Source of the DNA: Candidatus Dojkabacteria bacterium
GTDB taxonomy: Bacteria > Patescibacteriota > Dojkabacteria > JAOAGR01
Direction: 5' to 3'
DNA length: 64,000 nt
NCBI GenBank assembly: GCA_026415655.1
Contig: JAOAGR010000002.1
Coordinates: 64,094 to 128,093 of the forward strand
Below, in pieces: positions 1 to 64,000 of the stretch; within the stretch, counting starts at the first letter, position 1; each line of letters opens with the position of its first letter. A model generated the notes under the pieces. That model was given only the letters and a program-made list of their open reading frames with translations. It had not been told where the DNA came from and did no database searches. Position numbers and translations under genes: made by a program.

Positions 1-1
1 A

Positions 2-127
2 TACGTTGTCGTATTTTTTGCCTTTATGAATTTTGTTATGATGCAATCCGTTATTTCATTAATTGTTTTAATCATTATCATTGGTGCTGTATTTGCATAT
101 AATTATCTATTTCATTCTGCGCGTTAG
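2..127 (+). CDS. 3' end of a membrane-protein gene running off the window start (partial)
   Basis: Open frame from the window edge to TAG at 125-127. The translation is hydrophobic (...VLIIIIGAVFAYNYLFHSAR*). No start codon is visible in the window. Confidence 0.25.
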   Translation, partial: YVVVFFAFMNFVMMQSVISLIVLIIIIGAVFAYNYLFHSAR

Positions 128-133
128 TAAATA

Positions 134-1297
134 ATGTATAATAATCTTAGGATGATTAGAAAGTTATTTTTTATATTTTTTTTGATTACATTTTTATTCT
201 TCAGTGTACTTAACAATTCTTTTATTTTTGCAAATAATGATTTGGAAAATCAAAATCATATATATATAGCACGAGTAAGTGATGCAGAAAATATAGAAGA
301 ATATAAGCGTGTTTTAAACAGTAATATCCAGAAAGTAGAATTGGAGATATTTGCAGAAAATAATGTCCGATTTATAAAAAGAACTGAATTTAGCTTTCCA
401 AATAATCAATTCAAAAAGGCTCTTAATATTGGTGATCTTGTTATTGTAGAGACGACTTCAAAATTAGATGATAACTACGGCGGACCGATCAAAATTCTTA
501 CTTATTATCGGGAGAACAATATTTATCTTTGGATAATCATTGCTTTTATTCTTTTCTTGGTTGTAATGAGTTTTCGTTCAAACATAAAATATATTTATTT
601 TTTATCAATTCTTGTTATATCAGGAATATTTATAGTATTCTTCTTTAGAATTAATACTTATACGTTATTGATTGGTAATGTATTTTTACTATCTTCTATG
701 ACATTTCTCTATGCATTTTTTGTTTTGTACAAGCATAAGATGAATTCAATTTTACTTGCCCTATGTATATTTTTTAGCCAATTACTTTCATTTGTTCTTA
801 TATATATGCTTTCACAGTTTAAACTTGTTGGACCGACTTTTTTCTCTTTATTTTTTCCATCTATCATAGATACAAGAGAAGCATCAATATATGTATTTAG
901 TTCTATACTCGTATTTTTACATTCTATTTATTTGGCAGATCGAGTAATTTTGGATGCTATCAGTTTGAAAAAGAAAAATCCTAATATCACAAGAAATGAA
1001 CTAATTCAAAATCTACTTCTGGATACATCGAAAGTCTTATCTAATGTGATTCTTACTATTTTTGGCTTTGCCTTTGCCCTTTCTATTGTTGTCTTATTGA
1101 TAGCGAGTAATAATACTATTTTGTGGTGGAGTATAAATGCCAGTCCTTTTGTCGAATTTATAGGAATATTTGTATTTATTATTCTTAATATCCTTATTTA
1201 TGTACCTGTTATTGCTATAGTCGTTGGAAGTATTTTTGGTTCTTTAGATAGATATAAATTCACATCCGAGCAGATTGTAAAGTTAATTGATATATAA
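134..1297 (+). CDS. Hypothetical polytopic membrane protein: N-terminal signal/anchor, a soluble domain of about 120 aa, then at least 8 predicted TM helices
   Basis: 387-aa ORF. The N-terminal hydrophobic segment, the stretch 'ANNDLENQNHIYIARVSDAENIEE...' and the multiple long hydrophobic runs were read from the translation. I recognise no family motif. Confidence 0.5.
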   Translation: MYNNLRMIRKLFFIFFLITFLFFSVLNNSFIFANNDLENQNHIYIARVSDAENIEEYKRVLNSNIQKVELEIFAENNVRFIKRTEFSFPNNQFKKALNIGDLVIVETTSKLDDNYGGPIKILTYYRENNIYLWIIIAFILFLVVMSFRSNIKYIYFLSILVISGIFIVFFFRINTYTLLIGNVFLLSSMTFLYAFFVLYKHKMNSILLALCIFFSQLLSFVLIYMLSQFKLVGPTFFSLFFPSIIDTREASIYVFSSILVFLHSIYLADRVILDAISLKKKNPNITRNELIQNLLLDTSKVLSNVILTIFGFAFALSIVVLLIASNNTILWWSINASPFVEFIGIFVFIILNILIYVPVIAIVVGSIFGSLDRYKFTSEQIVKLIDI

Positions 1298-1398
1298 ATC
1301 AATTAGCTTTGTATTAGATTTAATTGATAGGTTAATTTACTTTATACTGAATTGCCTAATTTGTAATAAAGTAAACTTAAATTATTGTTATTTAAATT

Positions 1399-2271
1399 TT
1401 ATAAAGATTCTAGTTTTTCGTTTCGAGGTTTATTTATACCTATAAGATTTGCAAATCTTTCTGTTGTTGAAATTCTTTTGTGACCGACGACTGTGGCTAT
1501 AAATGATATACTTGCGCCTCTTGCAAGATGGTGAGCGATAAATGTATTTCTAAGATCATTTACTGTAGCGTTTTTGATGTTTGCCTTCTTAAACAATCTC
1601 TCAAGATAAAATCTTACATTTCTTTTCATTACAGGATTACCAGATTTTGTGAGAAACAACGCGGGATTGTTATAATACTTTGGTCTTATTGTTAAATATT
1701 CTTTTAATGTATTACTGGCAACGTCATTTAATGGAACGATTCTTTCGGGAGTGGACTCATACTTCTTAATTCTAATTTGTATAGGTCTATCACCCTGATA
1801 GATAATATCATCAAGCTCTATTCGACATAATTCACCCACACGCATTCCTGTCTGCAAAAGAAGCTCAACCATGGTATAGATTCTAATATCACGTTTTGCA
1901 AGGTCCCTGAGTCTATTGTATTCTTCAGGTGTTAATACACGAGGCATTTCCGCATATGCTTTGGGGCTTTTTATCTTCATTTGTGGTATAGAATTGGCAT
2001 AGTTATTTTCAATGGCAAATTTGAAGAAATTTTTAACTGCATTTAATTTACGATAAATACTTTTTAATGTGTAACCTTTATTTGTGTAATGATCTACATA
2101 AGCTTGTACGTCCTCATTCGTAATATCATTGAGCTTTTTATTTCTTACATTTTCACAAAATTCCAAGAACTGTTCAATATCTTTTGTGTAAGCGATAATG
2201 GTGTTAATAGACTTATTTGCATCTCGTAGGCTTTTTTCGTAAAGATTAACTAATTCCTTTATTTTACTCAT
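1399..2271 (-). CDS. Site-specific tyrosine recombinase, XerC/XerD / phage-integrase family
   Basis: 290 aa. The N-terminal core-binding-like region reads 'INTIIAYTKDIEQFLEFC'. The C-terminal catalytic region reads 'HHLARGASISFIATVVGHKRISTTERF' and 'GMRVGELCRIELDDI', matching the R...H-x-x-R...Y pattern of tyrosine recombinases. It lies immediately downstream of the tRNA-Arg 3' end. Confidence 0.8.
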   Translation of the reverse strand: MSKIKELVNLYEKSLRDANKSINTIIAYTKDIEQFLEFCENVRNKKLNDITNEDVQAYVDHYTNKGYTLKSIYRKLNAVKNFFKFAIENNYANSIPQMKIKSPKAYAEMPRVLTPEEYNRLRDLAKRDIRIYTMVELLLQTGMRVGELCRIELDDIIYQGDRPIQIRIKKYESTPERIVPLNDVASNTLKEYLTIRPKYYNNPALFLTKSGNPVMKRNVRFYLERLFKKANIKNATVNDLRNTFIAHHLARGASISFIATVVGHKRISTTERFANLIGINKPRNEKLESL

Positions 2272-2404
2272 AGTAAGCTATTTATATAATATTTGATCTA
2301 TTTTGACAAGTGATATTAGAATGGCGAACCTATCTAAACGTTTTTCCTGGTTTTGAGTTGAAATTTATGTCTAAACAATTTTATTTATAATTTGAATGGA
2401 TCCA

Positions 2405-2481
2405 TGGCACGCCCGGAGAGATTCGAACTCCCGACCCCTTGTTCCGAAGACAAGTGCTCTAATCCGCTGAGCTACGGGCGC
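2405..2481 (-). tRNA. tRNA-Arg (anticodon TCG), CCA encoded
   Basis: Reverse complement is GCGCCCGTAGCTCAGCGGATTAGAGCACTTGTCTTCGGAACAAGGGGTCGGGAGTTCGAATCTCTCCGGGCGTGCCA. It forms a cloverleaf with a 7-bp acceptor stem (one GU pair), D-stem GCTC/GAGC, anticodon stem CTTGT/ACAAG, loop CTTCGGA (anticodon UCG) and T-loop TTCGAAT. Confidence 0.85.
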
Positions 2482-2489
2482 GTGCATTT

Positions 2490-2516
2490 ATTATATCAAA
2501 TACACGAAATTCGTGT
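2490..2516 (-). promoter_or_regulatory. Candidate -10 box (TATAAT) plus a perfect 7-1-7 palindrome (ACACGAA-A-TTCGTGT) just upstream of tRNA-Arg(TCG). The palindrome could also be a weak terminator for the upstream rimK-like gene
   Basis: On the minus strand, TATAAT lies 8 nt before the mature tRNA 5' end. The palindrome at 2502-2516 overlaps the expected -35 position. Both were read directly from the sequence. Confidence 0.3.
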
Positions 2517-2643
2517 TTAGCTAATATTGAAAAGTATACATTACTTATTTTATTAGTTTGATTTTTGGCTTAGTTAAAATTACAAAAGTATTTAATTAAA
2601 CAGCTTTAATTTGATATTTAATTTCTGATAAAATGCATAAATT

Positions 2644-3540
2644 TTAGTCTGCATTTTTTATCATAAAATCTATTACCCTCTCTGCTATTTCTTTTCCAGC
2701 TGCTTTTGATATACCTTCCAGTCCTGGAGTACGATTTGCTTCTATTACATAAAACTTGCCGTATTTTGTGACCAATATATCTACACCAGATACTAAAAGT
2801 TCACAAGCTTGTGCAGCTTTTATAGCAGCTTGTTTTATTTCTTCTGAGGGATCAAATTTTTCTACACTACCTCCTAATGAAAAATTAGCTCTAAAATCGC
2901 CTTCTCTAGGTATTCGACGCATACAACCTATGTATTCATCACCAGCAATGATGATTCTCAGATCGTATTGATAATCCACTACTTCTTGAAGTAAAAACGC
3001 TGAAATTTTCTTTTCGTATTGAATAAGAATATTTTGAATGTCTTCAAGGCTATTTACTTTAAAGACTCTCGAACCTTGTCCAGTATTGGTTTGCTTCATA
3101 ATTAGAGGAAATCCTAATACACCACGATTTAGATATTCTTCTAGTTGTGACATTCTCAAAAATAAAAAGGTTTTAGGTACAGGTAAACCAGCAGAAGCAA
3201 GTTTTATCATATCTGCCCTTTTATTGATAAGATAATTTACTTTAGTCAAGTTATTATCAAATACTTTGATTCCGTTTCTACGACAATATTTGATAAGTTC
3301 TTTGGCTGTAGGTACACTGGAAAATCCTGATCTAGATATGACTATATCTACAAGATCCTTGTTTAATAATTTATCATCAAAATAAAATCTTACATTATCG
3401 GTTTCTATTTCTATATGCATTTTTCCAGGTTCAAGTATTATGACTTCAGATACGTCAGGATGTTTATAAAGTGCTTCCAATTCTGCTTTTTCTTCGTCTT
3501 TTACAGTGACTGTTTTATAAAGACCTACTTTTAATTTCAT
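2644..3540 (-). CDS. rimK: RimK-family ATP-grasp alpha-L-glutamate ligase
   Basis: 298 aa. 'DLRIIIAGDEYIGCMRRIPREGDFRANFSLGG', 'VSGVDILV' and 'VIEANRTPGLEGISKAAGKEIAE' align closely with E. coli RimK as I remember it (EGDFRSNLHRGG, VAGVDIL, EVNASPGLEGIEKTTG). Confidence 0.85.
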   Translation of the reverse strand: MKLKVGLYKTVTVKDEEKAELEALYKHPDVSEVIILEPGKMHIEIETDNVRFYFDDKLLNKDLVDIVISRSGFSSVPTAKELIKYCRRNGIKVFDNNLTKVNYLINKRADMIKLASAGLPVPKTFLFLRMSQLEEYLNRGVLGFPLIMKQTNTGQGSRVFKVNSLEDIQNILIQYEKKISAFLLQEVVDYQYDLRIIIAGDEYIGCMRRIPREGDFRANFSLGGSVEKFDPSEEIKQAAIKAAQACELLVSGVDILVTKYGKFYVIEANRTPGLEGISKAAGKEIAERVIDFMIKNAD

Positions 3541-3582
3541 AGTGTGATAATTATAATTCTAAAAATATATTTTTACGATACC

Positions 3583-4521
3583 ATGTCTAATAAAAAGTTC
3601 TGTATCTTTGGTCCTAGTTATAAAGGTGAAAGATCGCGTTCTATACATCTTATTTATGATGCGGCAAAAAGGATGGGATTGGATGTATATGTTTTACCAA
3701 AACGTAAATTATTAGGTTATATAGATGAAAATGGTATATTTAAATTCAGATCCCTAGATCCTGATATTGTTTTAGACGAGATAGATGTTTTTTATTTTCG
3801 TATGGTTACGGGTATTATTGATGGTAGGACTAAGGCAAGGTATAGGATTTTTCCTGAGATGATTACTTTTGCAAAATATTTGCATTTTCAACTTGGCAAG
3901 AAGGTATATGACTCTTTTCTTTTAAGGCCTGATCCTAACTTTACAAAAATTACTAATATGTATTTATTATCCCAGAATGGTATACCAAATATACAAACGT
4001 GGTTTTTTCTAAACAAAAAACAGGTACTTAAACATTTACATTTCATTAAGTTTCCTATCATAATAAAACCAGCAAATGGTACACAGGGTAGGGGAGTCAA
4101 AAGATTTGATACTAAAGAAGAATTTATTGAATATTTGAAGAATGAAGAAAGTATAATTTTCTATCCTAATATCATCCAAACAGCAATAGAAAATGATGGA
4201 GATTATAGACTTGTTGTAATAGGTGATCAGGTAGTGGCTGCACTGTGGAAAAAGCGCGATCCAAATAAAATAGTTGCAAATATGAGTCAAGGAAATAATG
4301 CAATACCTATCAAACCCGATAAAGAACTCGAAGAACTAGCAGTAAAGTCAGCAAAAATACTTGGAATAGATTTTGCAGGTGTTGATATTATCGAAGATAA
4401 AATTACAGGAAAAAGATATGTTTTAGAGGTAAATTTGTCACCGCAGATATTTTATAGTACAAAGTATAGCAATGTAAGTATTGCAGAGGAATTTGTCAAA
4501 TTTATCATTGAGAAGTCATAA
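3583..4521 (+). CDS. Second, more divergent RimK-like ATP-grasp ligase
   Basis: 'GDYRLVVIGDQVVAALWKKRDPNKIVANMSQGNNA', 'FAGVDII' and 'YVLEVNLSPQ' follow the ATP-grasp/RimK C-terminal pattern. The ORF-track start at 3544 is a GTG abutting the divergent gene, so the ATG at 3583 (MSNKKF...) is preferred. Confidence 0.7.
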   Translation: MSNKKFCIFGPSYKGERSRSIHLIYDAAKRMGLDVYVLPKRKLLGYIDENGIFKFRSLDPDIVLDEIDVFYFRMVTGIIDGRTKARYRIFPEMITFAKYLHFQLGKKVYDSFLLRPDPNFTKITNMYLLSQNGIPNIQTWFFLNKKQVLKHLHFIKFPIIIKPANGTQGRGVKRFDTKEEFIEYLKNEESIIFYPNIIQTAIENDGDYRLVVIGDQVVAALWKKRDPNKIVANMSQGNNAIPIKPDKELEELAVKSAKILGIDFAGVDIIEDKITGKRYVLEVNLSPQIFYSTKYSNVSIAEEFVKFIIEKS

Positions 4522-4541
4522 ATAAATTCATACAAAATTTG

Positions 4542-5072
4542 TTATAGATAATAAACTGATATTTCTGATCTTGGTACAGTATTGAGAATATCCGATGTCC
4601 TATGATTTAATCCTCTGTAGTTAACCAATACAAATGTATAAGTATTTCTATTGTCTAATAGTTTGTGAACTGCACTAAATAGCGTGGTGGTTTGTTCTGG
4701 AGTTAATTTAGGAATCCATGTTTGTGACTGTTCTCCAAAATATTCCATTGAGTCATGTGTCAGGTTAAAACCAGTTTCATTTGGCAGCGGTTGTCTATTT
4801 AAGTTGTTCAAATCGACATAATGTTGATGTACACCACTTAGCCTTGGGAATCTTCCTGCTCTATTTGGCTCTATACACCGATGTGGTATCACCAATATAT
4901 TAACTTGTCCTTTGTTAGTACTAGAAAATTCTTTGTATAATATCAGAGCAGTTTTTGAATCTTGCTTTCTATAATTGATGTTGAATATATAATACATGGT
5001 TATGTACATACAAAGTGTAACATATAAAAATTTATTTGTCGTTGAACATCCTCTATTATTTGGTACCGACAA
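4542..5072 (-). CDS. Hypothetical protein with weak HIT-like nucleotide hydrolase/transferase resemblance
   Basis: 'NILVIPHRCIE' resembles the HIT 'LVIPKKHI' segment. 'GVHQHYV' is only a partial H-x-H-x-H motif. The 5' end overlaps the start of the next + gene by 77 bp, so the true start is probably internal. Confidence 0.3.
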   Translation of the reverse strand: MSVPNNRGCSTTNKFLYVTLCMYITMYYIFNINYRKQDSKTALILYKEFSSTNKGQVNILVIPHRCIEPNRAGRFPRLSGVHQHYVDLNNLNRQPLPNETGFNLTHDSMEYFGEQSQTWIPKLTPEQTTTLFSAVHKLLDNRNTYTFVLVNYRGLNHRTSDILNTVPRSEISVYYL

Positions 5073-6429
5073 GAAGTATCTGTGTAAGTTTCATAAACAT
5101 AAACTGATTTTTTTACGTGCGGTTTTGAGAGCAAAGTATGATGAGTATCTCAATAAATTTGGACCAGATAGAGTCAAATATATTGAGTTTCATGAATATG
5201 ATGATGAATCTTTTTTTGCTAGATTAGCATCTCAAAGGTTAGAATATGAAGACACAGTTGATTTTGAACTAGAGCGAAGATTAAGGTTTTATGCAAAAAA
5301 ATATTGTATTGAACTAGTCAAGAGACCTAATCCATCATTTATTACGTCTGAATCTGATATCGAGGATTACCTCAATACCACAAATAATAAAAAATTTTTC
5401 CTTACTCATTTTTATATTTGGCAGAGGAAACGGCTAGGATTGCTTATGGACGGTCAAAAACCGCTCGGTGGCAAATGGACTTTTGATCAACAGAATAGAA
5501 AGAAAATCCCTAAAAATATTGATTTGCCCAGACATCTGAAACTAGAAATAAATAAATATATCGAAGAGGCAAAAACCTATGTACAAAAATATTTTTCTGA
5601 TAATCCCGGTGATATAGACAACTTTGGTTATGCTGTCACCAGAGAAGATGCGTTGAGAATATTAGATTATTTTTTTGAATACAATATACAAAGTTTCGGA
5701 CCGTATCAGGATGCTATCGATACACGAGATGATTATTGGTTTCATTCGGTTATTTCACCTTATCTAAATATAGGGTTGATCACGATACAAGATGTATTGA
5801 ATAGACTTAGTCAATATTTTGACATCAGATACATTGCTTCATTTGAAGGTTTCCTACGGCAAATCATTGGTTGGCGAGAATTCATACGAATGGTCTACCT
5901 CAAGAAGGGAGTAAAAGTCAGAAATGGTAATTTTTTTAATCATAAAAATAAGCTACCCAAGTTTTTTTATACAGGTGATTCAGGGATTATACCACTTGAT
6001 GATGTAATAAAAAAAGTCAATAAAATAGCTTATGCTCATCATATAGAGAGGCTTATGATATTAGGTAATTTCATGTTGCTAATGGAGGTGGATCCCGATG
6101 AGGTGTATCGCTGGTTTATGGAGATGTTTATTGATGCTTATGACTGGGTGATGGTGCCCAATGTGTATAGTATGAGTCAATATGCTGATGGAGGATTAAT
6201 CACTACAAAACCTTATTTTTCTGGTTCAAATTATATACTTAAAATGTCAAATTATAAAAAAGGAGAATGGTGTGATATCTGGGATGGATTGTTTTGGAGA
6301 TTCGTATACAAAAATAAAGAATTTTTATCTAAAAATATACTAGTAGGAGCGATAACCAGACGCGATATCAATCTGGTCAAAGATAAAATTGTGAAGGCAG
6401 AAAGATTTCTGGCTAAATGTTATAGTTAG
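4996..6429 (+). CDS. Cryptochrome/photolyase-related protein (deoxyribodipyrimidine photolyase-related, COG3046-like)
   Basis: 477 aa. 'GGKWTFDQQNRKKIP' and the overall length/arrangement match my memory of the DPRP family. The start is uncertain because of the overlap with the upstream minus ORF. Confidence 0.5.
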   Translation: MVMYIQSVTYKNLFVVEHPLLFGTDKKYLCKFHKHKLIFLRAVLRAKYDEYLNKFGPDRVKYIEFHEYDDESFFARLASQRLEYEDTVDFELERRLRFYAKKYCIELVKRPNPSFITSESDIEDYLNTTNNKKFFLTHFYIWQRKRLGLLMDGQKPLGGKWTFDQQNRKKIPKNIDLPRHLKLEINKYIEEAKTYVQKYFSDNPGDIDNFGYAVTREDALRILDYFFEYNIQSFGPYQDAIDTRDDYWFHSVISPYLNIGLITIQDVLNRLSQYFDIRYIASFEGFLRQIIGWREFIRMVYLKKGVKVRNGNFFNHKNKLPKFFYTGDSGIIPLDDVIKKVNKIAYAHHIERLMILGNFMLLMEVDPDEVYRWFMEMFIDAYDWVMVPNVYSMSQYADGGLITTKPYFSGSNYILKMSNYKKGEWCDIWDGLFWRFVYKNKEFLSKNILVGAITRRDINLVKDKIVKAERFLAKCYS

Positions 6430-6491
6430 GTTTTGAGTTTATAAAGTTCCCAATGATAAGGATATAGATATCTCTCTAGGCTATACATATT

Positions 6492-7034
6492 TTAAATGAT
6501 TTCGATTTTTTGACGGATCTTATCTGATTGAACAGGAAAAACAAACATAGGGGATTTGGGGTTAAAGGTGTTAATTATGTATTTGGGCTTCGTGTCAATT
6601 ATATTGTCTAGAAAACTGATTACCATTTTCTCATCTGTATAACCAGGTGTGTTTAGTGGATATTGGTAGACGTATTTATCCATACTCACACGTTTTGAGA
6701 AGAAGAATACTGATCCTTCAGCTCCCCATATAAGGATTCGGTCATGCAGTTCCGTAATTCTTACGATTTCATCGACAATAGTGGTTTTGATATTTATCTT
6801 ATGTAGTTCATTAATATAGGAAAGATAATTTTGGACATTAAGTAAAAATATTATCCCAATAATACTAATGCTCAGAAAGAATTTTGTGGTGACTTTATTC
6901 CTATCAATTTGAGATAATATATTATGATATATTTCTGATAATGTTTTTGCGGTAAGTATAGTAAATGTCGGTATCAAAACCATATAATAGTGATAAAATG
7001 CTCGGTCCGAAAGAGATATAAGCATTAGTTCCAC
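6492..7034 (-). CDS. C-terminal portion of the same GT39-like glycosyltransferase, separated by one in-frame TAA (possible pseudogene or split gene)
   Basis: Starts at GTG 7034-7032, exactly one codon after the TAA of the upstream ORF and in the same frame. Two further TM helices are followed by a soluble domain. The combined length of about 480 aa is typical for this family. Confidence 0.45.
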   Translation of the reverse strand: MELMLISLSDRAFYHYYMVLIPTFTILTAKTLSEIYHNILSQIDRNKVTTKFFLSISIIGIIFLLNVQNYLSYINELHKINIKTTIVDEIVRITELHDRILIWGAEGSVFFFSKRVSMDKYVYQYPLNTPGYTDEKMVISFLDNIIDTKPKYIINTFNPKSPMFVFPVQSDKIRQKIEII

Positions 7035-7037
7035 AGG

Positions 7038-7940
7038 TTAATTTATTAGGGATAAAAAGAGTATTGGGTGTCTAAATTTGTTTTTTAAAAAAAGTATATA
7101 CAAAAATCCTGTTAAGGAGAGTAATAATATTCCGGTGTCTTGCATTCGCACTAGACCCACCAGTATAGGATAGGATCTAGATAACTCCTGTGTCTCTATA
7201 CTAGAATATACAAAGTTGAAATGAAAATTCGCATCGTAGTATTCATTTAAGGAATTGTGACTCAGAAAAAATAAGTGCCAAAAAATGAAATTCAGAAAAA
7301 CGCCAATTCCTATTGACCCAATTTGTAAGATAAATTCTTTTGCTGTTTGTTTATTGATTTTTGATAAGAATTGAAATAGGAAATACAGCCCCACAGCAAT
7401 CCATATACCAATCGCAGTTTGTTTGGTAAAGAACGCTAAACCACCTAAAATTCCAATCAAAAATAAAATTTTCTTATTTTTGTTATGCGAATATTTGTGA
7501 AAGAGATAGATTCCTAATACCTGAAACAAAATAGTATATTCTGTAGTAAGATTTCCGCCTTCTAGTGCAAAAAAGAGAGTTATTGATGCGATACATATTG
7601 CAATGAGAGAAGTTTGTTTATCAAATATCGTGCTAACTAATTTGTGTAATAGTATAAAAGAGCTAAAAATGAATATAAGTTGGATGATCCAGACACCCCA
7701 ATGTTCATTTATTAGCAGACCTAGCGCGTTTAGGTAAAATATTATAGGTGGTTTGTGATCCCATACGTCTCTGTAAGGGATTTCTCCCTCTAAGATACGC
7801 CATCCTATGTACATAAATAGACCAGAATCGCGCAAAGTGTGTGTCATGAAATTAGGGTGTAAGGGCATCATAACCATCATCGAAAATATAAAGATTAACA
7901 ACTTATCCCCAATATGGTTGATGATCTTTTTTATTTTCAT
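7038..7940 (-). CDS. Glycosyltransferase family 39/83 (PMT/ArnT-like) membrane protein, N-terminal transmembrane portion
   Basis: 300 aa and polytopic. 'EIPYRDVWDHKPPIIFYLNA' resembles the ArnT/PMT-type first-loop motif. It ends at TAA 7038-7040, in frame with the next ORF. Confidence 0.55.
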   Translation of the reverse strand: MKIKKIINHIGDKLLIFIFSMMVMMPLHPNFMTHTLRDSGLFMYIGWRILEGEIPYRDVWDHKPPIIFYLNALGLLINEHWGVWIIQLIFIFSSFILLHKLVSTIFDKQTSLIAICIASITLFFALEGGNLTTEYTILFQVLGIYLFHKYSHNKNKKILFLIGILGGLAFFTKQTAIGIWIAVGLYFLFQFLSKINKQTAKEFILQIGSIGIGVFLNFIFWHLFFLSHNSLNEYYDANFHFNFVYSSIETQELSRSYPILVGLVRMQDTGILLLSLTGFLYILFLKNKFRHPILFLSLIN

Positions 7941-9205
7941 TATTGTTTGTAGTTTTTAATGATTATACTAATTTCACTATTTAGTCTGCGACTCTCAAAA
8001 AGTTTTTCAAGTTCGTCCTGATTGCTGATGTATTCTCTGACCACTTTGTTACCGAATAGGTATATATTTATTTTGTTATTGATGAATCCTGGTTGTGCTA
8101 GAGCAAATCCTCTGTATATTCGGTGTAAAAGTTGGTTTGTAGAATTTTTAGTCTTATTTAGAATTCTAGCTTTATTTAAAAATTGTTTTATGTTTTCTAA
8201 ATATTCATAAACAAAATATACAGGATAATTTTCAGCCAAGATTAGGGCGATTATACGTAAATAATATTTAATATTTATTAAATATTCAGATATATATTGT
8301 TCTAAAACTTTATCTTCAACATATGTTGCTATACCTTCTTCAACTAAAAATTCTTCATAAGAAGTGATAAGTCCGTTTATCCTAAAATAAGAATTATTAA
8401 TTTTTGTTCGTGTTGATTTATAGGCTCTATATATATGACCTTGTACTTCATGCTCAATTGTTTTTTGTAGATTAAAGTCATTAGAATGATATATCTTTGG
8501 TATCCTTATAGATCTACGGAGTGAATTGACTGATAAATTATGTTTTTCTGTAAAAATAAACTTATATCTTTTTCTAGGTATACCTAGATCGCGCATCTTT
8601 TGTTTTATCAATTGTTTGATATGTTGACCTGAAAACTCCCGTGATGTCAAAAAGCTTTTCTGGGCAAGCAAAATACATTCAGGATTTATTAATACTTTTA
8701 TATTTCCAATTTCATCTGTTTTATACAAATCGTATGATAGGTATTTTTTATCAATATCTATTTTTGTAAATTCATGGATAATCTTTAGTATTTGTATCCA
8801 CTCACTAACAAATATGTTTTTGAGTTTTTGTGGAAGTCTTGGGTATAAAGATTCATGGAGTTCTTTGTTTTTGATTATGTAATCATCAAAGGTTATATAC
8901 TTGGTTAAATACTCGATATTTAGAATGTTGATCCCTATATTTGTAATTATTCTCTGTATCAGATCATGATATAGATTGTAGGGGAATGTTTTGGGTATCT
9001 TCTCTTTAAGTTGAAAAAGTTTTTCTTCCTTATTCTTCAGATACCTCAAATAGTATTTAGGATTATGTACAATGATACGTGATTGATATCTGTCCGGTTG
9101 ACTGAAGTTATAGTTAGTATCAGTAATAATATGTCCCTTTTTCGTCTTTGAATATTTTTTAAGCTTTGAATATATCTCTTGATCCTCAAATACGATTTTA
9201 CCCAT
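7940..9205 (-). CDS. Hypothetical protein with a zincin-like 'HEVQGH...EEGIATY' signature (possibly the DUF1704 / QEGLA-motif family)
   Basis: 421 aa. 'TIEHEVQGHIYRAYK' is followed about 30 aa later by 'LVEEGIATYVE'. This resembles the QEGLA-motif proteins that I recall neighbouring RimK-like ligases, but the assignment is from memory only. Confidence 0.4.
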   Translation of the reverse strand: MGKIVFEDQEIYSKLKKYSKTKKGHIITDTNYNFSQPDRYQSRIIVHNPKYYLRYLKNKEEKLFQLKEKIPKTFPYNLYHDLIQRIITNIGINILNIEYLTKYITFDDYIIKNKELHESLYPRLPQKLKNIFVSEWIQILKIIHEFTKIDIDKKYLSYDLYKTDEIGNIKVLINPECILLAQKSFLTSREFSGQHIKQLIKQKMRDLGIPRKRYKFIFTEKHNLSVNSLRRSIRIPKIYHSNDFNLQKTIEHEVQGHIYRAYKSTRTKINNSYFRINGLITSYEEFLVEEGIATYVEDKVLEQYISEYLINIKYYLRIIALILAENYPVYFVYEYLENIKQFLNKARILNKTKNSTNQLLHRIYRGFALAQPGFINNKINIYLFGNKVVREYISNQDELEKLFESRRLNSEISIIIKNYKQ

Positions 9206-9210
9206 TATAT

Positions 9211-10143
9211 TTATTCAATTGATATAAGATATTTTTCTACCTCCAATGCGGCTTTACAACCACTTCCAGCCGCAGTAATAGCTTGTCTATATCTGTGATC
9301 AACTACGTCACCAGCAGCAAATATACCAGGTTTATTAGTAAAAACTTCGTTTTGTGTGACTATGTAGCCTTGTTCATCAGTTTCTAATAAATCTCTGACG
9401 AATTCTGTATTGGGTATATGACCTATTGCTAGAAAAACGCCATCAACTGCTAGTTCTGTTTGGGTATTATCAACTGTTGATTCTAGCACCACCGATCTTA
9501 AAACCTGATCCCCTCTGAACTCTTTTATTGTATTATTCCAGATAATTTCTATCTTGGGATTTTTGAATACCCTATCCTGCATTATTTTGCTTGCTCTAAA
9601 GGCATCACGACGGTGAATGATATAGACTTTTTGAGCCAGTTTTGACAAAAATAGTGCTTCTTCCATGGCTGAGTCACCACCACCAACAACTGCCACCGTT
9701 TTATTTCTATAAAATGCGCCATCACATGTAGCACAGGTAGATACCCCTCGTCCCTTATATTTTTCTTCTGATGGAATCTCTAGCCATCTTGCAGATGCTC
9801 CTGTAGCTATTATCGTTGTCTTTGCAAAAAAAGTTTGGTTTGTATCGGTGATTATTTTTTGTGTCTTAGTAGTTTCGTCATATTCTATTTTAATTACATT
9901 TTCCTCAATGATTTGGCATCCAAATCTTTCTGCCTGTTTTCTCATGTTATCCATTAATTGAGGGCCTAAGATACCTTCAGGAAATCCAGGGAAGTTTTCT
10001 ACTTCGCTTGTAAGCATTAGTTGGCCTCCGCTAATTCTGCCAGATATTAAAATTGGCTCTAGATTTGCTCTAGCTGTATATAGAGCTGCTGTATATCCTG
10101 CGGGACCAGAACCAATAATTATGACGTTTCTAATTCTATTCAT
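9211..10143 (-). CDS. trxB: Thioredoxin-disulfide reductase
   Basis: 'VIIIGSGPAGYTAALYTARA' (FAD-binding), redox-active 'CATCDGAFY' and 'VAVVGGGDSAMEEALFLS' (NADPH site). Confidence 0.9.
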   Translation of the reverse strand: MNRIRNVIIIGSGPAGYTAALYTARANLEPILISGRISGGQLMLTSEVENFPGFPEGILGPQLMDNMRKQAERFGCQIIEENVIKIEYDETTKTQKIITDTNQTFFAKTTIIATGASARWLEIPSEEKYKGRGVSTCATCDGAFYRNKTVAVVGGGDSAMEEALFLSKLAQKVYIIHRRDAFRASKIMQDRVFKNPKIEIIWNNTIKEFRGDQVLRSVVLESTVDNTQTELAVDGVFLAIGHIPNTEFVRDLLETDEQGYIVTQNEVFTNKPGIFAAGDVVDHRYRQAITAAGSGCKAALEVEKYLISIE

Positions 10144-10150
10144 CTTATAA

Positions 10151-10681
10151 TTATATAATAATTTCTTTTAATGCGTTTATTATGTCGCTGAATGTTCTTG
10201 TAAATATTTCTCTGTTATACTTACTTAAGACATAGTCTTTACCTGATATAAATTGTTTTTCTATGTTACTACGTCCATCTATACCTATTCGAATAAAGTT
10301 AAATTGATCAGTTTTGCACTTGGCTATGATGTCTTTTATGCCATTATGACTTTTTGGATACTTACCTTTTTGTATTTTAAATTTGCATTCCTCGATATCT
10401 AAATCGTCAAATACTATAAATATATCTTGGACATCAGGTTTATAAAACTGTTTGATTTCACTGACAGCATTTCCTGATAAATTCATATAAGTCTGGGGTT
10501 TTATCAAATATATTTTTTCACCTTTTGTATTAGTATAACTTATGGTTATCGAATTGAAATCATTTTTTATCTGTTTTTCTGATATTTTTGATGCTAGATA
10601 ATCTATAAAATCAAACCCTATATTGTGTCTTGTACCAGTGTATATAGATCCAGGGTTTCCGAGACCAAAGAAAAATTTCAT
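10151..10681 (-). CDS. pth: Peptidyl-tRNA hydrolase
   Basis: 'MKFFFGLGNPGSIYTGTRHNIGFDFIDYLA' is the classic Pth N-terminus. 176 aa. Confidence 0.9.
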   Translation of the reverse strand: MKFFFGLGNPGSIYTGTRHNIGFDFIDYLASKISEKQIKNDFNSITISYTNTKGEKIYLIKPQTYMNLSGNAVSEIKQFYKPDVQDIFIVFDDLDIEECKFKIQKGKYPKSHNGIKDIIAKCKTDQFNFIRIGIDGRSNIEKQFISGKDYVLSKYNREIFTRTFSDIINALKEIII

Positions 10682-10847
10682 ATCAAAGTATATAAAAATG
10701 GATAAATTATAAACAAGATTGTATAATAAATCATGTTAGATTGGCTAAACAAAATATCAGATAATGAGTTAATATCATATGGAATTTTAGTTATATATTC
10801 TGTTTTTTTTGTTTTTCTTTGTCTTTCTACTCTATTTTGAATTCTAT

Positions 10848-10924
10848 GCATCCGTAGCTCAGTTGGATAGAGCACAACTTTGCGGAAGTTGGGGTCAGAG
10901 GTTCGAGTCCTCTCGGATGCGCCA
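10848..10924 (+). tRNA. tRNA-Arg, anticodon read as GCG (unusual for bacteria), CCA encoded
   Basis: GCATCCGTAGCTCAGTTGGATAGAGCACAACTTTGCGGAAGTTGGGGTCAGAGGTTCGAGTCCTCTCGGATGCGCCA. Acceptor stem GCATCCG/CGGATGC, anticodon stem CAACT/AGTTG, loop TTGCGGA giving G34 C35 G36. Confidence 0.8.
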
Positions 10925-11531
10925 AGTAAATTTATAAATAGATTAGTTTTGTACTAGATTATTTTTCAAAGTCTTGAATAGATATATACATTTAAGTCAG
11001 GTAATTTACCGTATAAAGCTATTATAGAGATGATGTACTTTTGGGAAAGAAAATATTTATGTATATAGGTGATATGTTTTCATATTAATGCATGATGTTT
11101 TTCTCAATATATTTCGAAAATTACTTAGACAACCAATAAATGTTGATAATATTAGGATTATCCAATTATTACTAAATGAGTATGTTAATACCAAAGTAAA
11201 AGGATAGGATCCAAACATGGCACTGTCGATGGGATTGCAGTTGATTTAGTTAGAGATTTTTGAAAAAGTGTTTATTGGAATTGGTTCAGATAATAACATC
11301 GGTTCGAAAAGGCTCGATAATCTATGATTAGAAACAGTAAAAGCTTATAAAAATGGATTATTACAAATAATCGCATTTTAGATAACAATTATATTGTACA
11401 GTTTTGATAAAAATGTTCTTATAAAATTGTATGTGTAACTGTATTGAAAAGCTTACTAAATGATTTACAGTAGATGAAAAGTGTGAGTTTATTTGAATTT
11501 ATTTTTTTTGGATATAATTTTAAAAATATGA

Positions 11532-12851
11532 TTGATCGTGGAAAAGACAGAATCAAAAGTAGGTAACTCACACCGAGGAAATGACGGAAGAGGAGGAATA
11601 TATAGTGTGGTTACTCCATTAAAACGTGTAGCACAGAGAATAACAAATTTTGTTTTATGTGCTCTTATTGGCTTATCCCCTATACATACTCCTGATGGAC
11701 TTCATGAACAGCCGGAAACGTCTGAACAGTATCTGTGTATACGAAATCCCTATTATAGTTATTTTGCGTATAATAGATTGGATCCCAGTCGACGATTTGG
11801 TGATACGGGGGAAATAGCGCAGTTTTCTCCACGTGATCAATATTTTAAAGCTGTTGCCGTAGTATGTGGTGTTATATTTTATGCAGTCATGCCAGACAAT
11901 CATAGTCTTGAAGAGTTAGAGGAAATGACATTGAGCTTCATGGAATCATTACCTTCTTCATTACGTAAAATAGCTTCAAGGGGAGAAAATATTTTTACAG
12001 ATTATGCCTCTACTAGGAGGTATGTTGGATTTCATAACGGTGGAGAAAATTACATTTATGTTTACGGAAAAGACTTTGTGGATAAAGCATCTGTGTTTGC
12101 AATTTTTGCTCACGAATTAGCTCATAGACTTCAAGAAACTAATGCAAGTACTCTTCAAGATTATAACAATCGAATGATAACTTATATGCAGGGATTAAAT
12201 TTAAATGGTGAGGAATATAGGGTCAGAGCTGGTCCTTATGTCCCGATTATTGATGCTGAATCGTACTATAAAGATTATTCCTTTCCAGAACAAACCGTCA
12301 ACCTCGAATTTGGCCCATATCTTATCCAAAATATGGCATACGCGATGTACCAGATTTTACAAACGAAGGAAGAAGGTATAAGTCAAGATGAGATCAAACG
12401 CGAAATAAGTAACGCTATGAGGAAGATTGCTGTCGATATCGTTTTTGGTGAATCGGGGGATTACAATAGAAAATTATCATCGTTACTTGCTATAATTGAG
12501 GCAGAAGAGTGGTTCAAAAATGAGGAAGAACCGGGGTGGAGACATGCATTTAATGCCTTGCGAAGAGGGATAATAGGAAACATTGTTATAGCATATCTGA
12601 ACGACGAGAAGAGTTGGAAACCGTACATTGAAGGTTTACGTAATACATTTCCGGACGTGTATGAAGGGCTAAAATCTGTGATTAGTCGTGCTGAAAATAG
12701 TGAGCAAAGGAGACCGCTGTTCAAACATGGACCTGATGCTCATGTCAGAAGAGATTATTATATGCCTCAGGCAGCTATGCAACGCCGAAATACCCGAATT
12801 ACGGAACTTCAGGGCGATAGAGGGTCACACAAATATACGAGTAGAGGGTAA
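11532..12851 (+). CDS. Putative zinc metalloprotease (HExxH) of unknown family, inside a compositionally atypical (GC-richer) islet
   Basis: 439 aa. 'FAIFAHELAHRLQE' contains HELAH. Local GC of about 40-45% contrasts with about 30% in the flanks. I recognise no other domain. Confidence 0.5.
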   Translation: MIVEKTESKVGNSHRGNDGRGGIYSVVTPLKRVAQRITNFVLCALIGLSPIHTPDGLHEQPETSEQYLCIRNPYYSYFAYNRLDPSRRFGDTGEIAQFSPRDQYFKAVAVVCGVIFYAVMPDNHSLEELEEMTLSFMESLPSSLRKIASRGENIFTDYASTRRYVGFHNGGENYIYVYGKDFVDKASVFAIFAHELAHRLQETNASTLQDYNNRMITYMQGLNLNGEEYRVRAGPYVPIIDAESYYKDYSFPEQTVNLEFGPYLIQNMAYAMYQILQTKEEGISQDEIKREISNAMRKIAVDIVFGESGDYNRKLSSLLAIIEAEEWFKNEEEPGWRHAFNALRRGIIGNIVIAYLNDEKSWKPYIEGLRNTFPDVYEGLKSVISRAENSEQRRPLFKHGPDAHVRRDYYMPQAAMQRRNTRITELQGDRGSHKYTSRG

Positions 12852-13841
12852 ATTTTAATAAGGTATTAGTCACATTAATTTCAGATAATCTGAATAGTTG
12901 TTGATTACTAATTTGAAGATACAAATATCACAAGACTATAGAGATATACTAGAGCCTTGAACATAGAAGAGTCAAAAGGGAGGGTATCAAAATACAACAA
13001 GAAAGTACGAGTATTACGGCATGAGGGTGCAGCATCAATACTGCAGATACGAAAGATACAGATGGTGTAGGTTGTAGCTGATAATTATAAGGATCAGCTG
13101 GTGATCGGATGATAGCTAATAAAAGATAGACGTTATAAGGAGCAATTTAATCAACGATACAGATATATAGACATCGTTATTAATATGTGATATAATTACT
13201 ATACCATGACAGGAGCAAATACAGCATTCGGATTAAATTTGGAACTCGATAGTAGCCGTGCTGATACAGATGATAAGTATATAAGGCTACCAGATCTTTT
13301 GTATATTTTATTTGCAAGCTGTGTCGCTTCGGGTAATGGAGGTCCAACACTTTCTGATAACCCTTTCTATAGGGTGAATTCATGTGTTGAGGATGCCTTC
13401 AGAAATGGTGATTTTTGCCGTCGTTATCCTGATATAATGAGACCGGAAAGCATGCCCGTTGGGGCATTACTGGATGCCCTATCGGGTTTGGTATCAAGGC
13501 TCCGTCTCTCCTCACATCTCTTGATGCAAGGTGACATACAGGGAGTAGATAGTACTCCTTCAAGACAGAGGAGATCGAGCCGCACATGAGATGTTAGAAA
13601 TAACAGAAATGGTAGAACCTCTTTTATTTAAGTAAGAATTTGGTTCTAGTGCACACATACCACATGACCATGTGCATCAAACGGAGACAAAATACTCAAG
13701 TGATTAAGTATAGGTGCATCAACTAGCTAGGAATAAGCATATAAGCGTAAAGAGTGAATGTCTATCAATGTACTCAACATATTCTTCTCAAATCTTTATT
13801 TCTATTGTATACTCACGCAAGTAATATAATAAATACTCATT

Positions 13842-14186
13842 ATGAATACATTAGTGATATCAAAAGTAGAAGAGCCAAGATATAGACATAAGGATGTAGA
13901 CTTTAGAGTAGGAGATACTTTGAGACTAGGATTGAAAGTTAAAGATTCAAAGGAGGGAGAAAGAATACAGTACTTTCAGGGCATTTTGATTAGAGTATCT
14001 GGTTCAGGGCTTAGACAGACTCTTACAGTACGTAAAATCGGTGCCAATAGTATAGGTGTGGAAAAAATTATTCCACTACATTCACCAGTGCTTGATAGTA
14101 TAGAGGTTGTCAAGAGGTCCAAGGTTCGACGAGCTAGATTATATTATATGCGTGATAGAGTAGGTAAAAGTGCCTTAAACGTCTAA
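13842..14186 (+). CDS. rplS: 50S ribosomal protein L19
   Basis: 114 aa. 'FRVGDTLRLGLKVKDSKEGERIQYFQGILI...RKIGANSIGVEKIIPLHSP...RRARLYYMRDRVGK' is a typical L19. Confidence 0.9.
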   Translation: MNTLVISKVEEPRYRHKDVDFRVGDTLRLGLKVKDSKEGERIQYFQGILIRVSGSGLRQTLTVRKIGANSIGVEKIIPLHSPVLDSIEVVKRSKVRRARLYYMRDRVGKSALNV

Positions 14187-14223
14187 GCACTGTTTATTCA
14201 CTGACAATTTTGTATAATTTTTT

Positions 14224-15510
14224 ATGTTTTTTTTGTATGTTATTCGATCTGTTGTTTTCATATTACGTAAATTCAAAATAACCTCTTCAACAGCTTTTCC
14301 TGGTCTTTTAGTGGAAAAATATTTTCCTCATTTGGTGCCTGTTTTATTAAACAAGTTGAAAGATGTGATCGTTATCACAGGTACAAATGGAAAGACAACA
14401 GTTGCTAGTGCTATACATTATATTCTTGAAAATAGTGGGAAAAAATGTTTCATCAATGCTAGTGGCTCAAACATGCTGAGGGGTATTCTTTCTCATATCA
14501 TAATTAATCTTGATAATAAGCTAAATCTTGAGCATGATTATTCTATTTTAGAGCTTGAAGAGGCTACTTTTCCTAAATTAGTGAAATATATAAAACCTAA
14601 ATTAGTGATTGTTACAAATATTTTTCGTGATCAGCTAGATGCATATGGAGAGATAGATAAGACTTTTGCTTATATCAAGGACGGAATTGAAAATTCTAAT
14701 AATCCCACTGTTATATTAAACGCTTCTGATCAGAGACTTGTTCATCTGTACAAGTGTTCGAATCGAGTCATTTCCGTATCTGTGTCAGAAGAGGTTAAGA
14801 AATATTTATTTTTAGAGAGGTATTATGAAAAACCTCAAGAGTTAGATATTCATCCTGATGTTTTTATCCATAATATTGAACAAAAAGATATTGATCATAC
14901 ATTGATCACATTTGAATATAAAAATGAAAAATATGATCTAGAGACTAGCATTCTGGGTTTACATAACGCAATAAATCTGATTTTTGCCTGGTTGGCAGTT
15001 GTACATCTATTAGGTTTTAATGATACCGACAATAAAAGATTTTTAGATATCTTGGGGGATTTCAAGCCTGCTTTTGGTCGTGGTGAGAAAATAAATATTT
15101 CTAATACTGAATTTATCCTAATGCTTGTAAAAAATCCTGCTGGCATGAATATGAATCTCTATTCCTTATCTGATATTATTTCCGCAAATGATGCAATTTT
15201 GTTTATTTTAAATGATAATATAGCTGATGGACGTGACGTATCTTGGATATGGGATTGTGATTTTAATATTGTCAATCGTTTTCAGAACAATGTAATTTTG
15301 GTATCAGGGATTAGAAAAGATGATATAGCACTTAGGATTAGCTATGAAGTAAAAGACAAAGAAATAAAAGTCTTTGATGATTATGAAAAAATATTTGATC
15401 ATATTATGCAAAAAGAATATAAAAGAGTCTTTGTATTGCCAACATATACTGCAATGCTCAGTGTTAGAAAATTTTTATATAGTAAATTAGGTATAAAACA
15501 AAATTTATAA
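14224..15510 (+). CDS. murT: Lipid II isoglutaminyl synthase, Mur-ligase-like subunit
   Basis: 'IVITGTNGKTTVASAIHYIL' is the Mur ligase P-loop. The 428-aa length and the position immediately upstream of a GatD homolog are as in Gram-positive murT-gatD. Confidence 0.8.
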   Translation: MFFLYVIRSVVFILRKFKITSSTAFPGLLVEKYFPHLVPVLLNKLKDVIVITGTNGKTTVASAIHYILENSGKKCFINASGSNMLRGILSHIIINLDNKLNLEHDYSILELEEATFPKLVKYIKPKLVIVTNIFRDQLDAYGEIDKTFAYIKDGIENSNNPTVILNASDQRLVHLYKCSNRVISVSVSEEVKKYLFLERYYEKPQELDIHPDVFIHNIEQKDIDHTLITFEYKNEKYDLETSILGLHNAINLIFAWLAVVHLLGFNDTDNKRFLDILGDFKPAFGRGEKINISNTEFILMLVKNPAGMNMNLYSLSDIISANDAILFILNDNIADGRDVSWIWDCDFNIVNRFQNNVILVSGIRKDDIALRISYEVKDKEIKVFDDYEKIFDHIMQKEYKRVFVLPTYTAMLSVRKFLYSKLGIKQNL

Positions 15511-15514
15511 CACT

Positions 15515-16291
15515 ATGAAAAAGATAAGGATTAATCATCTGTATTCTCAGTCAATGAACATTTATGGTGATATAGGTAATATTAAAGCTCTCTTACACAT
15601 CCTGGATTTACATAACATCCCTTTTGAGATATTTTCAACGGAAATTGGAGATAATAAAGTAAAAGAGGCAGATATATATTTTTTAGGTGGGGGACAAGAC
15701 AAAGACCAATATAGTGTATTTAAAGATCTATTAAGACATAAATCTTTTATATCTGATGAGGTCAAAAAAGATAAGGTGTTTTTACTTATTTGTGGTGGTT
15801 ATCAACTCTTTGGAAAATTTTTTTTAGATGCTGAGGGAAATTTTATTGAAGGGTTGGGTATTTTAGATATCGAGACAAAAGCACCAGATAATAAAGTGAC
15901 ATCAAGATGCATTGGTAATATAGTAGTAAAATTAAATCCTGATTTTATTCAGAGATTTGATATAGATACTTCATTTTCAGATTATATAGTAGGTTTTGAA
16001 AATCATGGCGGACAAACATTTTTCAAAAATGATTCGTTGATTTTTTTAGGTGATGTTATACAAGGATTTGGTAATAACAGTTTTGAAAAAAAAGAAGGAT
16101 GCAATTATAAAGGAATAATAGGTACTTATATGCATGGGTCATTCTTGCCAAAAAATCCTCATATAACCTATGGAATCATCAACCGTGCATTACATAATCA
16201 AAATATCAATGCCATAAAAATGGATAAAACAAAACTAATTTACGAATCAAAAGCTCATAAATACATCCTTAATAAATACCAGATTGTTTAG
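15515..16291 (+). CDS. gatD: Lipid II isoglutaminyl synthase, glutamine amidotransferase subunit
   Basis: 'NIYGDIGNIKAL', 'IYFLGGGQDKDQ', 'LLICGGYQLFGK' (catalytic Cys), 'GLGILD', 'GFENHGGQTF' and 'LPKNPHIT' match S. aureus GatD closely as I remember it. Confidence 0.85.
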   Translation: MKKIRINHLYSQSMNIYGDIGNIKALLHILDLHNIPFEIFSTEIGDNKVKEADIYFLGGGQDKDQYSVFKDLLRHKSFISDEVKKDKVFLLICGGYQLFGKFFLDAEGNFIEGLGILDIETKAPDNKVTSRCIGNIVVKLNPDFIQRFDIDTSFSDYIVGFENHGGQTFFKNDSLIFLGDVIQGFGNNSFEKKEGCNYKGIIGTYMHGSFLPKNPHITYGIINRALHNQNINAIKMDKTKLIYESKAHKYILNKYQIV

Positions 16292-16300
16292 GTTATTATT

Positions 16301-16885
16301 TTATTCTACAAGATGTGAATATTCTTTTTCGTATCTTTCAGCACATTCAGCTAATATTTTTCTTGCTTCTTCTACACCGACAAATCCTTTGCTTACACAA
16401 GTACCTGGCTTTTTTAAATCTTTATAATGTTCCCAATAATATTCAGATTCTTTAATGAAATGTTCACCTAAATCTTCGATACTTTGGATATGATCTACTC
16501 TTTTATCATCATTTAAAACAGCAATTATTTTGTCGTCCACTTCTCCTCCATCTTCAAATCTCATTGCACCGATTATTCTTGCCTCCACTAGTGCTCCCGG
16601 TACGATTGGTTCGGTAACCTCAACAATCATGATATCAAGTGGATCACCATCTAGATCTAATGTTCTTGGTATAGCTCCATAAGTAAATGGATACGCAAGT
16701 GAAGAATATCCAACTCTATCAAGTTTTAGCTGGCCAGATTCTGTGATAATTTCGTATTTGTTTATAGTGCCTTGTTGTATTTCTACTATAGCGTTTACTA
16801 CTCCTGATTCTTCATCAGCATATGGTGATAATACGTGTAAAAGATTTAACTGATATTTTGAAGGTTTGTGGTTTATGTTCGCCAT
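16301..16885 (-). CDS. ppa: Inorganic pyrophosphatase (family I)
   Basis: 'DGDPLDIMIVEV...GALVEARIIGAMRFEDGGEVDDKIIAV' are the PPase signature aspartate clusters. 194 aa. Confidence 0.9.
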   Translation of the reverse strand: MANINHKPSKYQLNLLHVLSPYADEESGVVNAIVEIQQGTINKYEIITESGQLKLDRVGYSSLAYPFTYGAIPRTLDLDGDPLDIMIVEVTEPIVPGALVEARIIGAMRFEDGGEVDDKIIAVLNDDKRVDHIQSIEDLGEHFIKESEYYWEHYKDLKKPGTCVSKGFVGVEEARKILAECAERYEKEYSHLVE

Positions 16886-16950
16886 AATCGTTGAAATTAT
16901 ATAAATCTATAAAAATAAAGTAAATATTTGATATTACATTATTATGAGTT

Positions 16951-17451
16951 TTATCTATATATTCTAAAGATATCTTGCGAATTTATATTTAAAATGGCTT
17001 TATTTGTTTCCAAAAACGATATTTCAATGTTCTTTTTAACGATTTGTTTTGTAGTTTCTTCAAATGATTTTTTATAGTTGTCTTTAAAATCTTCTATTTC
17101 TTTAGGACATGTATTATTTTTACACCTAGGTGATTGTATCGATATCAATTCATAGTTATCAACAATTCCATATACTCTTAATCTATCCTTAAACGTAATA
17201 GAGAAAGAAATTCTTTCGTGTATTTTGACGTTATCTTTGAGATTTATAAATTTGTCGATAGTAGATTTATTAATAATAATCTCTATAGATTCGATACCTG
17301 CATTTTTAGTTTCTTCATTAAGTTCAATCTGCCATTTACCAATGTAAAAATTTGTATCTAAATACAGAAATAATGTAATAATGACTAATACAAAGGATAT
17401 TATAGATCCAAATATTATTTGTATTTTGTATTTTAATATTTTATCAAGCAT
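16951..17451 (-). CDS. Hypothetical membrane-anchored protein
   Basis: 166 aa with a single N-terminal TM segment (IIFGSIISFVLVIITLFLYL). No recognisable motif. Confidence 0.45.
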   Translation of the reverse strand: MLDKILKYKIQIIFGSIISFVLVIITLFLYLDTNFYIGKWQIELNEETKNAGIESIEIIINKSTIDKFINLKDNVKIHERISFSITFKDRLRVYGIVDNYELISIQSPRCKNNTCPKEIEDFKDNYKKSFEETTKQIVKKNIEISFLETNKAILNINSQDIFRIYR

Positions 17452-17460
17452 AATTTCCTT

Positions 17461-18153
17461 ATGGTTTTTAAAATATTAACAATTTTTCCCGAGTTTTATG
17501 AGAGTGTCTTAAAAACTTCTTTACTTGGGAAAAGTATTCAAAAAGGGATTATCAAAATAGAGATCTATAATCTGCGAAGTTGGTCTACTGATAGATCAAT
17601 ACATAAAAAAGTCGATGATAGACCTTATGGTGGTGGTCCAGGGATGATAATGATGATAGAACCTGTTTATAGAGCTCTTAAAGATATACAAAATCAGGAT
17701 CTTAAAAAACAAAAAAAAAGCTGTGTCATAATATTCTCTCCAAAAGGACAGGAGTACAATCAGACCTTTGCATATCATCTAAAAGATAAATATGACGAGA
17801 TAATAATGGTATGTCCACATTATGAAGGATTTGATGAGAGGATTATGTATTTTGCTGACTATGAGATTTCTATAGGAAAATATGTCCTCAGTGGAGGAGA
17901 TATACCTGCTTTGGTTGTTTTAGATAGTGTAGCGAGACTTATACCTGGATTTATGAAAAATCCGGAGTCAATCGTGGATGAATCTTATTCTATAGGGCAG
18001 GGTGAAGATGATTTGACAGAGTATCCCCAATATACTCGTCCTGCAATATTTAGATTAGATGATGGTACTGAGTTAAAAGTACCTGAAATATTACTATCTG
18101 GTGATCATGAAAGAATTAAAAAATGGCGTGAAGGACAAAAAAAGAAGATATAA
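17461..18153 (+). CDS. trmD: tRNA (guanine37-N1)-methyltransferase
   Basis: 'MVFKILTIFPEFYESVLKTSLLGKS' and 'VDDRPYGGGPGMIMMIEPV' are TrmD SPOUT-fold signatures. Confidence 0.9.
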   Translation: MVFKILTIFPEFYESVLKTSLLGKSIQKGIIKIEIYNLRSWSTDRSIHKKVDDRPYGGGPGMIMMIEPVYRALKDIQNQDLKKQKKSCVIIFSPKGQEYNQTFAYHLKDKYDEIIMVCPHYEGFDERIMYFADYEISIGKYVLSGGDIPALVVLDSVARLIPGFMKNPESIVDESYSIGQGEDDLTEYPQYTRPAIFRLDDGTELKVPEILLSGDHERIKKWREGQKKKI

Positions 18154-18207
18154 TGTCATGATTAGTTGTAATAATGGTGACATACTGATTATAATTGATT
18201 CGCTTTT

Positions 18208-19305
18208 ATGGAGTTGATGGAAGAATCTAAAAAGATTGATTTAACTGATGCACAATTAAGCATTTTAAACTTAAATGATGTAATAAATTACATTTTAGGC
18301 AAAAAAGATTACATTATTAATTATGAACGTAATTTGATATCTAAATCAGAAGAAGATGTAGAAAGAGAATTAAGTTTGTTAGAGTCTTTAAGCTATTTAC
18401 ACAATGAATTTTCACATTTAAGAGATAAAACTGTCGTTATTATACCGCCAAAATATGAGCTTTGGGTTTATCTCTGTTTCTCTTTTGTTTTGTTATTTAG
18501 TGGTCTAAAAGTTGTATTTGTATATCACGATTGGGCTTCAGAAGTGATAAAAGGAATTTTTATTGCTGTTGGTGATAAAAACGTAATTTTTAACAATCTC
18601 CAATATGTTCACATCGACAATGTCAAAGATCAAAGTTGGTCTGATCATATAATCTTAAACTTTTACGATGATATTGATAACATAAATAAGAATGTTCCTA
18701 ATTTCTCCACAGGGGTAATATGTCATGATGTAGATTTAGATTATACAATAAATTATGTTTTATCTAGTGTTAAATATTTTGCAGGATTATCAAAAAGTAG
18801 TTTAAAAAGGCTGATTGTCAATTCTAGTATTTATGATGAATTTTTATCTAGAATGAGATCTAAATTCAATCTGCTTACTGGTAGTGTAAAGTCTAAAGTT
18901 ATTTCAAAAAATTTTAAGGATACTATTAATGAATTATATTCAAGTGCAATAGCTGATGGCGCAGATATACTTATAGGAGGAAATATCTACTCGGATGATT
19001 TAGAGATGACAGTATTTACTGATGTAAATATGGATATGCGGATCTATCAAAAAGATTTCTTTGGACCGTTTTTATTGATATTAAAAACAGAAAGCACAGA
19101 CTCTGATATCGAATCACTACTTAGTTTACAACCATCAGATGGTATTCTTCTTTTTACCAAAGATACTTGTAGTTTTGTAGATAATTTACCCGATCAACAA
19201 AACAAGTATAAATTCCTAAAAAGACCAAATAAATTTGATCTGCCATTACATGATCTTTTAGATGCCTATCCTTCTTTGGAATATGCTCTGAAACTTATTT
19301 CTTGA
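18208..19305 (+). CDS. Divergent aldehyde-dehydrogenase-superfamily-like protein (possibly non-catalytic)
   Basis: 'GADILIGG', 'EMTVFTDVNMDMRIYQKDFFGP' and 'ILKTESTDSDIE' resemble the ALDH C-terminal half (GA.ll.GG; PTV..dv...m.i..eEiFGPV). The protein is only 365 aa and I do not see the canonical Cys/Glu catalytic context. Confidence 0.4.
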   Translation: MELMEESKKIDLTDAQLSILNLNDVINYILGKKDYIINYERNLISKSEEDVERELSLLESLSYLHNEFSHLRDKTVVIIPPKYELWVYLCFSFVLLFSGLKVVFVYHDWASEVIKGIFIAVGDKNVIFNNLQYVHIDNVKDQSWSDHIILNFYDDIDNINKNVPNFSTGVICHDVDLDYTINYVLSSVKYFAGLSKSSLKRLIVNSSIYDEFLSRMRSKFNLLTGSVKSKVISKNFKDTINELYSSAIADGADILIGGNIYSDDLEMTVFTDVNMDMRIYQKDFFGPFLLILKTESTDSDIESLLSLQPSDGILLFTKDTCSFVDNLPDQQNKYKFLKRPNKFDLPLHDLLDAYPSLEYALKLIS

Positions 19306-19567
19306 TAACTCTAGGTACTTGGATATATGTACCTTTCATTTGAGGGAATAACTTACTGGATATGGGTCTGTCTTCTCTGAGCTTTGGTAGTCTTACGCGC
19401 TTTCTGTCCAAATCAGAGTTATGTTGATTTAATTTAAAGTTTTTTATCTTATCAAACATGTTTAAAATATTGTTGATGTCAGCTGTGTAGCGTTTAACAT
19501 CGGTAACTCGAATCTTTACTGCATTTAATATCTGATTAAGTTTATTTATATCTATATTTTCTTTCAT
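19295..19567 (-). CDS. Hypothetical small basic protein
   Basis: 90 aa. Overlaps the upstream gene by 4 bp (operonic). No motif recognised. Confidence 0.35.
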   Translation of the reverse strand: MKENIDINKLNQILNAVKIRVTDVKRYTADINNILNMFDKIKNFKLNQHNSDLDRKRVRLPKLREDRPISSKLFPQMKGTYIQVPRVIKK

Positions 19568-20817
19568 ACCTGATATGAATCTGGACTTAATGCCTTTATG
19601 TAGTATATCATTTCTAGAGTACCTAGGTTAGTCTCGGCTTCGCAAATAAATACATAAATTGGATGGATGTATTTCGTATTGGTTATGTCTTCGTAAAAAT
19701 CCAATCTAACACGAAAGACGCCAATAGTTTTTATTTCTTTCAAGTCATCAGAATTTATCTCTGTGTTTGTTTGTTTATTTTTGATTGCAACAACGTATTT
19801 ATCAAAATTTTTTACTAAATCATCATATGCAGCACGTGGCACGATGATACGATAAGTTTGTACATCTTTACTATCTGATTTTATGTCTGATTCATTAATA
19901 GGCCAATTGTGATAGTACATTTCCACGAGATTTGTAGTTATATCTGTACTGTTATTGACTTGTGAAAGAGTAGTAAGCACCAAATAATTTGTACCACCAT
20001 AATAATCCGTATACGCTGCTAAAGCTGGAGCAGGTTTTTCCAAGGCGAGTTTGCTATTAGTTTGATATTTACGTATTGCAGTGATACGATAAAAAACAGT
20101 CTTATTGCTATTTACATCACTATTTAAAATAAATTTTTGAGTTTTCTCATCCCAGATTACAGTATTTACGACAAAGTTATATTCATCTAATTTTTGAGAT
20201 ATGCCTGATTTTGCAAGATAAGCTTCGAATAGACTTTTTAGATTTTCAGATCGTGTTGTATTTGTACCTTCTGTAACAAGAAAACTATCAGGATTTGAGG
20301 TAAATTTATCCCTTAGTTCGTAATTTTTATATCTAATAACAGAATACTTGCCATCTACGTACAATTCTATGTTATCTTTTCTCCATCTGTAGACACTATT
20401 TCCATCAATCAGAGTTTGAGTGCCATCTGATATTTTGAGGTTTTCGGCAATTCGTATGGGTAGAGTTGATGTGTTGATATCTTCTGCTTTTTGTTCGATA
20501 AGAAAGACATTTGCCAAAGCACCAACCTCATATTCTTTTGGATATTGATTGTCTGCGTCAAGATTACCACTTATTGTGTTTATTGAAAAACGTGGGGTAG
20601 AGTTTTTTATCTCAGAAGGTAATTGTAAATATCTTATTTGTATGTTGTTAAGTGGACCAAAACCATACTCAGGTTTATTATCTAGCACTGTTTCGTTGAC
20701 ACGAGTAAATCTTGTGACGATAGTATAATAGGTCAAAAAACCACAACCTATAAATAGTAATATAGATAATGCTACAAAAATCCTTTTCGTGATAAATATG
20801 CTTTTATACAGGGTCAT
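19564..20817 (-). CDS. Hypothetical membrane-anchored extracytoplasmic protein
   Basis: 417 aa with an N-terminal TM segment (IFVALSILLFIGCGFLTYYTIV) and a hydrophilic Asn/Thr-rich remainder. Confidence 0.5.
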   Translation of the reverse strand: MTLYKSIFITKRIFVALSILLFIGCGFLTYYTIVTRFTRVNETVLDNKPEYGFGPLNNIQIRYLQLPSEIKNSTPRFSINTISGNLDADNQYPKEYEVGALANVFLIEQKAEDINTSTLPIRIAENLKISDGTQTLIDGNSVYRWRKDNIELYVDGKYSVIRYKNYELRDKFTSNPDSFLVTEGTNTTRSENLKSLFEAYLAKSGISQKLDEYNFVVNTVIWDEKTQKFILNSDVNSNKTVFYRITAIRKYQTNSKLALEKPAPALAAYTDYYGGTNYLVLTTLSQVNNSTDITTNLVEMYYHNWPINESDIKSDSKDVQTYRIIVPRAAYDDLVKNFDKYVVAIKNKQTNTEINSDDLKEIKTIGVFRVRLDFYEDITNTKYIHPIYVFICEAETNLGTLEMIYYIKALSPDSYQV

Positions 20818-20905
20818 AAATTTATTTTAGCATAAAGAAATAAGAGTACTTTTGTAAAGATTTTTTGAATCTTCGTAATTAGTATTATATTATCATAGTT
20901 AGTTT

Positions 20906-22585
20906 TTGATAATGAGGTTAAAGGATAGATTAAAAAAAGGTATACCTGATAAGCAAGACGATAAGATGTTTGGTCACAACCAGCCTGTTAAAGTAGTTGA
21001 AATAGCGAAAAAGAATAACAACTTAGATTCTTCTGTGTTTGATACATCAGATAAGGTTCATGACAAAGAGATAAGTATTAATATTCGAGGAAAATCAACA
21101 AGGGTAGATTCATCGAAAAATAAAGGGAGAAATAGAAAAAGGTATATATTTAGAATCATTGCGCTGTTTATAATATTGGCTGTTCTCTCAGTACTTTTTT
21201 ATTATATAAACACTATATTTGTAACGTTGAACAAGTCAGGTATATCTATTAGTCCAACTGATAGTATTGGTATATTGTTCAATCTTGCGAACCAACAAAA
21301 GGTGGATGTCTTAAAAGATATAAAGCAAACTGATGGAAAAACTAACTTTTTGTTAATTGGGGTAGATGCTAGGAAAGGCTTCAGTTCTTTGTTAACTGAT
21401 TCTATTATGATATTTTCTTATGATCACAGTACAAATTCTGTTTTACAGATATCCCTACCACGAGATCTTCGAGCGAAGTATGGTTCTGGATTTACAAAGA
21501 TAAACTCTGTGTTTCCATTTTCATACAGTAACGAGTTATCCAGATCTGCTGATGTTAATAAGGCATATGAAAAAGCATTTGAAAATCTTTCTATTTCAAT
21601 AAAAGATATAACAGGTCTAGAGATTCACTATGGGATGTTGATAAATTTTCGAGGGTTTGTTGATTTTATTGATTCTATTGGTGGGGTAGAGATATTTGTT
21701 GAGAGATCGTTTACAGATTATGATTACCCTTCACCTTATGGAGATGGGACTATTACTATTTATTTTAACCAAGGATGGCAAAAAATGGATGGAGAAAGGG
21801 CTCTCATCTATGCACGCTCACGCAAAGGTGATAATGGTGAGGGCTCGGATTACCAAAGAGCCAGAAGGCAACAAAAGGTTGTCCAAGCGGTAATAGATAA
21901 AATTAGAAAAAATGACATTTTTTCTAATATAAATGCTATAAATGATATATTAAATATTTTCGGCGATAACATAAGATTTTATCAGGTAGATAAGACTTTG
22001 CTTGAAAAAGCATTTTCTGCGAAGGATCTTTTAATAAATGTATTTATTGAAAGTATAGTAATCGATCCAGATATCGGTAGTTTTCCTGGACAAGTGTTAA
22101 AAACGAGTACCGATGATATTATTGGTTTTCATGTATATCCAGTATCTGGAGATTATAAAGATGTAAGATATATTATTCGTTTTTTCCAATCAAATTCAGG
22201 TTTGCTTAGAGAAAATCCCAAGATAACTCTCATTTATAATGATAATAAACTTGTAAATGATTATTTAAAAATCAAACAAAATTTGTTTTCTAAATTTATA
22301 AAGTTTGATTTTTTTGATTATCCTGTTAAAACCAAGTTAGAAGATTTTACTACAGAAACAGATAATACTTTGACTCAATCACCATCAATTGTTGATAACG
22401 GTGGCGTTCAGTACTCCTCGGATTTGTATTTTATATACAAAAAAAATACGGATAAAACGAAAACAATAGAAGTATATCGTAAGCTTTTGGATGAGATGAA
22501 TCTAGATTATCAAATCATTCAGTCTGGTGAATTTCCTGATACTTATTTAGATTCTGATGTTGTGATCTGTTATTGTTCAATGTAA
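20906..22585 (+). CDS. LytR-CpsA-Psr (LCP) family cell-envelope phosphotransferase
   Basis: N-terminal TM segment, then 'KTNFLLIGVDARKGFSSLLTDSIMIFSYDHSTNSVLQISLPRDL...FTKINSVF', the LCP core. Confidence 0.75.
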   Translation: MIMRLKDRLKKGIPDKQDDKMFGHNQPVKVVEIAKKNNNLDSSVFDTSDKVHDKEISINIRGKSTRVDSSKNKGRNRKRYIFRIIALFIILAVLSVLFYYINTIFVTLNKSGISISPTDSIGILFNLANQQKVDVLKDIKQTDGKTNFLLIGVDARKGFSSLLTDSIMIFSYDHSTNSVLQISLPRDLRAKYGSGFTKINSVFPFSYSNELSRSADVNKAYEKAFENLSISIKDITGLEIHYGMLINFRGFVDFIDSIGGVEIFVERSFTDYDYPSPYGDGTITIYFNQGWQKMDGERALIYARSRKGDNGEGSDYQRARRQQKVVQAVIDKIRKNDIFSNINAINDILNIFGDNIRFYQVDKTLLEKAFSAKDLLINVFIESIVIDPDIGSFPGQVLKTSTDDIIGFHVYPVSGDYKDVRYIIRFFQSNSGLLRENPKITLIYNDNKLVNDYLKIKQNLFSKFIKFDFFDYPVKTKLEDFTTETDNTLTQSPSIVDNGGVQYSSDLYFIYKKNTDKTKTIEVYRKLLDEMNLDYQIIQSGEFPDTYLDSDVVICYCSM

Positions 22586-22637
22586 ATATTACGTTGTTAA
22601 TATTTTTATTTGATTTTGCTAATATGAAATAAAATAT

Positions 22638-23867
22638 ATGAGAATAAAATCCGTCAAAGCTAGACAAATACTAAATTCAAAAGGTCATCCTACACTTGAA
22701 GTCGAGATATCGACTAATAGATATACAGCATATTCATCTGTACCTACTGTATCGTCTAAAAGCAAGTATGAATATGTGGATATATATGATCATGATGTGC
22801 TCAAATTTGATGGTGATACACTTTCAGTAGTTGTAAGGAATATAGAAACGGTTGTTGCAAATGAATTGAAAGGTAAAAATGTACTGGATCAGGAGAGTAT
22901 AGATAATTTACTTTTGGATATAGATGCTACATATGATAGAAGCAAACTGGGTATAAGTGCTATTACATCAATATCTCAATGTGTAGCGAAACTTGGTGCG
23001 TTAGAATCAGAGATGCCTCTTTATAAATATATACGCGTTTTGTACGAGTTTGGTGATGAAAGTGTGATAAAACTTCATTCTGAATATAATATGCCATTGC
23101 CTGTTATCACTATACTCAAAAGCGGTGCTCATAACAGACAAAATAGTCTGCCTTTTCAGGAGATAATGCTTCTACCACGTAGTGATTTTCGTTATAGTGA
23201 AATAATTGATGTCTATAATGCTCTTAGAAGTCTTGATCTTATTGATAAACCTAAGTCATTTCTTGAACTACTGGATAGCGTTAATAAATTTATCAAAAAG
23301 TCAAAGTATAGATTTTATTTTGGGATAGATTTTAGCGCTTCTAGATATAAAGACACTGATACTGGCGAGTACATCCTACCAAATTTTTACTCAAAAGGTG
23401 AATTTTATAGAGCTGATACAAAAAAGATGGTGAAGCTTTATAAAGATTTGTTAGGTCGTTATGAGGCATTAGTTTTTTTGGAGGATGTATTTGATGAAGA
23501 TGATTTTGCATCGTGGAAAGAGACCCATAATCTGATAGAGTATAATCCGTCAGCGGTACAAATAGTCTCAGATGACCTAACAGCAGGCAATATAGAAAGA
23601 CTAGAAAAGGTTGGTATATTAGAGGTTGCTAATAATATAGTGCTGAAGCCAACACAGGTAGGTACAGTAACCGAAATGATAAGATTTGCATCGCGAGTGA
23701 AAAGATATAATCTTGGTCTCACAGTATCTTATCGAAGTGGAGAAACAGAGGATACATTTATATCAGATTTAGCGGTAGGAGTAGGAGCGGAGTTTATAAG
23801 GGTAGGATCTTATATAGGAAGTGAGTGTAATAGTAAAATAAATAGATTGTTGCAGATGGATGTATAA
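22638..23867 (+). CDS. eno: Enolase-superfamily protein, a divergent enolase homolog
   Basis: 'IKSVKARQILNSKGHPTLEVEI' resembles (ARE)ILDSRGNPTVEV. 'IEDVFDEDDFASW', 'VSDDLTAGN', 'NNIVLKPTQVGTVTE' and 'SYRSGETEDTFISDLAVG' match the enolase core. Tyr replaces the catalytic His of SHRSGETED and Arg the Lys of 'IKTG'. Confidence 0.75.
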   Translation: MRIKSVKARQILNSKGHPTLEVEISTNRYTAYSSVPTVSSKSKYEYVDIYDHDVLKFDGDTLSVVVRNIETVVANELKGKNVLDQESIDNLLLDIDATYDRSKLGISAITSISQCVAKLGALESEMPLYKYIRVLYEFGDESVIKLHSEYNMPLPVITILKSGAHNRQNSLPFQEIMLLPRSDFRYSEIIDVYNALRSLDLIDKPKSFLELLDSVNKFIKKSKYRFYFGIDFSASRYKDTDTGEYILPNFYSKGEFYRADTKKMVKLYKDLLGRYEALVFLEDVFDEDDFASWKETHNLIEYNPSAVQIVSDDLTAGNIERLEKVGILEVANNIVLKPTQVGTVTEMIRFASRVKRYNLGLTVSYRSGETEDTFISDLAVGVGAEFIRVGSYIGSECNSKINRLLQMDV

Positions 23868-24405
23868 GTTCTATTAACTTGAACTAACTCATTCATGGAT
23901 ACAAAAGAAGAACCATTCTGAAAAGACTAAACAAGCAGATATATACAATGGTATGCAAGTACTAGTAATACAATCGAATACAAGATGAGACAATCGACAG
24001 AATAACAGATACAAAAGAGATCCAAAACATATGTATGTTATTTTACTTTGTTTCTTAATATTTATATGAATCTATTTTGCTGTTTGTCCATTTTTTATGG
24101 AAACTGAACAAAGTACATTTTAAGCGTTTTGTTATGAAAGGTGCTAGTTATAAAGAACTTATCTTTAGGGTGAATATAAATCACACTTTGGCATTTAACA
24201 TGAGTATGTTAATTTAGTATTTAGTCTTTTTGTAGGGAATTTGTTGGAATAGTTAAAATAGATATCCTGAACCTCTATGGGTTGTATAAATATTGAGATA
24301 CAATTATACCTTATAAAGATTAATATATAAAGTATATAATGTCTATGCTATTTACGTACATATTAGGATTGACATATTGATAATCTTTGATATAATTTAT
24401 GAGTT

Positions 24406-24771
24406 ATGGGATTATCGAATTGCCTAATCCCAAGAAATATAATTAAATCATTACTTACTGTTGCATGCGTAGGTGTTTTATCCTTAAGTGGATGTGGTGG
24501 TCCTGACATGTCTAAGCCAAATGGTCCACAAAATAATGGTGGTGTTCAGCGACCTGTACCTACTCTGACTGCAGACGAAATAATTCGAATGTTAGAAACA
24601 GATCCCACATTTGCAGAGCGTGTTCTATGTGAGGTTGATAAAAAGCAGTCAAATGTCCTACATTGTAAGGATCCAAAGACTAATACCGAATTTACTGTGG
24701 TGGGGTTGTATGCTGGCGAGAATGGGCGCGTGGGACCGATAGACTTTAAACCATCAACACCAGGTCGGTAA
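24406..24771 (+). CDS. Small lipoprotein, hypothetical
   Basis: 121 aa. Lipobox 'LSLSGCGG'. Local GC is raised relative to the flanks. Confidence 0.5.
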   Translation: MGLSNCLIPRNIIKSLLTVACVGVLSLSGCGGPDMSKPNGPQNNGGVQRPVPTLTADEIIRMLETDPTFAERVLCEVDKKQSNVLHCKDPKTNTEFTVVGLYAGENGRVGPIDFKPSTPGR

Positions 24772-25093
24772 TAAAATATATAGATAGTATTACCTTTTTA
24801 ATTTTTATTTGATAAAATTTATTTGTTTTCTTAGTATGTTGATATAAGTATGATTTTGTTAAACATTAAATACTTAAATGAATTTAATATTTGATATATA
24901 AGAAGCAGAATCTTAAAATAGTTACAAATTAATTTTTGCACATATTTTGTCAGAATTACATTTTTTGTGTGGTGCAAATAAGCATGGATTTGTATACATA
25001 TAAGACCGACAAACACCTTTATATTAAAAGTAGAGATACTTATCTCATGGCATAAGAATATTTAATTCTTATATAATTGTACTATAACAAATT

Positions 25094-25405
25094 GTGGTAT
25101 CATATCGGCGTACCGAAAAAGTTATTCAACATTTTTCTATTGCAGCATTGTTTCTTTTATTATCGGCATGTGGTGGTATGAATGAACAAAATAGTAGTAA
25201 TAGGGCTGTTGTGGTGGATACAAAAAGTTCAATAGCGACGGAGTGCGAAACAGTTTATCAGGGTGGACAGAGGTGTTACGATGTATGTTGCCCAATGGTA
25301 ATAAGGTTAATTATACACTTTGGGTTACTCAAGGTCACAGTACTGGTAAATAATATATATTTTTGTTATTTTAGAAGGAATATACTCAATTTTACAGAGA
25401 GTTGA
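25094..25405 (+). CDS. Small putative lipoprotein, hypothetical
   Basis: 103 aa. 'LFLLLSACGG' lipobox-like signal. Cys-rich (CETVYQGGQRCYDVCCP). Confidence 0.4.
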   Translation: MVSYRRTEKVIQHFSIAALFLLLSACGGMNEQNSSNRAVVVDTKSSIATECETVYQGGQRCYDVCCPMVIRLIIHFGLLKVTVLVNNIYFCYFRRNILNFTES

Positions 25406-25524
25406 TGCAGTTATATGTTAGTACTGAGGTATTACATACAATTACGATAGAAAATCATTATAAATTTGATACATTACACGTAAATTATTGACGGAATTAT
25501 GTATAGAATGTAAAATTCCTAATT

Positions 25525-25923
25525 ATGCTTATTAAAAAGGTAAACAAGATAAATTTAAGAAGAAATGTTATTATAATTAGTTTTATTTCTCTTTTTTTGG
25601 GTATTTCCATAATCAGTCTATTGAATAATAACTCCCAGACATTAGCTATGATGTCAAATCCGGTTGATAATAGAAAGCCTATTCCATCACCTACACATAC
25701 GTCAAGACCATCACCTACACCCACTCCAACGTCTAAGCCAACCCCGACATTTAGACCGAATGTTGTAAAACCTACTATTGTAAAGCCCACAACCGCAAGG
25801 CCTACGCCTAAACCCTCGCCAAGACCGACGCGTAAACCTTACCGTACGAGTGATATATTTATGGATACTAAAGATGCAAAGATTGCGAAAATCACTGTAA
25901 ATAATACAAATATTGTAATATAG
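25525..25923 (+). CDS. Secreted Pro/Thr-rich low-complexity protein
   Basis: 132 aa. N-terminal signal/anchor followed by 'PSPTHTSRPSPTPTPTSKPTPTFRPNVVKPTIVKPTTARPTPKPSPRPTRKP'. The opposite-strand ORFs here are artefacts of the GC-rich repeat. Confidence 0.5.
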   Translation: MLIKKVNKINLRRNVIIISFISLFLGISIISLLNNNSQTLAMMSNPVDNRKPIPSPTHTSRPSPTPTPTSKPTPTFRPNVVKPTIVKPTTARPTPKPSPRPTRKPYRTSDIFMDTKDAKIAKITVNNTNIVI

Positions 25924-26391
25924 TTTTATATAACAATTTTCTTGTTTTGATAACATTAATAATAATTTTGTAATTAGTTAAGTTTTAAAGATTTATCGGG
26001 AGCTTTTGTGCAGATAGTGTACAAATAGTAAATTATAGATTCACAAGTAGAGAATCAATATGTGTTATTAGCAGCGTAAATAGGTACACATTTAGTGATA
26101 AAAATTTTTATCTTTGTCTATATAGAGTATATTTTGTTACATAATCTTCTTTTTATTTGTTATTTTGAGAGAAATGAAAAATAGTCCAAATGATAAAGTC
26201 GTGAGAATTCATATAAGAAAATATTTTCTAAATCATGTTGTTATTTGTATTCAATCTAATAATTTATTACATTTTTTAGGTTGACAATGCTAGAAAAATA
26301 CGTAATATAAAATTCCCATTTGATTTTTTTCAGATGTTTATTTTTATTAATTTTTATTTTACTAGATGTAGTGAAATTTAAGACAATATAT

Positions 26392-27495
26392 TCATGTTAT
26401 ATACGGAAGTAAGAAGTTAATTATACCCTGTACACTAACAAAAATAATCACAAATGCAAATGTATATTTGAGTATATCAAATATATCTTTTGGCAGTTTT
26501 GATATATATCCTGTTGCGATGCCATAAAAGCTTATGATTGGCACCGTACCTAAAATAAATGATAATAGTATCAGTGTACTTTCTATGAAATTTGCCTTTT
26601 GTATAGCTTCTAGTTGGGCTGTTAGACTAAATGCGCATGGTATAAATAATGTTGATAATCCAAGAGAAAATGATTCTAGATTGAATTTTTTTAAAATATT
26701 GTTTGTCTTTATTTGTATTTGAGATAAGTTTATATTTGGCAAGCTTATATTTTTTGATATTTTTGAAGTCAAACTAAAATCGATTAATTTGAAAGAAAAA
26801 AGATTTAATACATCAAGGCTCAATAAAATCATGATGATGTAGACAGCAATTGAGACAATATTATAAATATTTATATCTAATCTTATAATACCGCCAAAAT
26901 ACCCAAATATTATCCCTATTATTATTGCACCTAGTATACGCGCCAGATTAAAATTGATAATTGTGTATATTGTTTGTGTTTTTGGTTTTTCGGAGATTTG
27001 TTTGTTTATAAGACTTATCAAAACCCCACCTACTGTTGATGAACATGTAGATATTGATGCGATGATACCTAAGACAAAAAATCCTAAGTAACCAAGTTGA
27101 GTCACATCAAAGTTTAATGACCCACTTATGAACTTATTCAAAAAATGTATCAATAACCCAATAAATAATGCCAAAAAAAAGCTTATTATATAAATAATAT
27201 TTTTTTTGTTTAAAGATTTATCCGGCTTATTTGTCAGTATTTTGTATCCATTTGTGGCTATCTCTTCATTTAGTTTGTCGATTATCTCATCTATAGATCT
27301 TTTAGTATTTGAAATTTTTATTTTTAATTCACCGGTTTTATAATTTAACCTTTCTGTTTCTATATCATCTTGGGATTTTAGTTTTCTTTTTATGAAACTT
27401 TCACAAGCGTGACAATGCATACCCTCAACATATAAAGTAAATTCCTGATTTTCCTTTGAGTCTTTTTGATCAGATTTACGTTTTTTCCTATTCAT
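26392..27495 (-). CDS. Heavy-metal-associated (HMA) domain fused to a polytopic membrane domain (DsbD_2/TauE-like?)
   Basis: 'LYVEGMHCHACESFIKRKL' is a GMxCxxC metal-binding motif. It is followed by at least 6 TM helices with Cys in 'ISTCSSTVGG' and 'FIPCAF'. Confidence 0.5.
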   Translation of the reverse strand: MNRKKRKSDQKDSKENQEFTLYVEGMHCHACESFIKRKLKSQDDIETERLNYKTGELKIKISNTKRSIDEIIDKLNEEIATNGYKILTNKPDKSLNKKNIIYIISFFLALFIGLLIHFLNKFISGSLNFDVTQLGYLGFFVLGIIASISTCSSTVGGVLISLINKQISEKPKTQTIYTIINFNLARILGAIIIGIIFGYFGGIIRLDINIYNIVSIAVYIIMILLSLDVLNLFSFKLIDFSLTSKISKNISLPNINLSQIQIKTNNILKKFNLESFSLGLSTLFIPCAFSLTAQLEAIQKANFIESTLILLSFILGTVPIISFYGIATGYISKLPKDIFDILKYTFAFVIIFVSVQGIINFLLPYIT

Positions 27496-27513
27496 AGGAT
27501 AAATTTACAATTT

Positions 27514-28242
27514 TTATATCCATCCTAATATTATACGGTTTACTACATCTTGTAAACTGCGCATAATAGGAATTACTTTTCTAAAGTGCATTCTTTTAGG
27601 TCCTAGTACAGCGGCAACAATTCTTTCCTTTGCCATTAGTGTGAGTTCGGTGTAGACTATAGAACACTCATAAAGCATTTTTTCATTGGATTCTTCGCCG
27701 ATAATTACTTTGACCCTTGAATCGGTATAATTACGGTTAAACACATTAGAAAGCATATTGTAATCATCAAAACTTATTAATATATTTTTGAAAACATCAC
27801 GATCACTAAATTCTTGGTAGTCAATAAGATTATAAAGTCCAGCATAATGTATACCTTCTTCGGATAGTACGATTGATGCGTATTTTGTAATGTCTGCAAG
27901 TACCGCACATAATGCTCTCATCAATTTTTTATTGTTTATCTTATGTTTTTGAAGCTCTCGGGCAATTAAAATCTCCGTCATATAATCAATTGGTTCTTCC
28001 AGCATCAGATCAGAAATATATTTTCTATATCCAAGAACTGTTGGTATGCGCCCAGATGAAGAGTGGGACTTAGAAATATATCCTTCATCAGCTAGTTTTA
28101 CCATTTCATAGCGTATTGTGGCTGGTGATACATCAAGATTGTATTTGTACGAGATAAGATTAGATCCAACCGGTGTGGCGGTTTCTATAAATTCGGTTAC
28201 TATTGCATAAAGAATGGCTTTTTGTCTCTCAGTAAGATCCAT
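27514..28242 (-). CDS. hrcA: Heat-inducible transcription repressor HrcA
   Basis: 'LTERQKAILYAIVTEFIETATPVGSNLISYKYNLDVSPATIRYEMVKLADEGYISKSHSSSGRIPT' is the canonical HrcA winged-helix N-terminus. 242 aa (short form). Confidence 0.8.
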   Translation of the reverse strand: MDLTERQKAILYAIVTEFIETATPVGSNLISYKYNLDVSPATIRYEMVKLADEGYISKSHSSSGRIPTVLGYRKYISDLMLEEPIDYMTEILIARELQKHKINNKKLMRALCAVLADITKYASIVLSEEGIHYAGLYNLIDYQEFSDRDVFKNILISFDDYNMLSNVFNRNYTDSRVKVIIGEESNEKMLYECSIVYTELTLMAKERIVAAVLGPKRMHFRKVIPIMRSLQDVVNRIILGWI

Positions 28243-28251
28243 AATTTTATT

Positions 28252-28278
28252 TTAGCAGAGTAAAAAAGTAGATGCTAG
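28252..28278 (-). promoter_or_regulatory. CIRCE-like inverted repeat 10-36 bp upstream of the hrcA start (candidate HrcA operator)
   Basis: TTAGCAGAG-N9-AGATGCTAG compared with the CIRCE consensus TTAGCACTC-N9-GAGTGCTAA. It shares the TTAGCA...TGCTA core and the 9-nt spacer. Confidence 0.35.
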
Positions 28279-28303
28279 TTATTATCACTATCTGTGTATT
28301 TGA

Positions 28304-30868
28304 TTATTCTTGTAGTAAATTTTTGATTCTATGCAATACCTCCCAAGCTTGGATTGGTGATAATTTTTCAATTTCTAGATTTGTTATAATTTCTTTAAGT
28401 TCTTCATGTTTTTTGTCTTTTTCTTCCGAAAAATCATTATCTATTGTATCTATTAGTGATAGCGGGGTTGGTGCTAATAAATTTTCTTGCTTTTCTAATT
28501 TCTTTAAGATTTTTTCTGCCTTTTTTATTACATCCTCAGGTATTCCAGCTATTTTGGCTACATGTATTCCATAGCTTTTATCCGCCTTACCGGTAGCAAC
28601 CTCATGCATAAAAATTACTTCATTATTTCGCTCTATTACTTTTACATAAAGGTTTTTGACACTTGTATATTTGTTCGCTAGTTCTGTTAGTTCATGATAG
28701 TGTGTCGCAAATAAAACTATTCCTTTTTTTTCTATTAATTTCTCAGAAATGCCCCATGCAAGACTCATACCATCAAATGTTGCAGTACCACGTCCAACTT
28801 CGTCCAATATAATCAATGATTTTTTTGATGAGTTTTTAATTACGTTAGCTGTTTCTAGCATTTCTACAAGAAATGTACTTTGTCCCTCGGCGAGATTGTC
28901 TGATGCACCAATTCTCGAAAATATACCGTCTATAATTCCAATTGTTGCTTCTGATGCAGGCACATAAGATCCTATATGAGCAAGAATAACAATGATTGCT
29001 ACCATACGGATATATGTTGATTTACCACCCATATTTGGTCCGGTAATAAGAAAAAATCTATCTTTTTCGTTTGCGTAAAAAGAGTTTTTTACAAATATTT
29101 TATTTTCTCTGCGCAAAGTATACTCAACAACAGGATGCCAGCCGTTGATTATCTCTATTCTGTTTTCTTCTGTAATGAGTGGTAAAGTCCAATCATTTTC
29201 TAATGATAATAATGCTAAAGCAGAATATACGTCTATTAATCCTAGTTCATTACTAATATCTTGTAAGTCACCAATATAATTTTGTAATTCAGCTACTAAA
29301 TTATCAAATATCTTATTTTCTATTTCTTTTATTTTCTCATCGGCGGTCAGAAGCTTGTTTTCATATTCTTTGAGTTCCGGTGTTATGAATCTCTCAGCAT
29401 TCACAAGTGTTTGTTTGCGGACAAAATAGGCAGGTACGTTCTCAGATTTTTGTTTTGGTATCTCTATATAATATCCAAATACCTTGTTATACCTTACCTT
29501 TAAACTAGTAATCTGTGTTTTATTAATAAGTTCTTTTTCATAGTTATATAACCAATTACTGTCATTATTTTTTATTTCATAAAGCTCATCTAATTCGGCA
29601 TCTATGCTTGTTTTTATGCATCTATTATCTCTTATATTTTGAGGAGGTTCATCAATAATTGTATTAGATATTTTAATAATTATTTCTTTGAGATTGCTCA
29701 AAATTTTATTAATTCGTTCAATACCAGATTGATATAAAAACTCATTATTCTGAACTATATATTTAACTACTTTGTAAGCTTCAATACATGATATCTCAAT
29801 AGATTTTACTTCTCTGGGATTTATGTTTCTCATCCCAATCTTTGATGCTAGACGGGATAGATTTGAGGTTTGTTTTAATATATTCTGTATCTGTTTTATT
29901 CCATCGATTCCTAATGTTCTAAAATCTGTGATATCTCTTTGTCTTTTTTTCATTTGTTTAATATCTTGTAACGGCCTTTTAAGCCATTCTGTAAGCATTT
30001 TACTACCGTTGGTTGTGACTGTTCTATCTATTATCGTAAAAAGTGATAATCCTTTTTGCGAAAAAGATTCTAGTATTTCTAAATTTTTAAGACATATACT
30101 ATCAAGATGCATGTATTCTTTGAGTTTTATTTCCTCAATATTAGTGATGTGTATAAGTGCAGAGCGTTGTGTTGTATATAGATATTCAAGTAGTGTAATG
30201 ACAACTTTTTGTGTTTGTGAATCAAGTTTTTTTATTTTTTCCAAGATGCTTGTATTTACAAATTTACTTACATCGTGATTTTTACCTATATGTCCGAAAA
30301 TCCTATCAGAAAAACTGATTATATATTTTTGAATAAAATTTTTAATTTTATCATTTTCTTCGCAGATAAGTATCTCTTGTGGATTAATGCGATATATGGA
30401 TTCTTTGCATTCTTCATAACTTTGACAATAAACAAGAAAAATAGAATTTTGTGTAATATCAGTATACGCTAATAAGCAATCTTTTTCATTAACAACATCT
30501 AGAACTAGGATATAAGAATTAGTTTTTTTATCTTCTAATAAAATATCTGTTCCGGGGGTAACTATCCTTGTAACTTCACGCTTTACTACACCTTTAGCCT
30601 GTGCTGGATTTTCCATCTGTTCCACAACAACCACTCTTTTATTTGCTTTTGTCAATTTTGGTAGATAATTGTCCAAAGTGTGATAGGGGATACCAGCCAT
30701 TGGGATAGATTTTTCTTTATCCCTTGCTGTTAGTGTGATATTCAAGATCTTTGATACTTCATGGGCATCTTCATAGAAAGTCTCATAAAAATCACCCATT
30801 CTAAAAAGGATAATACAATCAGGATATTCATTCTTTATTGATAGATATTGTTGCATCGCTGGAGTCAT
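28304..30868 (-). CDS. mutS: DNA mismatch repair protein MutS
   Basis: 854 aa. 'MTPAMQQYLSIKNEYPDCIILFRMGDFYETFYEDA' (mismatch-binding domain) and 'ITGPNMGGKSTYIRMVAII' (Walker A). Confidence 0.9.
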   Translation of the reverse strand: MTPAMQQYLSIKNEYPDCIILFRMGDFYETFYEDAHEVSKILNITLTARDKEKSIPMAGIPYHTLDNYLPKLTKANKRVVVVEQMENPAQAKGVVKREVTRIVTPGTDILLEDKKTNSYILVLDVVNEKDCLLAYTDITQNSIFLVYCQSYEECKESIYRINPQEILICEENDKIKNFIQKYIISFSDRIFGHIGKNHDVSKFVNTSILEKIKKLDSQTQKVVITLLEYLYTTQRSALIHITNIEEIKLKEYMHLDSICLKNLEILESFSQKGLSLFTIIDRTVTTNGSKMLTEWLKRPLQDIKQMKKRQRDITDFRTLGIDGIKQIQNILKQTSNLSRLASKIGMRNINPREVKSIEISCIEAYKVVKYIVQNNEFLYQSGIERINKILSNLKEIIIKISNTIIDEPPQNIRDNRCIKTSIDAELDELYEIKNNDSNWLYNYEKELINKTQITSLKVRYNKVFGYYIEIPKQKSENVPAYFVRKQTLVNAERFITPELKEYENKLLTADEKIKEIENKIFDNLVAELQNYIGDLQDISNELGLIDVYSALALLSLENDWTLPLITEENRIEIINGWHPVVEYTLRRENKIFVKNSFYANEKDRFFLITGPNMGGKSTYIRMVAIIVILAHIGSYVPASEATIGIIDGIFSRIGASDNLAEGQSTFLVEMLETANVIKNSSKKSLIILDEVGRGTATFDGMSLAWGISEKLIEKKGIVLFATHYHELTELANKYTSVKNLYVKVIERNNEVIFMHEVATGKADKSYGIHVAKIAGIPEDVIKKAEKILKKLEKQENLLAPTPLSLIDTIDNDFSEEKDKKHEELKEIITNLEIEKLSPIQAWEVLHRIKNLLQE

Positions 30869-30918
30869 ATGGTTAGATTATAAATTATGCTAGTTAAATA
30901 GTTTTATAAATTGATATA

Positions 30919-32682
30919 ATGCTTTTTATGAAAAAAGTGATAATCGGTGCTGCGTGGCCGTATGTAAACGGGGATCTTCATCCTGGGCATATTGCAGGAT
31001 ACAACTTGCCTGCCGATATTTTTACAAGATATCAAAGACTTATCGGCAACGAAGTAATGCTTGTTTCCGGTGCGGATTGTTATGGTACTCCCATTACTTT
31101 ACAAGCAGACAAAGAAGGAACCACTCCAGAGCAAATCGTACAAAAATACGCACCTAGGACGAAAGAGCTTTTATGTGATATTTACAAAACATCTTATGAT
31201 ATTTTTACTCAAACTCATACAAAAATACATAATTTAATAGTACAAATATTTTTCTTAAATTTATTGAAAAATGGATACATAACTCGCAAATTTACAAGAC
31301 AATATTATTCTGAAAGGGATAACCGTTTTTATCCTGATAGATACGTAGAAGGCGAATGTATGTATTGTCATGCTAAGGATCAAAGAGCAGATCAGTGCGA
31401 GTCCTGTGGCCGTACCCTCATTCCCGGTGAGCTTGTAAATCCAAAGGCTAAACTTACAGGCTCAGAGGTTGCATTAAAAGAAACTGAGCATTATTTTTTT
31501 AGTTTATCTTCGTTTAAAGAAAGATTAAAAAATTATTTATATTCAAAAAAAGATATATGGCGTGAGTGGGTATGGAAAGAGACAGAGAAATGGATAAATG
31601 AACTTGAAGACAGATCCCTCACGCGTGATTTGGATTGGGGAGTAGAAATACCTGTTGAATATATGGATGAAAAAGATATTGTCGATCATGTCGAGAATAA
31701 ACGACTTTATGTGTGGTTTGATGCTGTCATAGGATATTTTAGTGCATCTTTTGTTTTGAAATTTGGTGATAAATTTGATTCTATCAATGACCTGATGCCT
31801 GTATTTAACGAGTTTGTATCAAAATATTGGGATAGTGATGATATTGATCTTGTTCATTATCTTTTTGTGGGTCAAGATAATCTCTTTTTTCACACAATTT
31901 GGTGGCCTGCTCTTTTAATGGGGCAAGAGATAAATTTGAAGTTACCAGACAATGTGGTTGTAAATTACTTTCTAAATTTAGAAGGACAAAAATTCTCTAA
32001 AAGTAGGGGAATATATATAAATGCTCGTGAATTGGTGAATACTTATGGGTTGGATGCTGTAAGGTATTATCTTATTCGTATCAATCCAGAAAATTCATCT
32101 ACTCACTGGTACTGGGATGATTTCAAGGACCGTATAAACAACGAATTGGTCGCCACACTTGGTAACTTTGTACATCGAACATTAGTTTTTTATGCTAAAT
32201 ACTTAGGTAACTCAATTTCATTAGAAAATGTGCAAGTAGATTATGAAGTGAAAAGCATTATAAATTCACTTTTTGTCGATTTTTACGGCAATGACGGCTT
32301 TGATGGATTGATTGGCAAAGCAAGGTTTAAAGATGCTTTAGATAAGCTTATGGATCTTGCTAGATTTGGAAACTTGTTTTTTGATAGATGTGCTCCCTGG
32401 AAAAGTGTAAAAGAAGATACAAAAAGCTGTGCCAATGCTATATATAATTGTTTGCATTTAATTTTGGCTATATCTTTATTGATCTCCATATTTTTACCAG
32501 ATGCTGGTTCGAAATTGGCGAAAATATTCTATGTCGATTTCTTATACGAAAGATATAGTAATAGACTTTTTCAAATGTATGATGACGATTATCTTGACAC
32601 TTTAATTAGAGAAAATTTATTGACTATTCCATCTGATTTGGCGCCGCTATTCAACAAGATAGATAAAATAATAAAAGTATGA
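30919..32682 (+). CDS. metG: Methionine--tRNA ligase
   Basis: 'PYVNGDLHPGHIAGY' (HIGH-type), Zn knuckle 'CMYCHAKDQRADQCESCG', 'KFSKSRG' (KMSKS). 587 aa. Confidence 0.9.
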   Translation: MLFMKKVIIGAAWPYVNGDLHPGHIAGYNLPADIFTRYQRLIGNEVMLVSGADCYGTPITLQADKEGTTPEQIVQKYAPRTKELLCDIYKTSYDIFTQTHTKIHNLIVQIFFLNLLKNGYITRKFTRQYYSERDNRFYPDRYVEGECMYCHAKDQRADQCESCGRTLIPGELVNPKAKLTGSEVALKETEHYFFSLSSFKERLKNYLYSKKDIWREWVWKETEKWINELEDRSLTRDLDWGVEIPVEYMDEKDIVDHVENKRLYVWFDAVIGYFSASFVLKFGDKFDSINDLMPVFNEFVSKYWDSDDIDLVHYLFVGQDNLFFHTIWWPALLMGQEINLKLPDNVVVNYFLNLEGQKFSKSRGIYINARELVNTYGLDAVRYYLIRINPENSSTHWYWDDFKDRINNELVATLGNFVHRTLVFYAKYLGNSISLENVQVDYEVKSIINSLFVDFYGNDGFDGLIGKARFKDALDKLMDLARFGNLFFDRCAPWKSVKEDTKSCANAIYNCLHLILAISLLISIFLPDAGSKLAKIFYVDFLYERYSNRLFQMYDDDYLDTLIRENLLTIPSDLAPLFNKIDKIIKV

Positions 32683-33617
32683 ATCTAATAGATATTTTTT
32701 TACCTCTGGCTTCTATATTTTTTGTATTTATTTTGGGGATTGGTATTATTTCAGTTGTTAATAAAATCACTTCTCTTGTGAATATATCTTCTTTTTTGTT
32801 TTCTTATTTTGTTTTGGGCTGTTTAACTACTATGGCCGAGATTTCAGTTGGTATTCATTCGATAATTGATGATAAAGATAGTGTATTTGTGGGCAATTTA
32901 GCAGGTGGTATTATTTTCTTAATAACTTTTTTAATTCCTTTGATAGGGATATTTTCCGGAGAGATCAAAATCTATAAAAGTGTAAAAAAAGATAATTTGG
33001 TGTACCTTTTAGGTTATCTATTGTTGCCATTCTTACTCATTTTGGATAATGAGGTAAACATATTAGATGCAATATTTCTAATAATAAGTTATATAGTGAT
33101 GTCTTTGAAATTATCGCGTGAAGACATAGACTCAGAAAAGATTAATTATATTTTTAGTTCTAATTTAATAAAAAAACTTATCTTGTGGACAATTGTCTTG
33201 TTTATTTTAATACTAGGTCTTATGTATGTCAGCAATTATGTTGTAGATCTAATTGTTAAATGGGCGAATGGAATTGGTAAGTCGTATTTTGATTTTAGCT
33301 TTTTATTGCTGCCTGTTATCACAAATATGCCAGAGATGGTCATTGCTATAGTCTCCCTTTTAAAAAAACAAAAGTCAGTTGCAATAGGTAATTATTTGGG
33401 ATCTTCTACATTTAACGCTTTTTTGATTGGAATACTATCTATGTTTGCGGGTCAGGTCTTTTTAAATACAAATCCTTTTTTAATTTTCATATTTTTCCTC
33501 TTCATGCTGATCTTAATCTATTTTTTTATGGATTCTGAAAATAAGTTAACAAGAAAAGAGAGTTTTATATTACTTATTTTTTCATTAATATTTATCTGTA
33601 TTGAGATATTCATCTGA
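32679..33617 (+). CDS. CaCA-family cation/Ca2+ antiporter-like membrane protein (YrbG-like)
   Basis: Two internal repeats: 'GCLTTMAEISVGI' and 'PVITNMPEMVIAIVSLLKKQKSVAIGNYLGSSTFNAFLIG', compared with the GTSLPEL...AIGNVIGSNIFNILLVLG alpha-repeats. Confidence 0.5.
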   Translation: MNLIDIFLPLASIFFVFILGIGIISVVNKITSLVNISSFLFSYFVLGCLTTMAEISVGIHSIIDDKDSVFVGNLAGGIIFLITFLIPLIGIFSGEIKIYKSVKKDNLVYLLGYLLLPFLLILDNEVNILDAIFLIISYIVMSLKLSREDIDSEKINYIFSSNLIKKLILWTIVLFILILGLMYVSNYVVDLIVKWANGIGKSYFDFSFLLLPVITNMPEMVIAIVSLLKKQKSVAIGNYLGSSTFNAFLIGILSMFAGQVFLNTNPFLIFIFFLFMLILIYFFMDSENKLTRKESFILLIFSLIFICIEIFI

Positions 33618-33624
33618 CGCATAA

Positions 33625-34041
33625 ATGATAAACAGAAATCTCTTAAAAACAATAACCAAGAAGATATATATATATTATGCATTAGGTATTGTTATCATCA
33701 TGATTTTCGTCTTTGTAATTTGGTTTTTTATTAGTGGTGGAAATATTAATTTTTTGGGATCAAATAATGTCAAAGAATTAAAAGAGATTATTGTATATAT
33801 AGATAAAAGACGTATGAAGGTAAATCATGATGTGTTTAGGGCGAAGGTTTTATACAATCTTATATTTATTAAATCAGAAGATGTTAATGACTGTGATAAC
33901 ATAGAAATACCGGAGATATTTTTTAGCCTAAGGCTGGTAGACAACCGTACAGAAATACCTTTTGTACATATGAGAGAGGGGGATATAACTATTCGTTGTT
34001 TCGAGAATAATAAGAAAACAACTACTATTAGATTAGTATAG
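33625..34041 (+). CDS. Hypothetical membrane-anchored protein
   Basis: 138 aa with an N-terminal TM segment. No motif. Confidence 0.4.
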   Translation: MINRNLLKTITKKIYIYYALGIVIIMIFVFVIWFFISGGNINFLGSNNVKELKEIIVYIDKRRMKVNHDVFRAKVLYNLIFIKSEDVNDCDNIEIPEIFFSLRLVDNRTEIPFVHMREGDITIRCFENNKKTTTIRLV

Positions 34042-34079
34042 ATTTTGAATAATTCTTCAAATTTTAATAACATGAACTA

Positions 34080-35297
34080 ATGGCAAAGATCGTAGATCTA
34101 AAGGCAAGGCAGATTCTTGGTACTAATGGAAATTATTGTATTGCTTGCGAAGTGATGCTTGATACTGGCGAAAAGAGTTTTATCCAAATGCCGGTCCTTC
34201 ATGACCATAACTTTATATCATGTTATGATGTTCCGAATTCTAAATCAAATATTATTAAAAGTGTATTAAAACAAGTTTTTTATATTAACAATAATATTAA
34301 GAAAATCTTGGTGGATCGCAAAATTGAAGATCTTGAAATTGTTGATGAGATCTTGTCACGTCTTGATAATGATCAGAGATGTTCTAACTTAGGTATAAAT
34401 ACTATTTCTGCAGTGTCCTGGTCATTATTTTTAGCAGCAGCCAAATCAAAGAATGTAGATTTGTTTAAATACATCTCCGAGTTCTGTGGTTTTGATAATA
34501 TTACTTATACTTTTCCATATGTTGTTTTTGATATATTTACGGATCCAGAAAAAAGAGTAATTCCATGGAGCGGAATTGGTATAGTGCCTGTTTTGAAAAC
34601 ACGTTTCAAGGATATGATTGATTTTGTTATCAGACTCTATGAACAGATTATAAAATCGAAAAAATACATATATCATATTAACTATGATGGGGGAATATTG
34701 CCAGATACTGACAATTTAGAAGGATTGTTAGAGGAGATTATTACAGCGGGAGAGAAGATCGGTTTTTACAATAAAAAAGATTTCTTTATAGTATTGGATG
34801 CTGGTTTAAATCGCAATCAAAACAATAAATATTTCATCAAATACAATTCGGATGATATTACAAGACTAGAATTAATTAAATATTATGAAAATTTAATAAA
34901 AAAATACTATTTAGGATCAATTATTAATCCGATTAATACTCATGACAAGGAAGGAATATCTACCATAATAGATGTATTGAGTAAAGATGTTCAGATAATA
35001 TTTGATTATCATTATTTTGACGATAAAGACCAGATATTTAGTTTTGATGATAATGTGACTGTCGGTATTCGTTTGGAAAATTTCTTAACAGCTACTTCCA
35101 TGCTAAATTTTTTATCAAAATTAAAAAATAAAAGTATTCCTTTTATTTTGAGGCATTCTTTGTTTGAGACGATCGATCATTTTTTGGCTGATATAGCTAT
35201 TGGCACAAGATCGATTCAGATAGATTTTGGTGGACTTTTTGGGGGACAAAATGTAGCAAAATACAACAGACTTTTAACTATAGAAGAACTGTCTTGA
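34080..35297 (+). CDS. Second enolase-superfamily paralog, strongly degenerate (probable pseudo-enzyme)
   Basis: 'IVDLKARQILGTNGNYCIACEV' aligns with the enolase N-terminus. 'LRHSLFETIDHFLADIAIG' aligns with SHRSGETEDTFIADLAVG but with key residues replaced. 'NVAKYNRLLTIEEL' resembles AKYNQLLRIEEEL. Confidence 0.55.
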   Translation: MAKIVDLKARQILGTNGNYCIACEVMLDTGEKSFIQMPVLHDHNFISCYDVPNSKSNIIKSVLKQVFYINNNIKKILVDRKIEDLEIVDEILSRLDNDQRCSNLGINTISAVSWSLFLAAAKSKNVDLFKYISEFCGFDNITYTFPYVVFDIFTDPEKRVIPWSGIGIVPVLKTRFKDMIDFVIRLYEQIIKSKKYIYHINYDGGILPDTDNLEGLLEEIITAGEKIGFYNKKDFFIVLDAGLNRNQNNKYFIKYNSDDITRLELIKYYENLIKKYYLGSIINPINTHDKEGISTIIDVLSKDVQIIFDYHYFDDKDQIFSFDDNVTVGIRLENFLTATSMLNFLSKLKNKSIPFILRHSLFETIDHFLADIAIGTRSIQIDFGGLFGGQNVAKYNRLLTIEELS

Positions 35298-35349
35298 AAG
35301 GGATATATTCTGATTTGCATAGAATCTTCTATTTTAGTAAAAAATAAAT

Positions 35350-37662
35350 GTGAGTCTTGCAAAAAAACAAATTGATAGTTTAAAAAAATACTTTCGTGCT
35401 GTAAATTATTTGTCTGCCATTCAAATATATCTTAAAAGTAATTTTTTACTTGAACGCAATCTAACTTTTGATGATATCAAACCAAGACTTTTGGGACATT
35501 GGGGAACATGTCCAGGTATAAATTTTCTTTATACTAATATTAACTTTTTTATAAAAAGAACTTCGCAAAAAACTGTTCTTCTGATAGGACCGGGGCACGG
35601 ACTCCCAGCTATACAAGCAAATGTTTATTTGGATGGTACTTTAGGGCAAAAATATCCGCAAGCGCAACACAATTTAGATGGTATTGAATTTATATCCAAA
35701 CTATTTTCCTGGCCTTATGGATTTCCAAGTCATGCAAGTCCCATGACTCCTGGAGTTTTATTAGAAGGCGGTGAACTTGGTTATGCACTAAGTATGGCTT
35801 TTGGGGTTACAAAATTTAAAAAGGATCTTCTTGTTATACCTTTTATAGGTGATGGAGAAGCGGAAACAGGACCAACAGCCACTTCTTGGTTTTTAAATAG
35901 ATTCTGGAATCCACTCGAGGATGGATTCATCATTCCGATAGTTCATGTAAATGGATATAAAATCTCAGGACCAACTATATATGGTCGCATGTCACTACTT
36001 GAATTAAAAGATCTTTTTTATGGATATGGCTACGATCCGATTTTTGTAGAATACAACGAATTTGAGGATATATTTGTAAAGATGCAGCAGGCACTCAGCA
36101 GATCTTATGAAATATCGCTCTCCATTCGATCTAAATATGCACAAGGATCTATATCTATTCCTAGGATTCCTGTGATCATCTTAAAAACTCCCAAAGGTTG
36201 GACAGGTATTAAATCTTATGAGAATGTTAAAATTGAAGATAATTATCTTTCTCATCAAGTTCCACTTTCAAATGCAAAATCAGATGAAAATCAATTGAGA
36301 GCTTTAGAAGATTGGTTAAGAAGTTATCATTTCGAGGAAGTATTTAATGAAGAATACGGATTTTCGAAGGATATTTTAGATATATTGCCCAGTGATGGAT
36401 TAAAAATTGCCGATGTTGTAGAAAATGAACTTCAACCTATGGATCTGATATCCGTTACCAATCCACAAGACCTGGCCAATTATCCAATTCATGCTCACCA
36501 AAGCTCGATGAAAGGCATTGGAAAGTATTTAAAAGAATTGATCAGATCAAATCCTAAAAGTTTTGCGGTATTTTCACCAGATGAAACTTACTCTAATAAA
36601 ATAAATGAGATTTTTCTCGTAACCAAAAGAGTAAATTTATGGCCGTTAAAATCTTCAGATGAAGATTTTGCTACTTCTGGAAATGTCTTTGAGATGTTGT
36701 CGGAGCACGCATTGTTTGGAATGTTAAAAGGATTTGTTATGTCAGGCAGATCTGGAGTATTTGTATCATATGAGGCTTTTGTGCAGATTATCACTAGCAT
36801 GGTAGATCAATACATTAAGTTCCTTAAACAATCAAGAAAGGTACATTGGAGGGCAAAACTAAATGCTTTAAACATAATTCTCACTTCGTCAGGATGGAGG
36901 CAAGACCATAATGGTTTTACACATCAAAATCCTGGATTTTTAAGTAATATTATTGAAAAACAAGATGTATCTGTACGAATATATTTTCCTGTAGATATAA
37001 ACACATCTGTTATTTTATTGGACAAGGTTTTGTATCAAAAGAATAGAATAAATGTCATATGTGTAGGAAAAACAGAGGAACCGGTATATTTTGATGCCCA
37101 TTCAGCAAGAACAGCGTTAGATGATGGCTACTGTATTTTTGATGATGAAATAAATACATCACCAGATATTGTGATTGTTGGTATTGGTGATTACATGGCA
37201 AAAGAGGCTTGGTACGCAAGTCAGATCTGTCGTTTTGAGTTAATCAAATTTCATATAAGACTTGTCTTTGTAATAGATTTTTACAAATTTCAAAAAATGC
37301 TAGAACTGAGTCCTAATAAGTTTAATTCTATTTTTAGAGCGAAATATTTGACAGTATGGAATTTTCACGGATATCCGCAGAGTCTAATGAAAATTTTATT
37401 TAATTCATCTGTATCATCCAATTCATATGTAAATGGATACATAGAGGTAGGATCAACGACGACACCTTTTGATATGCTCATTAGAAACAAAGTTTCGAGG
37501 TGGAATATATTTCTTCAGGTTTTGGATCGTTTATTAGATCTTGGAAAAATTTCCAAGAAACATTATAAGAAGTTGAAATTTAAATACGAAGAAAAATTTA
37601 GAAAACATAAGATATTTATTCAAAAATATGGATATGATCAAGATTGGATAAATATAGTATAA
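35350..37662 (+). CDS. xfp: Phosphoketolase (xylulose-5-P/fructose-6-P)
   Basis: 770 aa. 'LGHWGTCPGINFLYTN', 'GPGHGLPAIQANVYLDGTL' and 'EGGELGYALSMAFG' are phosphoketolase/ThDP signatures. Confidence 0.9.
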   Translation: MSLAKKQIDSLKKYFRAVNYLSAIQIYLKSNFLLERNLTFDDIKPRLLGHWGTCPGINFLYTNINFFIKRTSQKTVLLIGPGHGLPAIQANVYLDGTLGQKYPQAQHNLDGIEFISKLFSWPYGFPSHASPMTPGVLLEGGELGYALSMAFGVTKFKKDLLVIPFIGDGEAETGPTATSWFLNRFWNPLEDGFIIPIVHVNGYKISGPTIYGRMSLLELKDLFYGYGYDPIFVEYNEFEDIFVKMQQALSRSYEISLSIRSKYAQGSISIPRIPVIILKTPKGWTGIKSYENVKIEDNYLSHQVPLSNAKSDENQLRALEDWLRSYHFEEVFNEEYGFSKDILDILPSDGLKIADVVENELQPMDLISVTNPQDLANYPIHAHQSSMKGIGKYLKELIRSNPKSFAVFSPDETYSNKINEIFLVTKRVNLWPLKSSDEDFATSGNVFEMLSEHALFGMLKGFVMSGRSGVFVSYEAFVQIITSMVDQYIKFLKQSRKVHWRAKLNALNIILTSSGWRQDHNGFTHQNPGFLSNIIEKQDVSVRIYFPVDINTSVILLDKVLYQKNRINVICVGKTEEPVYFDAHSARTALDDGYCIFDDEINTSPDIVIVGIGDYMAKEAWYASQICRFELIKFHIRLVFVIDFYKFQKMLELSPNKFNSIFRAKYLTVWNFHGYPQSLMKILFNSSVSSNSYVNGYIEVGSTTTPFDMLIRNKVSRWNIFLQVLDRLLDLGKISKKHYKKLKFKYEEKFRKHKIFIQKYGYDQDWINIV

Positions 37663-37825
37663 ATTAAGATATGTGTTAGTTCTATTGTATTATCGAAGAT
37701 TATTTGTAAGATGAACAGTTATTAGTGCTTAATATTTTATATTTTAGTAAGCGTTCGAAGTCGGATTGTAAAATATCTAATATTGTCAGACTATTTATTT
37801 ATTTGCTAAACTACATTTTGAGAAT

Positions 37826-40471
37826 ATGGATAATTTTATTAATGAAAATTTTAGTAAAAATGCCATCCAAGCAATCAAAACAGCTATGGATGTATGCGTA
37901 AGAGTAGGAGATTCTTCACTCATGATTGAGCATATTTTTGTTGGGATTTTGCATGTTAAAGAAGGTATTGGAGCAAAGATACTCTCAAGGTTAGGTCTCG
38001 ATCCTGATGCTACTATTACGAGTATAGAACATGAATTGTCCAAAAGAATAGAAGTAGACAATCAGGACAAAAAGGTAGATGTGATTCAGATTACGCTTTC
38101 TGAGAGTGTCAAAGAACTTCTAAGAAGGTCTTATGAAGTAGCATCAGAGATGAATCATCCTTATGTGGGTACTGAGCATATATTGCTGTCTATATTAAAA
38201 TTTTCTGATAATCCGTTTGTACAAGAATTGCATAGATTAGGTATCACCTATGAACGTATTCAAAAAGAGATTGAAGAGTTTGTGACATACCCGGTTTATA
38301 ACCGTGTCAACAATAATTCACAGGTTGATAAACCTGAAAATCAAGACAATAAACAAGTTCCACCAACGCCAAGTATGCCACCATTTATACCGGGAATCGG
38401 AAATATCAATCCTAAGGCTTTATTAAACGATATGATGAAGATGTTTGGAGGTGGGCCAGGCGGATATAGTCCTGAAGGGTCATCTTTTCTAGAAACATAT
38501 GGAAGAAATCTCACTTTAGAAGCTAAAAAAGGTAAATTAGATCCTGTGATTGGTAGAGAGGAAGAAATTTTGAGAGTAATGCAAGTATTAGCTCGCAGGA
38601 CCAAAAATAATCCGATACTACTTGGAGATGCGGGTGTGGGAAAGACTGCTGTGGTTGAGGGGCTAGCTCAATATTTGATCTCTGAAGAGGCATCTCCTGT
38701 GCTTTCTAATTTTGAAATATGGTCCATTGATATTTCATCAATTATTGCTGGATCACAATTGCGTGGTGATGTGGAGGGTAAAATATTAGAGCTCATAAAG
38801 GAAGTTACATCAAAAGGCAATATTATCCTTTTCATAGATGAAATTCATACGATTATGGGGGCTGGTGCAACAACAAATAGTTCATTGGACGTGGCAAATA
38901 TATTAAAACCTGCTCTTGCAAGGGGTACTCTCAGATGTATAGGTGCAACAACCGTTGATGAATACAAACAACATTTTGACAATGATCCAGCTCTGCAACG
39001 TAGATTTATGCCTGTGTACATAGAAGAAATGAGTCCAGAGGATACTTTTGCCATTTTAAAAAATCTAAAGCCAATTTATGAAAATTATCACAACGTACAG
39101 ATAGAAGATAGTGCCCTATGGGCGGCTATAAATCTCACAAATAGATTTATTACAGATAGATATTTACCAGATAAGGCCATCGATGTCATAGATGAGGCTT
39201 GTTCTAAAAATAAAATCGAAAGAATAAAGATACCTAAGAAATTTAGAGAATTAAATGCGCAATTGGCAAATGTACGTTTAGCAAAGTATGATGCTGAAAA
39301 GAATGGTGACATAGATAAGGCAGCAGAACTTTTAAATCAAGAAAAAGAACTTACAAAAAAGATCGAGTCAGAAGCTAAGAAAATGCAGAAAAAATGGAAC
39401 ACGCAAAATAAATCTATAACTGTAAAAGATATAAGAAATATCATTGCAAAATGGAGTAAAGTACCATTGGCTACAGTGAGTGATGATGTGGAAACTTTAA
39501 TCAAAAAATTAGAAAAAGACCTAAGAGACAATGTCATTGGTCAGGACCACGCAGTGGATTTAGTTGTTAGTGCTATCAAAAGATCAAAAGCTGGATTGGC
39601 AGGTTATGATAGACCTTTAGCATCATTTCTTTTTGTTGGTGCCACAGGTGTTGGAAAAACAGAATTAGCAAAACAACTTGCAAAATCACTTTTTGGCTCT
39701 AAAGATGACCTTATACAGGTGGATATGAGTGAGTTTATGGAGTCTCATAGTGTATCAAAGCTTATCGGTTCGCCACCTGGATATGTAGGTTATGATCAGG
39801 GAGGACAATTGACAGATAAAGTACGTGAAAACCCATTTAGCGTGGTGCTATTTGATGAGATAGAAAAGGCGAGTCCTGATGTGTTAAATATACTTTTGCA
39901 AATTTTGGACGAAGGTAAGCTGACTGACAGCAAGGGAAGAACAGTTAATTTTAAAAATACCATAATCATAATGACCTCAAATATCGGTGCCGAGTTTGTA
40001 GGTAAAGATTCAAAAGTTGGTTTTTATCTTAAAAAAAAGGAAGAAACAAAAACTAATAAATATGAAAAAGCTTTGGCAGATATAAAAGAAAGAATTGTTG
40101 AAAGTTTAAAAGAATATTTGTCACCTGAATTTTTAAATCGAATAGATGATATTGTTGTATTTAGAGAATTAAATAAGTCAGATGTTGAAAAAATAACAAA
40201 ATTGCAACTTCAAAATCTTGCGAACAGATTGAAAAAAGAATTAAAAGTAGTTATTAAGAATTATGATTCACCTAAAATTGTTAAAGAAACAACGAGATTA
40301 GGCTATTCTGAAGAATACGGTGCACGTGAATTACGCAGAATTATTACATCCATGATTGAGACCAAAGTAGCTGATTTTATTATCAGCAAAAAATGGGATC
40401 CGGATGCTAAAAATGTTCTAAATATAAAGTTGCAAGTCAAAAACGGATCATTTATTGTAAGTGAAGCATAA
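37826..40471 (+). CDS. ClpC/ClpB-family AAA+ chaperone with ClpP-docking VGF loop and a Pro/Gly-rich insertion
   Basis: Clp_N repeats are present. Two Walker A motifs: 'LLGDAGVGKTAVVEGLA' and '[16 protein letters not shown]'. Short M-domain. 'KVGFYL' at 40016-40024 is an IGF-type ClpP loop. Insertion 'QVPPTPSMPPFIPGIGNINPKALLNDMMKMFGGGPGGYSPEGSS' lies after the N-domain. Confidence 0.85.
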   Translation: MDNFINENFSKNAIQAIKTAMDVCVRVGDSSLMIEHIFVGILHVKEGIGAKILSRLGLDPDATITSIEHELSKRIEVDNQDKKVDVIQITLSESVKELLRRSYEVASEMNHPYVGTEHILLSILKFSDNPFVQELHRLGITYERIQKEIEEFVTYPVYNRVNNNSQVDKPENQDNKQVPPTPSMPPFIPGIGNINPKALLNDMMKMFGGGPGGYSPEGSSFLETYGRNLTLEAKKGKLDPVIGREEEILRVMQVLARRTKNNPILLGDAGVGKTAVVEGLAQYLISEEASPVLSNFEIWSIDISSIIAGSQLRGDVEGKILELIKEVTSKGNIILFIDEIHTIMGAGATTNSSLDVANILKPALARGTLRCIGATTVDEYKQHFDNDPALQRRFMPVYIEEMSPEDTFAILKNLKPIYENYHNVQIEDSALWAAINLTNRFITDRYLPDKAIDVIDEACSKNKIERIKIPKKFRELNAQLANVRLAKYDAEKNGDIDKAAELLNQEKELTKKIESEAKKMQKKWNTQNKSITVKDIRNIIAKWSKVPLATVSDDVETLIKKLEKDLRDNVIGQDHAVDLVVSAIKRSKAGLAGYDRPLASFLFVGATGVGKTELAKQLAKSLFGSKDDLIQVDMSEFMESHSVSKLIGSPPGYVGYDQGGQLTDKVRENPFSVVLFDEIEKASPDVLNILLQILDEGKLTDSKGRTVNFKNTIIIMTSNIGAEFVGKDSKVGFYLKKKEETKTNKYEKALADIKERIVESLKEYLSPEFLNRIDDIVVFRELNKSDVEKITKLQLQNLANRLKKELKVVIKNYDSPKIVKETTRLGYSEEYGARELRRIITSMIETKVADFIISKKWDPDAKNVLNIKLQVKNGSFIVSEA

Positions 40472-40968
40472 TGAAATTTAACAGTAACAAAATCGGATAC
40501 ATCATTGTTATTTTTTTGTTTTTTTACGCTTTTTTACCTACTATTGCTCCTGTTTTAGTGTGGCTTGGAGATACTGCTATTTCTAGCTGGATATATAGTA
40601 TCTATTCATTTTTTTGTCATCAAAAATCTAGTAGGTCTATATTTATTTGCGGTAATCAATGTGGATTATGTGCTAGATGCACATTTATATGGTGGTCGAT
40701 GTTTTTTTCTGCTTTTTATACATTTGTAGGTTTTGCTAAATATTATATTAAACCGTTGCATTGGGCTGTAGCAGCAGGTTTTATGTTGCCAATGATTTTG
40801 GATGGTGGTTTACAATTTATCGCGACTCTTGTATCTATTTATACGCAAACAGATCCTTTTTACGAATCCACAAATACAATACGAGCGATTACAGGATCAC
40901 TTTTTGGTGTAGGACTTGGACTTTTTATATTTCCGTTGTTAAAAATAGATCTGAATAATGGTAAATAA
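40471..40968 (+). CDS. DUF2085-family membrane protein
   Basis: 'FFCHQKSSRSIFICGNQCGLCARCTFIW' contains the CHQ...RS...C..CARC signature I associate with DUF2085. The start overlaps the clp stop (ATGA). Confidence 0.55.
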   Translation: MKFNSNKIGYIIVIFLFFYAFLPTIAPVLVWLGDTAISSWIYSIYSFFCHQKSSRSIFICGNQCGLCARCTFIWWSMFFSAFYTFVGFAKYYIKPLHWAVAAGFMLPMILDGGLQFIATLVSIYTQTDPFYESTNTIRAITGSLFGVGLGLFIFPLLKIDLNNGK

Positions 40969-41521
40969 AAGTAACTTAATTTTATTCTCACGTATTGTGT
41001 CTTATGTTTTTGAACCTATATTTATATATTTTATTGCAATGGGCTATCATTTATTCATCAGAGCAAAAATAGACCTGTTTTCTTATGAGTTTTTCCTATA
41101 TTTTGTGCTACCAGTATTGTTATCAATTTTATTTTTGAAAATTTATGGAGTTAAAAAGATTGATTTGAGCAATTATGCTTTAAGAAAAAAATTAGTTTTT
41201 AAAATTTATCCTATATTTGTAGCCGTGATGTTGATTTCTATATTTTTGATCAAAGACCTGAAAACTCATATTTTTCTTACTTTATGTATGTCATTGTGGG
41301 TGATAAGCCTTCTTTACACTAAAACAAGTGCACATGTTTATTTTTTTGTTACATTGCCTTCTATTATAAATTTAGATGTAGGATTAGTATCTCTAATACT
41401 TATTGCTTCTACTTTCATTGCTTATGCACGTTATCAATTAAATAAACATACATTGAGAGATTTATCAGCGGCGTATTTTTTTTCAATTTTGTATTATATT
41501 TCGTATTTTATTTTAGTCTGA
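40958..41521 (+). CDS. Hypothetical polytopic membrane protein
   Basis: 187 aa with about 5 TM helices. Overlaps the preceding gene (translational coupling). Confidence 0.45.
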   Translation: MVNKSNLILFSRIVSYVFEPIFIYFIAMGYHLFIRAKIDLFSYEFFLYFVLPVLLSILFLKIYGVKKIDLSNYALRKKLVFKIYPIFVAVMLISIFLIKDLKTHIFLTLCMSLWVISLLYTKTSAHVYFFVTLPSIINLDVGLVSLILIASTFIAYARYQLNKHTLRDLSAAYFFSILYYISYFILV

Positions 41522-41551
41522 TTTGCGAGGTTATTATGTATATGATCAGGA

Positions 41552-41580
41552 TTGCTTAGACAATAGTCTTATGCTAAAAT
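41552..41580 (+). promoter_or_regulatory. Candidate sigma70-type promoter for tRNA-Asp (and possibly rpsT)
   Basis: -35 TTGCTT (41552-41557), 17-nt spacer, extended -10 TG-C-TAAAAT (41572-41580), about 9 nt before the tRNA 5' end. Confidence 0.4.
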
Positions 41581-41589
41581 CCAAATTAC

Positions 41590-41665
41590 GGGCTCGTAGT
41601 GTAGTGGTTAACATGCCTCCCTGTCACGGAGGAGATCGAGGGTTCGAGTCCCTTCGGGCCCGCCA
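41590..41665 (+). tRNA. tRNA-Asp (anticodon GTC), CCA encoded
   Basis: GGGCTCGTAGTGTAGTGGTTAACATGCCTCCCTGTCACGGAGGAGATCGAGGGTTCGAGTCCCTTCGGGCCCGCCA. Anticodon stem CCTCC/GGAGG, loop CTGTCAC. Confidence 0.9.
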
Positions 41666-41683
41666 ATAAAATTTTTTAAGAAG

Positions 41684-41959
41684 ATGGCAAACTTAAAATC
41701 GTCAAAAAAAGATATAAGACGTATCGAAAGGCGTACAGCTCGTAGAAAACCTTTTGCACGTAATGCAAAATTATTCCCTAAAAAACTAGAGAAACTTATT
41801 GCGCAAGGAAAAACACAAGAAGCACAAGAATTCTTACCCTTAGTATTTAAGACTTTAGACAAAGCTGCAAAGCAAAACATTATCCACAAAAATAAAGCTG
41901 CTAGGATCAAATCAAGAGTTTCTAAAAAGTTATATGCATTAGTTTCTCAGGCCAGCTAA
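41684..41959 (+). CDS. rpsT: 30S ribosomal protein S20
   Basis: 'MANLKSSKKDIRRIERRTARRKPFARNAKL...' is a typical S20. 91 aa. Confidence 0.9.
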   Translation: MANLKSSKKDIRRIERRTARRKPFARNAKLFPKKLEKLIAQGKTQEAQEFLPLVFKTLDKAAKQNIIHKNKAARIKSRVSKKLYALVSQAS

Positions 41960-42570
41960 TGTATATTGTAGGTATTGATGAAGCTGGTAGGGGACCATGG
42001 GCTGGTCCTCTTTTTGTTGCACTCACGGTCATAAATTATGAAAATTTATACAGGTTTATCGAATTGGGTGTTGATGATTCTAAAAAATTATCAGCAAAAA
42101 AAAGAGATAAACTGTTTGAATTTATAGTTTCAAATGTAGATTATTATTCTGTTTTATCAGCAGATGTCGATCTGATTGACAAACTTGGCGTTTATAAGAC
42201 TACGAAAAAACTTATTCAAGATCTTGTTTTTGAATTACCCATAAAATATATGTTTGATTCGAAAATAAAAATAGATGGGGTTTTTGATTCTTTAGACTTG
42301 AAAAGCCGGTGTATTAATTCTCACATAGATTTTGAATGTATTATTGATGGCGACATGAAAGAGGTGTGCATATCTGCAGCCTCTATTGTTGCTAAGGTTC
42401 TAAGGGATAGGGAAATGATTCGACTAGCATCTTTATATCCACAATATGGATTTGATAAACACAAGGGATATGGAACTAAATCTCATATTGAAGCATTGAA
42501 AAAATATGGTGTTTCCCCAGTACATAGAAAAAGTTTTAAACCTATACAGAAATTTTTGGCTTTTTTTTAA
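41959..42570 (+). CDS. rnhB: Ribonuclease HII
   Basis: 'MYIVGIDEAGRGPWAGPLFVA' (DEAGRG active site). 203 aa. Confidence 0.9.
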   Translation: MYIVGIDEAGRGPWAGPLFVALTVINYENLYRFIELGVDDSKKLSAKKRDKLFEFIVSNVDYYSVLSADVDLIDKLGVYKTTKKLIQDLVFELPIKYMFDSKIKIDGVFDSLDLKSRCINSHIDFECIIDGDMKEVCISAASIVAKVLRDREMIRLASLYPQYGFDKHKGYGTKSHIEALKKYGVSPVHRKSFKPIQKFLAFF

Positions 42571-42925
42571 ATCTCCAATAAATTATCTCTCTACCAATTT
42601 CAGCTATTAATGTCTCAAAATCATCTGTCTCCGGATCAAATAGTATTTCAAGAGTTGTATTATCTGTAAAAATGATCAGTATATAATCAGCGTGTATTTT
42701 GATTACATGATAGTTAAATTGATCAATAATTTCATTAATGACTTCAACTTTTCCATCGGCAAGTTTGGACACTTCATTTATATGAACTATTGTCAAATTA
42801 TCACCAAGTTCTTCTTTTAAGATGTTGTAAGCACTATTCATCATCTCCTCAATCTCTGACCAAACAACAACAACTTCTTTTGTAGACTCACATTTGTGCA
42901 GTTGATATGAAAATAATTTTCTCAT
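42542..42925 (-). CDS. Small single-Cys protein co-transcribed with sufS, a possible SufE-like sulfur acceptor
   Basis: 4-bp overlap with sufS. 'LHKCESTKEVVVVW' loosely resembles the SufE 'GCQSQVWL' region. Single cysteine. Weak. Confidence 0.3.
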   Translation of the reverse strand: MRKLFSYQLHKCESTKEVVVVWSEIEEMMNSAYNILKEELGDNLTIVHINEVSKLADGKVEVINEIIDQFNYHVIKIHADYILIIFTDNTTLEILFDPETDDFETLIAEIGREIIYWRFKKKPKISV

Positions 42926-44163
42926 CTGAATATTTTTTTAATTTCTTTTAATGCGTTAATAAATATATCTATTTCTTCCATAGTATTGTAGAAGCATAAA
43001 GATGCTCTTGCAACAGAATTTACTTTTAGTTCGTTCATAATAATCTGTGTGCAATTATGTCCTGTGCGGATTGCTATACCAAAATCATCAAGTATAGTCC
43101 CTACATCATGGGAGTGTACACCTTCAATATTAAATGAAAATATTGGTAAACGTTTCTTATGACTTTTTGACCCATAAAGTGTCAAAAAATTAATATCTAG
43201 TAACTTTTCCAGCATATATTTTGTAAGTTCTTCTTCGTATACCTTTATATTCTCAACACCGATTGATTGGATAAATTTTATTGATGCGTCGAATGCTATT
43301 ACATCGGCTATATTTGGTGTGCCAGCCTCAAATTTATAGGGAATGTCAGCATAAGTTGTATTTTCTCGTGTTACGGTTTTTATCATATCGCCACCGCCCA
43401 TCAGGGGTGTCATTTCTTGTAATAGAGTTTTTTTTCCTATGAGTATTCCTACTCCTGTTGGTCCTAAACATTTGTGTGCTGAGAATGTAAAGAAATCAGT
43501 ATTAATTTGAGTTATATTAACATCAAAATGCCCACAAGCTTGAGCACCATCCACGATGATAATGGCATCGGGATTTTTTTGTCGGATTTTACGGATTATT
43601 GTTTCAACATCATTTATAGATCCAAAAGTATTTGAAACATAAGAGATGGAAACTATTTTTGTGTTTTGATCCACTTTGTCTACTAGATCATCTATATCAA
43701 TATAACCTTCATTTGTAAACTTAGCATATCTAGTCTCAAATTTGCGGTATTTTCTTAAAATCTGCCATGGAACTATATTAGAATGATGTTCAAGATCAGT
43801 AAGTACGATGTTACTTTCCTCTGTAATCAATTCTATACAACCATAAGCAACTATATTTATACTTTCAGTATCATTTTTAGTAAAAATTATTTCATATTCT
43901 TCAGATACATGAAGAAAATTTTTTATTGTATTGCGTACATTTTCATATTTTTCAGTTGCTTCTTGGGATAATGTGTGCACCCCCCTATGAATATTTGCAT
44001 TATAATTTTCATAATATTCGACTAAAGCATCTATCATTACTCTAGGCTTTTGTGTAGTTGCAGCATTATCAAAATATATTAAATTTTTGCCATTTATTTT
44101 TCTTTTAAGTATTGGAAACTGTTTGCGAATATCTGATACATTAAACATGTTATGATTATACAA
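42922..44163 (-). CDS. sufS: Cysteine desulfurase (class II, SufS/CsdA-like)
   Basis: 'NAATTQKPRVMIDALVEYYENYNANIHRGVHTLS', 'FSAHKCLGPTGVGIL' (PLP Lys) and 'RTGHNCTQ' (persulfide Cys), compared with SufS SGHKxxGPTG and RAGHHCA. Confidence 0.85.
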   Translation of the reverse strand: MYNHNMFNVSDIRKQFPILKRKINGKNLIYFDNAATTQKPRVMIDALVEYYENYNANIHRGVHTLSQEATEKYENVRNTIKNFLHVSEEYEIIFTKNDTESINIVAYGCIELITEESNIVLTDLEHHSNIVPWQILRKYRKFETRYAKFTNEGYIDIDDLVDKVDQNTKIVSISYVSNTFGSINDVETIIRKIRQKNPDAIIIVDGAQACGHFDVNITQINTDFFTFSAHKCLGPTGVGILIGKKTLLQEMTPLMGGGDMIKTVTRENTTYADIPYKFEAGTPNIADVIAFDASIKFIQSIGVENIKVYEEELTKYMLEKLLDINFLTLYGSKSHKKRLPIFSFNIEGVHSHDVGTILDDFGIAIRTGHNCTQIIMNELKVNSVARASLCFYNTMEEIDIFINALKEIKKIFR

Positions 44164-44168
44164 CGATT

Positions 44169-44939
44169 ATGCGCGGAAATATAAAAGCTCTTTTATTCTT
44201 CTTGCAGGATTATAATATAGATTTTGTTCAATATGATAAGAACTTCATTGAGGTAAAGTGTGGTTCCAAGAAGTTACTCTTTATCAACTGTCGTGTGCCT
44301 TTTAATGACCATTCAACATCTTCTCTTTTTACAGATAAGTATTTTACTTATCTATTTCTTAAAGATCACATAAAAATGCCAACTACACATTTTTATCTTG
44401 ATCCTTATATAGAAAAAAAATTCTCTAGATATAGAAAGTTTAAAGATTACCAATCAATAATAGACGACATAAACTCACATTTTACTATTCCTTTAGTATT
44501 GAAGCCCAATAGACTATCAAGGAGAAGAAACTTCTTTTTGATAGATGATTCGGCAAAAATAGAAATAGCCGTTCGACGGATTTTTGATCACAAAAGTAAA
44601 AATTATGATTATGGTATGATATCTCAAGAATTTGTTAATATAAAGGAAGAGTATAGAGTAATTGTTATAGCTAACGAAGTTAAACTTGTATATAAAAAGT
44701 GGAGATTTATCAAGATCCATGAGAGGAATATTTTAGACAGAATAGAAACAGTTGTTCAGAACATTACAAAATTTGTAGATCTAAATTTTGTAGGTATAGA
44801 TATAGTTAAAAATAAAGACGAGGAGATATTTTTATTAGAAATAAATAGTGCACCCGATTTTGGACCGTACATCAAACATAATAATATTCAAGATATAGTA
44901 GAAATTTACAAATTTGCTTTTGAGAAATATGTATTTTAA
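44169..44939 (+). CDS. Stand-alone ATP-grasp domain protein (short)
   Basis: 'PLVLKPNRLSRRRNFFLID', 'QEFVNIKEEYRVIVIANEVKLVYKK' and 'VGIDIVKNKDEEIFLLEINSAPDF' follow the ATP-grasp pattern (VlKP..g..G.gv; Rv.vi.g.vv; vlEvN..Pg). 256 aa. Confidence 0.5.
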   Translation: MRGNIKALLFFLQDYNIDFVQYDKNFIEVKCGSKKLLFINCRVPFNDHSTSSLFTDKYFTYLFLKDHIKMPTTHFYLDPYIEKKFSRYRKFKDYQSIIDDINSHFTIPLVLKPNRLSRRRNFFLIDDSAKIEIAVRRIFDHKSKNYDYGMISQEFVNIKEEYRVIVIANEVKLVYKKWRFIKIHERNILDRIETVVQNITKFVDLNFVGIDIVKNKDEEIFLLEINSAPDFGPYIKHNNIQDIVEIYKFAFEKYVF

Positions 44940-44940
44940 A

Positions 44941-45918
44941 TTATCTGATCGCTTTTTCGAGCACGGGTTTTATACCGATCTCATAATTTTGATTTCCTAC
45001 GATTTTTGCCAACAAATTATATGTTTTGGTTTGGCTGGTTTTGCCATCCAAAGTTTTTGTTGTTACCTCTTTAATTTCGTATAAATAAAAAGTAGGTGTT
45101 CCGGTAGTACCCAAAATGTCACTACTGAACCCAGAAATTTTTCTGACGTGCTCTTCATATTGGCCCGAATTTATACATGATTCAAATTTATTAATATCTA
45201 ATGTTTTGCTTGATTTTATGCTATTAAAATATTCTTTTGCCTTATTTAGATCAAATGCCGTAAAATTTTTATAATATATTGTTTTTAATTCAAAAAATGC
45301 TTTAGCATCCTGTTCTCCAGCACAATATAAAGATGAATGCTTTTTTATATCGCCTAAGCCTTGTTTGTCTATAAAAATATAGGTGAGTTTGCCTGTGATC
45401 AAAAAATCACGGGAGAGTTTTTCAAAACTAGAGTCCCTGTTTTGCTGATATCCATGAAACTTTGCACAATTTATACAATCTAAATCGCTGTTTTCAACAA
45501 ATATATATTTTGCGTTTACGTTGTAAGTAAGTATCGGCTGGCCTTCTAATACACTATTTGTAGAGTCATAGTTTTGTGGTATTTTAAAAGAGTAAAATGC
45601 GTATTTTGGTAATATATAAATTAAATTTTTATATATAACATTATGTAAATTGAAAGCAAAAATAAATGTAACCGATACAATGAGACTGCTAACAATAATA
45701 CTTATGGATACTAATAAATTAAAATTGTACTTAAATTTTTTTAATTTACTTTCAATTCGTGGAAATTTTAAATCAAAACTCTGGAATCTCAGTAGAAGAT
45801 TGTGTATTTGTGATTGTATTCGTTTGATTAGAAGTGGTATCGATCTTTTCATGATATAAATATTTTCTATTATATACTGTTTTAAGAAGAATTTCATTAT
45901 AGGGTTGAGGAAGTACAA
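44941..45918 (-). CDS. Membrane-anchored DsbA-like thiol:disulfide oxidoreductase
   Basis: N-terminal TM segment. 'LDCINCAKFHG' is a CxxC motif. 'TTGTPTFYLYE' is a cis-Pro loop like DsbA's 'V.GTPtf'. Confidence 0.55.
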   Translation of the reverse strand: MYFLNPIMKFFLKQYIIENIYIMKRSIPLLIKRIQSQIHNLLLRFQSFDLKFPRIESKLKKFKYNFNLLVSISIIVSSLIVSVTFIFAFNLHNVIYKNLIYILPKYAFYSFKIPQNYDSTNSVLEGQPILTYNVNAKYIFVENSDLDCINCAKFHGYQQNRDSSFEKLSRDFLITGKLTYIFIDKQGLGDIKKHSSLYCAGEQDAKAFFELKTIYYKNFTAFDLNKAKEYFNSIKSSKTLDINKFESCINSGQYEEHVRKISGFSSDILGTTGTPTFYLYEIKEVTTKTLDGKTSQTKTYNLLAKIVGNQNYEIGIKPVLEKAIR

Positions 45919-46208
45919 TATTAGTCTGTTCTATTAGCTTTGGATCTACTTCAAATTTGCTAGATTGATGAAAAAATTCTGCAGCTATCCATATTATTGA
46001 TCCTACTATTACTATTCCTAAAAATATTGATATGCGCAGTGATATAGATTGCATAATAAATACTAACAATCATGAGTTTATTTTACAAGTATAAAATTTA
46101 TCTTATTGAACTTGCTATCACATTTAACATAAATGCAAGAGTTAAAATGCCGACTAAGATAAAAACAAACAAAAATACTATACGAGTTATATTATTGTTC
46201 ATATAAAT

Positions 46209-47489
46209 TTAAATTTTTATTATCATTCCTTTTTGTTTTGTAGGCGTAGTATAAAATTCTATTTCCGAATTTTCAAATTTTTTAGCTAAATCTATCTCTA
46301 GATGTACAATTGGTACTCTGTTTTTATTACGCGAGTTAGTGTATATGGCATTATTAATAACCAATCTAAAAGTACGACCGTTTTTGTTTTTCATCCCAGA
46401 AAGACTAAAACAATAAACAAAATTGGAATTATTGAAATTAAATAAGGGCTGTGTTTTTATTCCTTCAAATGTCAAGTTGTTAAAATGAACAAATTCTACT
46501 GTGGGAGTGTCTAAGCTGAATTTTAAATAATTCTTATTATCACCAAAAGGAACATTTAGTTTACCCAACCTAACAATATATTGCTTTTCTGCGACTGTAC
46601 CATATGAGGTGAATCTATATGACCCCGGCTGTTGTTTTAACATCGGATCATAAGCGATACTTGCCCTACCAAATAATTTTCTTTTTTCAATAAAGTCCTG
46701 AATTTTATATATTGATTTGTCTAATACAATGTTTGTCGAAGAAAAATTGGATAAGAAAAATTCTGTAAGTATTTCCTCGGTGGCTTGTGGACTGAAAACT
46801 ATCGAGCTGTTTTGTAGATTTGCTGTTTTTACTTCTTTAGATTTTTCAAAGAATTCATAATAGTTTCCCACAAATGATAAAATATCGCTAATCTCCTTTA
46901 GTGATGGTTGATAAGATACTGTGTAACTCCAATTTACTACTTTAGGTATAGTTATTTTTAAATCAAACTTAGTATATATAAATTCTTCAGTTATACCACG
47001 AGAACTGTAGAGATATTTGGTTCCATCTATTACTTCTAGATTATAATCTAAGCGTATATTGAGTATTTTGGCTGTTTCTTCTATTAGTTTTATTATCTTG
47101 AATAAATATTCTGGCTCGTAAATAGAATTTGATAATTGTCTGTCATTACATATAACAAGAGGATAAAGACTTTTTGATGGTATAAATATTTTTTCATTAT
47201 CACAAAGAGATAACCTGTTTTCATAAGCTGTTTCTATCCATTCATCAATTTTGTTCAAATAGGTGTTGTCAACTTCACCTTCAGAATATTCCATATCGTT
47301 CCAAACAATCGTATAGAGACCCTTTGAATTTTCTTCTATTTCTATAGGTTTATTTAAATGATGGTTTTTATCAATTTTGTTGTTGAATTCAACTTTATAA
47401 TATTCATTGTTGTAAAGAACATAATCAACTATCTGCTTTTTAGAAAGTAAATTTTGCAATTTTTGAGCGAGCTTTTCGGTTAAATTCAT
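46209..47489 (-). CDS. Hypothetical protein (426 aa), last gene of a three-gene operon
   Basis: 4-bp overlap with the upstream gene. No motif confidently recognised. A faint TldD/PmbA-like C-terminal impression that I cannot substantiate. Confidence 0.45.
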   Translation of the reverse strand: MNLTEKLAQKLQNLLSKKQIVDYVLYNNEYYKVEFNNKIDKNHHLNKPIEIEENSKGLYTIVWNDMEYSEGEVDNTYLNKIDEWIETAYENRLSLCDNEKIFIPSKSLYPLVICNDRQLSNSIYEPEYLFKIIKLIEETAKILNIRLDYNLEVIDGTKYLYSSRGITEEFIYTKFDLKITIPKVVNWSYTVSYQPSLKEISDILSFVGNYYEFFEKSKEVKTANLQNSSIVFSPQATEEILTEFFLSNFSSTNIVLDKSIYKIQDFIEKRKLFGRASIAYDPMLKQQPGSYRFTSYGTVAEKQYIVRLGKLNVPFGDNKNYLKFSLDTPTVEFVHFNNLTFEGIKTQPLFNFNNSNFVYCFSLSGMKNKNGRTFRLVINNAIYTNSRNKNRVPIVHLEIDLAKKFENSEIEFYTTPTKQKGMIIKI

Positions 47490-48547
47490 ATCAGAGTTGC
47501 TTTGTTTTTGGCTATAGTAAATAAAGTAAATTTATTATTTACGTAAGTTGGATTTGAAATAGATTTGACGATAATGAAATCATAATTTAAGAGATCCATT
47601 TGTTTTCCGTCAAAATAGAAAGTTTCATCAAGTACGATAGTATTGTTTTTTTCTAGATCTACCTCTCTGGATGATATACAAAAAATGACTGGTGTCTTAA
47701 TTGAAATATTTTGGCATATTTCATTGAGATAATCTGTACTATAAAGGAAATCAGGTCTTGCAAGCAATTTTAGATTTATGAAAGACTGATTGTTTTCTTT
47801 ATCGGTACTATAAGAATTCGATGATGTATTAAATATAAGTAGTAAGTAACCGTTTACCTTATTCCTTTTAGATAATTTCTTCTTTTTTTTATTTTGTTTT
47901 ATCTCAATGTATGATAAATGAGTTTCTAACGTGTAGCTTCTGTTTTTGATCAGCCCGGCATCTATGTAGATATTTTTTTTACTAATTAAATTCGAATCTT
48001 TATAGATAAAAATTTCCAAATATATGTGTGATTTACTGTTTGTCGATAGTTGTTTTGAAGATTTTGTGTAATATTGGCAAAGATTATTTTCAATTACTAA
48101 TCTGTATTCGATATTTATATCAGAATTGATATTTGTAATCTGATCTACACTTTTGATTAGTATTTCTTTTAAATACTCAAAATCAGATTTGTCTATGCTT
48201 TGGTTGTTCTGTTCCGGTTCTTCTATATTGATATAAATATTATTTACATAAACTTGCGATGACTTTTTATAAAATTGATAAATGTTTTCGCTATAAGAAT
48301 AAAGTCTTTGTGACAGATCTGCAAGGTGTGTTCTGTCCGATCTATCGTTTAATACTAAATCTTTGTAAGCTTTTGTTAAACATATTCGTTCTTTTGTTTT
48401 GTGATATGACTTAATAATTCGTTTATTTACTGTATGTAAGCTAAAGTTTTCTATTGATTCTACTTTGATATAGATCTGTTTATTTTGGTTGGATTTAGAA
48501 CAGGTTTTAATTATGTAAGGCTTGTGATTGTCATATTGATATATCAT
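47486..48547 (-). CDS. Hypothetical protein (353 aa), middle gene of the operon
   Basis: Asn/Lys/Ser-rich. No recognisable domain. Lies between the PPDK-like gene and the 426-aa gene on the same strand. Confidence 0.45.
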   Translation of the reverse strand: MIYQYDNHKPYIIKTCSKSNQNKQIYIKVESIENFSLHTVNKRIIKSYHKTKERICLTKAYKDLVLNDRSDRTHLADLSQRLYSYSENIYQFYKKSSQVYVNNIYINIEEPEQNNQSIDKSDFEYLKEILIKSVDQITNINSDINIEYRLVIENNLCQYYTKSSKQLSTNSKSHIYLEIFIYKDSNLISKKNIYIDAGLIKNRSYTLETHLSYIEIKQNKKKKKLSKRNKVNGYLLLIFNTSSNSYSTDKENNQSFINLKLLARPDFLYSTDYLNEICQNISIKTPVIFCISSREVDLEKNNTIVLDETFYFDGKQMDLLNYDFIIVKSISNPTYVNNKFTLFTIAKNKATLI

Positions 48548-48653
48548 GATTTATGTAATCTTTAATCATCAGATTATACATGGAAAACATATATACCATC
48601 AATGAAACATAGTAATAATAAATAAGTTGTGAAGTTATTTGAATAATTGACTT

Positions 48654-51545
48654 TTATAACCTCTTGCTTAATTCTTTCTGTTCTAATTCCCTTAGAATTG
48701 TTTTTACTATATCACAATTATTCATACGACATGCTATCTGAGTGAAATTGTTATTAAATACATATTCTGCAACCTCATTCGGTTTTTCAAATCCACTGAT
48801 ATCTAAAATAGAATTATCTTTTAAACTATCTCGTTGTGATAGATATGTGACTAGATTCCGCATACCTTCAACAAATTTTGTTGATGCAGTAAGTTTTTCT
48901 ACACCGAGCATGTTCATCTTTAATCTGAATAGATCATAATAGCGTCCGTCAACAAGCATATCATCAACTACTTCATCTAGTCTAAAAACATTTATCATGC
49001 GTGATACATTTGCATAAATAGAAAAAGTTGATGATCTTTTGAGTCCGATTTTATTTAAAGATTGCTTCATCTGAACAATATCTTTTTTATTTCGATAATC
49101 GGGTAAAATAAGTGAAACATTCTTAAATTTTGATCTTATACTATGTATCTGTGACATGTAATTTACTAAAGCTTGACTTTCATAAGGTGGACATATTACT
49201 AATACTTTTTTTTCTAGACCTATTATTTGTAAATTCTGTAAAAGTAAATTTAGACCCACAGGCATATCTTCTGTAAAAGAAAAAATTACACCATCATAAT
49301 TGGCTAGAGAACTATCGATAACTTCATCTATCAAATGAACATATACTTTTGATATTGTGGGAATAAAATCCAAATATTTTTTATATTTTTTAGGAGTATT
49401 AATTTCATGTATATATGTCTCTTCTAAGTCAAAATTAAATTCTTTACTCTGAGTAGATATTGTATTAAGCTCATAATTGATAGAATCAATTGCTGTTGTT
49501 GCATGTTGTGGATTAACTTCGCTACTTGTTCTAACTAGCTTCTGCAAACTATTGGCCCATAGTTTCGTTTGATCAGATTCGCTGATTCCTTGTACTGCAT
49601 CTAAACTATTATTATTTCCAATATTTTGTGGATCTTTATCTTCAGTTACATAGCTTAATATACTTTCTAAGATACTTTGTTTATCTTCTTTATTTGTTTC
49701 TGCTATATAAATAGAGCTTTCAGAAATATCTGACTTGACATCCGCCTGAATGATATATTCTTTTTCAGGTTCTACTGGTATAGATAGCGATTCACCTTCT
49801 ATACCTTCATTTGTTTGTTTTTCTAATTGGATGGTTAAATCAATCTGGTTTTCTGTGTTCTCTTCTTCAAATGATGCCTGTGATGAAGCTGAGTTATCAA
49901 TAGCTACATTCAAACTTCCAGTATCTGATTCCTCGGTATTTGTTGATAAATTCATTTTTTGGTTATCATTTGCGTTCGGATCAGAAACAAATATACTGCC
50001 ATTGTTAGGATCAATTTTTATTGGTTCTCCTTCTTTTAATAGTCTATTTGCCAAAGGGGCACCGGTAATAACAGGAACTTTAAAGTGTTCATAAAGCCTT
50101 ATTGCTAGTATCTCTGATGGTTCTACTATTATAAAGCCTTTGACTTTTAGATCGGCTCTGATATCTTCAAAACCTTCAAGAATCAAAATACTATCTTCGC
50201 TTGGAGATTCATAATTAAATGTTGCTTTTCCGATAACTGTTGAGTTTCCTCTATAATATTGCCCTTCTATAAGAGGACGTGTTTTGAACACTATGCTGTC
50301 GTTCATATGATTATAGATTACATTTTTTTGGGATTCTTTTCTAGTATTGTTTTCGATTGCGAGATTTTGTGTTGCATTTTTCTCTACCAATGAAATATTT
50401 TCATCAGCATTGATGGCCATATTACTATCTTGTATGGCTGGTAAAACCATCTGAAGAGAAATCTCAGGTTGTTCCGCTGGAGATGTAAATTTATCTTCAT
50501 TTATTTGGGCTAGAAATTCGCTATGTTTTGAACTTAATGTGTGATCTTCTAGTGGTTTAGCTATGGGATTAATTTCGTTTTGGATATATGTAATAGCCAC
50601 ATCTTTTTCTGGTTCTTTTTCAATCTCATCTATTTGAAGATCATTAGGTTCCTTGGGTGTTTGATTACTGACTTCTATTTCTATTTTGTTTATTTCATCG
50701 TCAAAAATAATATCTTCCGTTTTCTTCTTCGGAATGTAATCTATTTGATTGATGTAGTATATCCACATCTTGCCATTATCAAGCATCCAATGTATTTCGT
50801 AATCATTTTGTAGCTCTTCTGATATGATTTTTATAGTTTTAGTTAATGATTTGATGTGTTTATCATCTATTTTCTGTTTTTTTTGCCATGCGACGGAGAC
50901 TTCTATTTGTTTATATGGTAAAGCATCATGCCCACGAATGTACATGAATTTTTGTTCCGTTATGTGCTTTTCAAGAATTTTCTCACTTTCTTTATCTACA
51001 ATATAAGTATCATATTCGATATTTAAATTATTCACAGGTATTCCATAAGCTGCCTCTATAAGTATTGACTCATCAGAGTTATTCAATACATTCTTAGAAA
51101 AAGCATATCCAAATGAATCACAATTATTTGATTTCAATATAAGAATGTTAATTGTTACATCCGAACAACGTTTCAAAACATCTTTTTGCAGGTTATTAAT
51201 AATATCTTCTATTGAGAAGATGATCTTTTGCACACCTTTTACTTGATATACGCATAGATCTTTTATGATTTGACTATTGTCATTAGATTTTACAAAAACG
51301 AAGATGTTGACATATGATTCAGTTAATCCAGATATTGATTCGTATTGATCAATAACTTCTTTGAGAATCGATTCTTTAACTTTTGAATCAACCTCAGTGG
51401 ATAGTTTTGTTATTCCGCTATGGCTGATTATAAATCCATTTGGTATAGGTAGTAGTTCTTTATACAAATCTGATAACAAAACTACCAAGTCAGTAAAATC
51501 TTCATCTGCTTTGATTTTTTCTTGTAGACTGTATACGTGCTTCAT
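48654..51545 (-). CDS. PEP-synthase / pyruvate-phosphate-dikinase / rifampicin-phosphotransferase-like protein: N-terminal PPDK_N ATP-grasp domain, His-less swivel domain, long acidic disordered linker
   Basis: 963 aa. 'LPIPNGFIISHSGITKL' resembles PpsA 'VSVPNGFATTADAF'. 'EIHWMLDNGKMWIYYINQIDYIP' resembles 'DIEWAKDG..GKLFIVQARP'. 'PSEILAIRLYEHFKVPVITGAPLA' sits in the place of the phospho-His motif GGRTSHAAIIARELGIPAVVG, with no His. Residues about 520-700 are D/E/S/N-rich. Confidence 0.55.
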   Translation of the reverse strand: MKHVYSLQEKIKADEDFTDLVVLLSDLYKELLPIPNGFIISHSGITKLSTEVDSKVKESILKEVIDQYESISGLTESYVNIFVFVKSNDNSQIIKDLCVYQVKGVQKIIFSIEDIINNLQKDVLKRCSDVTINILILKSNNCDSFGYAFSKNVLNNSDESILIEAAYGIPVNNLNIEYDTYIVDKESEKILEKHITEQKFMYIRGHDALPYKQIEVSVAWQKKQKIDDKHIKSLTKTIKIISEELQNDYEIHWMLDNGKMWIYYINQIDYIPKKKTEDIIFDDEINKIEIEVSNQTPKEPNDLQIDEIEKEPEKDVAITYIQNEINPIAKPLEDHTLSSKHSEFLAQINEDKFTSPAEQPEISLQMVLPAIQDSNMAINADENISLVEKNATQNLAIENNTRKESQKNVIYNHMNDSIVFKTRPLIEGQYYRGNSTVIGKATFNYESPSEDSILILEGFEDIRADLKVKGFIIVEPSEILAIRLYEHFKVPVITGAPLANRLLKEGEPIKIDPNNGSIFVSDPNANDNQKMNLSTNTEESDTGSLNVAIDNSASSQASFEEENTENQIDLTIQLEKQTNEGIEGESLSIPVEPEKEYIIQADVKSDISESSIYIAETNKEDKQSILESILSYVTEDKDPQNIGNNNSLDAVQGISESDQTKLWANSLQKLVRTSSEVNPQHATTAIDSINYELNTISTQSKEFNFDLEETYIHEINTPKKYKKYLDFIPTISKVYVHLIDEVIDSSLANYDGVIFSFTEDMPVGLNLLLQNLQIIGLEKKVLVICPPYESQALVNYMSQIHSIRSKFKNVSLILPDYRNKKDIVQMKQSLNKIGLKRSSTFSIYANVSRMINVFRLDEVVDDMLVDGRYYDLFRLKMNMLGVEKLTASTKFVEGMRNLVTYLSQRDSLKDNSILDISGFEKPNEVAEYVFNNNFTQIACRMNNCDIVKTILRELEQKELSKRL

Positions 51546-51584
51546 TAATTATTTATGTAGCATATTTCGGGGTTGGTCACAAGA

Positions 51585-51611
51585 TTAGCAGACAGTTGCG
51601 TGGTTTGCTAA
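51585..51611 (+). promoter_or_regulatory. CIRCE-like inverted repeat about 35 bp upstream of the clpC-like gene
   Basis: TTAGCAGAC-AGTTGCGTG-GTTTGCTAA matches CIRCE TTAGCACTC-N9-GAGTGCTAA at 7/9 in each half-site. It has the same variant left arm (TTAGCAGA) as the element upstream of hrcA. Confidence 0.45.
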
Positions 51612-51644
51612 AAATAACTGTTTGTACTACAATATAAATTAACT

Positions 51645-54089
51645 ATGGAAAATTATTTTAGTAATAGTGCTAAACAGGTTTTACAAGAGGCTGCACAGAT
51701 AGCGGTAGAACGTGGTACAACATATATAGACACGGAGCATATTTTATATGCGGCTGTACAGACTGAAATAAATAGAAAGATATTAGAAGAAATAAATAAA
51801 AATCCAGAAACTATTATTGAATATCTAGATAACAACATGCCTACATTTTCTAGAAGATTTTACGGAACCATTACTGCAGACTTAACGCCACGTGCGAAAC
51901 AAACTCTAAATCTTGCTTTTGAATTCGCAAGGGAATTTGGACATGGATATGTAGGTGTGGAACATATTCTTTTAGGAATTTTGGAAGAGAGCGAAGGTTT
52001 TGGAGCACAAGTTTTAAGAAGGTTTGGTATTACAGTTGAGGACTTAAAAAAAGCAATTAAAAAAGTGCTTGGTGAGGGTAGCAAACAAACTACAAAATCA
52101 GACACTCCTACTCTTGACAAGTATTGTCGAGATGTTACAAAACTAGCGCGAGAGGGTAAAATAGATCCGGTTATTGGGCGTAAAAATGAGATTGAAAGAG
52201 TTACTCAGATTCTTTCACGACGAAGAAAAAACAACCCTGTTCTTATTGGAGAACCCGGAGTTGGAAAAACAGCAATCGTGGAAGGATTAGCATTGAAAAT
52301 TGTTCAGGGGAACGTTCCAGATGTACTGCAGGATAAACGCGTTTTGGCTTTGGATATGGGATTGCTTATTGCTGGAACCAAATATCAAGGTGAATTCGAA
52401 GAAAGAGTAACTAAAATCATAAAAGAGTTACAATCATCTGGCGGAAATATAATTCTCTTCTTGGATGAATTACACACTATTGTTGGAGCCGGAGCAGCTG
52501 AGGGAAAAACTGATCTATCTAATCTTCTCAAACCCGCATTAGCAAGGGGAGAATTGCAAGCCATCGGTGCAACGACATTAATAGAATATAAAAAGTATAT
52601 AGAAAAAGATCCAGCGCTAGAAAGGAGATTTCAACCTGTTATTGTCTTGGAACCAACAGTCGAAGATGCAATACAAATATTAAAGGGATTAAGAGATAAA
52701 TACGAAGCACATCATAAAATTCAGATTTCTGATGAAGCAATAGAAGCCGCTGTAAATTTAAGCGTCAAATATATAAGTGACAGGTTTTTACCCGATAAAG
52801 CCTTAGATGTACTTGATGAAGCGGCATCAATGCTTAGACTTAAAACTATAAATGAGCCTGAACCGATTAGAAATATAAAACAAAAAATATCTGATTTAGA
52901 AAGGGAGAGAGAAGCCTTAACGCGTTCTAGAGAGTATGAAAAAGCAGCATTAGTGAAACAAGAAATTGAAAAATTGAAGGGTGAACTTCAACCATTAGAG
53001 GAAGAGTGGTTGAAAACAAGGGGTACCGGTACCCCAATATTAGGCGTAAATGAAATTGCAGAAGTAGTCTCAAATATGACCGGTATACCAGCAAATAAGA
53101 TTAATAAACAGGAAAAAGAGATACTAGCAAATTTAGAACAACTTTTACATAAGCGTGTTGTTGGGCAGGACAAAGCAGTAAGTGCTGTTGCCGATGCCGT
53201 ACGTAGATCTAGATTAGGTTTATCTGATGAAAAAAGGCCAATTGCATCATTTCTATTTGTTGGACCTACCGGTGTTGGAAAAACAGAACTGGCAAAAGCT
53301 CTTGCCGAAAATTTGTTTGGGCATGAGTCAAATCTCATACGTATAGATATGAGTGAATATATGGAGAAACATTCTGTTGCTCGTTTGATTGGTGCTCCGC
53401 CAGGTTATGTTGGTTATGAGGAAGGTGGACAGTTAACGGAAAAGGTGAGACGTAAGCCGTATTCTGTCATATTGTTAGACGAGATAGAAAAGGCACATCC
53501 TGATGTGGCCAATATACTTTTACAAATTTTAGAAGATGGACGTTTAACCGATGGACATGGGAGAACGGTTAATTTTAGAAATACCATAATTATTGCTACT
53601 TCAAATATCGCTTCAAATCAAATTTTTGAATACTATGAGAAGCAAATGAAAAACAGTAATGAAAAACCAGAAAGTACTATTTTGAAATTTAAAGAGAATG
53701 AAGAAGATAAGAAGGATATTGAGTCTGTTGTAATTAATGCTTTGAAAAATGTTTTTCGTGTTGAATTGATAAATAGGTTTGATGATATCATCATCTTTGA
53801 ACCACTTAGTAAAGACATAATAAACCAAATTGTCAGACTACATCTTGATAGATTAGTAGAAAAATTGGCAAGAAATGAAATAAAACTGTCTTATTCAGCT
53901 GAGATTGTTGAATATATAGCTGATAAGAGTTACAATCCGCGATTTGGTGCAAGAGAAGTCCGTAGATTTATACAAAAAAATGTGGAAAATCTGATTTCTA
54001 ACTATTTGATATCCCAAGACTCGAATATAAATCTAGATCTAAGTTTGACAATTGAAAACGATCAGATAAATGTAGTACCAAAAAATTAA
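51645..54089 (+). CDS. clpC: ATP-dependent Clp protease ATP-binding subunit ClpC-like (UVR-type M-domain, no obvious ClpP loop)
   Basis: 814 aa. Clp_N repeats. '[17 protein letters not shown]' and '[19 protein letters not shown]'. M-domain '[38 protein letters not shown]' is UVR-like. The region after '[13 protein letters not shown]' lacks a GF tripeptide. Confidence 0.85.
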
Positions 54090-54302
54090 TTGTAGTTCTT
54101 GTATGCAATTTCGTATTACGAAGTTGTAAATTGAATGATTCATTTGAGAATTTATCATACTGTCAAAGAAAGTTGTAGATAAATTTTTGCTCATCAATTT
54201 TTGCAAGGAGGTTGGATTCTTATGTATTTTGATCTGATCAAATATTGAAACTGAATTTATTTTAATTTACTCTATTGATAAATTTACTATAATATCTCTA
54301 TC

Positions 54303-55811
54303 ATGAATGACACAGAATTCATTCCTATTATTGGTCTAGAGATACATGTTCAGCTAAAGACTGCATCAAAACTTTTTTGCTCATGTAGCACTGATGAAGC
54401 AGATCCTAATAGCAATGTTTGTGAAATTTGTCTAGCTTATCCTGGATCTATGCCAAGTCTTAATTTGGAAGGTGTGCGTAAATCGATTATGGCTGGTATT
54501 GCTTTAAACAGTCATATAGCAGATATTACTTCATGGGACAGGAAAAGTTATATGTATCCTGATCTTTTTAAGGGTTATCAGATAAGCCAGTATGATAGGC
54601 CTATTTGTTATGATGGTAATGTAGAATTTATAGTTAGGTCTAGAAAAAATTACTACTCATCAGATGCTTATATTAAGCGTATTGGTATTTTTAGAGCTCA
54701 CTTAGAAGAAGATACAGCAAAGTCTACTCACGAAGGGGATTTCACATATATAGATGCTAATAAGGCAGGTATACCTCTTTTAGAAATTGTAACAAAGCCA
54801 GAATTGTATTCTGTGGATGAAGCAGTCAGTTTTGCCAAAAAGGTTAGAGATTTGATGAGATGGTTTGATATATCAGAATGTGATATGGAAAAAGGTCACA
54901 TGCGCTTTGATGCTAATATTTCTATATGTGTGAATAATCCTAATATTAAGTCAAAAAGCTATGAAGAATGGGAAGATATATTGTTTACTCCAATTGTTGA
55001 AATTAAAAATTTAAATTCTTTTGGAAATCTGGAGGCAGCATTAGAATATGAGATAAAAAGGCAAATTGAAGAGTATAAACAAACTGGTAATTTGTATTCG
55101 AAAGGACAAAAAGAAACAAGAGGTTTTGATGCGGATAAAGGAATTACATATATTCAGAGAAAGAAAGAAGAAGCAAATGAATATAGATATATTCCAGAAC
55201 CTGATATTCCATATTTAGAAATAACTCAGGAAGATATAGATCAGATCAAATCTCAAATGGGTATTACGCCATTAGAGGCTGCAGATTCGATTAGATCTGA
55301 TGTACCAAATATTAGTGAATATGTAATAGAGTTGATTTTAGGAGAGAGAAGATTATTTGATATATATATTGACCTAAAACAAGAGACAGGATTGGAACCG
55401 AGGAAATTAATTAATTTGATAACAAACGAACTAAAACCGGATCTTGATCTATTGATTGACCAACAAGATAAGTTATCTGATTGGTTAAATCAAATCATAC
55501 AAGTATTGATTTATTTTAGGGACAATAAAGTTTCACAGAATCAATTAAAAATTATGTTTTCCAAACACCAGGTTGGTGAGACGGATTTTGAAAAATTATT
55601 AAGTGAACTAAAAAATGATGAGGTCGATATCGATTTGCAAAGTATTGTGAATACCGTTGTCGAATCTAATCCTTCTGTCGTAGAGCAGATAAAAGGCGGC
55701 AAAGAATCCGCAAAGATGTTTCTTGTTGGGCAAGTGATGAAGATAACAAAAGGTAAGGCAGATCCAAACGAGATAAAATCATTAATAGATAAAAAGATAA
55801 ATGAAATATAA
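54303..55811 (+). CDS. gatB: Asp-tRNA(Asn)/Glu-tRNA(Gln) amidotransferase subunit B
   Basis: 'PIIGLEIHVQLKTASKLFCSCS' is the GatB N-terminus. 502 aa. Confidence 0.9.
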   Translation: MNDTEFIPIIGLEIHVQLKTASKLFCSCSTDEADPNSNVCEICLAYPGSMPSLNLEGVRKSIMAGIALNSHIADITSWDRKSYMYPDLFKGYQISQYDRPICYDGNVEFIVRSRKNYYSSDAYIKRIGIFRAHLEEDTAKSTHEGDFTYIDANKAGIPLLEIVTKPELYSVDEAVSFAKKVRDLMRWFDISECDMEKGHMRFDANISICVNNPNIKSKSYEEWEDILFTPIVEIKNLNSFGNLEAALEYEIKRQIEEYKQTGNLYSKGQKETRGFDADKGITYIQRKKEEANEYRYIPEPDIPYLEITQEDIDQIKSQMGITPLEAADSIRSDVPNISEYVIELILGERRLFDIYIDLKQETGLEPRKLINLITNELKPDLDLLIDQQDKLSDWLNQIIQVLIYFRDNKVSQNQLKIMFSKHQVGETDFEKLLSELKNDEVDIDLQSIVNTVVESNPSVVEQIKGGKESAKMFLVGQVMKITKGKADPNEIKSLIDKKINEI

Positions 55812-55815
55812 ATTT

Positions 55816-56343
55816 TTAGATATTTTTAATTTTATTGCTGATTTTGATAAATATTATTAGTGAAAGAACAGCTGACAATCCATAAAATATAATTAATATA
55901 TTGTCATCAAATAGATGATATCCAAATCTTTTCCAAGCATATCCTGGCCAATTTTGTAATATTGCGGGAAGTTGCCATATACATCCTCCTAGAACCTGAC
56001 TTATAGAACCGATTAAAATTGATAGACAAACAAAAATAATAATTTCATAAAAAAGTATCTCAATTTTACGATCTATGAATTTGAATTGATTTTTCTCTTT
56101 GAAATAAAGTAATATAGCCATTAGAATAGGAAAATACCATAAAAATGGAATTATAAGCTTTTCGTGAAACCATTCCCAAGATATCCAATAATCTTTGGAT
56201 AAAAAGAAAAAGTGTGGAAGAATAAATAAATTTGAAATCAACAACAAATAAATAACATAATATTTTAATTTAGAAAACAATATCTTTGTAATATCAATGA
56301 TGTAGTCTAGTATTTTCGCTGTTTTTATAGAATAATACTTCAT
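55816..56343 (-). CDS. Hypothetical polytopic membrane protein
   Basis: The ORF track gives 55816..56478, but that overlaps yidC by 134 bp. The internal Met (MKYYSIKTAK...) at 56343 removes the overlap. Confidence 0.4.
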   Translation of the reverse strand: MKYYSIKTAKILDYIIDITKILFSKLKYYVIYLLLISNLFILPHFFFLSKDYWISWEWFHEKLIIPFLWYFPILMAILLYFKEKNQFKFIDRKIEILFYEIIIFVCLSILIGSISQVLGGCIWQLPAILQNWPGYAWKRFGYHLFDDNILIIFYGLSAVLSLIIFIKISNKIKNI

Positions 56344-56344
56344 T

Positions 56345-57232
56345 ATGTTTGATGTAATTATACTAAATCCGCTAACAAACTTACTTATTGGGTTGTATTT
56401 CCTTTTATGGGAGAACATGGGTTTAGCTATTATTGTGTTTACAATTTTAATAAGATTGTTGTTATTGCCATTAAACATACAGCAGATAAAAACTCAACGT
56501 AAGATTGCCAAATTACAGCCGAAGTTATTGGAATTACAATCCAAAAAGGACCCAAACAAACTTACTCTTGACGACATTAATCTTGTCAAAGAAACAACTG
56601 TTGGTTTTTTTGGGGGGTGTCTATTTCTTATTCTTCAAATACCAGTGTTTTGGGCTTTGAATGTACTTATTCATGATATTTCAAGCGTTAACAGCGATCC
56701 AAATAAGGGAGGAGATTTTTTCAACAATCGAATTTATTTTGACTTTTTGAAAAGAGATCATTCGTATATATTTAATACTAATTTTTTAGGTATTGACTTG
56801 ACTTTAATCCCATCTCAGTTGGATTTTAATCAGTTTTCAACTGTTATCATTATCGTTCTTTCTCTAGTATTTTTATCACAATATTTTTCTTCACTTTTAA
56901 TGTTGCGGATGCAAGATCTAAGTGCCGTATTTAACAAAAACAAAAAAAAGAAAAAGATTAAAAGTAAGGAAGAGCAGGAGCGTGAAGAAATGATCGAAAT
57001 GCAAAAAAAGACTATGAGGTTCCAAATGCTTTATTTGATACCTGGAATGGTTGTATTTGGAGCGTATTATTTTAGCATTGCATTATCATTGTATTGGATT
57101 GTACAGAATATACTTGGAATAATTCAGATAGTGGTTCAGTATTCCTATACAAAAGGTAGAATTGATTATGATAAAATGCAAGAGATATTAGGATATAAAT
57201 TAATAAAAAATTTATGGCAGAAGAAAAACTAA
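56345..57232 (+). CDS. yidC: Membrane protein insertase YidC (short Gram-positive/Oxa1 type)
   Basis: 'GLAIIVFTILIRLLLLPLNIQQIKTQRKIAKLQPKLLELQ' is the YidC TM1/C1 signature. 295 aa. It sits immediately upstream of jag. Confidence 0.8.
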   Translation: MFDVIILNPLTNLLIGLYFLLWENMGLAIIVFTILIRLLLLPLNIQQIKTQRKIAKLQPKLLELQSKKDPNKLTLDDINLVKETTVGFFGGCLFLILQIPVFWALNVLIHDISSVNSDPNKGGDFFNNRIYFDFLKRDHSYIFNTNFLGIDLTLIPSQLDFNQFSTVIIIVLSLVFLSQYFSSLLMLRMQDLSAVFNKNKKKKKIKSKEEQEREEMIEMQKKTMRFQMLYLIPGMVVFGAYYFSIALSLYWIVQNILGIIQIVVQYSYTKGRIDYDKMQEILGYKLIKNLWQKKN

Positions 57233-57702
57233 ATATAGTTAAGGAAATAATAAGCAGATTTTTACAATCATTATTCGAAGATGATAAGTATCAATATGAG
57301 GTAGAACTCATTTCACAGAATGAAATAAAAATATATATTGGTGGTGAGTATTCAGCTTATTTGATAGGCAAAAAAGGTAATACTTTATTAGCATTACAAC
57401 ATATAATTAGGCAGATCTATATACAAAATACTGGTGATTTTGCAGAGAATGTAAAATTAATTATTGATGTGGATAATTACAAGAGAAAAAGATTAGAAAA
57501 ACTGTATCAAATTGTAGAAAAATATGTAAATGAAAATTCAGATAAAGAAAGGATTGCTTTACCATCAATGAAAGCATCTGACAGAAAAATTATTCATAAC
57601 TATATTGCTCAGAAATATCCTCAGTATACTACTAAAAGTGAAGGAGAAGAACCACGAAGAAGGGTTGTTTTATTCTTGAACAATGCACAAAAGAATCAAT
57701 AA
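57214..57702 (+). CDS. jag: Jag/KhpB-like RNA-binding protein (KH + R3H)
   Basis: 'YLIGKKGNTLLALQHI' (KH GxxG) and 'MKASDRKIIHNYI...GEEPRRRVVL' (R3H). The yidC-jag pairing is conserved. Confidence 0.75.
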   Translation: MAEEKLNIVKEIISRFLQSLFEDDKYQYEVELISQNEIKIYIGGEYSAYLIGKKGNTLLALQHIIRQIYIQNTGDFAENVKLIIDVDNYKRKRLEKLYQIVEKYVNENSDKERIALPSMKASDRKIIHNYIAQKYPQYTTKSEGEEPRRRVVLFLNNAQKNQ

Positions 57703-59194
57703 ACTAACACAAAAATTAATTAATAGTCCAAGATTTTACCGTTTCTTGGAGATGCTTCCAGGTATACTATCTCTTGGTTTTATTTGTCTTCCTTTGGTAT
57801 TGGCCCTTTTCAATCCCATGTGGGCTGCTTATTTTATCCTTTTGTACATGGTTTATTGGACATATAACAGTATAAAGTTTGTTGTATATGCTTTTATAGC
57901 GCATAAAAAGGTTTTAACGGTAAAATCCATTGACTGGCTGGAAAAGTTAAAAAATGATTATCCAGGTGAATGGAACAAATTTTATTATGTAGCACTCATA
58001 CCTTTTGCTTCCGAATCGATAAATGTATTGCGACCTACAGTACAATCTATAGTTGATAATAACTGGCCAAAAGAACGTAAAATATTATGTTTATCTTCAG
58101 AAAAAGCCATTCCAAAAGGAAAACAGGTTGCCGAAGAGCTTAGAGATATTTATAAAGATGAATTTGCATATATCTTTATTACAGAGCACGAACTAAAAGA
58201 AGGAGAGCTGAAGGGAAAATCAGCCAATCAAAACCATGCCGCTAGATTTTTGTATGATGAACTAACGAAATTAAGTTTTGAGCCAAAATATGTTTTATTA
58301 ACAAGCAATGATGCAGATGTACGAAATGACAAAGAGTATATTCCTTATTTAATATATAAGTTTTTATCTGAAGGCGATGATCGTTATTTTCGCATTTTCC
58401 AGCCTATACCAACAGATTATTCTGATTTCTGGGATGCCAAATTTTTTTCGCGTTTGATTGTTTCTATAGGTGCAAATTGGAGACTAGCTCTGCAACAGAG
58501 AGATAACTATCGTTGTACGGTTTATTCATTTTATTCGATGAGTTTATATACATTAAAAGAAATTGGATTTTGGGATGTGGATCTTATTCCGGAGGACGAG
58601 CGTACAATGTTTAAAGCTTTATTTCGATTTGGAGAAAAATTTAAAGTTGTGCCTTTATTTATTAATACGTATGGTAATCCTGTTCAATCGGATTCATTCT
58701 GGAAGGCAGCAAAAGAACAGTACATACAGGTCCGCCGTTGGGCTTGGGGCGCATCGGAGTTCGCCTATTCTTTTACTCATGCATTAAAAAATACACATGT
58801 CTCGTGGAGAGTAAAACTCTTACCCATATTCAATCAATTACGAACAGTAGTAGAATGGTCTTCATCATCTATATTACCTTTGTTAGGAGGATACATACCA
58901 GGACTTTTCAGTGAGGAATTTAGACTTACTACACTGAATTATTATCTGGGTTCAACTATTGTTTTACTCATACAGTTAGCTTCATTATTGGTTTTGATGA
59001 TTGTTTATATAGAGTATCAGTTAATACCGAAAAACGATAAAACCAAAGGTATGACTAGGTTGTTAAAGTATGTCCATTGGATACTTATGCCTTATGTTGG
59101 TTTGATTTTTAGCTCGATACCCGCTTTAGATGCGCAAATAAGACTTCTTTTGAACAGACGTATTGTTTATGTCGAAAGCAAAAAAGAAAAGTAA
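57683..59194 (+). CDS. Membrane-embedded family-2 glycosyltransferase (processive, QxxRW type)
   Basis: 'LLTSNDADVRND' (DxD-like) and 'EQYIQVRRWAWGASEF' (QxRRW), with N- and C-terminal TM helices. 503 aa. Confidence 0.5.
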   Translation: MHKRINKLTQKLINSPRFYRFLEMLPGILSLGFICLPLVLALFNPMWAAYFILLYMVYWTYNSIKFVVYAFIAHKKVLTVKSIDWLEKLKNDYPGEWNKFYYVALIPFASESINVLRPTVQSIVDNNWPKERKILCLSSEKAIPKGKQVAEELRDIYKDEFAYIFITEHELKEGELKGKSANQNHAARFLYDELTKLSFEPKYVLLTSNDADVRNDKEYIPYLIYKFLSEGDDRYFRIFQPIPTDYSDFWDAKFFSRLIVSIGANWRLALQQRDNYRCTVYSFYSMSLYTLKEIGFWDVDLIPEDERTMFKALFRFGEKFKVVPLFINTYGNPVQSDSFWKAAKEQYIQVRRWAWGASEFAYSFTHALKNTHVSWRVKLLPIFNQLRTVVEWSSSSILPLLGGYIPGLFSEEFRLTTLNYYLGSTIVLLIQLASLLVLMIVYIEYQLIPKNDKTKGMTRLLKYVHWILMPYVGLIFSSIPALDAQIRLLLNRRIVYVESKKEK

Positions 59195-60332
59195 TTTTCA
59201 TTCTCAAAAAATTTTGGTAACAGGGGGACACTTAACACCTGCACAAGCCTGTATAGAAGAATTAATTGCAAAAAATTATAAAAATATCGTCTATGTTGGA
59301 CAAAAACGTACGATTTTATTTGATAAAAATTTGTCTGCAGAATATAAAGTGATTACTTCATTGAATTTAAAGTTTATAAGCATCATTGCAGGTAAATACT
59401 CTAGGTTTTTAAATTTTCATGCTTTAATTTGGCTTTTTAGAATCCCCATAGGCTTTATTCATGCACTCTTGATTCTTTTATCAGAAAGGCCTAAATTAGT
59501 TTTGAGTTTTGGGAGTCATGTTGCATTGCCTATTGTATTCTGGGCAAGAATGTTATCGATACCAGTTGTTACACACGAACAAACGGTTACTATTGGTTTG
59601 TCAAATAAAATAATCCAATTTTTTGCTGATAAAGTATGTTATTCATGGGAAAACAATGAATATAATGTCGATAATGATAAATATATATTAACAGGTAATC
59701 CTGTACGTAAAGCAATCAGAGAAAGTTACAATTCGATTAGTAGTATGACTAAAAACAATGACGGTAATATTACTATACTTGTTACTGGAGGAAATCAAGG
59801 GGCTCATGTTATAAATCAATATATTTGCGATAATATTCACACCCTCATTAAAAAATATAGAATAATTCATTTAACAGGTTCAAATACCATTTTTAATGAT
59901 TATTCAAAAGCTAAACAAATAGAAAACATTATTAATAACAAATTTGATCAGCCAAGATATTTTGTTTATGACTACGTTTCTGTAAATGATATGATTAATT
60001 TTTATAAAAAAGCCGATATATTAATAACTAGAGCAGGGGCAAATACCGTAGCTGAAATAATAATTTTAAGAAAAAAAGCACTGGTTATACCCATAAAGAC
60101 AACATCAGGAAATGAACAATTTTTAAATGCAAAATTACTAGAAAAACTGGGATTAGGTCACACTATTAATCAAGATGATTTATATAGAGTTAATTTGGAT
60201 AAATTAATAGTTGATCTTTTAAAAACCAGTATTGAGGAAAAAGAAATAGAGAGTATATCAAAATTACATTTAAATGCTCACAAAAACATAGTCAAACTTG
60301 TATTAGACATATTAGAAGAAAAAACACTATAA
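59163..60332 (+). CDS. murG: MurG-like GT28 glycosyltransferase (undecaprenyl-PP-MurNAc-pentapeptide GlcNAc transferase)
   Basis: 'KILVTGGHLTPAQACIEEL' resembles the MurG 'GGTGGHvfPalA' N-terminus. 'ILVTGGNQGAHVIN' resembles 'lvvGGSqGA..lN'. 389 aa. Confidence 0.55.
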   Translation: MFMSKAKKKSNFHSQKILVTGGHLTPAQACIEELIAKNYKNIVYVGQKRTILFDKNLSAEYKVITSLNLKFISIIAGKYSRFLNFHALIWLFRIPIGFIHALLILLSERPKLVLSFGSHVALPIVFWARMLSIPVVTHEQTVTIGLSNKIIQFFADKVCYSWENNEYNVDNDKYILTGNPVRKAIRESYNSISSMTKNNDGNITILVTGGNQGAHVINQYICDNIHTLIKKYRIIHLTGSNTIFNDYSKAKQIENIINNKFDQPRYFVYDYVSVNDMINFYKKADILITRAGANTVAEIIILRKKALVIPIKTTSGNEQFLNAKLLEKLGLGHTINQDDLYRVNLDKLIVDLLKTSIEEKEIESISKLHLNAHKNIVKLVLDILEEKTL

Positions 60333-60345
60333 GAACAGATATATA

Positions 60346-60576
60346 TTACATAGGCAATATTGTTTGATTATCATCTAAGTTTTGAGATCCGCATCTTGGG
60401 CATTTTGTATGTTTTGTACTTCCTTCATACACATAGCCGCAATCCTTACATATGATATGGTATATCACGATATTAGTCGTTTGATTTAAGTTGTTTGGTG
60501 TTCTTGAAGTATCTATTACGCCCGCCAATATATCGGGGTCTAATTGATAATCTTGACTGCTGCTTTGGTTTGGCAT
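60346..60576 (-). CDS. Small zinc-ribbon protein, hypothetical
   Basis: 76 aa. 'CKDCGYVYEGSTKHTKCPRCG' has a CxxC...CxxC pattern. Confidence 0.35.
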   Translation of the reverse strand: MPNQSSSQDYQLDPDILAGVIDTSRTPNNLNQTTNIVIYHIICKDCGYVYEGSTKHTKCPRCGSQNLDDNQTILPM

Positions 60577-60631
60577 CTTATATTTTTATTGATATATTTT
60601 ATTAAAACTGATAATATTATCAAGTTTAATT

Positions 60632-60925
60632 ATGGCATCTACAAAAAATCAAAAAAGTGATATTTTAAGTATGACTGACGAAGAGATAATTTCTACATTT
60701 GCTGTGTCAGAAAAAGATACAGGTTCTCCTGAAGTTCAGGTAGCTTTATTTACTAAAAGAATACAAAATTTGATTGAGCACTTGAAAAAAAATAAAAAGG
60801 ATCTTCATTCAAGGCGAGGGCTTCTGCAGATGATTGGAAAAAGAAGAAGAATGCTTGAGTATCTTAAAAGAAAAGATGAGGCAAGGTACAAGAAAATAAT
60901 TGATGCTGTTGGACTAAAAAGATAG
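60632..60925 (+). CDS. rpsO: 30S ribosomal protein S15
   Basis: '[52 protein letters not shown]' is a typical S15. Immediately upstream of pnp. Confidence 0.9.
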
Positions 60926-60927
60926 CT

Positions 60928-63039
60928 ATGCAAAAAAATAAATTTTCTTTCGATTTTTACGATAAAGAATATGTTATAGAATTTGGACATATTGGTTTTA
61001 ATTCGGATGTATGTTTCTTATTGACCTGTAGAGGGACTTCGGTGCTTTTAAATCTGGTAATTGGAAAAGAAGACACTGCTTTAGATTTCTTTCCTTTAAC
61101 AGTCGAGTATATTGAGAAGCTTTATGCATCTGGACAAATAGCATCTTCACCTTATATCAAAAATGAAGGTAAGCCCAATGATCATGAAATATTACATGCG
61201 CGTTTAATAGATCATGCCATACGTTCTTTATTTCCATCTGATCTTAGAAGAGAGGTACAAATCGTGTGTCAAGTTGTTTCTTATGATGGAGTTGTAGATC
61301 CTGTTTTGGTATCAATAGTTGGCGTTAGTTTTGCAATCACATACTCCGGCTTACCTTTTTTAGGACCCTACGGAACAACAAAGATTGGTTATAAAAACGG
61401 TGACTTCTTGATTAATGCGGATCTAAGTGAATTTGTTGATTCCGAAATGGAAATGTTTGTGTCTAGTGTAGAGAAGGGAATAGTCTCTATCGAGGCAGAT
61501 ATACATAATTTGTCCGATGAAATAGTAAAAGAAGCCATTAAAATAGCGCATGAAAGGAATTTTTATTTAATTGAGAAACAAAAAGAATTTGTAAATTTAT
61601 TTTCACCCAAAACTTTAGATATAGTAAAAGAGAAAGATGAGAGTCTTTTGCAACCATATTATGATGAAATTTATACAACTTTTAAAAATGATATAGAAGC
61701 TGCAATTTATGTAACAGACAAAAAAAATAGAGAGAATAATATCAGGGAACTGTATGAAAAGATAAAAAGTCATTTTACTGAAAACTTTAATGACCAACAA
61801 ATTGATGAGAATGTTATAAAGCAGGCTTTCGAAAAAGCTCAAAAAAAGATTGTCAGATCAAATATAATTGATTATGAAAAAAGACCTGATGGAAGAAAAT
61901 TGGACGAAATAAGATCAATATCGATCCAAGTGGGTGTTCTTCCTTCGGTCCATGGTTCATCGTTATTTACTAGGGGTGAGACTCAATCTCTGACTGTTGT
62001 GACTCTTGGTACGGATCAGGATGCGTTAATCTATCAAAATTTGGAAGGTGATCTCGCTAAAAGATATTTTCATCACTATAACATGCCAGGTTATGCTAAT
62101 GGAGAGATCGATAGAAAGATAGGATTTCAAAATAGGCGTGCAATAGGTCATGGTGCTATCGGTGAAAAATCGTTAAAAAACGTGTTACCAAAATACGAAG
62201 AGTTTCCTTATACCATCAGGGTAGTTTCAGAAATAGTATCATCAAATGGTTCTACTTCTATGGCAGCTACGTGTGGATCCACACTTGCTTTAATGGATGC
62301 AGGTGTTCCTATCAGGGATGTTATTGGTGGTATTGGTGTTGGTCTTGTTTATGAAAGTGAAGAAAAATATAAAATCTTAACTGATATTATAAATATTGAG
62401 GATTTTTATGGTGATATGGATTTTAAGATAACAGGTTCAGAACGTGGTATTACGGCCATTCAGTTAGACAACAAGCTATCAGGTATCCCCATAGACATTA
62501 TATTAGAAGCGATTGATGCTTCTGCTAGAGGTAGAAAATTTGTTATTGAACAGATGAAAAAATACATAAGCTCACCACGTTCTAAGGTTGCGGATAATGC
62601 ACCTAAAGTAAAGATTATAAAAATAAACCCAGAAAAAATCGCTGAGTTGATTGGTCCTGGAGGAAAAAATATAAAAGATATCATTGAAAAAACAAATACA
62701 GAAATAAAAATAAATCCTGATGGAACTGTAATTATTTATGGTAGGGAAGAGAACGGATTGAATAATGCAGTACAACAGATTAATAATATAGGATTTATTC
62801 TTGATGAAAATACAGAGTATCAAGCTGAGGTGATAAGAGTTGAAGAGTATGGTGCAATTGTACAAATTTTAAATACCAACACATTTGGTCTTATACATAT
62901 ATCTACGTTTAATAATTCATCAGACCACAAATTTGTCAAAATTGATCTAAATAAAGTATTTAAAGTTGGTGATCTAGTTAAGGTAAAATACATAGGTAAT
63001 GATGTTAAGGGAAGACCCAAATTTAGACTTGCACAATAA
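60928..63039 (+). CDS. pnp: Polyribonucleotide nucleotidyltransferase (PNPase)
   Basis: 703 aa. 'RPDGRKLDEIRSISIQVGVLPSVHGSSLFTRGETQSL' (RNase PH domain), plus KH and S1 ('YQAEVIRVEEYGAIVQI') at the C-terminus. Confidence 0.9.
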   Translation: MQKNKFSFDFYDKEYVIEFGHIGFNSDVCFLLTCRGTSVLLNLVIGKEDTALDFFPLTVEYIEKLYASGQIASSPYIKNEGKPNDHEILHARLIDHAIRSLFPSDLRREVQIVCQVVSYDGVVDPVLVSIVGVSFAITYSGLPFLGPYGTTKIGYKNGDFLINADLSEFVDSEMEMFVSSVEKGIVSIEADIHNLSDEIVKEAIKIAHERNFYLIEKQKEFVNLFSPKTLDIVKEKDESLLQPYYDEIYTTFKNDIEAAIYVTDKKNRENNIRELYEKIKSHFTENFNDQQIDENVIKQAFEKAQKKIVRSNIIDYEKRPDGRKLDEIRSISIQVGVLPSVHGSSLFTRGETQSLTVVTLGTDQDALIYQNLEGDLAKRYFHHYNMPGYANGEIDRKIGFQNRRAIGHGAIGEKSLKNVLPKYEEFPYTIRVVSEIVSSNGSTSMAATCGSTLALMDAGVPIRDVIGGIGVGLVYESEEKYKILTDIINIEDFYGDMDFKITGSERGITAIQLDNKLSGIPIDIILEAIDASARGRKFVIEQMKKYISSPRSKVADNAPKVKIIKINPEKIAELIGPGGKNIKDIIEKTNTEIKINPDGTVIIYGREENGLNNAVQQINNIGFILDENTEYQAEVIRVEEYGAIVQILNTNTFGLIHISTFNNSSDHKFVKIDLNKVFKVGDLVKVKYIGNDVKGRPKFRLAQ

Positions 63040-63041
63040 TT

Positions 63042-63482
63042 ATGATAAAATTATTACATATGAGACTAAGCTCGGGGTTGAACAGATTTTTACTTTTTTT
63101 ATTAATTAATTTCTTATCATTTTTAATAATTATTCCTGATGTATTGGCACAAAGTAATAATACAACCAGTCAATGCCCGGCTAACGCTATTTACAATCCT
63201 TTAGATCCTAATTGTGATAGAAACCTTAATCTAGGTATAATATTTAATGTAATACTTAATGTAGTTCCATTCATAGTAGTACTTATAGCAGTCGGATTTT
63301 TTGCTTGGGGGGCAATAAAAATTATTATTGCTGGTGAAGACAGCAACGCAAGAGAAAAAGGTATAGAAACCATGAGAAATGCGATAATAGGGTTGGTAGC
63401 GTTCTTTCTCATTGGGATGATTCTTTGGATTGTATCATTAGTGACCGGTTCTGATATAGCATCGTTTATTTTGGGTAATTAA
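63042..63482 (+). CDS. Small secreted two-TM protein, possible TrbC/VirB2-like pilin
   Basis: 146 aa. Long signal peptide ending '..DVLAQ'. Cys pair (QCPANAIYNPLDPNCD). Two hydrophobic helices separated by 'AGEDSNAREKGIETMRN'. Architecture as in T4SS pilins. Confidence 0.4.
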   Translation: MIKLLHMRLSSGLNRFLLFLLINFLSFLIIIPDVLAQSNNTTSQCPANAIYNPLDPNCDRNLNLGIIFNVILNVVPFIVVLIAVGFFAWGAIKIIIAGEDSNAREKGIETMRNAIIGLVAFFLIGMILWIVSLVTGSDIASFILGN

Positions 63483-63485
63483 ATT

Positions 63486-64000
63486 ATGTGGATGTCAAAA
63501 AATAAAATAAAAATAATTAATTTTATTTTATTTATACTGATTTTTATATTATTCTTTGTTTATAGTTCTAATATCTTTCCTGTTTTTGCCAATACGACAC
63601 CTACTAATACATGTGATATTAACTGTCTAAGGCAGAAGCTTGGTCTTGTCGATCAACAAGGCAATAATACTGTACAAGATACATTTGGACTTCTTGAGCC
63701 AAGAGATCCAAATGATTTTATTATACTAGTTTTTCAGATACTTATTTATGCTGCTTTGATAATAGCTGTTGGTAGCATAGTTTTTGCGGGGTATAAGATT
63801 GCGGGGGCAGGTGATAATGCTGAAGAAAGAAAAAAAGGTTTTGATAGATTAATTTGGTCTATCGTCGGATTTGTTTTGGCAATTTTAGCACTTACAATTA
63901 TAAATCTGATTTCATCTTTTTTTGGCTACCAATTTGATGGTAATATTACTGAGCAACTTTGTAAGAATTTACAAAATTATCCAAATCCCGATCAGAAACT
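63486..64000 (+). CDS. Paralog of the preceding small secreted two-TM protein (3' end beyond the window)
   Basis: ATG at 63486. Signal peptide, Cys pair (NTCDINC). 'IAVGSIVFAGYKIAGAGDNAEERKKGFDRLIWSIVGFVLAILAL' parallels 'IAVGFFAWGAIKIIIAGEDSNAREKGIETMRNAIIGLVAFFLI' of the upstream gene. No stop before the window end. Confidence 0.4.
   Translation, partial: MWMSKNKIKIINFILFILIFILFFVYSSNIFPVFANTTPTNTCDINCLRQKLGLVDQQGNNTVQDTFGLLEPRDPNDFIILVFQILIYAALIIAVGSIVFAGYKIAGAGDNAEERKKGFDRLIWSIVGFVLAILALTIINLISSFFGYQFDGNITEQLCKNLQNYPNPDQK

Follow-up and report, generated by a model that had tools for sequence, protein, structure and literature searches.

The gene g1 of a Candidatus Dojkabacteria locus encodes a paralog of PEP synthase (PpsA) that has kept the architecture of its ancestor and lost its catalytic residues. 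The explanation that we favor, with a probability of roughly 0.6, is that g1 no longer performs dikinase chemistry, that its C-terminal barrel has been repurposed, and that in the main clade of its family it is used together with the products of the two genes that follow it, g2 and g3. The setting is a tiny-genome lineage (Dojkabacteria, CPR), in which a PEP synthase copy with three catalytic centers lost is nevertheless strongly conserved. Thus, g1 has probably taken on a new role outside kinase chemistry and should be left out of counts of metabolic enzymes. A preliminary description of the locus had proposed a three-gene system built around a histidine-less protein of this type; the observation was largely real, and a number of its details needed correction.

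A retained PpsA fold without the catalytic residues

The locus was analyzed within a stretch of 64,000 nucleotides (the window), in which g1, g2, and g3 are, as originally described, three minus-strand open reading frames (ORFs) that encode 963, 353, and 426 aa (Table 1). Homology of g1 to PpsA extends across an ATP-grasp domain, a swivel domain, and a C-terminal TIM barrel of the PEP-utilizers_C type. Pfam indicated PPDK_N at residues 129 to 263 (E = 8.9e-15) and hhalign matched residues 23 to 264 to PpsA with 99% probability, consistent with the PPDK_N-type ATP-grasp domain recognized earlier. Foldseek analysis of an AF2 model of g1 returned rifampin phosphotransferase, PpsA, and PPDK. The C-terminal domain, which had been thought to lack a TIM-barrel signature, was predicted by AF2 to contain eight beta-alpha repeats (pLDDT of about 85 to 92), and in Foldseek it resembled the C-terminal domains of the PpsA structures 9dae_A and 8a8e_A (TMt of 0.6). 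The family HMM matched the corresponding domains of PpsA-like proteins with 47 to 68 bits, and one of these proteins bears PF02896. We conclude that g1 is a PEP synthase descendant in which the full three-domain fold is kept.

Table 1. Features of the g1-g2-g3 locus (window coordinates)
Feature	Position	Strand	Description and evidence
g1	48654..51545	-	963-aa PpsA (PEP synthase) paralog; three domains, canonical catalytic residues gone; ORF, PPDK_N, AF2, Foldseek
g1 ATP-grasp (PPDK_N), residues ~20-270	50736..51488	-	hhalign vs PpsA 28-315, 99% probability; pLDDT ~80
g1 linker 1, residues 271-416	50298..50735	-	acidic, variable length, predicted disordered; pLDDT <40
g1 swivel (PEP-utilizers-like), residues 417-526	49968..50297	-	hhalign vs PpsA 355-465, E = 2e-4; pLDDT ~85
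g1 linker 2, residues 527-654	49584..49967	-	acidic, predicted disordered; pLDDT 23-40
g1 helical segment before barrel, residues 655-716	49398..49583	-	three predicted helices; pLDDT 53-69
g1 C-terminal (beta/alpha)8 barrel, residues 725-963	48657..49373	-	PEP-utilizers_C homolog; AF2, Foldseek, family HMM
g2	47486..48547	-	353 aa; fast-evolving; stop overlaps g3 start by 4 bp
g3	46209..47489	-	426 aa; PmbA/TldE-like, without HExxxH metal site; PF19289, E = 4.3e-8
Small predicted membrane protein	45773..46069	-	~93-98 aa; between g3 and thioredoxin-like gene in L001-L003
Thioredoxin_4/DsbA-like protein	44941..45918	-	Pfam E = 1.5e-12
ClpC-type Hsp100 ATPase	51645..54089	+	814 aa; Pfam Clp_N x2, AAA, AAA_2, ClpB_D2-small

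The swivel of g1 aligned continuously by HMM to the PpsA-like proteins P0025 and P0026, which carry PF00391. In agreement with the substitution first noted, PSEILAIRL, encoded at positions 50094 to 50120, aligned to the TSHAAI helix of PpsA and placed Leu480 (codon 50106 to 50108) opposite the phospho-histidine, His421 in E. coli numbering. Leucine occupied this position in 14 of 14 family members, and a search of the 15-sequence alignment for a catalytic histidine elsewhere found no invariant or near-invariant histidine.

All assignments of catalytic positions, that of Leu480 included, depend on alignments at 15 to 25% identity and on an AF2 model for which 15 sequences served as input. In an alignment with canonical PpsA proteins, among them that of E. 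coli, the ATP-grasp set K/R/D/E/Q/R reads L20/F82/E250/H252/Y264/N266 in g1, such that five of six residues are replaced and the sixth is a D-to-E change. The six PEP, Mg, and cysteine residues checked in the barrel were all replaced: E. coli R578 by I784, E680 by S848, N703/D704 by F873/R874, and C751 by I916 or S917, with no basic counterpart of R511 in the alignment. Moreover, the FKSNEY...NPMLGFRG segment of PpsA was deleted, and the PEP-binding loop has lost ~35 aa. The earlier proposal that phosphate could not be shuttled in the known way therefore understated the loss. Because the residues for each step of the ATP-to-histidine-to-pyruvate relay are gone, we conclude from the sequence that g1 is neither a PEP synthase nor any dikinase.

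One way in which g1 could nonetheless be active is as a phosphotransferase or ligase that uses ATP but does without the swivel histidine, with direct transfer by the ATP-grasp domain to a new substrate and with g2 and g3, a TldD/E-like pair, processing the product or a peptide substrate. Such an enzyme corresponds to the transfer "to something else" raised in the preliminary description and would resemble ATP-grasp ligases in its mode of transfer. Consistent with direct transfer, the ATP-grasp fold is kept (38% pairwise identity), relatives such as PigC/RedH are the best NCBIfam matches of g1, and peptides are substrates of E. coli TldD/E. Outside the window clade, most members of the family also keep a shifted G-K and an equivalent of the VRSS arginine, and residual nucleotide binding may persist in them. 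The nucleotide- and Mg-site K, R, E, Q, and R are, however, the L20, F82, H252, Y264, and N266 of the window protein, the D-x-E and Q-x-R motifs are degenerate family-wide (Q/x-x-N/I/T and N/F-x-I/A), and the ATP-grasp domain is less conserved than the barrel. Furthermore, g1 is divided within linker 1 into two ORFs in locus L004, such that the ATP-grasp domain is a separate ORF. We consider direct transfer improbable.

Conservation of the barrel and of the regions around it

The barrel is the best-conserved region of g1: its pairwise identity is 48%, and 46 of its 239 columns do not vary. The family has acquired new invariant barrel motifs (PPYE, PDYRNK, NVSRxINVFR, and DGxYxDLFRLKMNMLG), and invariant residues fall immediately after predicted strands beta3 to beta7. 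Both linkers lacked invariant columns: linker 1 varies from 18 to 146 aa across the family with 15% pairwise identity and a net charge of -16, and linker 2 varies from 67 to 269 aa with 20% identity and a net charge of -21. The disordered segment of about 180 aa originally placed at residues 521 to 701 was borne out by disorder prediction for residues 527 to 654, but residues 655 to 716 are helical and partly conserved (33% pairwise identity; V651, G653, A682, and S700 nearly invariant, E702 and D706 invariant), and the disordered linker at residues 271 to 416 had been missed. ORFs of g1 stay full length (~960 aa) in lineages that share only 30 to 45% identity, which, with invariant columns in the barrel and none in the linkers, suggests that g1 is under purifying selection.

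The same observations bear on whether the three genes are merely functionless, in-frame pseudogene relics of PpsA and TldD/E in a shrinking genome. All three proteins lack catalytic residues and g2 is extremely divergent, as decay would predict, but the intact ORFs, the assembly of 46 invariant columns into new motifs, and the presence of the locus in a complete 738-kb genome (AP026679.1), where little dispensable DNA is expected, make decay highly implausible.

If g1 is instead a repurposed PpsA paralog, selection would now act mainly on the barrel and the swivel. Where the strands of the barrel reach their C-terminal ends, the ancestral PEP/Mg2+ pocket appears to have been rebuilt with new invariant polar and basic residues, namely, Y788/E789, D816-K820, N846/S848, and D871/R874/K876. 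We infer that the barrel binds a ligand or a partner, or that it has become a new catalytic site that needs no metal; the ATP-grasp and swivel domains would be tethered to it by the long acidic linkers.

The g2/g3 pair and the gene neighborhood

The products of g2 and g3 had been described as belonging to no recognizable family, which held for g2 but not for g3 (PmbA_TldD_3rd, E = 4e-8). The g3 family profile also matched PDB entry 1vpb (E = 1.3e-3), and profile similarity indicates that g3 is a member of the PmbA/TldE family. No Pfam, NCBIfam, or PDB match was found for g2, the consensus of which matched PF01523 weakly (E = 0.2). Comparison of g2 with the g3 family by hhalign scored 25.9, compared with 16.0 +/- 2.2 for shuffled controls, and g2 is possibly, at best, a very remote g3 paralog of the PmbA/TldD type. 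In every locus, a homolog of g2 occupies the place between g1 and g3, and these homologs measure 372 to 469 aa, compared to the shortened version of the window clade. Like the heterodimeric metalloprotease TldD/TldE (PmbA) of E. coli, g2 and g3 are adjacent, translationally coupled, and ~430 aa in most relatives; g3 has the PmbA_TldD third domain, and g2 is weakly but collinearly similar to g3. Unlike TldD/TldE, both lack the conserved HExxxH (HEAVGH at position 262 of E. coli TldD), g2 has no significant family assignment, and the g3 family has no invariant histidine or cysteine. The pair may be a non-proteolytic shell or a peptide binder.

Gene overlaps of 4 bp had been reported throughout, but one occurs only between g2 and g3 (47486 to 47489), whereas 106 bp (48548 to 48653) lie between g1 and g2. 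Within this gap, a promoter-like match was no better than chance, and no terminator-like site was found. The g1-g2-g3 order was present in the window, L001 to L004, one JGI contig, L008 to L011, L015, and L016, and the L007 locus ends after g2. A ClpC-like gene, divergent from g1 across 99 bp in the window, is a conserved neighbor (L001, L004, L008, L009, L010, L011, and L016), and the divergent order of ClpC-like gene and g1-g2-g3 recurs in every main-clade locus examined. The small membrane protein and the thioredoxin-like protein usually come next in the main clade: L016 has a weak homolog of the former (E = 8e-6), and the latter lies 3′ of g3 in most loci (L004, L008, L009, L011, L015, and L016) and is missing in L010. 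Either could possibly be an accessory part of the module. The true start of the thioredoxin-like gene is probably near 45685, because its orthologs measure 247 to 289 aa. A RimK-like ATP-grasp gene (Pfam) also lies downstream, in keeping with the DsbA-like and stand-alone ATP-grasp genes first noted there.

Co-occurrence of the three genes as a unit held for every main-clade locus examined but not for the sister branch P0021/P0023, the most divergent of the g1 family, in which ClpC is absent and g1 is followed by two unrelated membrane proteins instead of g2 and g3. The exception is expected if g1 and the g2/g3 pair are functionally unrelated and their adjacency is inherited Dojkabacteria synteny, as are the promoter-like site between g1 and g2, the equal synteny of ClpC and, in several loci, GatB, and the absence of TldD/E neighbors from other histidine-less PpsA-like proteins (P0025 and P0074). 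On the other hand, the gene order is fixed in all main-clade loci even as outer flanks change, every g3 homolog found by searching from g3 adjoins g1 and g2, and all three genes evolve much faster than their flanks (identity between loci of 30 to 45% for g1, ~30% for g3, and 15 to 19% for g2, versus 60 to 69% for ClpC). An absence of functional connection is a credible but somewhat unlikely alternative. We note that the synteny may be mere inheritance within one bacterial class, which is a point against joint use of the three genes.

Anti-phage defense, or another mobile accessory function, would be suggested only by a general resemblance to multigene modules of uncharacterized proteins; a defense-island-like context, which the preliminary description had raised as a point to check, was not supported. 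PADLOC returned no matches for six proteins of the locus, GC content equals that of the surroundings, and no mobile-element genes adjoin the module. Moreover, all relatives have syntenic housekeeping genes on either side of the module (ClpC, GatB, YidC, S20, and RNase HII), with variation in the outer flanks by insertions and by the arrival of HrcA, MutS, and other genes. Genomic context effectively refutes a defense or mobile origin. The g1 protein is probably co-made and co-used with g2 and g3 in the main clade, perhaps in a physical complex, and the conserved ClpC-type unfoldase and DsbA-like neighbors, with HrcA in some relatives, would be consistent with a role in proteostasis.

Relation to known systems and to other PpsA-like proteins

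Profiles and predicted structure indicate that g1 has the domains of PpsA and PPDK in the same order. It differs from them by the leucine in place of the phospho-histidine, by replacement of the Mg, PEP, and pyruvate ligands and the catalytic cysteine, and by the gain of two acidic linkers and new barrel motifs. The ATP-grasp and swivel architecture is also common to rifampin phosphotransferase (RPH) and the prodigiosin ligases PigC/RedH, which retain the swivel histidine. RPH (5hv3) was the top Foldseek match of the g1 N-domain (E = 2.7e-16), and PigC was the best NCBIfam match, far under the family cutoffs (45 versus 1300 bits). Unlike the substrate-binding-type domain of RPH and PigC, the g1 C-terminal domain matches the PEP-binding barrel of PpsA/PPDK. 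We know of no earlier description of a PpsA-like gene linked to a TldD/E pair.

Metagenomic histidine-less PpsA-like proteins, of the GGxTSD type (P0057 and P0074) and the P0025/P0026 type, share PPDK_N and the PF00391 swivel with g1. Their histidine is replaced by Asp, Glu, Gln, or others, and their barrel motifs are degenerate; they differ from g1 in having Asp rather than Leu, in other barrel motifs, and in the absence of long linkers and, beside P0025 and P0074, of TldD/E-like neighbors. A literature search on these proteins found no reports. The g1 family is small, comprising 13 clusters in a set of 1.84 billion representative proteins, and is nested within a larger, undescribed group of PpsA-like proteins in which the histidine is likewise lacking. 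Of 90 related PpsA-like representatives in which the swivel matched clearly, only 13 kept the histidine and 33 had Asp, which indicates that, at the level of sequence, loss of the histidine is common to other PpsA-like proteins and is not unique to the g1 family.

Domain folds and catalytic residues of g1

The product of g1, the first gene of the module, has a single Pfam match, to the PPDK_N ATP-grasp domain (PF01326, E=8.9e-15). When a profile built from g1 and related sequences was aligned to PEP synthase (PpsA) with hhalign, g1 residues 23-264 matched PpsA 28-315 with 99% probability. By hhalign, moreover, residues 421-524 matched PpsA 355-465 at the position expected for the swivel domain (E=2e-4), and C-terminal residues 725-961 were collinear with PpsA 476-771 (E=5e-5). 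Pfam found the swivel at best at E=0.05, in 2 of 15 family members, and did not detect the C-terminal domain of the family directly. The family HMM alignment nevertheless ran unbroken through the swivel region to P0025 and P0026, PpsA-like proteins from outside the g1 family that both lie above the PF00391 threshold. With the same HMM, PpsA-like proteins scored 47-68 bits over their C-terminal domains, and in P0127, a further outside protein whose C-terminal domain (453-739) carries PF02896, the match fell at residues 575-651.

An AlphaFold2 model of g1, built from a 15-sequence family alignment, contained confident domains at residues 30-270 (pLDDT ~80), 417-526 (~85) and 725-963 (85-92), the last made of eight beta-alpha units. 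Two segments, 270-416 and 527-654, had pLDDT below 40, and residues 655-716 were helical. Foldseek comparison of the model with the PDB returned the ATP-grasp domain of rifampin phosphotransferase (E=2.7e-16), full-length Neisseria meningitidis PpsA (3.3e-15), PPDK (1.5e-9) and the isolated PpsA PEP-binding domains 9dae_A and 8a8e_A (TMt ~0.6), as well as entries for K22A and R337A mutants. HpaI/HpcH aldolases, which belong to the same barrel superfamily as the PpsA PEP-binding domain, were more distant matches, and a match to Bacillus stearothermophilus pyruvate kinase (2e28) is, we infer, located on the swivel-like C-terminal domain of that enzyme. In rifampin phosphotransferase, the place of a PpsA-type barrel is taken by a domain dedicated to binding rifampin, whereas the C-terminal domain of g1 matches the PpsA PEP-binding TIM barrel, and g1 lacks the swivel histidine of that enzyme. 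The preliminary description had seen no clear TIM-barrel signature in g1, which was wrong for both fold and homology because the profile alignments (hhalign and family HMM), AlphaFold2 and Foldseek all point to a PpsA barrel. We conclude that g1, as judged by profile and predicted structure, is a complete PpsA homologue with a PPDK_N ATP-grasp, a PF00391-type swivel and a PF02896-type TIM barrel fold.

The swivel motif PSEILAIRL (encoded at 50094-50120) places Leu480 at the position of the phospho-histidine, His421 of Escherichia coli PpsA, when the conserved [IV]P after the helix is used as the reference point for counting backwards, and hhalign, hmmalign and MAFFT gave the same placement. 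The residue was leucine in all 14 of the 14 family members having this region. Moreover, a search for a catalytic histidine elsewhere found no invariant or near-invariant histidine anywhere in the family alignment, such that the original observation of a swivel lacking its phospho-histidine was upheld.

Replacement extended to the barrel. None of six E. coli PpsA residues that comprise the PEP, pyruvate and Mg2+ ligands and the catalytic cysteine was conserved: R511 had no basic counterpart, R578 corresponded to I784, E680 to S848, N703 to F873, D704 to R874 and C751 to I916 or S917. The roles of these residues are those given in UniProt, and their positions agree with the canonical motifs. 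D871 was considered as a retained Mg-ligand aspartate and was ruled out, as ungapped alignment sets E. coli D704 against R874. The equivalent of the FKSNEY...NPMLGFRG loop was deleted in g1. In the ATP-grasp domain, the GGK lysine was replaced by L20, the VRSS arginine by F82, the D-I-E (D-x-E) pair by E250 and H252, and the Q-x-R pair by Y264 and N266, all positions that bind nucleotide and Mg in PPDK. Other family members kept a shifted G-K and the VRSS arginine, but neither the acidic pair nor Q-x-R was retained in them. Thus, g1 shares three domain folds with PEP synthase and PPDK and differs from them in its ATP-grasp, phospho-histidine and barrel residues. Residues required at all three steps of the dikinase relay, beyond the histidine alone, are replaced in the alignments, and we confidently predict that g1 is a PpsA-derived protein incapable of dikinase chemistry.

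Conservation of the g1 family and the wider His-less group

Searching 1.84 billion representative proteins with HMMER yielded 13 clusters at E<=1e-80, which define the g1 family, and the score fell steeply from 287 to 125 bits between the family and other PpsA-like proteins. Family members are 30-45% identical, and mean pairwise identity was unevenly distributed by region: 48% in the TIM barrel (46 of 239 columns invariant), 47% in the swivel, 38% in the ATP-grasp and 33% in the helical segment. Linker 1 (18-146 aa, net charge -16) and linker 2 (67-269 aa, net charge -21) were 15% and 20% identical, respectively, with no invariant column in either. The invariant barrel residues formed new motifs, PPYE, PDYRNK, NVSRxINVFR and DGxYxDLFRLKMNMLG, and came after strands beta3 to beta7 in the AlphaFold2 model. 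That face of a TIM barrel is the location of active sites, the PEP site included.

One explanation for the loss of catalytic residues is that g1 is decaying, and the region-by-region conservation pattern, as read from the alignment, does not fit decay. Rather, the modelled positions suggest that the functional core of g1 is a rebuilt, Arg/Lys-rich barrel pocket. This pocket may catalyze a new reaction, or it may be a binding site for a ligand, for a partner protein or for the acidic tethers. We conclude with confidence from the sequence comparison that g1 is kept by selection centred on the rebuilt barrel pocket. With new invariant residues exactly at the old active site, the pocket is a defined experimental target, and g1 would be a clean case of a pseudoenzyme in which three active centres are lost and strong selection persists in a 0.7-Mb genome.

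Outside the family, proteins P0025 to P0161 formed a large metagenomic PpsA-like set in which the phospho-histidine was mostly replaced, most commonly by aspartate within a GGxTSD motif, and most of which also lacked the GGK, VRSS, GxND and CG[EQ] motifs. Of the 126 next-ranking representatives that were 600 aa or longer, 115 had no simple pattern match to any of the His motif, GxND and CG[EQ]. The histidine column of the 90 clear swivel matches held aspartate in 33, histidine in 13, a gap in 10, proline in 6 and glutamate in 5, with other residues in the remainder. The His-less state is thus not unique to the g1 family, because its nearest outside relatives are mostly degenerate too. By sequence, what is specific to the g1 family is the leucine, the long tethers, its own barrel motifs and its TldE-like neighbours; no TldD/E neighbour was present at two His-less PpsA-like proteins examined outside the family. 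We found no published account of His-less PpsA-like proteins, or of a link between PpsA and TldD/E, in a literature search, and the wider set is apparently undescribed.

PEP synthase has been proposed as a stand-in for the missing pyruvate kinase that closes lower glycolysis in CPR bacteria, in a metabolism paper that also noted the minimal metabolism of Dojkabacteria (PMC7304191). Both g1 and many of its relatives carry PPDK_N and would be annotated as PEP synthase. A copy of the g1 type, with replaced catalytic residues at each of its three centres, would be unable to do the PEP-synthase job in CPR models. Lower glycolysis could not be closed by such a protein, and the substitution proposal would mislead where it is applied to one.

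The downstream proteins g2 and g3

The two proteins encoded after g1 had been described as belonging to no recognisable family, a description that does not hold for g3. The g3 protein matched PmbA_TldD_3rd above cut-off (PF19289, E=4.3e-8), and a profile of its family matched the PmbA homologue 1vpb in the PDB (E=1.3e-3). The g3 family had neither HExxxH nor an invariant histidine or cysteine, which is consistent with TldE/PmbA, the subunit without a zinc site. Relative to TldD/TldE (peptidase U62), then, g3 shares the PmbA_TldD domain, whereas the HExxxH zinc site of TldD is conserved in neither the g2 nor the g3 family.

The g2 protein evolves very fast, with 15-19% identity between lineages, and is shortened to 353 aa in the clade of the window relative to 372-469 aa elsewhere. 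Searches of Pfam, NCBIfam and the PDB with the single sequence, the family profile, nine homologues and the consensus returned no significant match, and a 100%-identical database copy, from a Candidatus Dojkabacteria MAG, is annotated as a hypothetical protein. The consensus aligned to PF01523 (domain 1) at the expected N-terminal position with E=0.2. Alignment of the g2 and g3 families by hhalign was collinear from end to end and scored 25.9, compared with 16.0 +/- 2.2 for 40 column shuffles (maximum, 20.8) and 16.4 for the reversed profile, but the program's own probability was just 2% and confidence was confined to the last ~70 columns. Against g3 and E. coli TldD/E, g2 gave E=0.025-0.3, and the comparison with E. 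coli TldD/E has little power because g3, as positive control, did no better (E=0.025). An AlphaFold2 model of g2 with three close homologues had a pLDDT of 37, and Foldseek on that model returned only noise. No HExxxH and no invariant histidine or cysteine was conserved in the g2 family; HENAPH, an HExxxH in the g2 homologue of L004 (one of the loci of relatives), was considered as a TldD zinc site and rejected as chance, as it is not conserved in other lineages. The size of g2 and its translational coupling to g3, the PF01523 alignment and the hhalign score weakly suggest that g2 may be a remote TldD/PmbA paralogue.

Gene order and a possible shared role

The three minus-strand open reading frames were found where the preliminary description had placed them, in AT-rich DNA (~30% GC across the window).

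Coordinates of the module, its neighbours and selected loci of relatives
Feature	Coordinates	Strand	Remarks
g1	48654-51545	minus	ORF, 963 aa
g2	47486-48547	minus	ORF, 353 aa
g3	46209-47489	minus	ORF, 426 aa
ClpC-type Hsp100 ATPase	51645-54089	plus	814 aa; divergent from g1
Hsp100/Clp ATPase paralogue	37826-40471	plus	881 aa
Small predicted single-pass membrane ORF	45773-46069	minus	~93-98 aa; downstream of g3
Thioredoxin_4/DsbA-like gene	44941-45918	minus	downstream of g3; listed as 325-aa TTG-start ORF
RimK/LysX-like stand-alone ATP-grasp gene	44169-44939	plus	256 aa; adjoins SufS gene
Split g1 of L004	L004:5726-8631		377-aa ATP-grasp ORF and 591-aa swivel-plus-barrel ORF
Membrane-protein pair after g1, P0021/P0023 branch	L019:6386-7768; L020:10590-11972		conserved pair

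Overlaps of 4 bp had been described throughout; one joins g2 and g3, but g1 and g2 are 106 bp apart. The gap contained no terminator-like site, and a promoter-like match within it was at chance level in a promoter and terminator scan against shuffles, in which matches were no more frequent than in the shuffles. No Rfam family or RNA element was found in 44000-52500. The thioredoxin-like ORF is probably annotated too long because its orthologues are 247-289 aa, and as listed it overlaps the small membrane ORF. In the close relatives L001 to L003 the latter separates g3 from the thioredoxin-like gene, and it has a weak homologue in L016. The RimK/LysX-like gene was present in L001 to L003 and is probably outside the module, because it was not detected in deeper relatives.

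Loci L001 to L003, in which g1 is 77% identical, had full synteny across 20 kb of housekeeping genes. In deeper relatives (g3 ~30% and ClpC 60-69% identical), the arrangement of ClpC divergent from g1-g2-g3 was kept wherever the contig reached: the JGI contig of P0011, L004, L008, L009, L010, L011 (from the complete 738-kb genome AP026679.1), L015 and L016. The thioredoxin-like gene usually came next after the module, and the outer flanks varied. Every locus recovered in a search from g3 also had g1 and g2. In L004, g1 is split within linker 1 into two ORFs with a 4-bp overlap, which represents either a true two-gene version or an assembly frameshift.

The unit was not universal. In the most divergent branch of the family, P0021/P0023, the genes after g1 encoded a pair of unrelated membrane proteins; the shorter (~190 aa) has several TM helices and is 73% identical between the two loci, and the longer (~240-270 aa) has an anchor at its N terminus. 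LepA and an ABC ATPase lay upstream in place of ClpC. This branch, the g1-g2 gap and the restriction of all examples of the module to one bacterial class count against a strict g1-g2-g3 system. A role in anti-phage defence was rejected: PADLOC gave no match for the module, the housekeeping context is conserved and the locus does not look like a variable island.

With low to moderate confidence, we infer that g1 probably acts with the TldE-like pair in a proteostasis-flavoured neighbourhood. A further, doubtful reading, to which we give roughly one chance in eight, is that two former enzymes, a relay-less PpsA with a rebuilt pocket and a zinc-less TldD/E-like shell, may make up a machine of a new kind, non-catalytic or neo-catalytic, in ultra-small Dojkabacteria. 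Together with the divergent ClpC unfoldase, such a machine would handle proteins or peptides, one option being an adaptor or gate in which the acidic tethers and basic barrel pocket form the switch. If so, PpsA and a TldD/E-like shell would both have been recruited to a new machine in these cells.

In two deeper relatives, the JGI contig of P0011 and L004 (13484-14218), mutS and a gene for the heat-shock repressor HrcA lie just downstream of the module, a further hint of proteostasis in this neighbourhood. Within the window, the two Hsp100/Clp ATPase paralogues, the 814-aa one ClpC-like, occur within 14 kb, and both genes lie in GC windows of 0.36 compared with 0.28-0.31 around them.

What the first reader, a model, noticed from the sequence alone, without database searches (positions are those of the whole stretch)
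63042..64000. Tandem paralogous small secreted two-helix proteins with Cys pairs, possibly T4SS (TrbC/VirB2-like) pilins, at the window edge
Two adjacent genes encode proteins with a long signal peptide, a short Cys-x(n)-Cys segment, and two hydrophobic helices separated by a conserved charged loop (AGEDSNAREKG in one, AGAGDNAEERKKG in the other). That topology is characteristic of conjugative/T4SS pilins, and tandem duplication is typical of pilin loci. If correct, the downstream sequence beyond the window should hold VirB4/VirB6/VirD4-like genes, i.e. a conjugation or DNA-uptake apparatus. For an episymbiont this could instead be a host-attachment apparatus.
Basis: inference. Interest (0 to 1): 0.5.

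Follow-up and report, generated by a model that had tools for sequence, protein, structure and literature searches.

The report
Patescibacterial T4SS-type pilin gene triad

Summary
ORF1 (63060-63482, 140 aa) and ORF2 (63486->64000, 204 aa in full) each have a Sec signal peptide, an extracellular Cys pair and a two-helix hairpin with a short charged loop. Both score above Pfam's cut-off for PF18895 T4SS_pilin. Identical proteins in NCBI are already named "pilin [Candidatus Dojkabacteria bacterium]".

Identical contigs extend the locus and show a third paralogue. After it come tRNA-Ile, NUDIX, YebC, photolyase and MreB. No VirB4, VirB6 or VirD4 was found in 10 kb downstream; none of the 19 largest ORFs of the 64-kb window is one, but smaller ORFs were not scanned.

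Tandem arrays of divergent VirB2-like pilins in Patescibacteria, often away from virB4, were described in 2025. So this is a new member of a known kind.

My additions:
- The block rpsO-pnp-pilins is conserved in five Dojkabacteria-like lineages, down to 46% PNPase identity, although the flanks differ.
- The three paralogues keep their order and their own Cys motifs.
- They are under purifying selection (dN/dS about 0.1).
- In the most distant lineage a DUF87 (VirB4/HerA-type) ATPase lies about 7 kb further on.

Homology to classical TrbC/VirB2 is only sub-threshold. T4SS machinery in this genome was not tested directly.

The parts
60632..60925 (+). rpsO (ribosomal protein S15), first gene of the conserved block rpsO-pnp-pilins
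   Evidence: PF00312 in the precomputed annotation of the identical contig. It precedes pnp in all five lineages.
60928..63039 (+). pnp (polynucleotide phosphorylase, 703 aa), immediately upstream of pilin 1
   Evidence: RNase_PH x2, PNPase, KH and S1 domains. It is 100% identical to an NCBI 'Candidatus Dojkabacteria' PNPase. The gap from the pnp stop to the pilin-1 start is 13-40 nt in five lineages.
63060..63482 (+). Pilin paralogue P1 (140 aa; the ORF opens at 63042, but 63060 is the conserved start)
   Evidence: PF18895 33.4 bits against a cut-off of 26.6. The start codon argument is. dN/dS is 0.106. AF2 gives a helical hairpin.
63060..63149 (+). P1 Sec-type signal peptide (residues 1-30, predicted cleavage VLA|QS)
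   Evidence: Read directly from the sequence: an n-region with R2 and R9, a hydrophobic core, and small residues at -3 and -1. AF2 helix 5-30. No SignalP run was available.
63174..63215 (+). P1 extracellular Cys loop CPANAIYNPLDPNC (Cys39...Cys52)
   Evidence: The motif CPxNxxxNPxDPNC is conserved in the first pilin of L007, L097 and L098.
63225..63329 (+). P1 helix 1 (transmembrane, residues 56-90)
   Evidence: Hydropathy. AF2 helix 58-91 with pLDDT around 90.
63330..63362 (+). P1 charged loop AGEDSNAREKG (predicted cytoplasmic in the membrane form)
   Evidence: Sequence. This is the break between the two AF2 helices.
63363..63449 (+). P1 helix 2 (transmembrane, residues 102-130)
   Evidence: Hydropathy. 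AF2 helix 95-129.
63486..64000 (+). Pilin paralogue P2, first 171 of 204 codons (cut by the window end)
   Evidence: PF18895 43.8 bits; PF04956 20.8 bits, below its cut-off. Full length read from the identical contigs L001 and L003. dN/dS 0.095.
63486..63590 (+). P2 signal peptide (residues 1-35, predicted cleavage VFA|NT)
   Evidence: Sequence features.
63612..63626 (+). P2 N-terminal Cys pair CDINC (Cys43, Cys47)
   Evidence: Conserved in the L007 orthologue.
63708..63800 (+). P2 helix 1 (transmembrane, residues 75-105), preceded by the conserved PRDPND motif
   Evidence: Hydropathy. The PR[DN]PN motif is conserved in the second pilin of L097 and L098.
63801..63839 (+). P2 charged loop AGAGDNAEERKKG
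   Evidence: Sequence. DNAEERKKG is shared with P3.
63840..63926 (+). P2 helix 2 (transmembrane, residues 119-147)
   Evidence: Hydropathy.
63960..64000 (+). Start of the P2 extracellular C-terminal tail, with Cys159; its partner Cys176 lies beyond the window
   Evidence: A C-x16-C tail is conserved in the second pilin of L007, L097 and L098.

Best explanation
The two genes are the first two of three conserved paralogous VirB2-like 'T4SS pilins' (Pfam PF18895) of a Candidatus Dojkabacteria (Patescibacteria/CPR) bacterium.

Shown here:
- Each protein has a Sec-type signal peptide and a hairpin of two long hydrophobic helices joined by a short charged loop.
- All conserved Cys pairs lie in segments predicted to be outside the cell.
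- The three paralogues (P1, P2, P3) keep their order and their own motifs across deep Dojkabacteria lineages.
- They are under purifying selection.
- They sit 13-40 nt behind pnp, in the block rpsO-pnp-P1-P2-P3, followed by tRNA-Ile in four of the five lineages.

Inferred:
- The precursors are exported by Sec and cut by signal peptidase I. They rest in the membrane with both ends out and the loop in.
- A VirB4-driven, monoderm-type T4SS encoded elsewhere in the genome extracts them and assembles them into a surface pilus or conduit at the contact with the host cell. This follows what is proposed for the essential pilin array of Southlakia epibionticum.
- Because the three paralogues are fixed and not interchangeable, the structure is probably heteromeric, for example a tail-less core subunit (P1) plus two subunits with disulfide-stabilised external tails (P2, P3). 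It is probably not a set of antigenic variants.
- The position directly behind rpsO-pnp most simply gives the strong, constitutive expression that a structural subunit needs.
For: Family membership:
- PF18895 is above the gathering score for ORF1 and ORF2 (33.4 and 43.8 against 26.6 bits). P3 carries PF18895 in the precomputed annotation.
- NCBI names the identical proteins 'pilin'.
- A profile of the family finds 99,483 cluster representatives at E<=1e-3.

Fold:
- The AF2 model of the mature domain has pLDDT 84.
- ORF2 gives a sub-threshold TrbC/VirB2 hit, E 4.5e-4, over the same two helices.

Link to T4SS in relatives:
- L099 has rpsO-pnp, four PF18895 genes, SpoIID and DUF5657, and a 780-aa DUF8128+DUF87 ATPase about 7 kb after the last pilin.
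- L010 has five pilins next to large polytopic proteins that carry TrbL_3 in the precomputed annotation.

Literature:
- VirB2-like pilins occur in 1,948 Patescibacteria assemblies that have VirB4, and lie near virB4 in only 1,135 of them. There are 441 arrays of 2-11 genes with a mean identity of 25% (PMC12102498).
- The two GTDB-class Dojkabacteria genomes visible in Table S1 are marked VirB4 'Yes'.
- The pilin array is essential in S. epibionticum (PMC10633639; PMC12857230).

Conservation:
- The triad occupies the same position in L007, L097 and L098, with reciprocal best hits P1/a, P2/b, P3/c.
- dN/dS is 0.095-0.134.
Against: - No VirB4, VirB6, VirD4 or other T4SS gene was found in the 10 kb on each side of the window or among the window's 19 largest ORFs. 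ORFs of 100-350 aa were not scanned.
- tblastn with proteins that flank pilin arrays in relatives finds nothing in the window or its flanks.
- T4SS machinery in this genome could not be tested.
- PF04956 is below its cut-off, and hhalign against MPF_T VirB2/TrbC is not significant.
- There is no sequence match to any solved structure, and Foldseek finds nothing.
- The TrbL_3 label in L010 was not reproduced by my own hmmscan.
- The DUF87 ATPase of L099 is known only from the precomputed annotation, and only 59 residues of it are in hand.
- No T4SS pilus of a Patescibacterium has been purified or solved.
- Fused 'poly-pilins' in the family show that some members may act as membrane-embedded assemblies rather than extruded fibres.
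Confidence: 0.62

Rival explanations
1. The proteins belong to PF18895 but act without a T4SS. They would form a membrane-embedded or envelope-associated oligomer, such as a pore, a scaffold or an anchor for surface domains, assembled by Sec and YidC alone.
For: - The triad lies in a housekeeping block (rpsO, pnp, tRNA-Ile), with no T4SS gene found in about 84 kb.
- About 40% of Patescibacteria assemblies with VirB2-like pilins have them away from virB4 (PMC12102498).
- The family is very large (99,483 representatives).
- It includes single polypeptides with 2-17 fused pilin domains behind one signal peptide.
- It also includes proteins where a large extracellular domain is fused to one C-terminal pilin domain (L095 753 aa, L099 351 aa). 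Both kinds look more like membrane anchors or rings than fibre subunits.
Against: - In relatives, arrays sit beside T4SS-type genes (L099 DUF87 ATPase; L010).
- In S. epibionticum the array lies inside the essential T4SS cluster.
- The best structural match is a conjugation pilin.
- Minor pilins with large head domains are compatible with a pilus.
Confidence: 0.22
2. The pilins stay welded to pnp because the two work together. The pilus or conduit would import host RNA, and PNPase would phosphorolyse it to NDPs, so the block would be an RNA-feeding operon.
For: - The pnp-pilin junction (13-40 nt) is kept in five lineages, down to 46% PNPase identity, while the genes on both sides change.
- A 2026 preprint reports uptake of host RNA, tube-like structures 'that may be T4SS pili', and PNPase as the key catabolic enzyme in a cultivated Patescibacterium (10.64898/2026.06.21.733656).
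Against: - The conserved block also holds rpsO and tRNA-Ile(UAU), which are typical highly expressed genes. An expression hitch-hike explains the linkage just as well.
- Part of the wider neighbourhood is also retained (ClpB, the class-V aminotransferase), so inherited synteny is a live alternative.
- None of 80 other PNPase loci at 36-42% identity, 58 of them with at least 1.5 kb downstream, has a pilin nearby.
- Only five lineages were sampled.
- There is no transcript evidence.
Confidence: 0.1
3. They are generic small membrane proteins, holins, bacteriocin-type peptides, or type IV pilus (T4P) pilins.
For: They are small and hydrophobic with two helices.
Against: - PF18895 is significant.
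- There is no phage context; the neighbours are housekeeping genes.
- There is a cleavable Sec signal peptide, not the class III G|F-x-x-x-E leader of T4P pilins.
- The genes are conserved as a fixed trio under purifying selection across deep lineages.
Confidence: 0.03

Closest known systems
VirB2-like pilin arrays of Patescibacteria T4SS (Quinonero-Coronel et al. 2025, PMC12102498; essential six-gene array of Southlakia epibionticum ML1, Wang et al. 2023, PMC10633639)
   Same: - Same Pfam family (PF18895).
- Tandem genes with low identity between paralogues: 23-37% here, against a reported mean of 25% and maximum of 54%.
- Sec signal peptide plus a two-helix hairpin.
- The host organism is a Patescibacterium.
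- Arrays are often not next to virB4.
   Different: - Here the array is a fixed trio with conserved order and paralogue-specific Cys motifs, directly behind rpsO-pnp.
- It is under purifying selection, so it does not look like a variable set adapting to hosts.
- It is not inside a T4SS cluster and not at the replication origin (no GC-skew switch in the window).
- The pnp linkage is not mentioned in that paper ('pnp' and 'polynucleotide' occur 0 times).
Classical conjugative pilins TrbC/VirB2 (PF04956; A. tumefaciens VirB2, RP4 TrbC, R388 TrwL) and F-type TraA
   Same: - Leader peptide, then two hydrophobic helices with a short polar loop, with both termini outside.
- ORF2 gives a TrbC hit at E 4.5e-4.
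   Different: - Below the Pfam cut-off, and hhalign is not significant.
- The cell is a monoderm, so there is no outer-membrane core complex.
- There are extra Cys-bonded N- or C-terminal extensions.
- There is no adjacent virB1 or virB3, as found in MPF_T operons.
- Cyclisation or C-terminal processing is unknown.
Archaeal conjugation/DNA-import pilins (Aeropyrum pernix 8dfu, Pyrobaculum calidifontis 8dft)
   Different: Sequence identity is 5-7%, with no detectable sequence homology. The machinery is different (Ced/Ted-type).
Mbov_0395 / ICE_MMCAP2_0565 pilin-like conjugal transfer protein of Mycoplasma ICEs (NCBIfam NF045849)
   Same: The best NCBIfam match for all three paralogues, aligned over the two-helix core (37.2, 31.8 and 20.6 bits). 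It is also from a monoderm.
   Different: All scores are below the family cut-off of 40 bits. The genes here are chromosomal and in a housekeeping context, with no ICE.

Membership tests
Pfam PF18895 T4SS_pilin | HMM score at or above the gathering cut-off (26.6 bits) | tested here: met
   ORF1 33.4 bits (E 4.9e-8) and ORF2 43.8 bits (E 2.8e-11). P3 carries PF18895 in the precomputed annotation.
Pfam PF18895 T4SS_pilin | Signal peptide followed by a hairpin of two hydrophobic helices with a short polar loop | tested here: met
   Hydropathy and motif positions. AF2 helices 58-91 and 95-129, pLDDT 84 for the mature domain. Signal peptide cleavage is inferred from the -3/-1 rule only.
Pfam PF18895 T4SS_pilin | T4SS machinery (VirB4 and others) encoded in the same genome | not tested
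   None was found among the window's 19 largest ORFs or in 10 kb on either side; smaller ORFs were not scanned. Literature: most Patescibacteria genomes have VirB4, including the two Dojkabacteria-class genomes visible in Table S1.
Patescibacteria VirB2-like pilin array (PMC12102498) | Two to eleven PF18895/PF04956 genes in tandem, with low identity between paralogues | tested here: met
   Three consecutive genes with pairwise identity of 23-37%.
Patescibacteria VirB2-like pilin array (PMC12102498) | Located within 20 CDS of virB4 (true for about 58% of assemblies) | tested here: not met
   No VirB4-like ATPase within about 10 CDS downstream. Upstream, none of the ORFs large enough to be VirB4 has a T4SS domain. 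In the distant relative L099 a DUF87 ATPase lies 8 genes after the last pilin.
Pfam PF04956 TrbC/VirB2 pilin | HMM score at or above the gathering cut-off (27.9 bits) | tested here: not met
   ORF2 scores 20.8 bits (E 4.5e-4). ORF1 gives no hit.
Pfam PF04956 TrbC/VirB2 pilin | Profile-profile similarity to bona fide MPF_T VirB2/TrbC proteins | tested here: not met
   hhalign of A2 (16 sequences) against A3 (6 annotated VirB2/TrbC from conjugative plasmids): probability 1.9%, 30 columns aligned. Both alignments are shallow.
Pfam PF04956 TrbC/VirB2 pilin | VirB2/TraA-type pilin fold | tested here: inconclusive
Pfam PF04956 TrbC/VirB2 pilin | Polymerisation into an extracellular pilus with bound lipid; terminal processing or cyclisation | not testable with these tools
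   This needs biochemistry or cryo-EM.
NCBIfam NF045849 Mbov_0395 pilin-like conjugal transfer protein | Score at or above the cut-off of 40 bits | tested here: not met
   ORF2 37.2, P3 31.8 and ORF1 20.6 bits.
Type IV pilus (T4P) pilins / pseudopilins | Class III signal peptide (G|F/M-x-x-x-E) and a single N-terminal hydrophobic helix | tested here: not met
   The leaders end VLA|Q, VFA|N and ANA|Q, and two further hydrophobic helices follow.

The most novel reading that the evidence does not exclude
In Dojkabacteria the pilin trio has stayed fused to the rpsO-pnp transcription unit for a very long time, down to 46% PNPase identity, because the T4SS-type pilus is the import conduit of an RNA-feeding lifestyle and PNPase is its first intracellular processing step. 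If so, this locus would be the first genomic link between the two halves of the host-RNA parasitism model proposed in 2026. A second, independent novel reading is that the three fixed paralogues build an obligately heteromeric T4SS pilus, which is unknown among conjugative pili.
Probability: 0.12. Interest if true: 0.7.

Novelty: new member of a known kind. Interest (0 to 1): 0.3.

Why it matters
Patescibacteria make up a large share of bacterial diversity and live attached to host cells. Their T4SS and its pilin array are essential in the one species tested genetically, yet what the structure is and what it carries are unknown. This locus adds little at the family level, because the proteins are already auto-annotated as pilins. 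It does offer three things:
- A clean, minimal example of three conserved, non-redundant paralogues that could guide heteromer modelling or expression for structure work.
- Evidence that at least one class keeps the pilins under purifying selection, rather than diversifying them for host range as has been suggested.
- A conserved physical link to pnp that bears on the recent proposal that these bacteria feed on host RNA.

Tried and rejected
- The sequence search of the PDB with the family profile gave only chance hits at E>=0.5.
- Foldseek of the full-length model against the PDB gave nothing at E<=0.001.
- tblastn of P2 and of P0014 against 72,556 plasmids gave no match even at E 1-10. There is therefore no bridge to annotated conjugative plasmids.
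- hhalign against VirB2/TrbC was not significant.
- The genome-contig scan with the paralogue alignment returned only the one related locus already known.
- The metagenome-contig scan with PNPase returned only 36-42% relatives, none with a pilin. It does not sample close relatives.
- Two contig look-ups failed, probably because my ORF starts did not match the called genes.
- The promoter scan was not above shuffles (32 against 32.2). No + strand terminator lies between pnp and P3. The intergenic folds were unremarkable (z -1.1 and -1.4), apart from revealing a tRNA.
- The precomputed TrbL_3 label on the large proteins next to the L010 array was not reproduced, even at E<=10. I do not rely on it.
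- GC skew shows no origin in the window, so the 'near oriC' explanation from the literature does not apply visibly.
- I considered that the multi-domain 'poly-pilins' were read-through artefacts of tandem genes. I rejected this because the repeats lack internal signal peptides.
- Hypervariable or antigenic-variation behaviour is rejected. Orthologue identity is 77-84%, against 73-97% for the neighbours, and dN/dS is about 0.1.
Full report
**What is in the sequence**

Two + strand ORFs fill the last 960 bases of the window.

ORF1 is open from 63042. Its real start is the ATG at 63060. NCBI's identical protein has 140 aa. In a genome whose proteins are about 82-86% identical, the upstream ATG is followed by an in-frame TAA.

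ORF2 starts at 63486 and runs off the window after 171 codons.

Contigs found through the exact ORF1 protein match the last 10,959 bases of the window with no mismatch. They show that ORF2 is 204 aa. They also show a third paralogue, P3 (174 aa), 119 nt further on.

All three proteins have the same plan:
- a Sec-type signal peptide ending in a small-x-small site (VLA|Q, VFA|N, ANA|Q)
- a polar segment
- a long hydrophobic helix
- a short charged loop (AGEDSNAREKG, AGAGDNAEERKKG, TKAKDNAEERKKG)
- a second hydrophobic helix

P1 has a Cys pair before the hairpin. P2 has one before and one after. P3 has one after. With the signal peptide removed, both ends of the hairpin face outward. Every Cys pair therefore lies where disulfides can form, which is internally consistent.

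**Family**

Both window ORFs score above Pfam's curated cut-off for PF18895 T4SS_pilin (33.4 and 43.8 against 26.6 bits). P3 carries the same family in the precomputed annotation. NCBI's pipeline already names the identical proteins 'pilin [Candidatus Dojkabacteria bacterium]'.

The organism assignment has two supports. The PNPase next door is 100% identical to a Dojkabacteria MAG protein, and the next named relatives, at 53-55%, are also Dojkabacteria. One related assembly is titled Saccharibacteria by its submitter. Either way this is a Patescibacterium (formerly WS6). The window is 31% G+C.

The tie to classical VirB2/TrbC is weak:
- PF04956 reaches only 20.8 bits for ORF2, against a cut-off of 27.9, and nothing for ORF1.
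- NCBIfam's Mycoplasma-ICE pilin-like family is the best NCBIfam hit but stays below its cut-off.
- A profile-profile comparison with six annotated VirB2/TrbC proteins from MPF_T conjugative plasmids is not significant.
- A profile search of all PDB sequences finds nothing.

**Structure**

AlphaFold2 with a 16-sequence alignment gives a signal-peptide helix, a disordered Cys segment and a long antiparallel helical hairpin (pLDDT 71 overall). The mature domain alone reaches pLDDT 84.

Foldseek against the PDB is uninformative.

**Neighbourhood, and the failed prediction**

The 10 kb beyond the window hold P3, tRNA-Ile(UAU), a NUDIX hydrolase, YebC, a photolyase, MreB, L1, L11, an HhH-GPD glycosylase and AspRS.

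Upstream lie pnp, rpsO, a MurG-like gene, Jag, YidC, GatB and ClpB.

The 19 largest ORFs of the window are all ordinary or unknown, and none has a T4SS domain. About 35 ORFs of 100-350 aa were never scanned against Pfam, so small T4SS parts such as VirB3/PrgI would have been missed. The 10 kb to the left of the window also has none.

My own HMM of the family finds no further pilin in the window. Proteins that flank pilin arrays in relatives have no homologue in the window or its flanks.

The prediction fails.

**Why the T4SS reading still stands**

The phenomenon is published. Quinonero-Coronel et al. (2025) searched 3,035 Patescibacteria genomes with PF18895 and PF04956. They found:
- VirB2-like pilins in 1,948 assemblies that also have VirB4
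- the pilin gene near virB4 in only 1,135 of these
- 441 arrays of 2-11 tandem pilin genes, with a mean identity of 25%

In Southlakia epibionticum the pilin array lies in the T4SS cluster and is essential for growth on the host.

The trio here, at 23-37% identity, fits that description.

Relatives I sampled give direct support:
- One contig has five pilins next to large polytopic proteins.
- Another has seven pilin-like genes.
- A more distant PNPase relative (L099) has four PF18895 genes, then SpoIID, DUF5657 and, about 7 kb after the last pilin, a 780-aa DUF8128+DUF87 ATPase of the VirB4/HerA type. That ATPase label is precomputed, and the gene is cut after 59 residues.

I could not test whether this genome has VirB4. 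The two Dojkabacteria-class genomes visible in the paper's Table S1 are marked 'Yes'.

**What I add**

Using the PNPase as an anchor, I looked at progressively more distant relatives. Five lineages were examined:
- the window itself
- L007, with PNPase 82% identical
- L097, 55% identical
- L098, 56% identical
- L099, 46% identical

In all five, rpsO-pnp is followed after only 13-40 nt by the pilin genes.

In the first four, the trio has the same order by reciprocal best hits. Each paralogue also keeps its own motifs:
- P1: CPxNxxxNPxDPNC
- P2: PR[DN]PN before helix 1, and a C-x16-C tail
- P3: a PCT...C tail

In those four a tRNA-Ile(UAU) follows P3. L099 has four pilins and no tRNA-Ile after them.

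The genes on either side of the block differ. The window and L007 have MurG upstream and NUDIX-YebC downstream. L097 and L098 have MurJ upstream and ThrRS downstream. L099 has unrelated genes upstream and T4SS-type genes downstream. Some wider synteny does remain, for example ClpB and a class-V aminotransferase.

None of 80 PNPase loci at 36-42% identity has a pilin nearby.

Between the window and L007 the pilins are 77-84% identical, against 73-97% for 16 neighbouring genes. Their dN/dS is 0.095-0.134. dS is near saturation, so these ratios are rough.

These are therefore constrained, non-redundant genes. They do not look like a fast-evolving variable set.

**Mechanism I commit to**

Shown: family membership, topology, conserved trio, tight linkage to pnp, and purifying selection.

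Inferred:
- Sec export and cleavage by signal peptidase I
- a membrane pool of hairpins with the loop inside
- extraction and polymerisation by a VirB4-type T4SS encoded elsewhere, giving a surface pilus or conduit at the host interface
- three distinct subunits rather than one

The simplest reason for the position behind rpsO-pnp, and before a tRNA, is strong constitutive expression. There is no room for a terminator in the 20-nt gap, and none was predicted between pnp and P3. The promoter scan is uninformative in this AT-rich DNA.

I put about 0.6 on this model. I put about 0.2 on a T4SS-independent membrane or envelope assembly.

**The more novel reading**

A June 2026 preprint reports that a cultivated Patescibacterium takes up host RNA and shows tubes 'that may be T4SS pili'. 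It treats PNPase as the key enzyme that turns RNA into NDPs.

A long-conserved pnp-pilin junction would fit a functional coupling. With five lineages, retained regional synteny and other highly expressed genes in the block, this stays a hypothesis (about 0.1).

**Verdict**

- The feature is a new member of a known kind. The identical proteins are already auto-annotated.
- Interest is modest. It rests on the conserved trio and the pnp linkage.

Noticed in passing
P0020, P0023, P0024, P0037, P0103 (hits of the family profile; not in the window): The top-scoring family members are single polypeptides with one signal peptide followed by 2-17 tandem two-helix pilin domains, for example 552 aa with 6 domains and 1,775 aa with 17. 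The repeats have no internal signal peptides, so they are true fusions and not read-through of tandem genes. 'Fused' and 'fusion' in the 2025 survey refer only to VirB3-VirB4. How such 'poly-pilins' could be polymerised is unclear.
   Followed up: partly
L095 6813-9071 (753+ aa); L099 12539-13594 (351 aa); L095 2735-3907 (391 aa); L011 8824-9558 (245 aa): Some array members carry a large N-terminal extracellular domain in front of a single C-terminal pilin domain. Examples are a glycosyl-hydrolase core in L095 and a 260-aa Cys-rich domain in L099. This is what a minor or tip pilin with an enzymatic or adhesive head would look like.
   Followed up: partly
L001 11746-11822 (264 nt beyond the window end); also L007 11485-11561, L097 13993-14069, L098 13956-14032: A tRNA-Ile with anticodon UAU follows the third pilin in four lineages. 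A spurious 223-aa GTG ORF overlaps it in the mechanical ORF list.
   Followed up: yes
L010 340-9413 (- strand): The precomputed annotation gives PF19590 TrbL_3 for three of the four large polytopic proteins beside a five-pilin array (unmarked, weak and faint; the fourth has none). hmmscan of three of them against the Pfam copy provided finds no TrbL_3; two were scanned up to E<=10 and one to E<=0.01. Either the model changed between releases or the stored hits used other settings.
   Followed up: partly
L007/L009 (CAZDBO010000001.1) versus NCBI MCX8034842-43: Taxonomic labels conflict. The near-identical MAG is 'Candidatus Dojkabacteria bacterium', while the 82-86% related assembly is titled 'uncultured Candidatus Saccharibacteria bacterium'. 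The PNPase relatives favour Dojkabacteria.
   Followed up: partly
window 60346-60576 (- strand): A 76-aa zinc-ribbon-like protein (two CxxC pairs; faint RUBY_RBDX hit) is transcribed away from rpsO. A gene of similar size sits in the same place in L007, L097 and L098.
   Followed up: no
window 22638-23867, 34080-35297 and 35350-37662: There are two enolase paralogues, the second much more divergent (Enolase_C 71 against 131 bits). The second is followed by a phosphoketolase (XFP), which is notable in such a reduced genome.
   Followed up: no
window 1399-2271 (- strand) and 2408-2481 (- strand); also 134-1297: A tyrosine recombinase (Phage_integrase plus SAM-like N-terminal domain) lies next to a tRNA gene. 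It is flanked by three consecutive proteins with no Pfam hit (387 aa in the window, then 534 and 335 aa further left). It could be XerC/D, or the edge of an integrated element.
   Followed up: no
window 48654-51545 (- strand); 57683-59194 (+ strand): Two large proteins are poorly annotated. The 963-aa protein matches only a 135-residue stretch of the PPDK ATP-binding domain. The 503-aa protein between jag and the murG-like gene has only a weak glycosyltransferase-2 hit, yet it is 91% conserved against L007.
   Followed up: no
L099 21955-22133: The first 59 residues of the DUF8128+DUF87 ATPase contain one hydrophobic helix and give a weak, non-significant TrbD/VirB3 hit (E 0.038). A VirB3-VirB4 fusion would contradict the 2025 survey, which found none. 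The gene is cut by the locus end.
   Followed up: no
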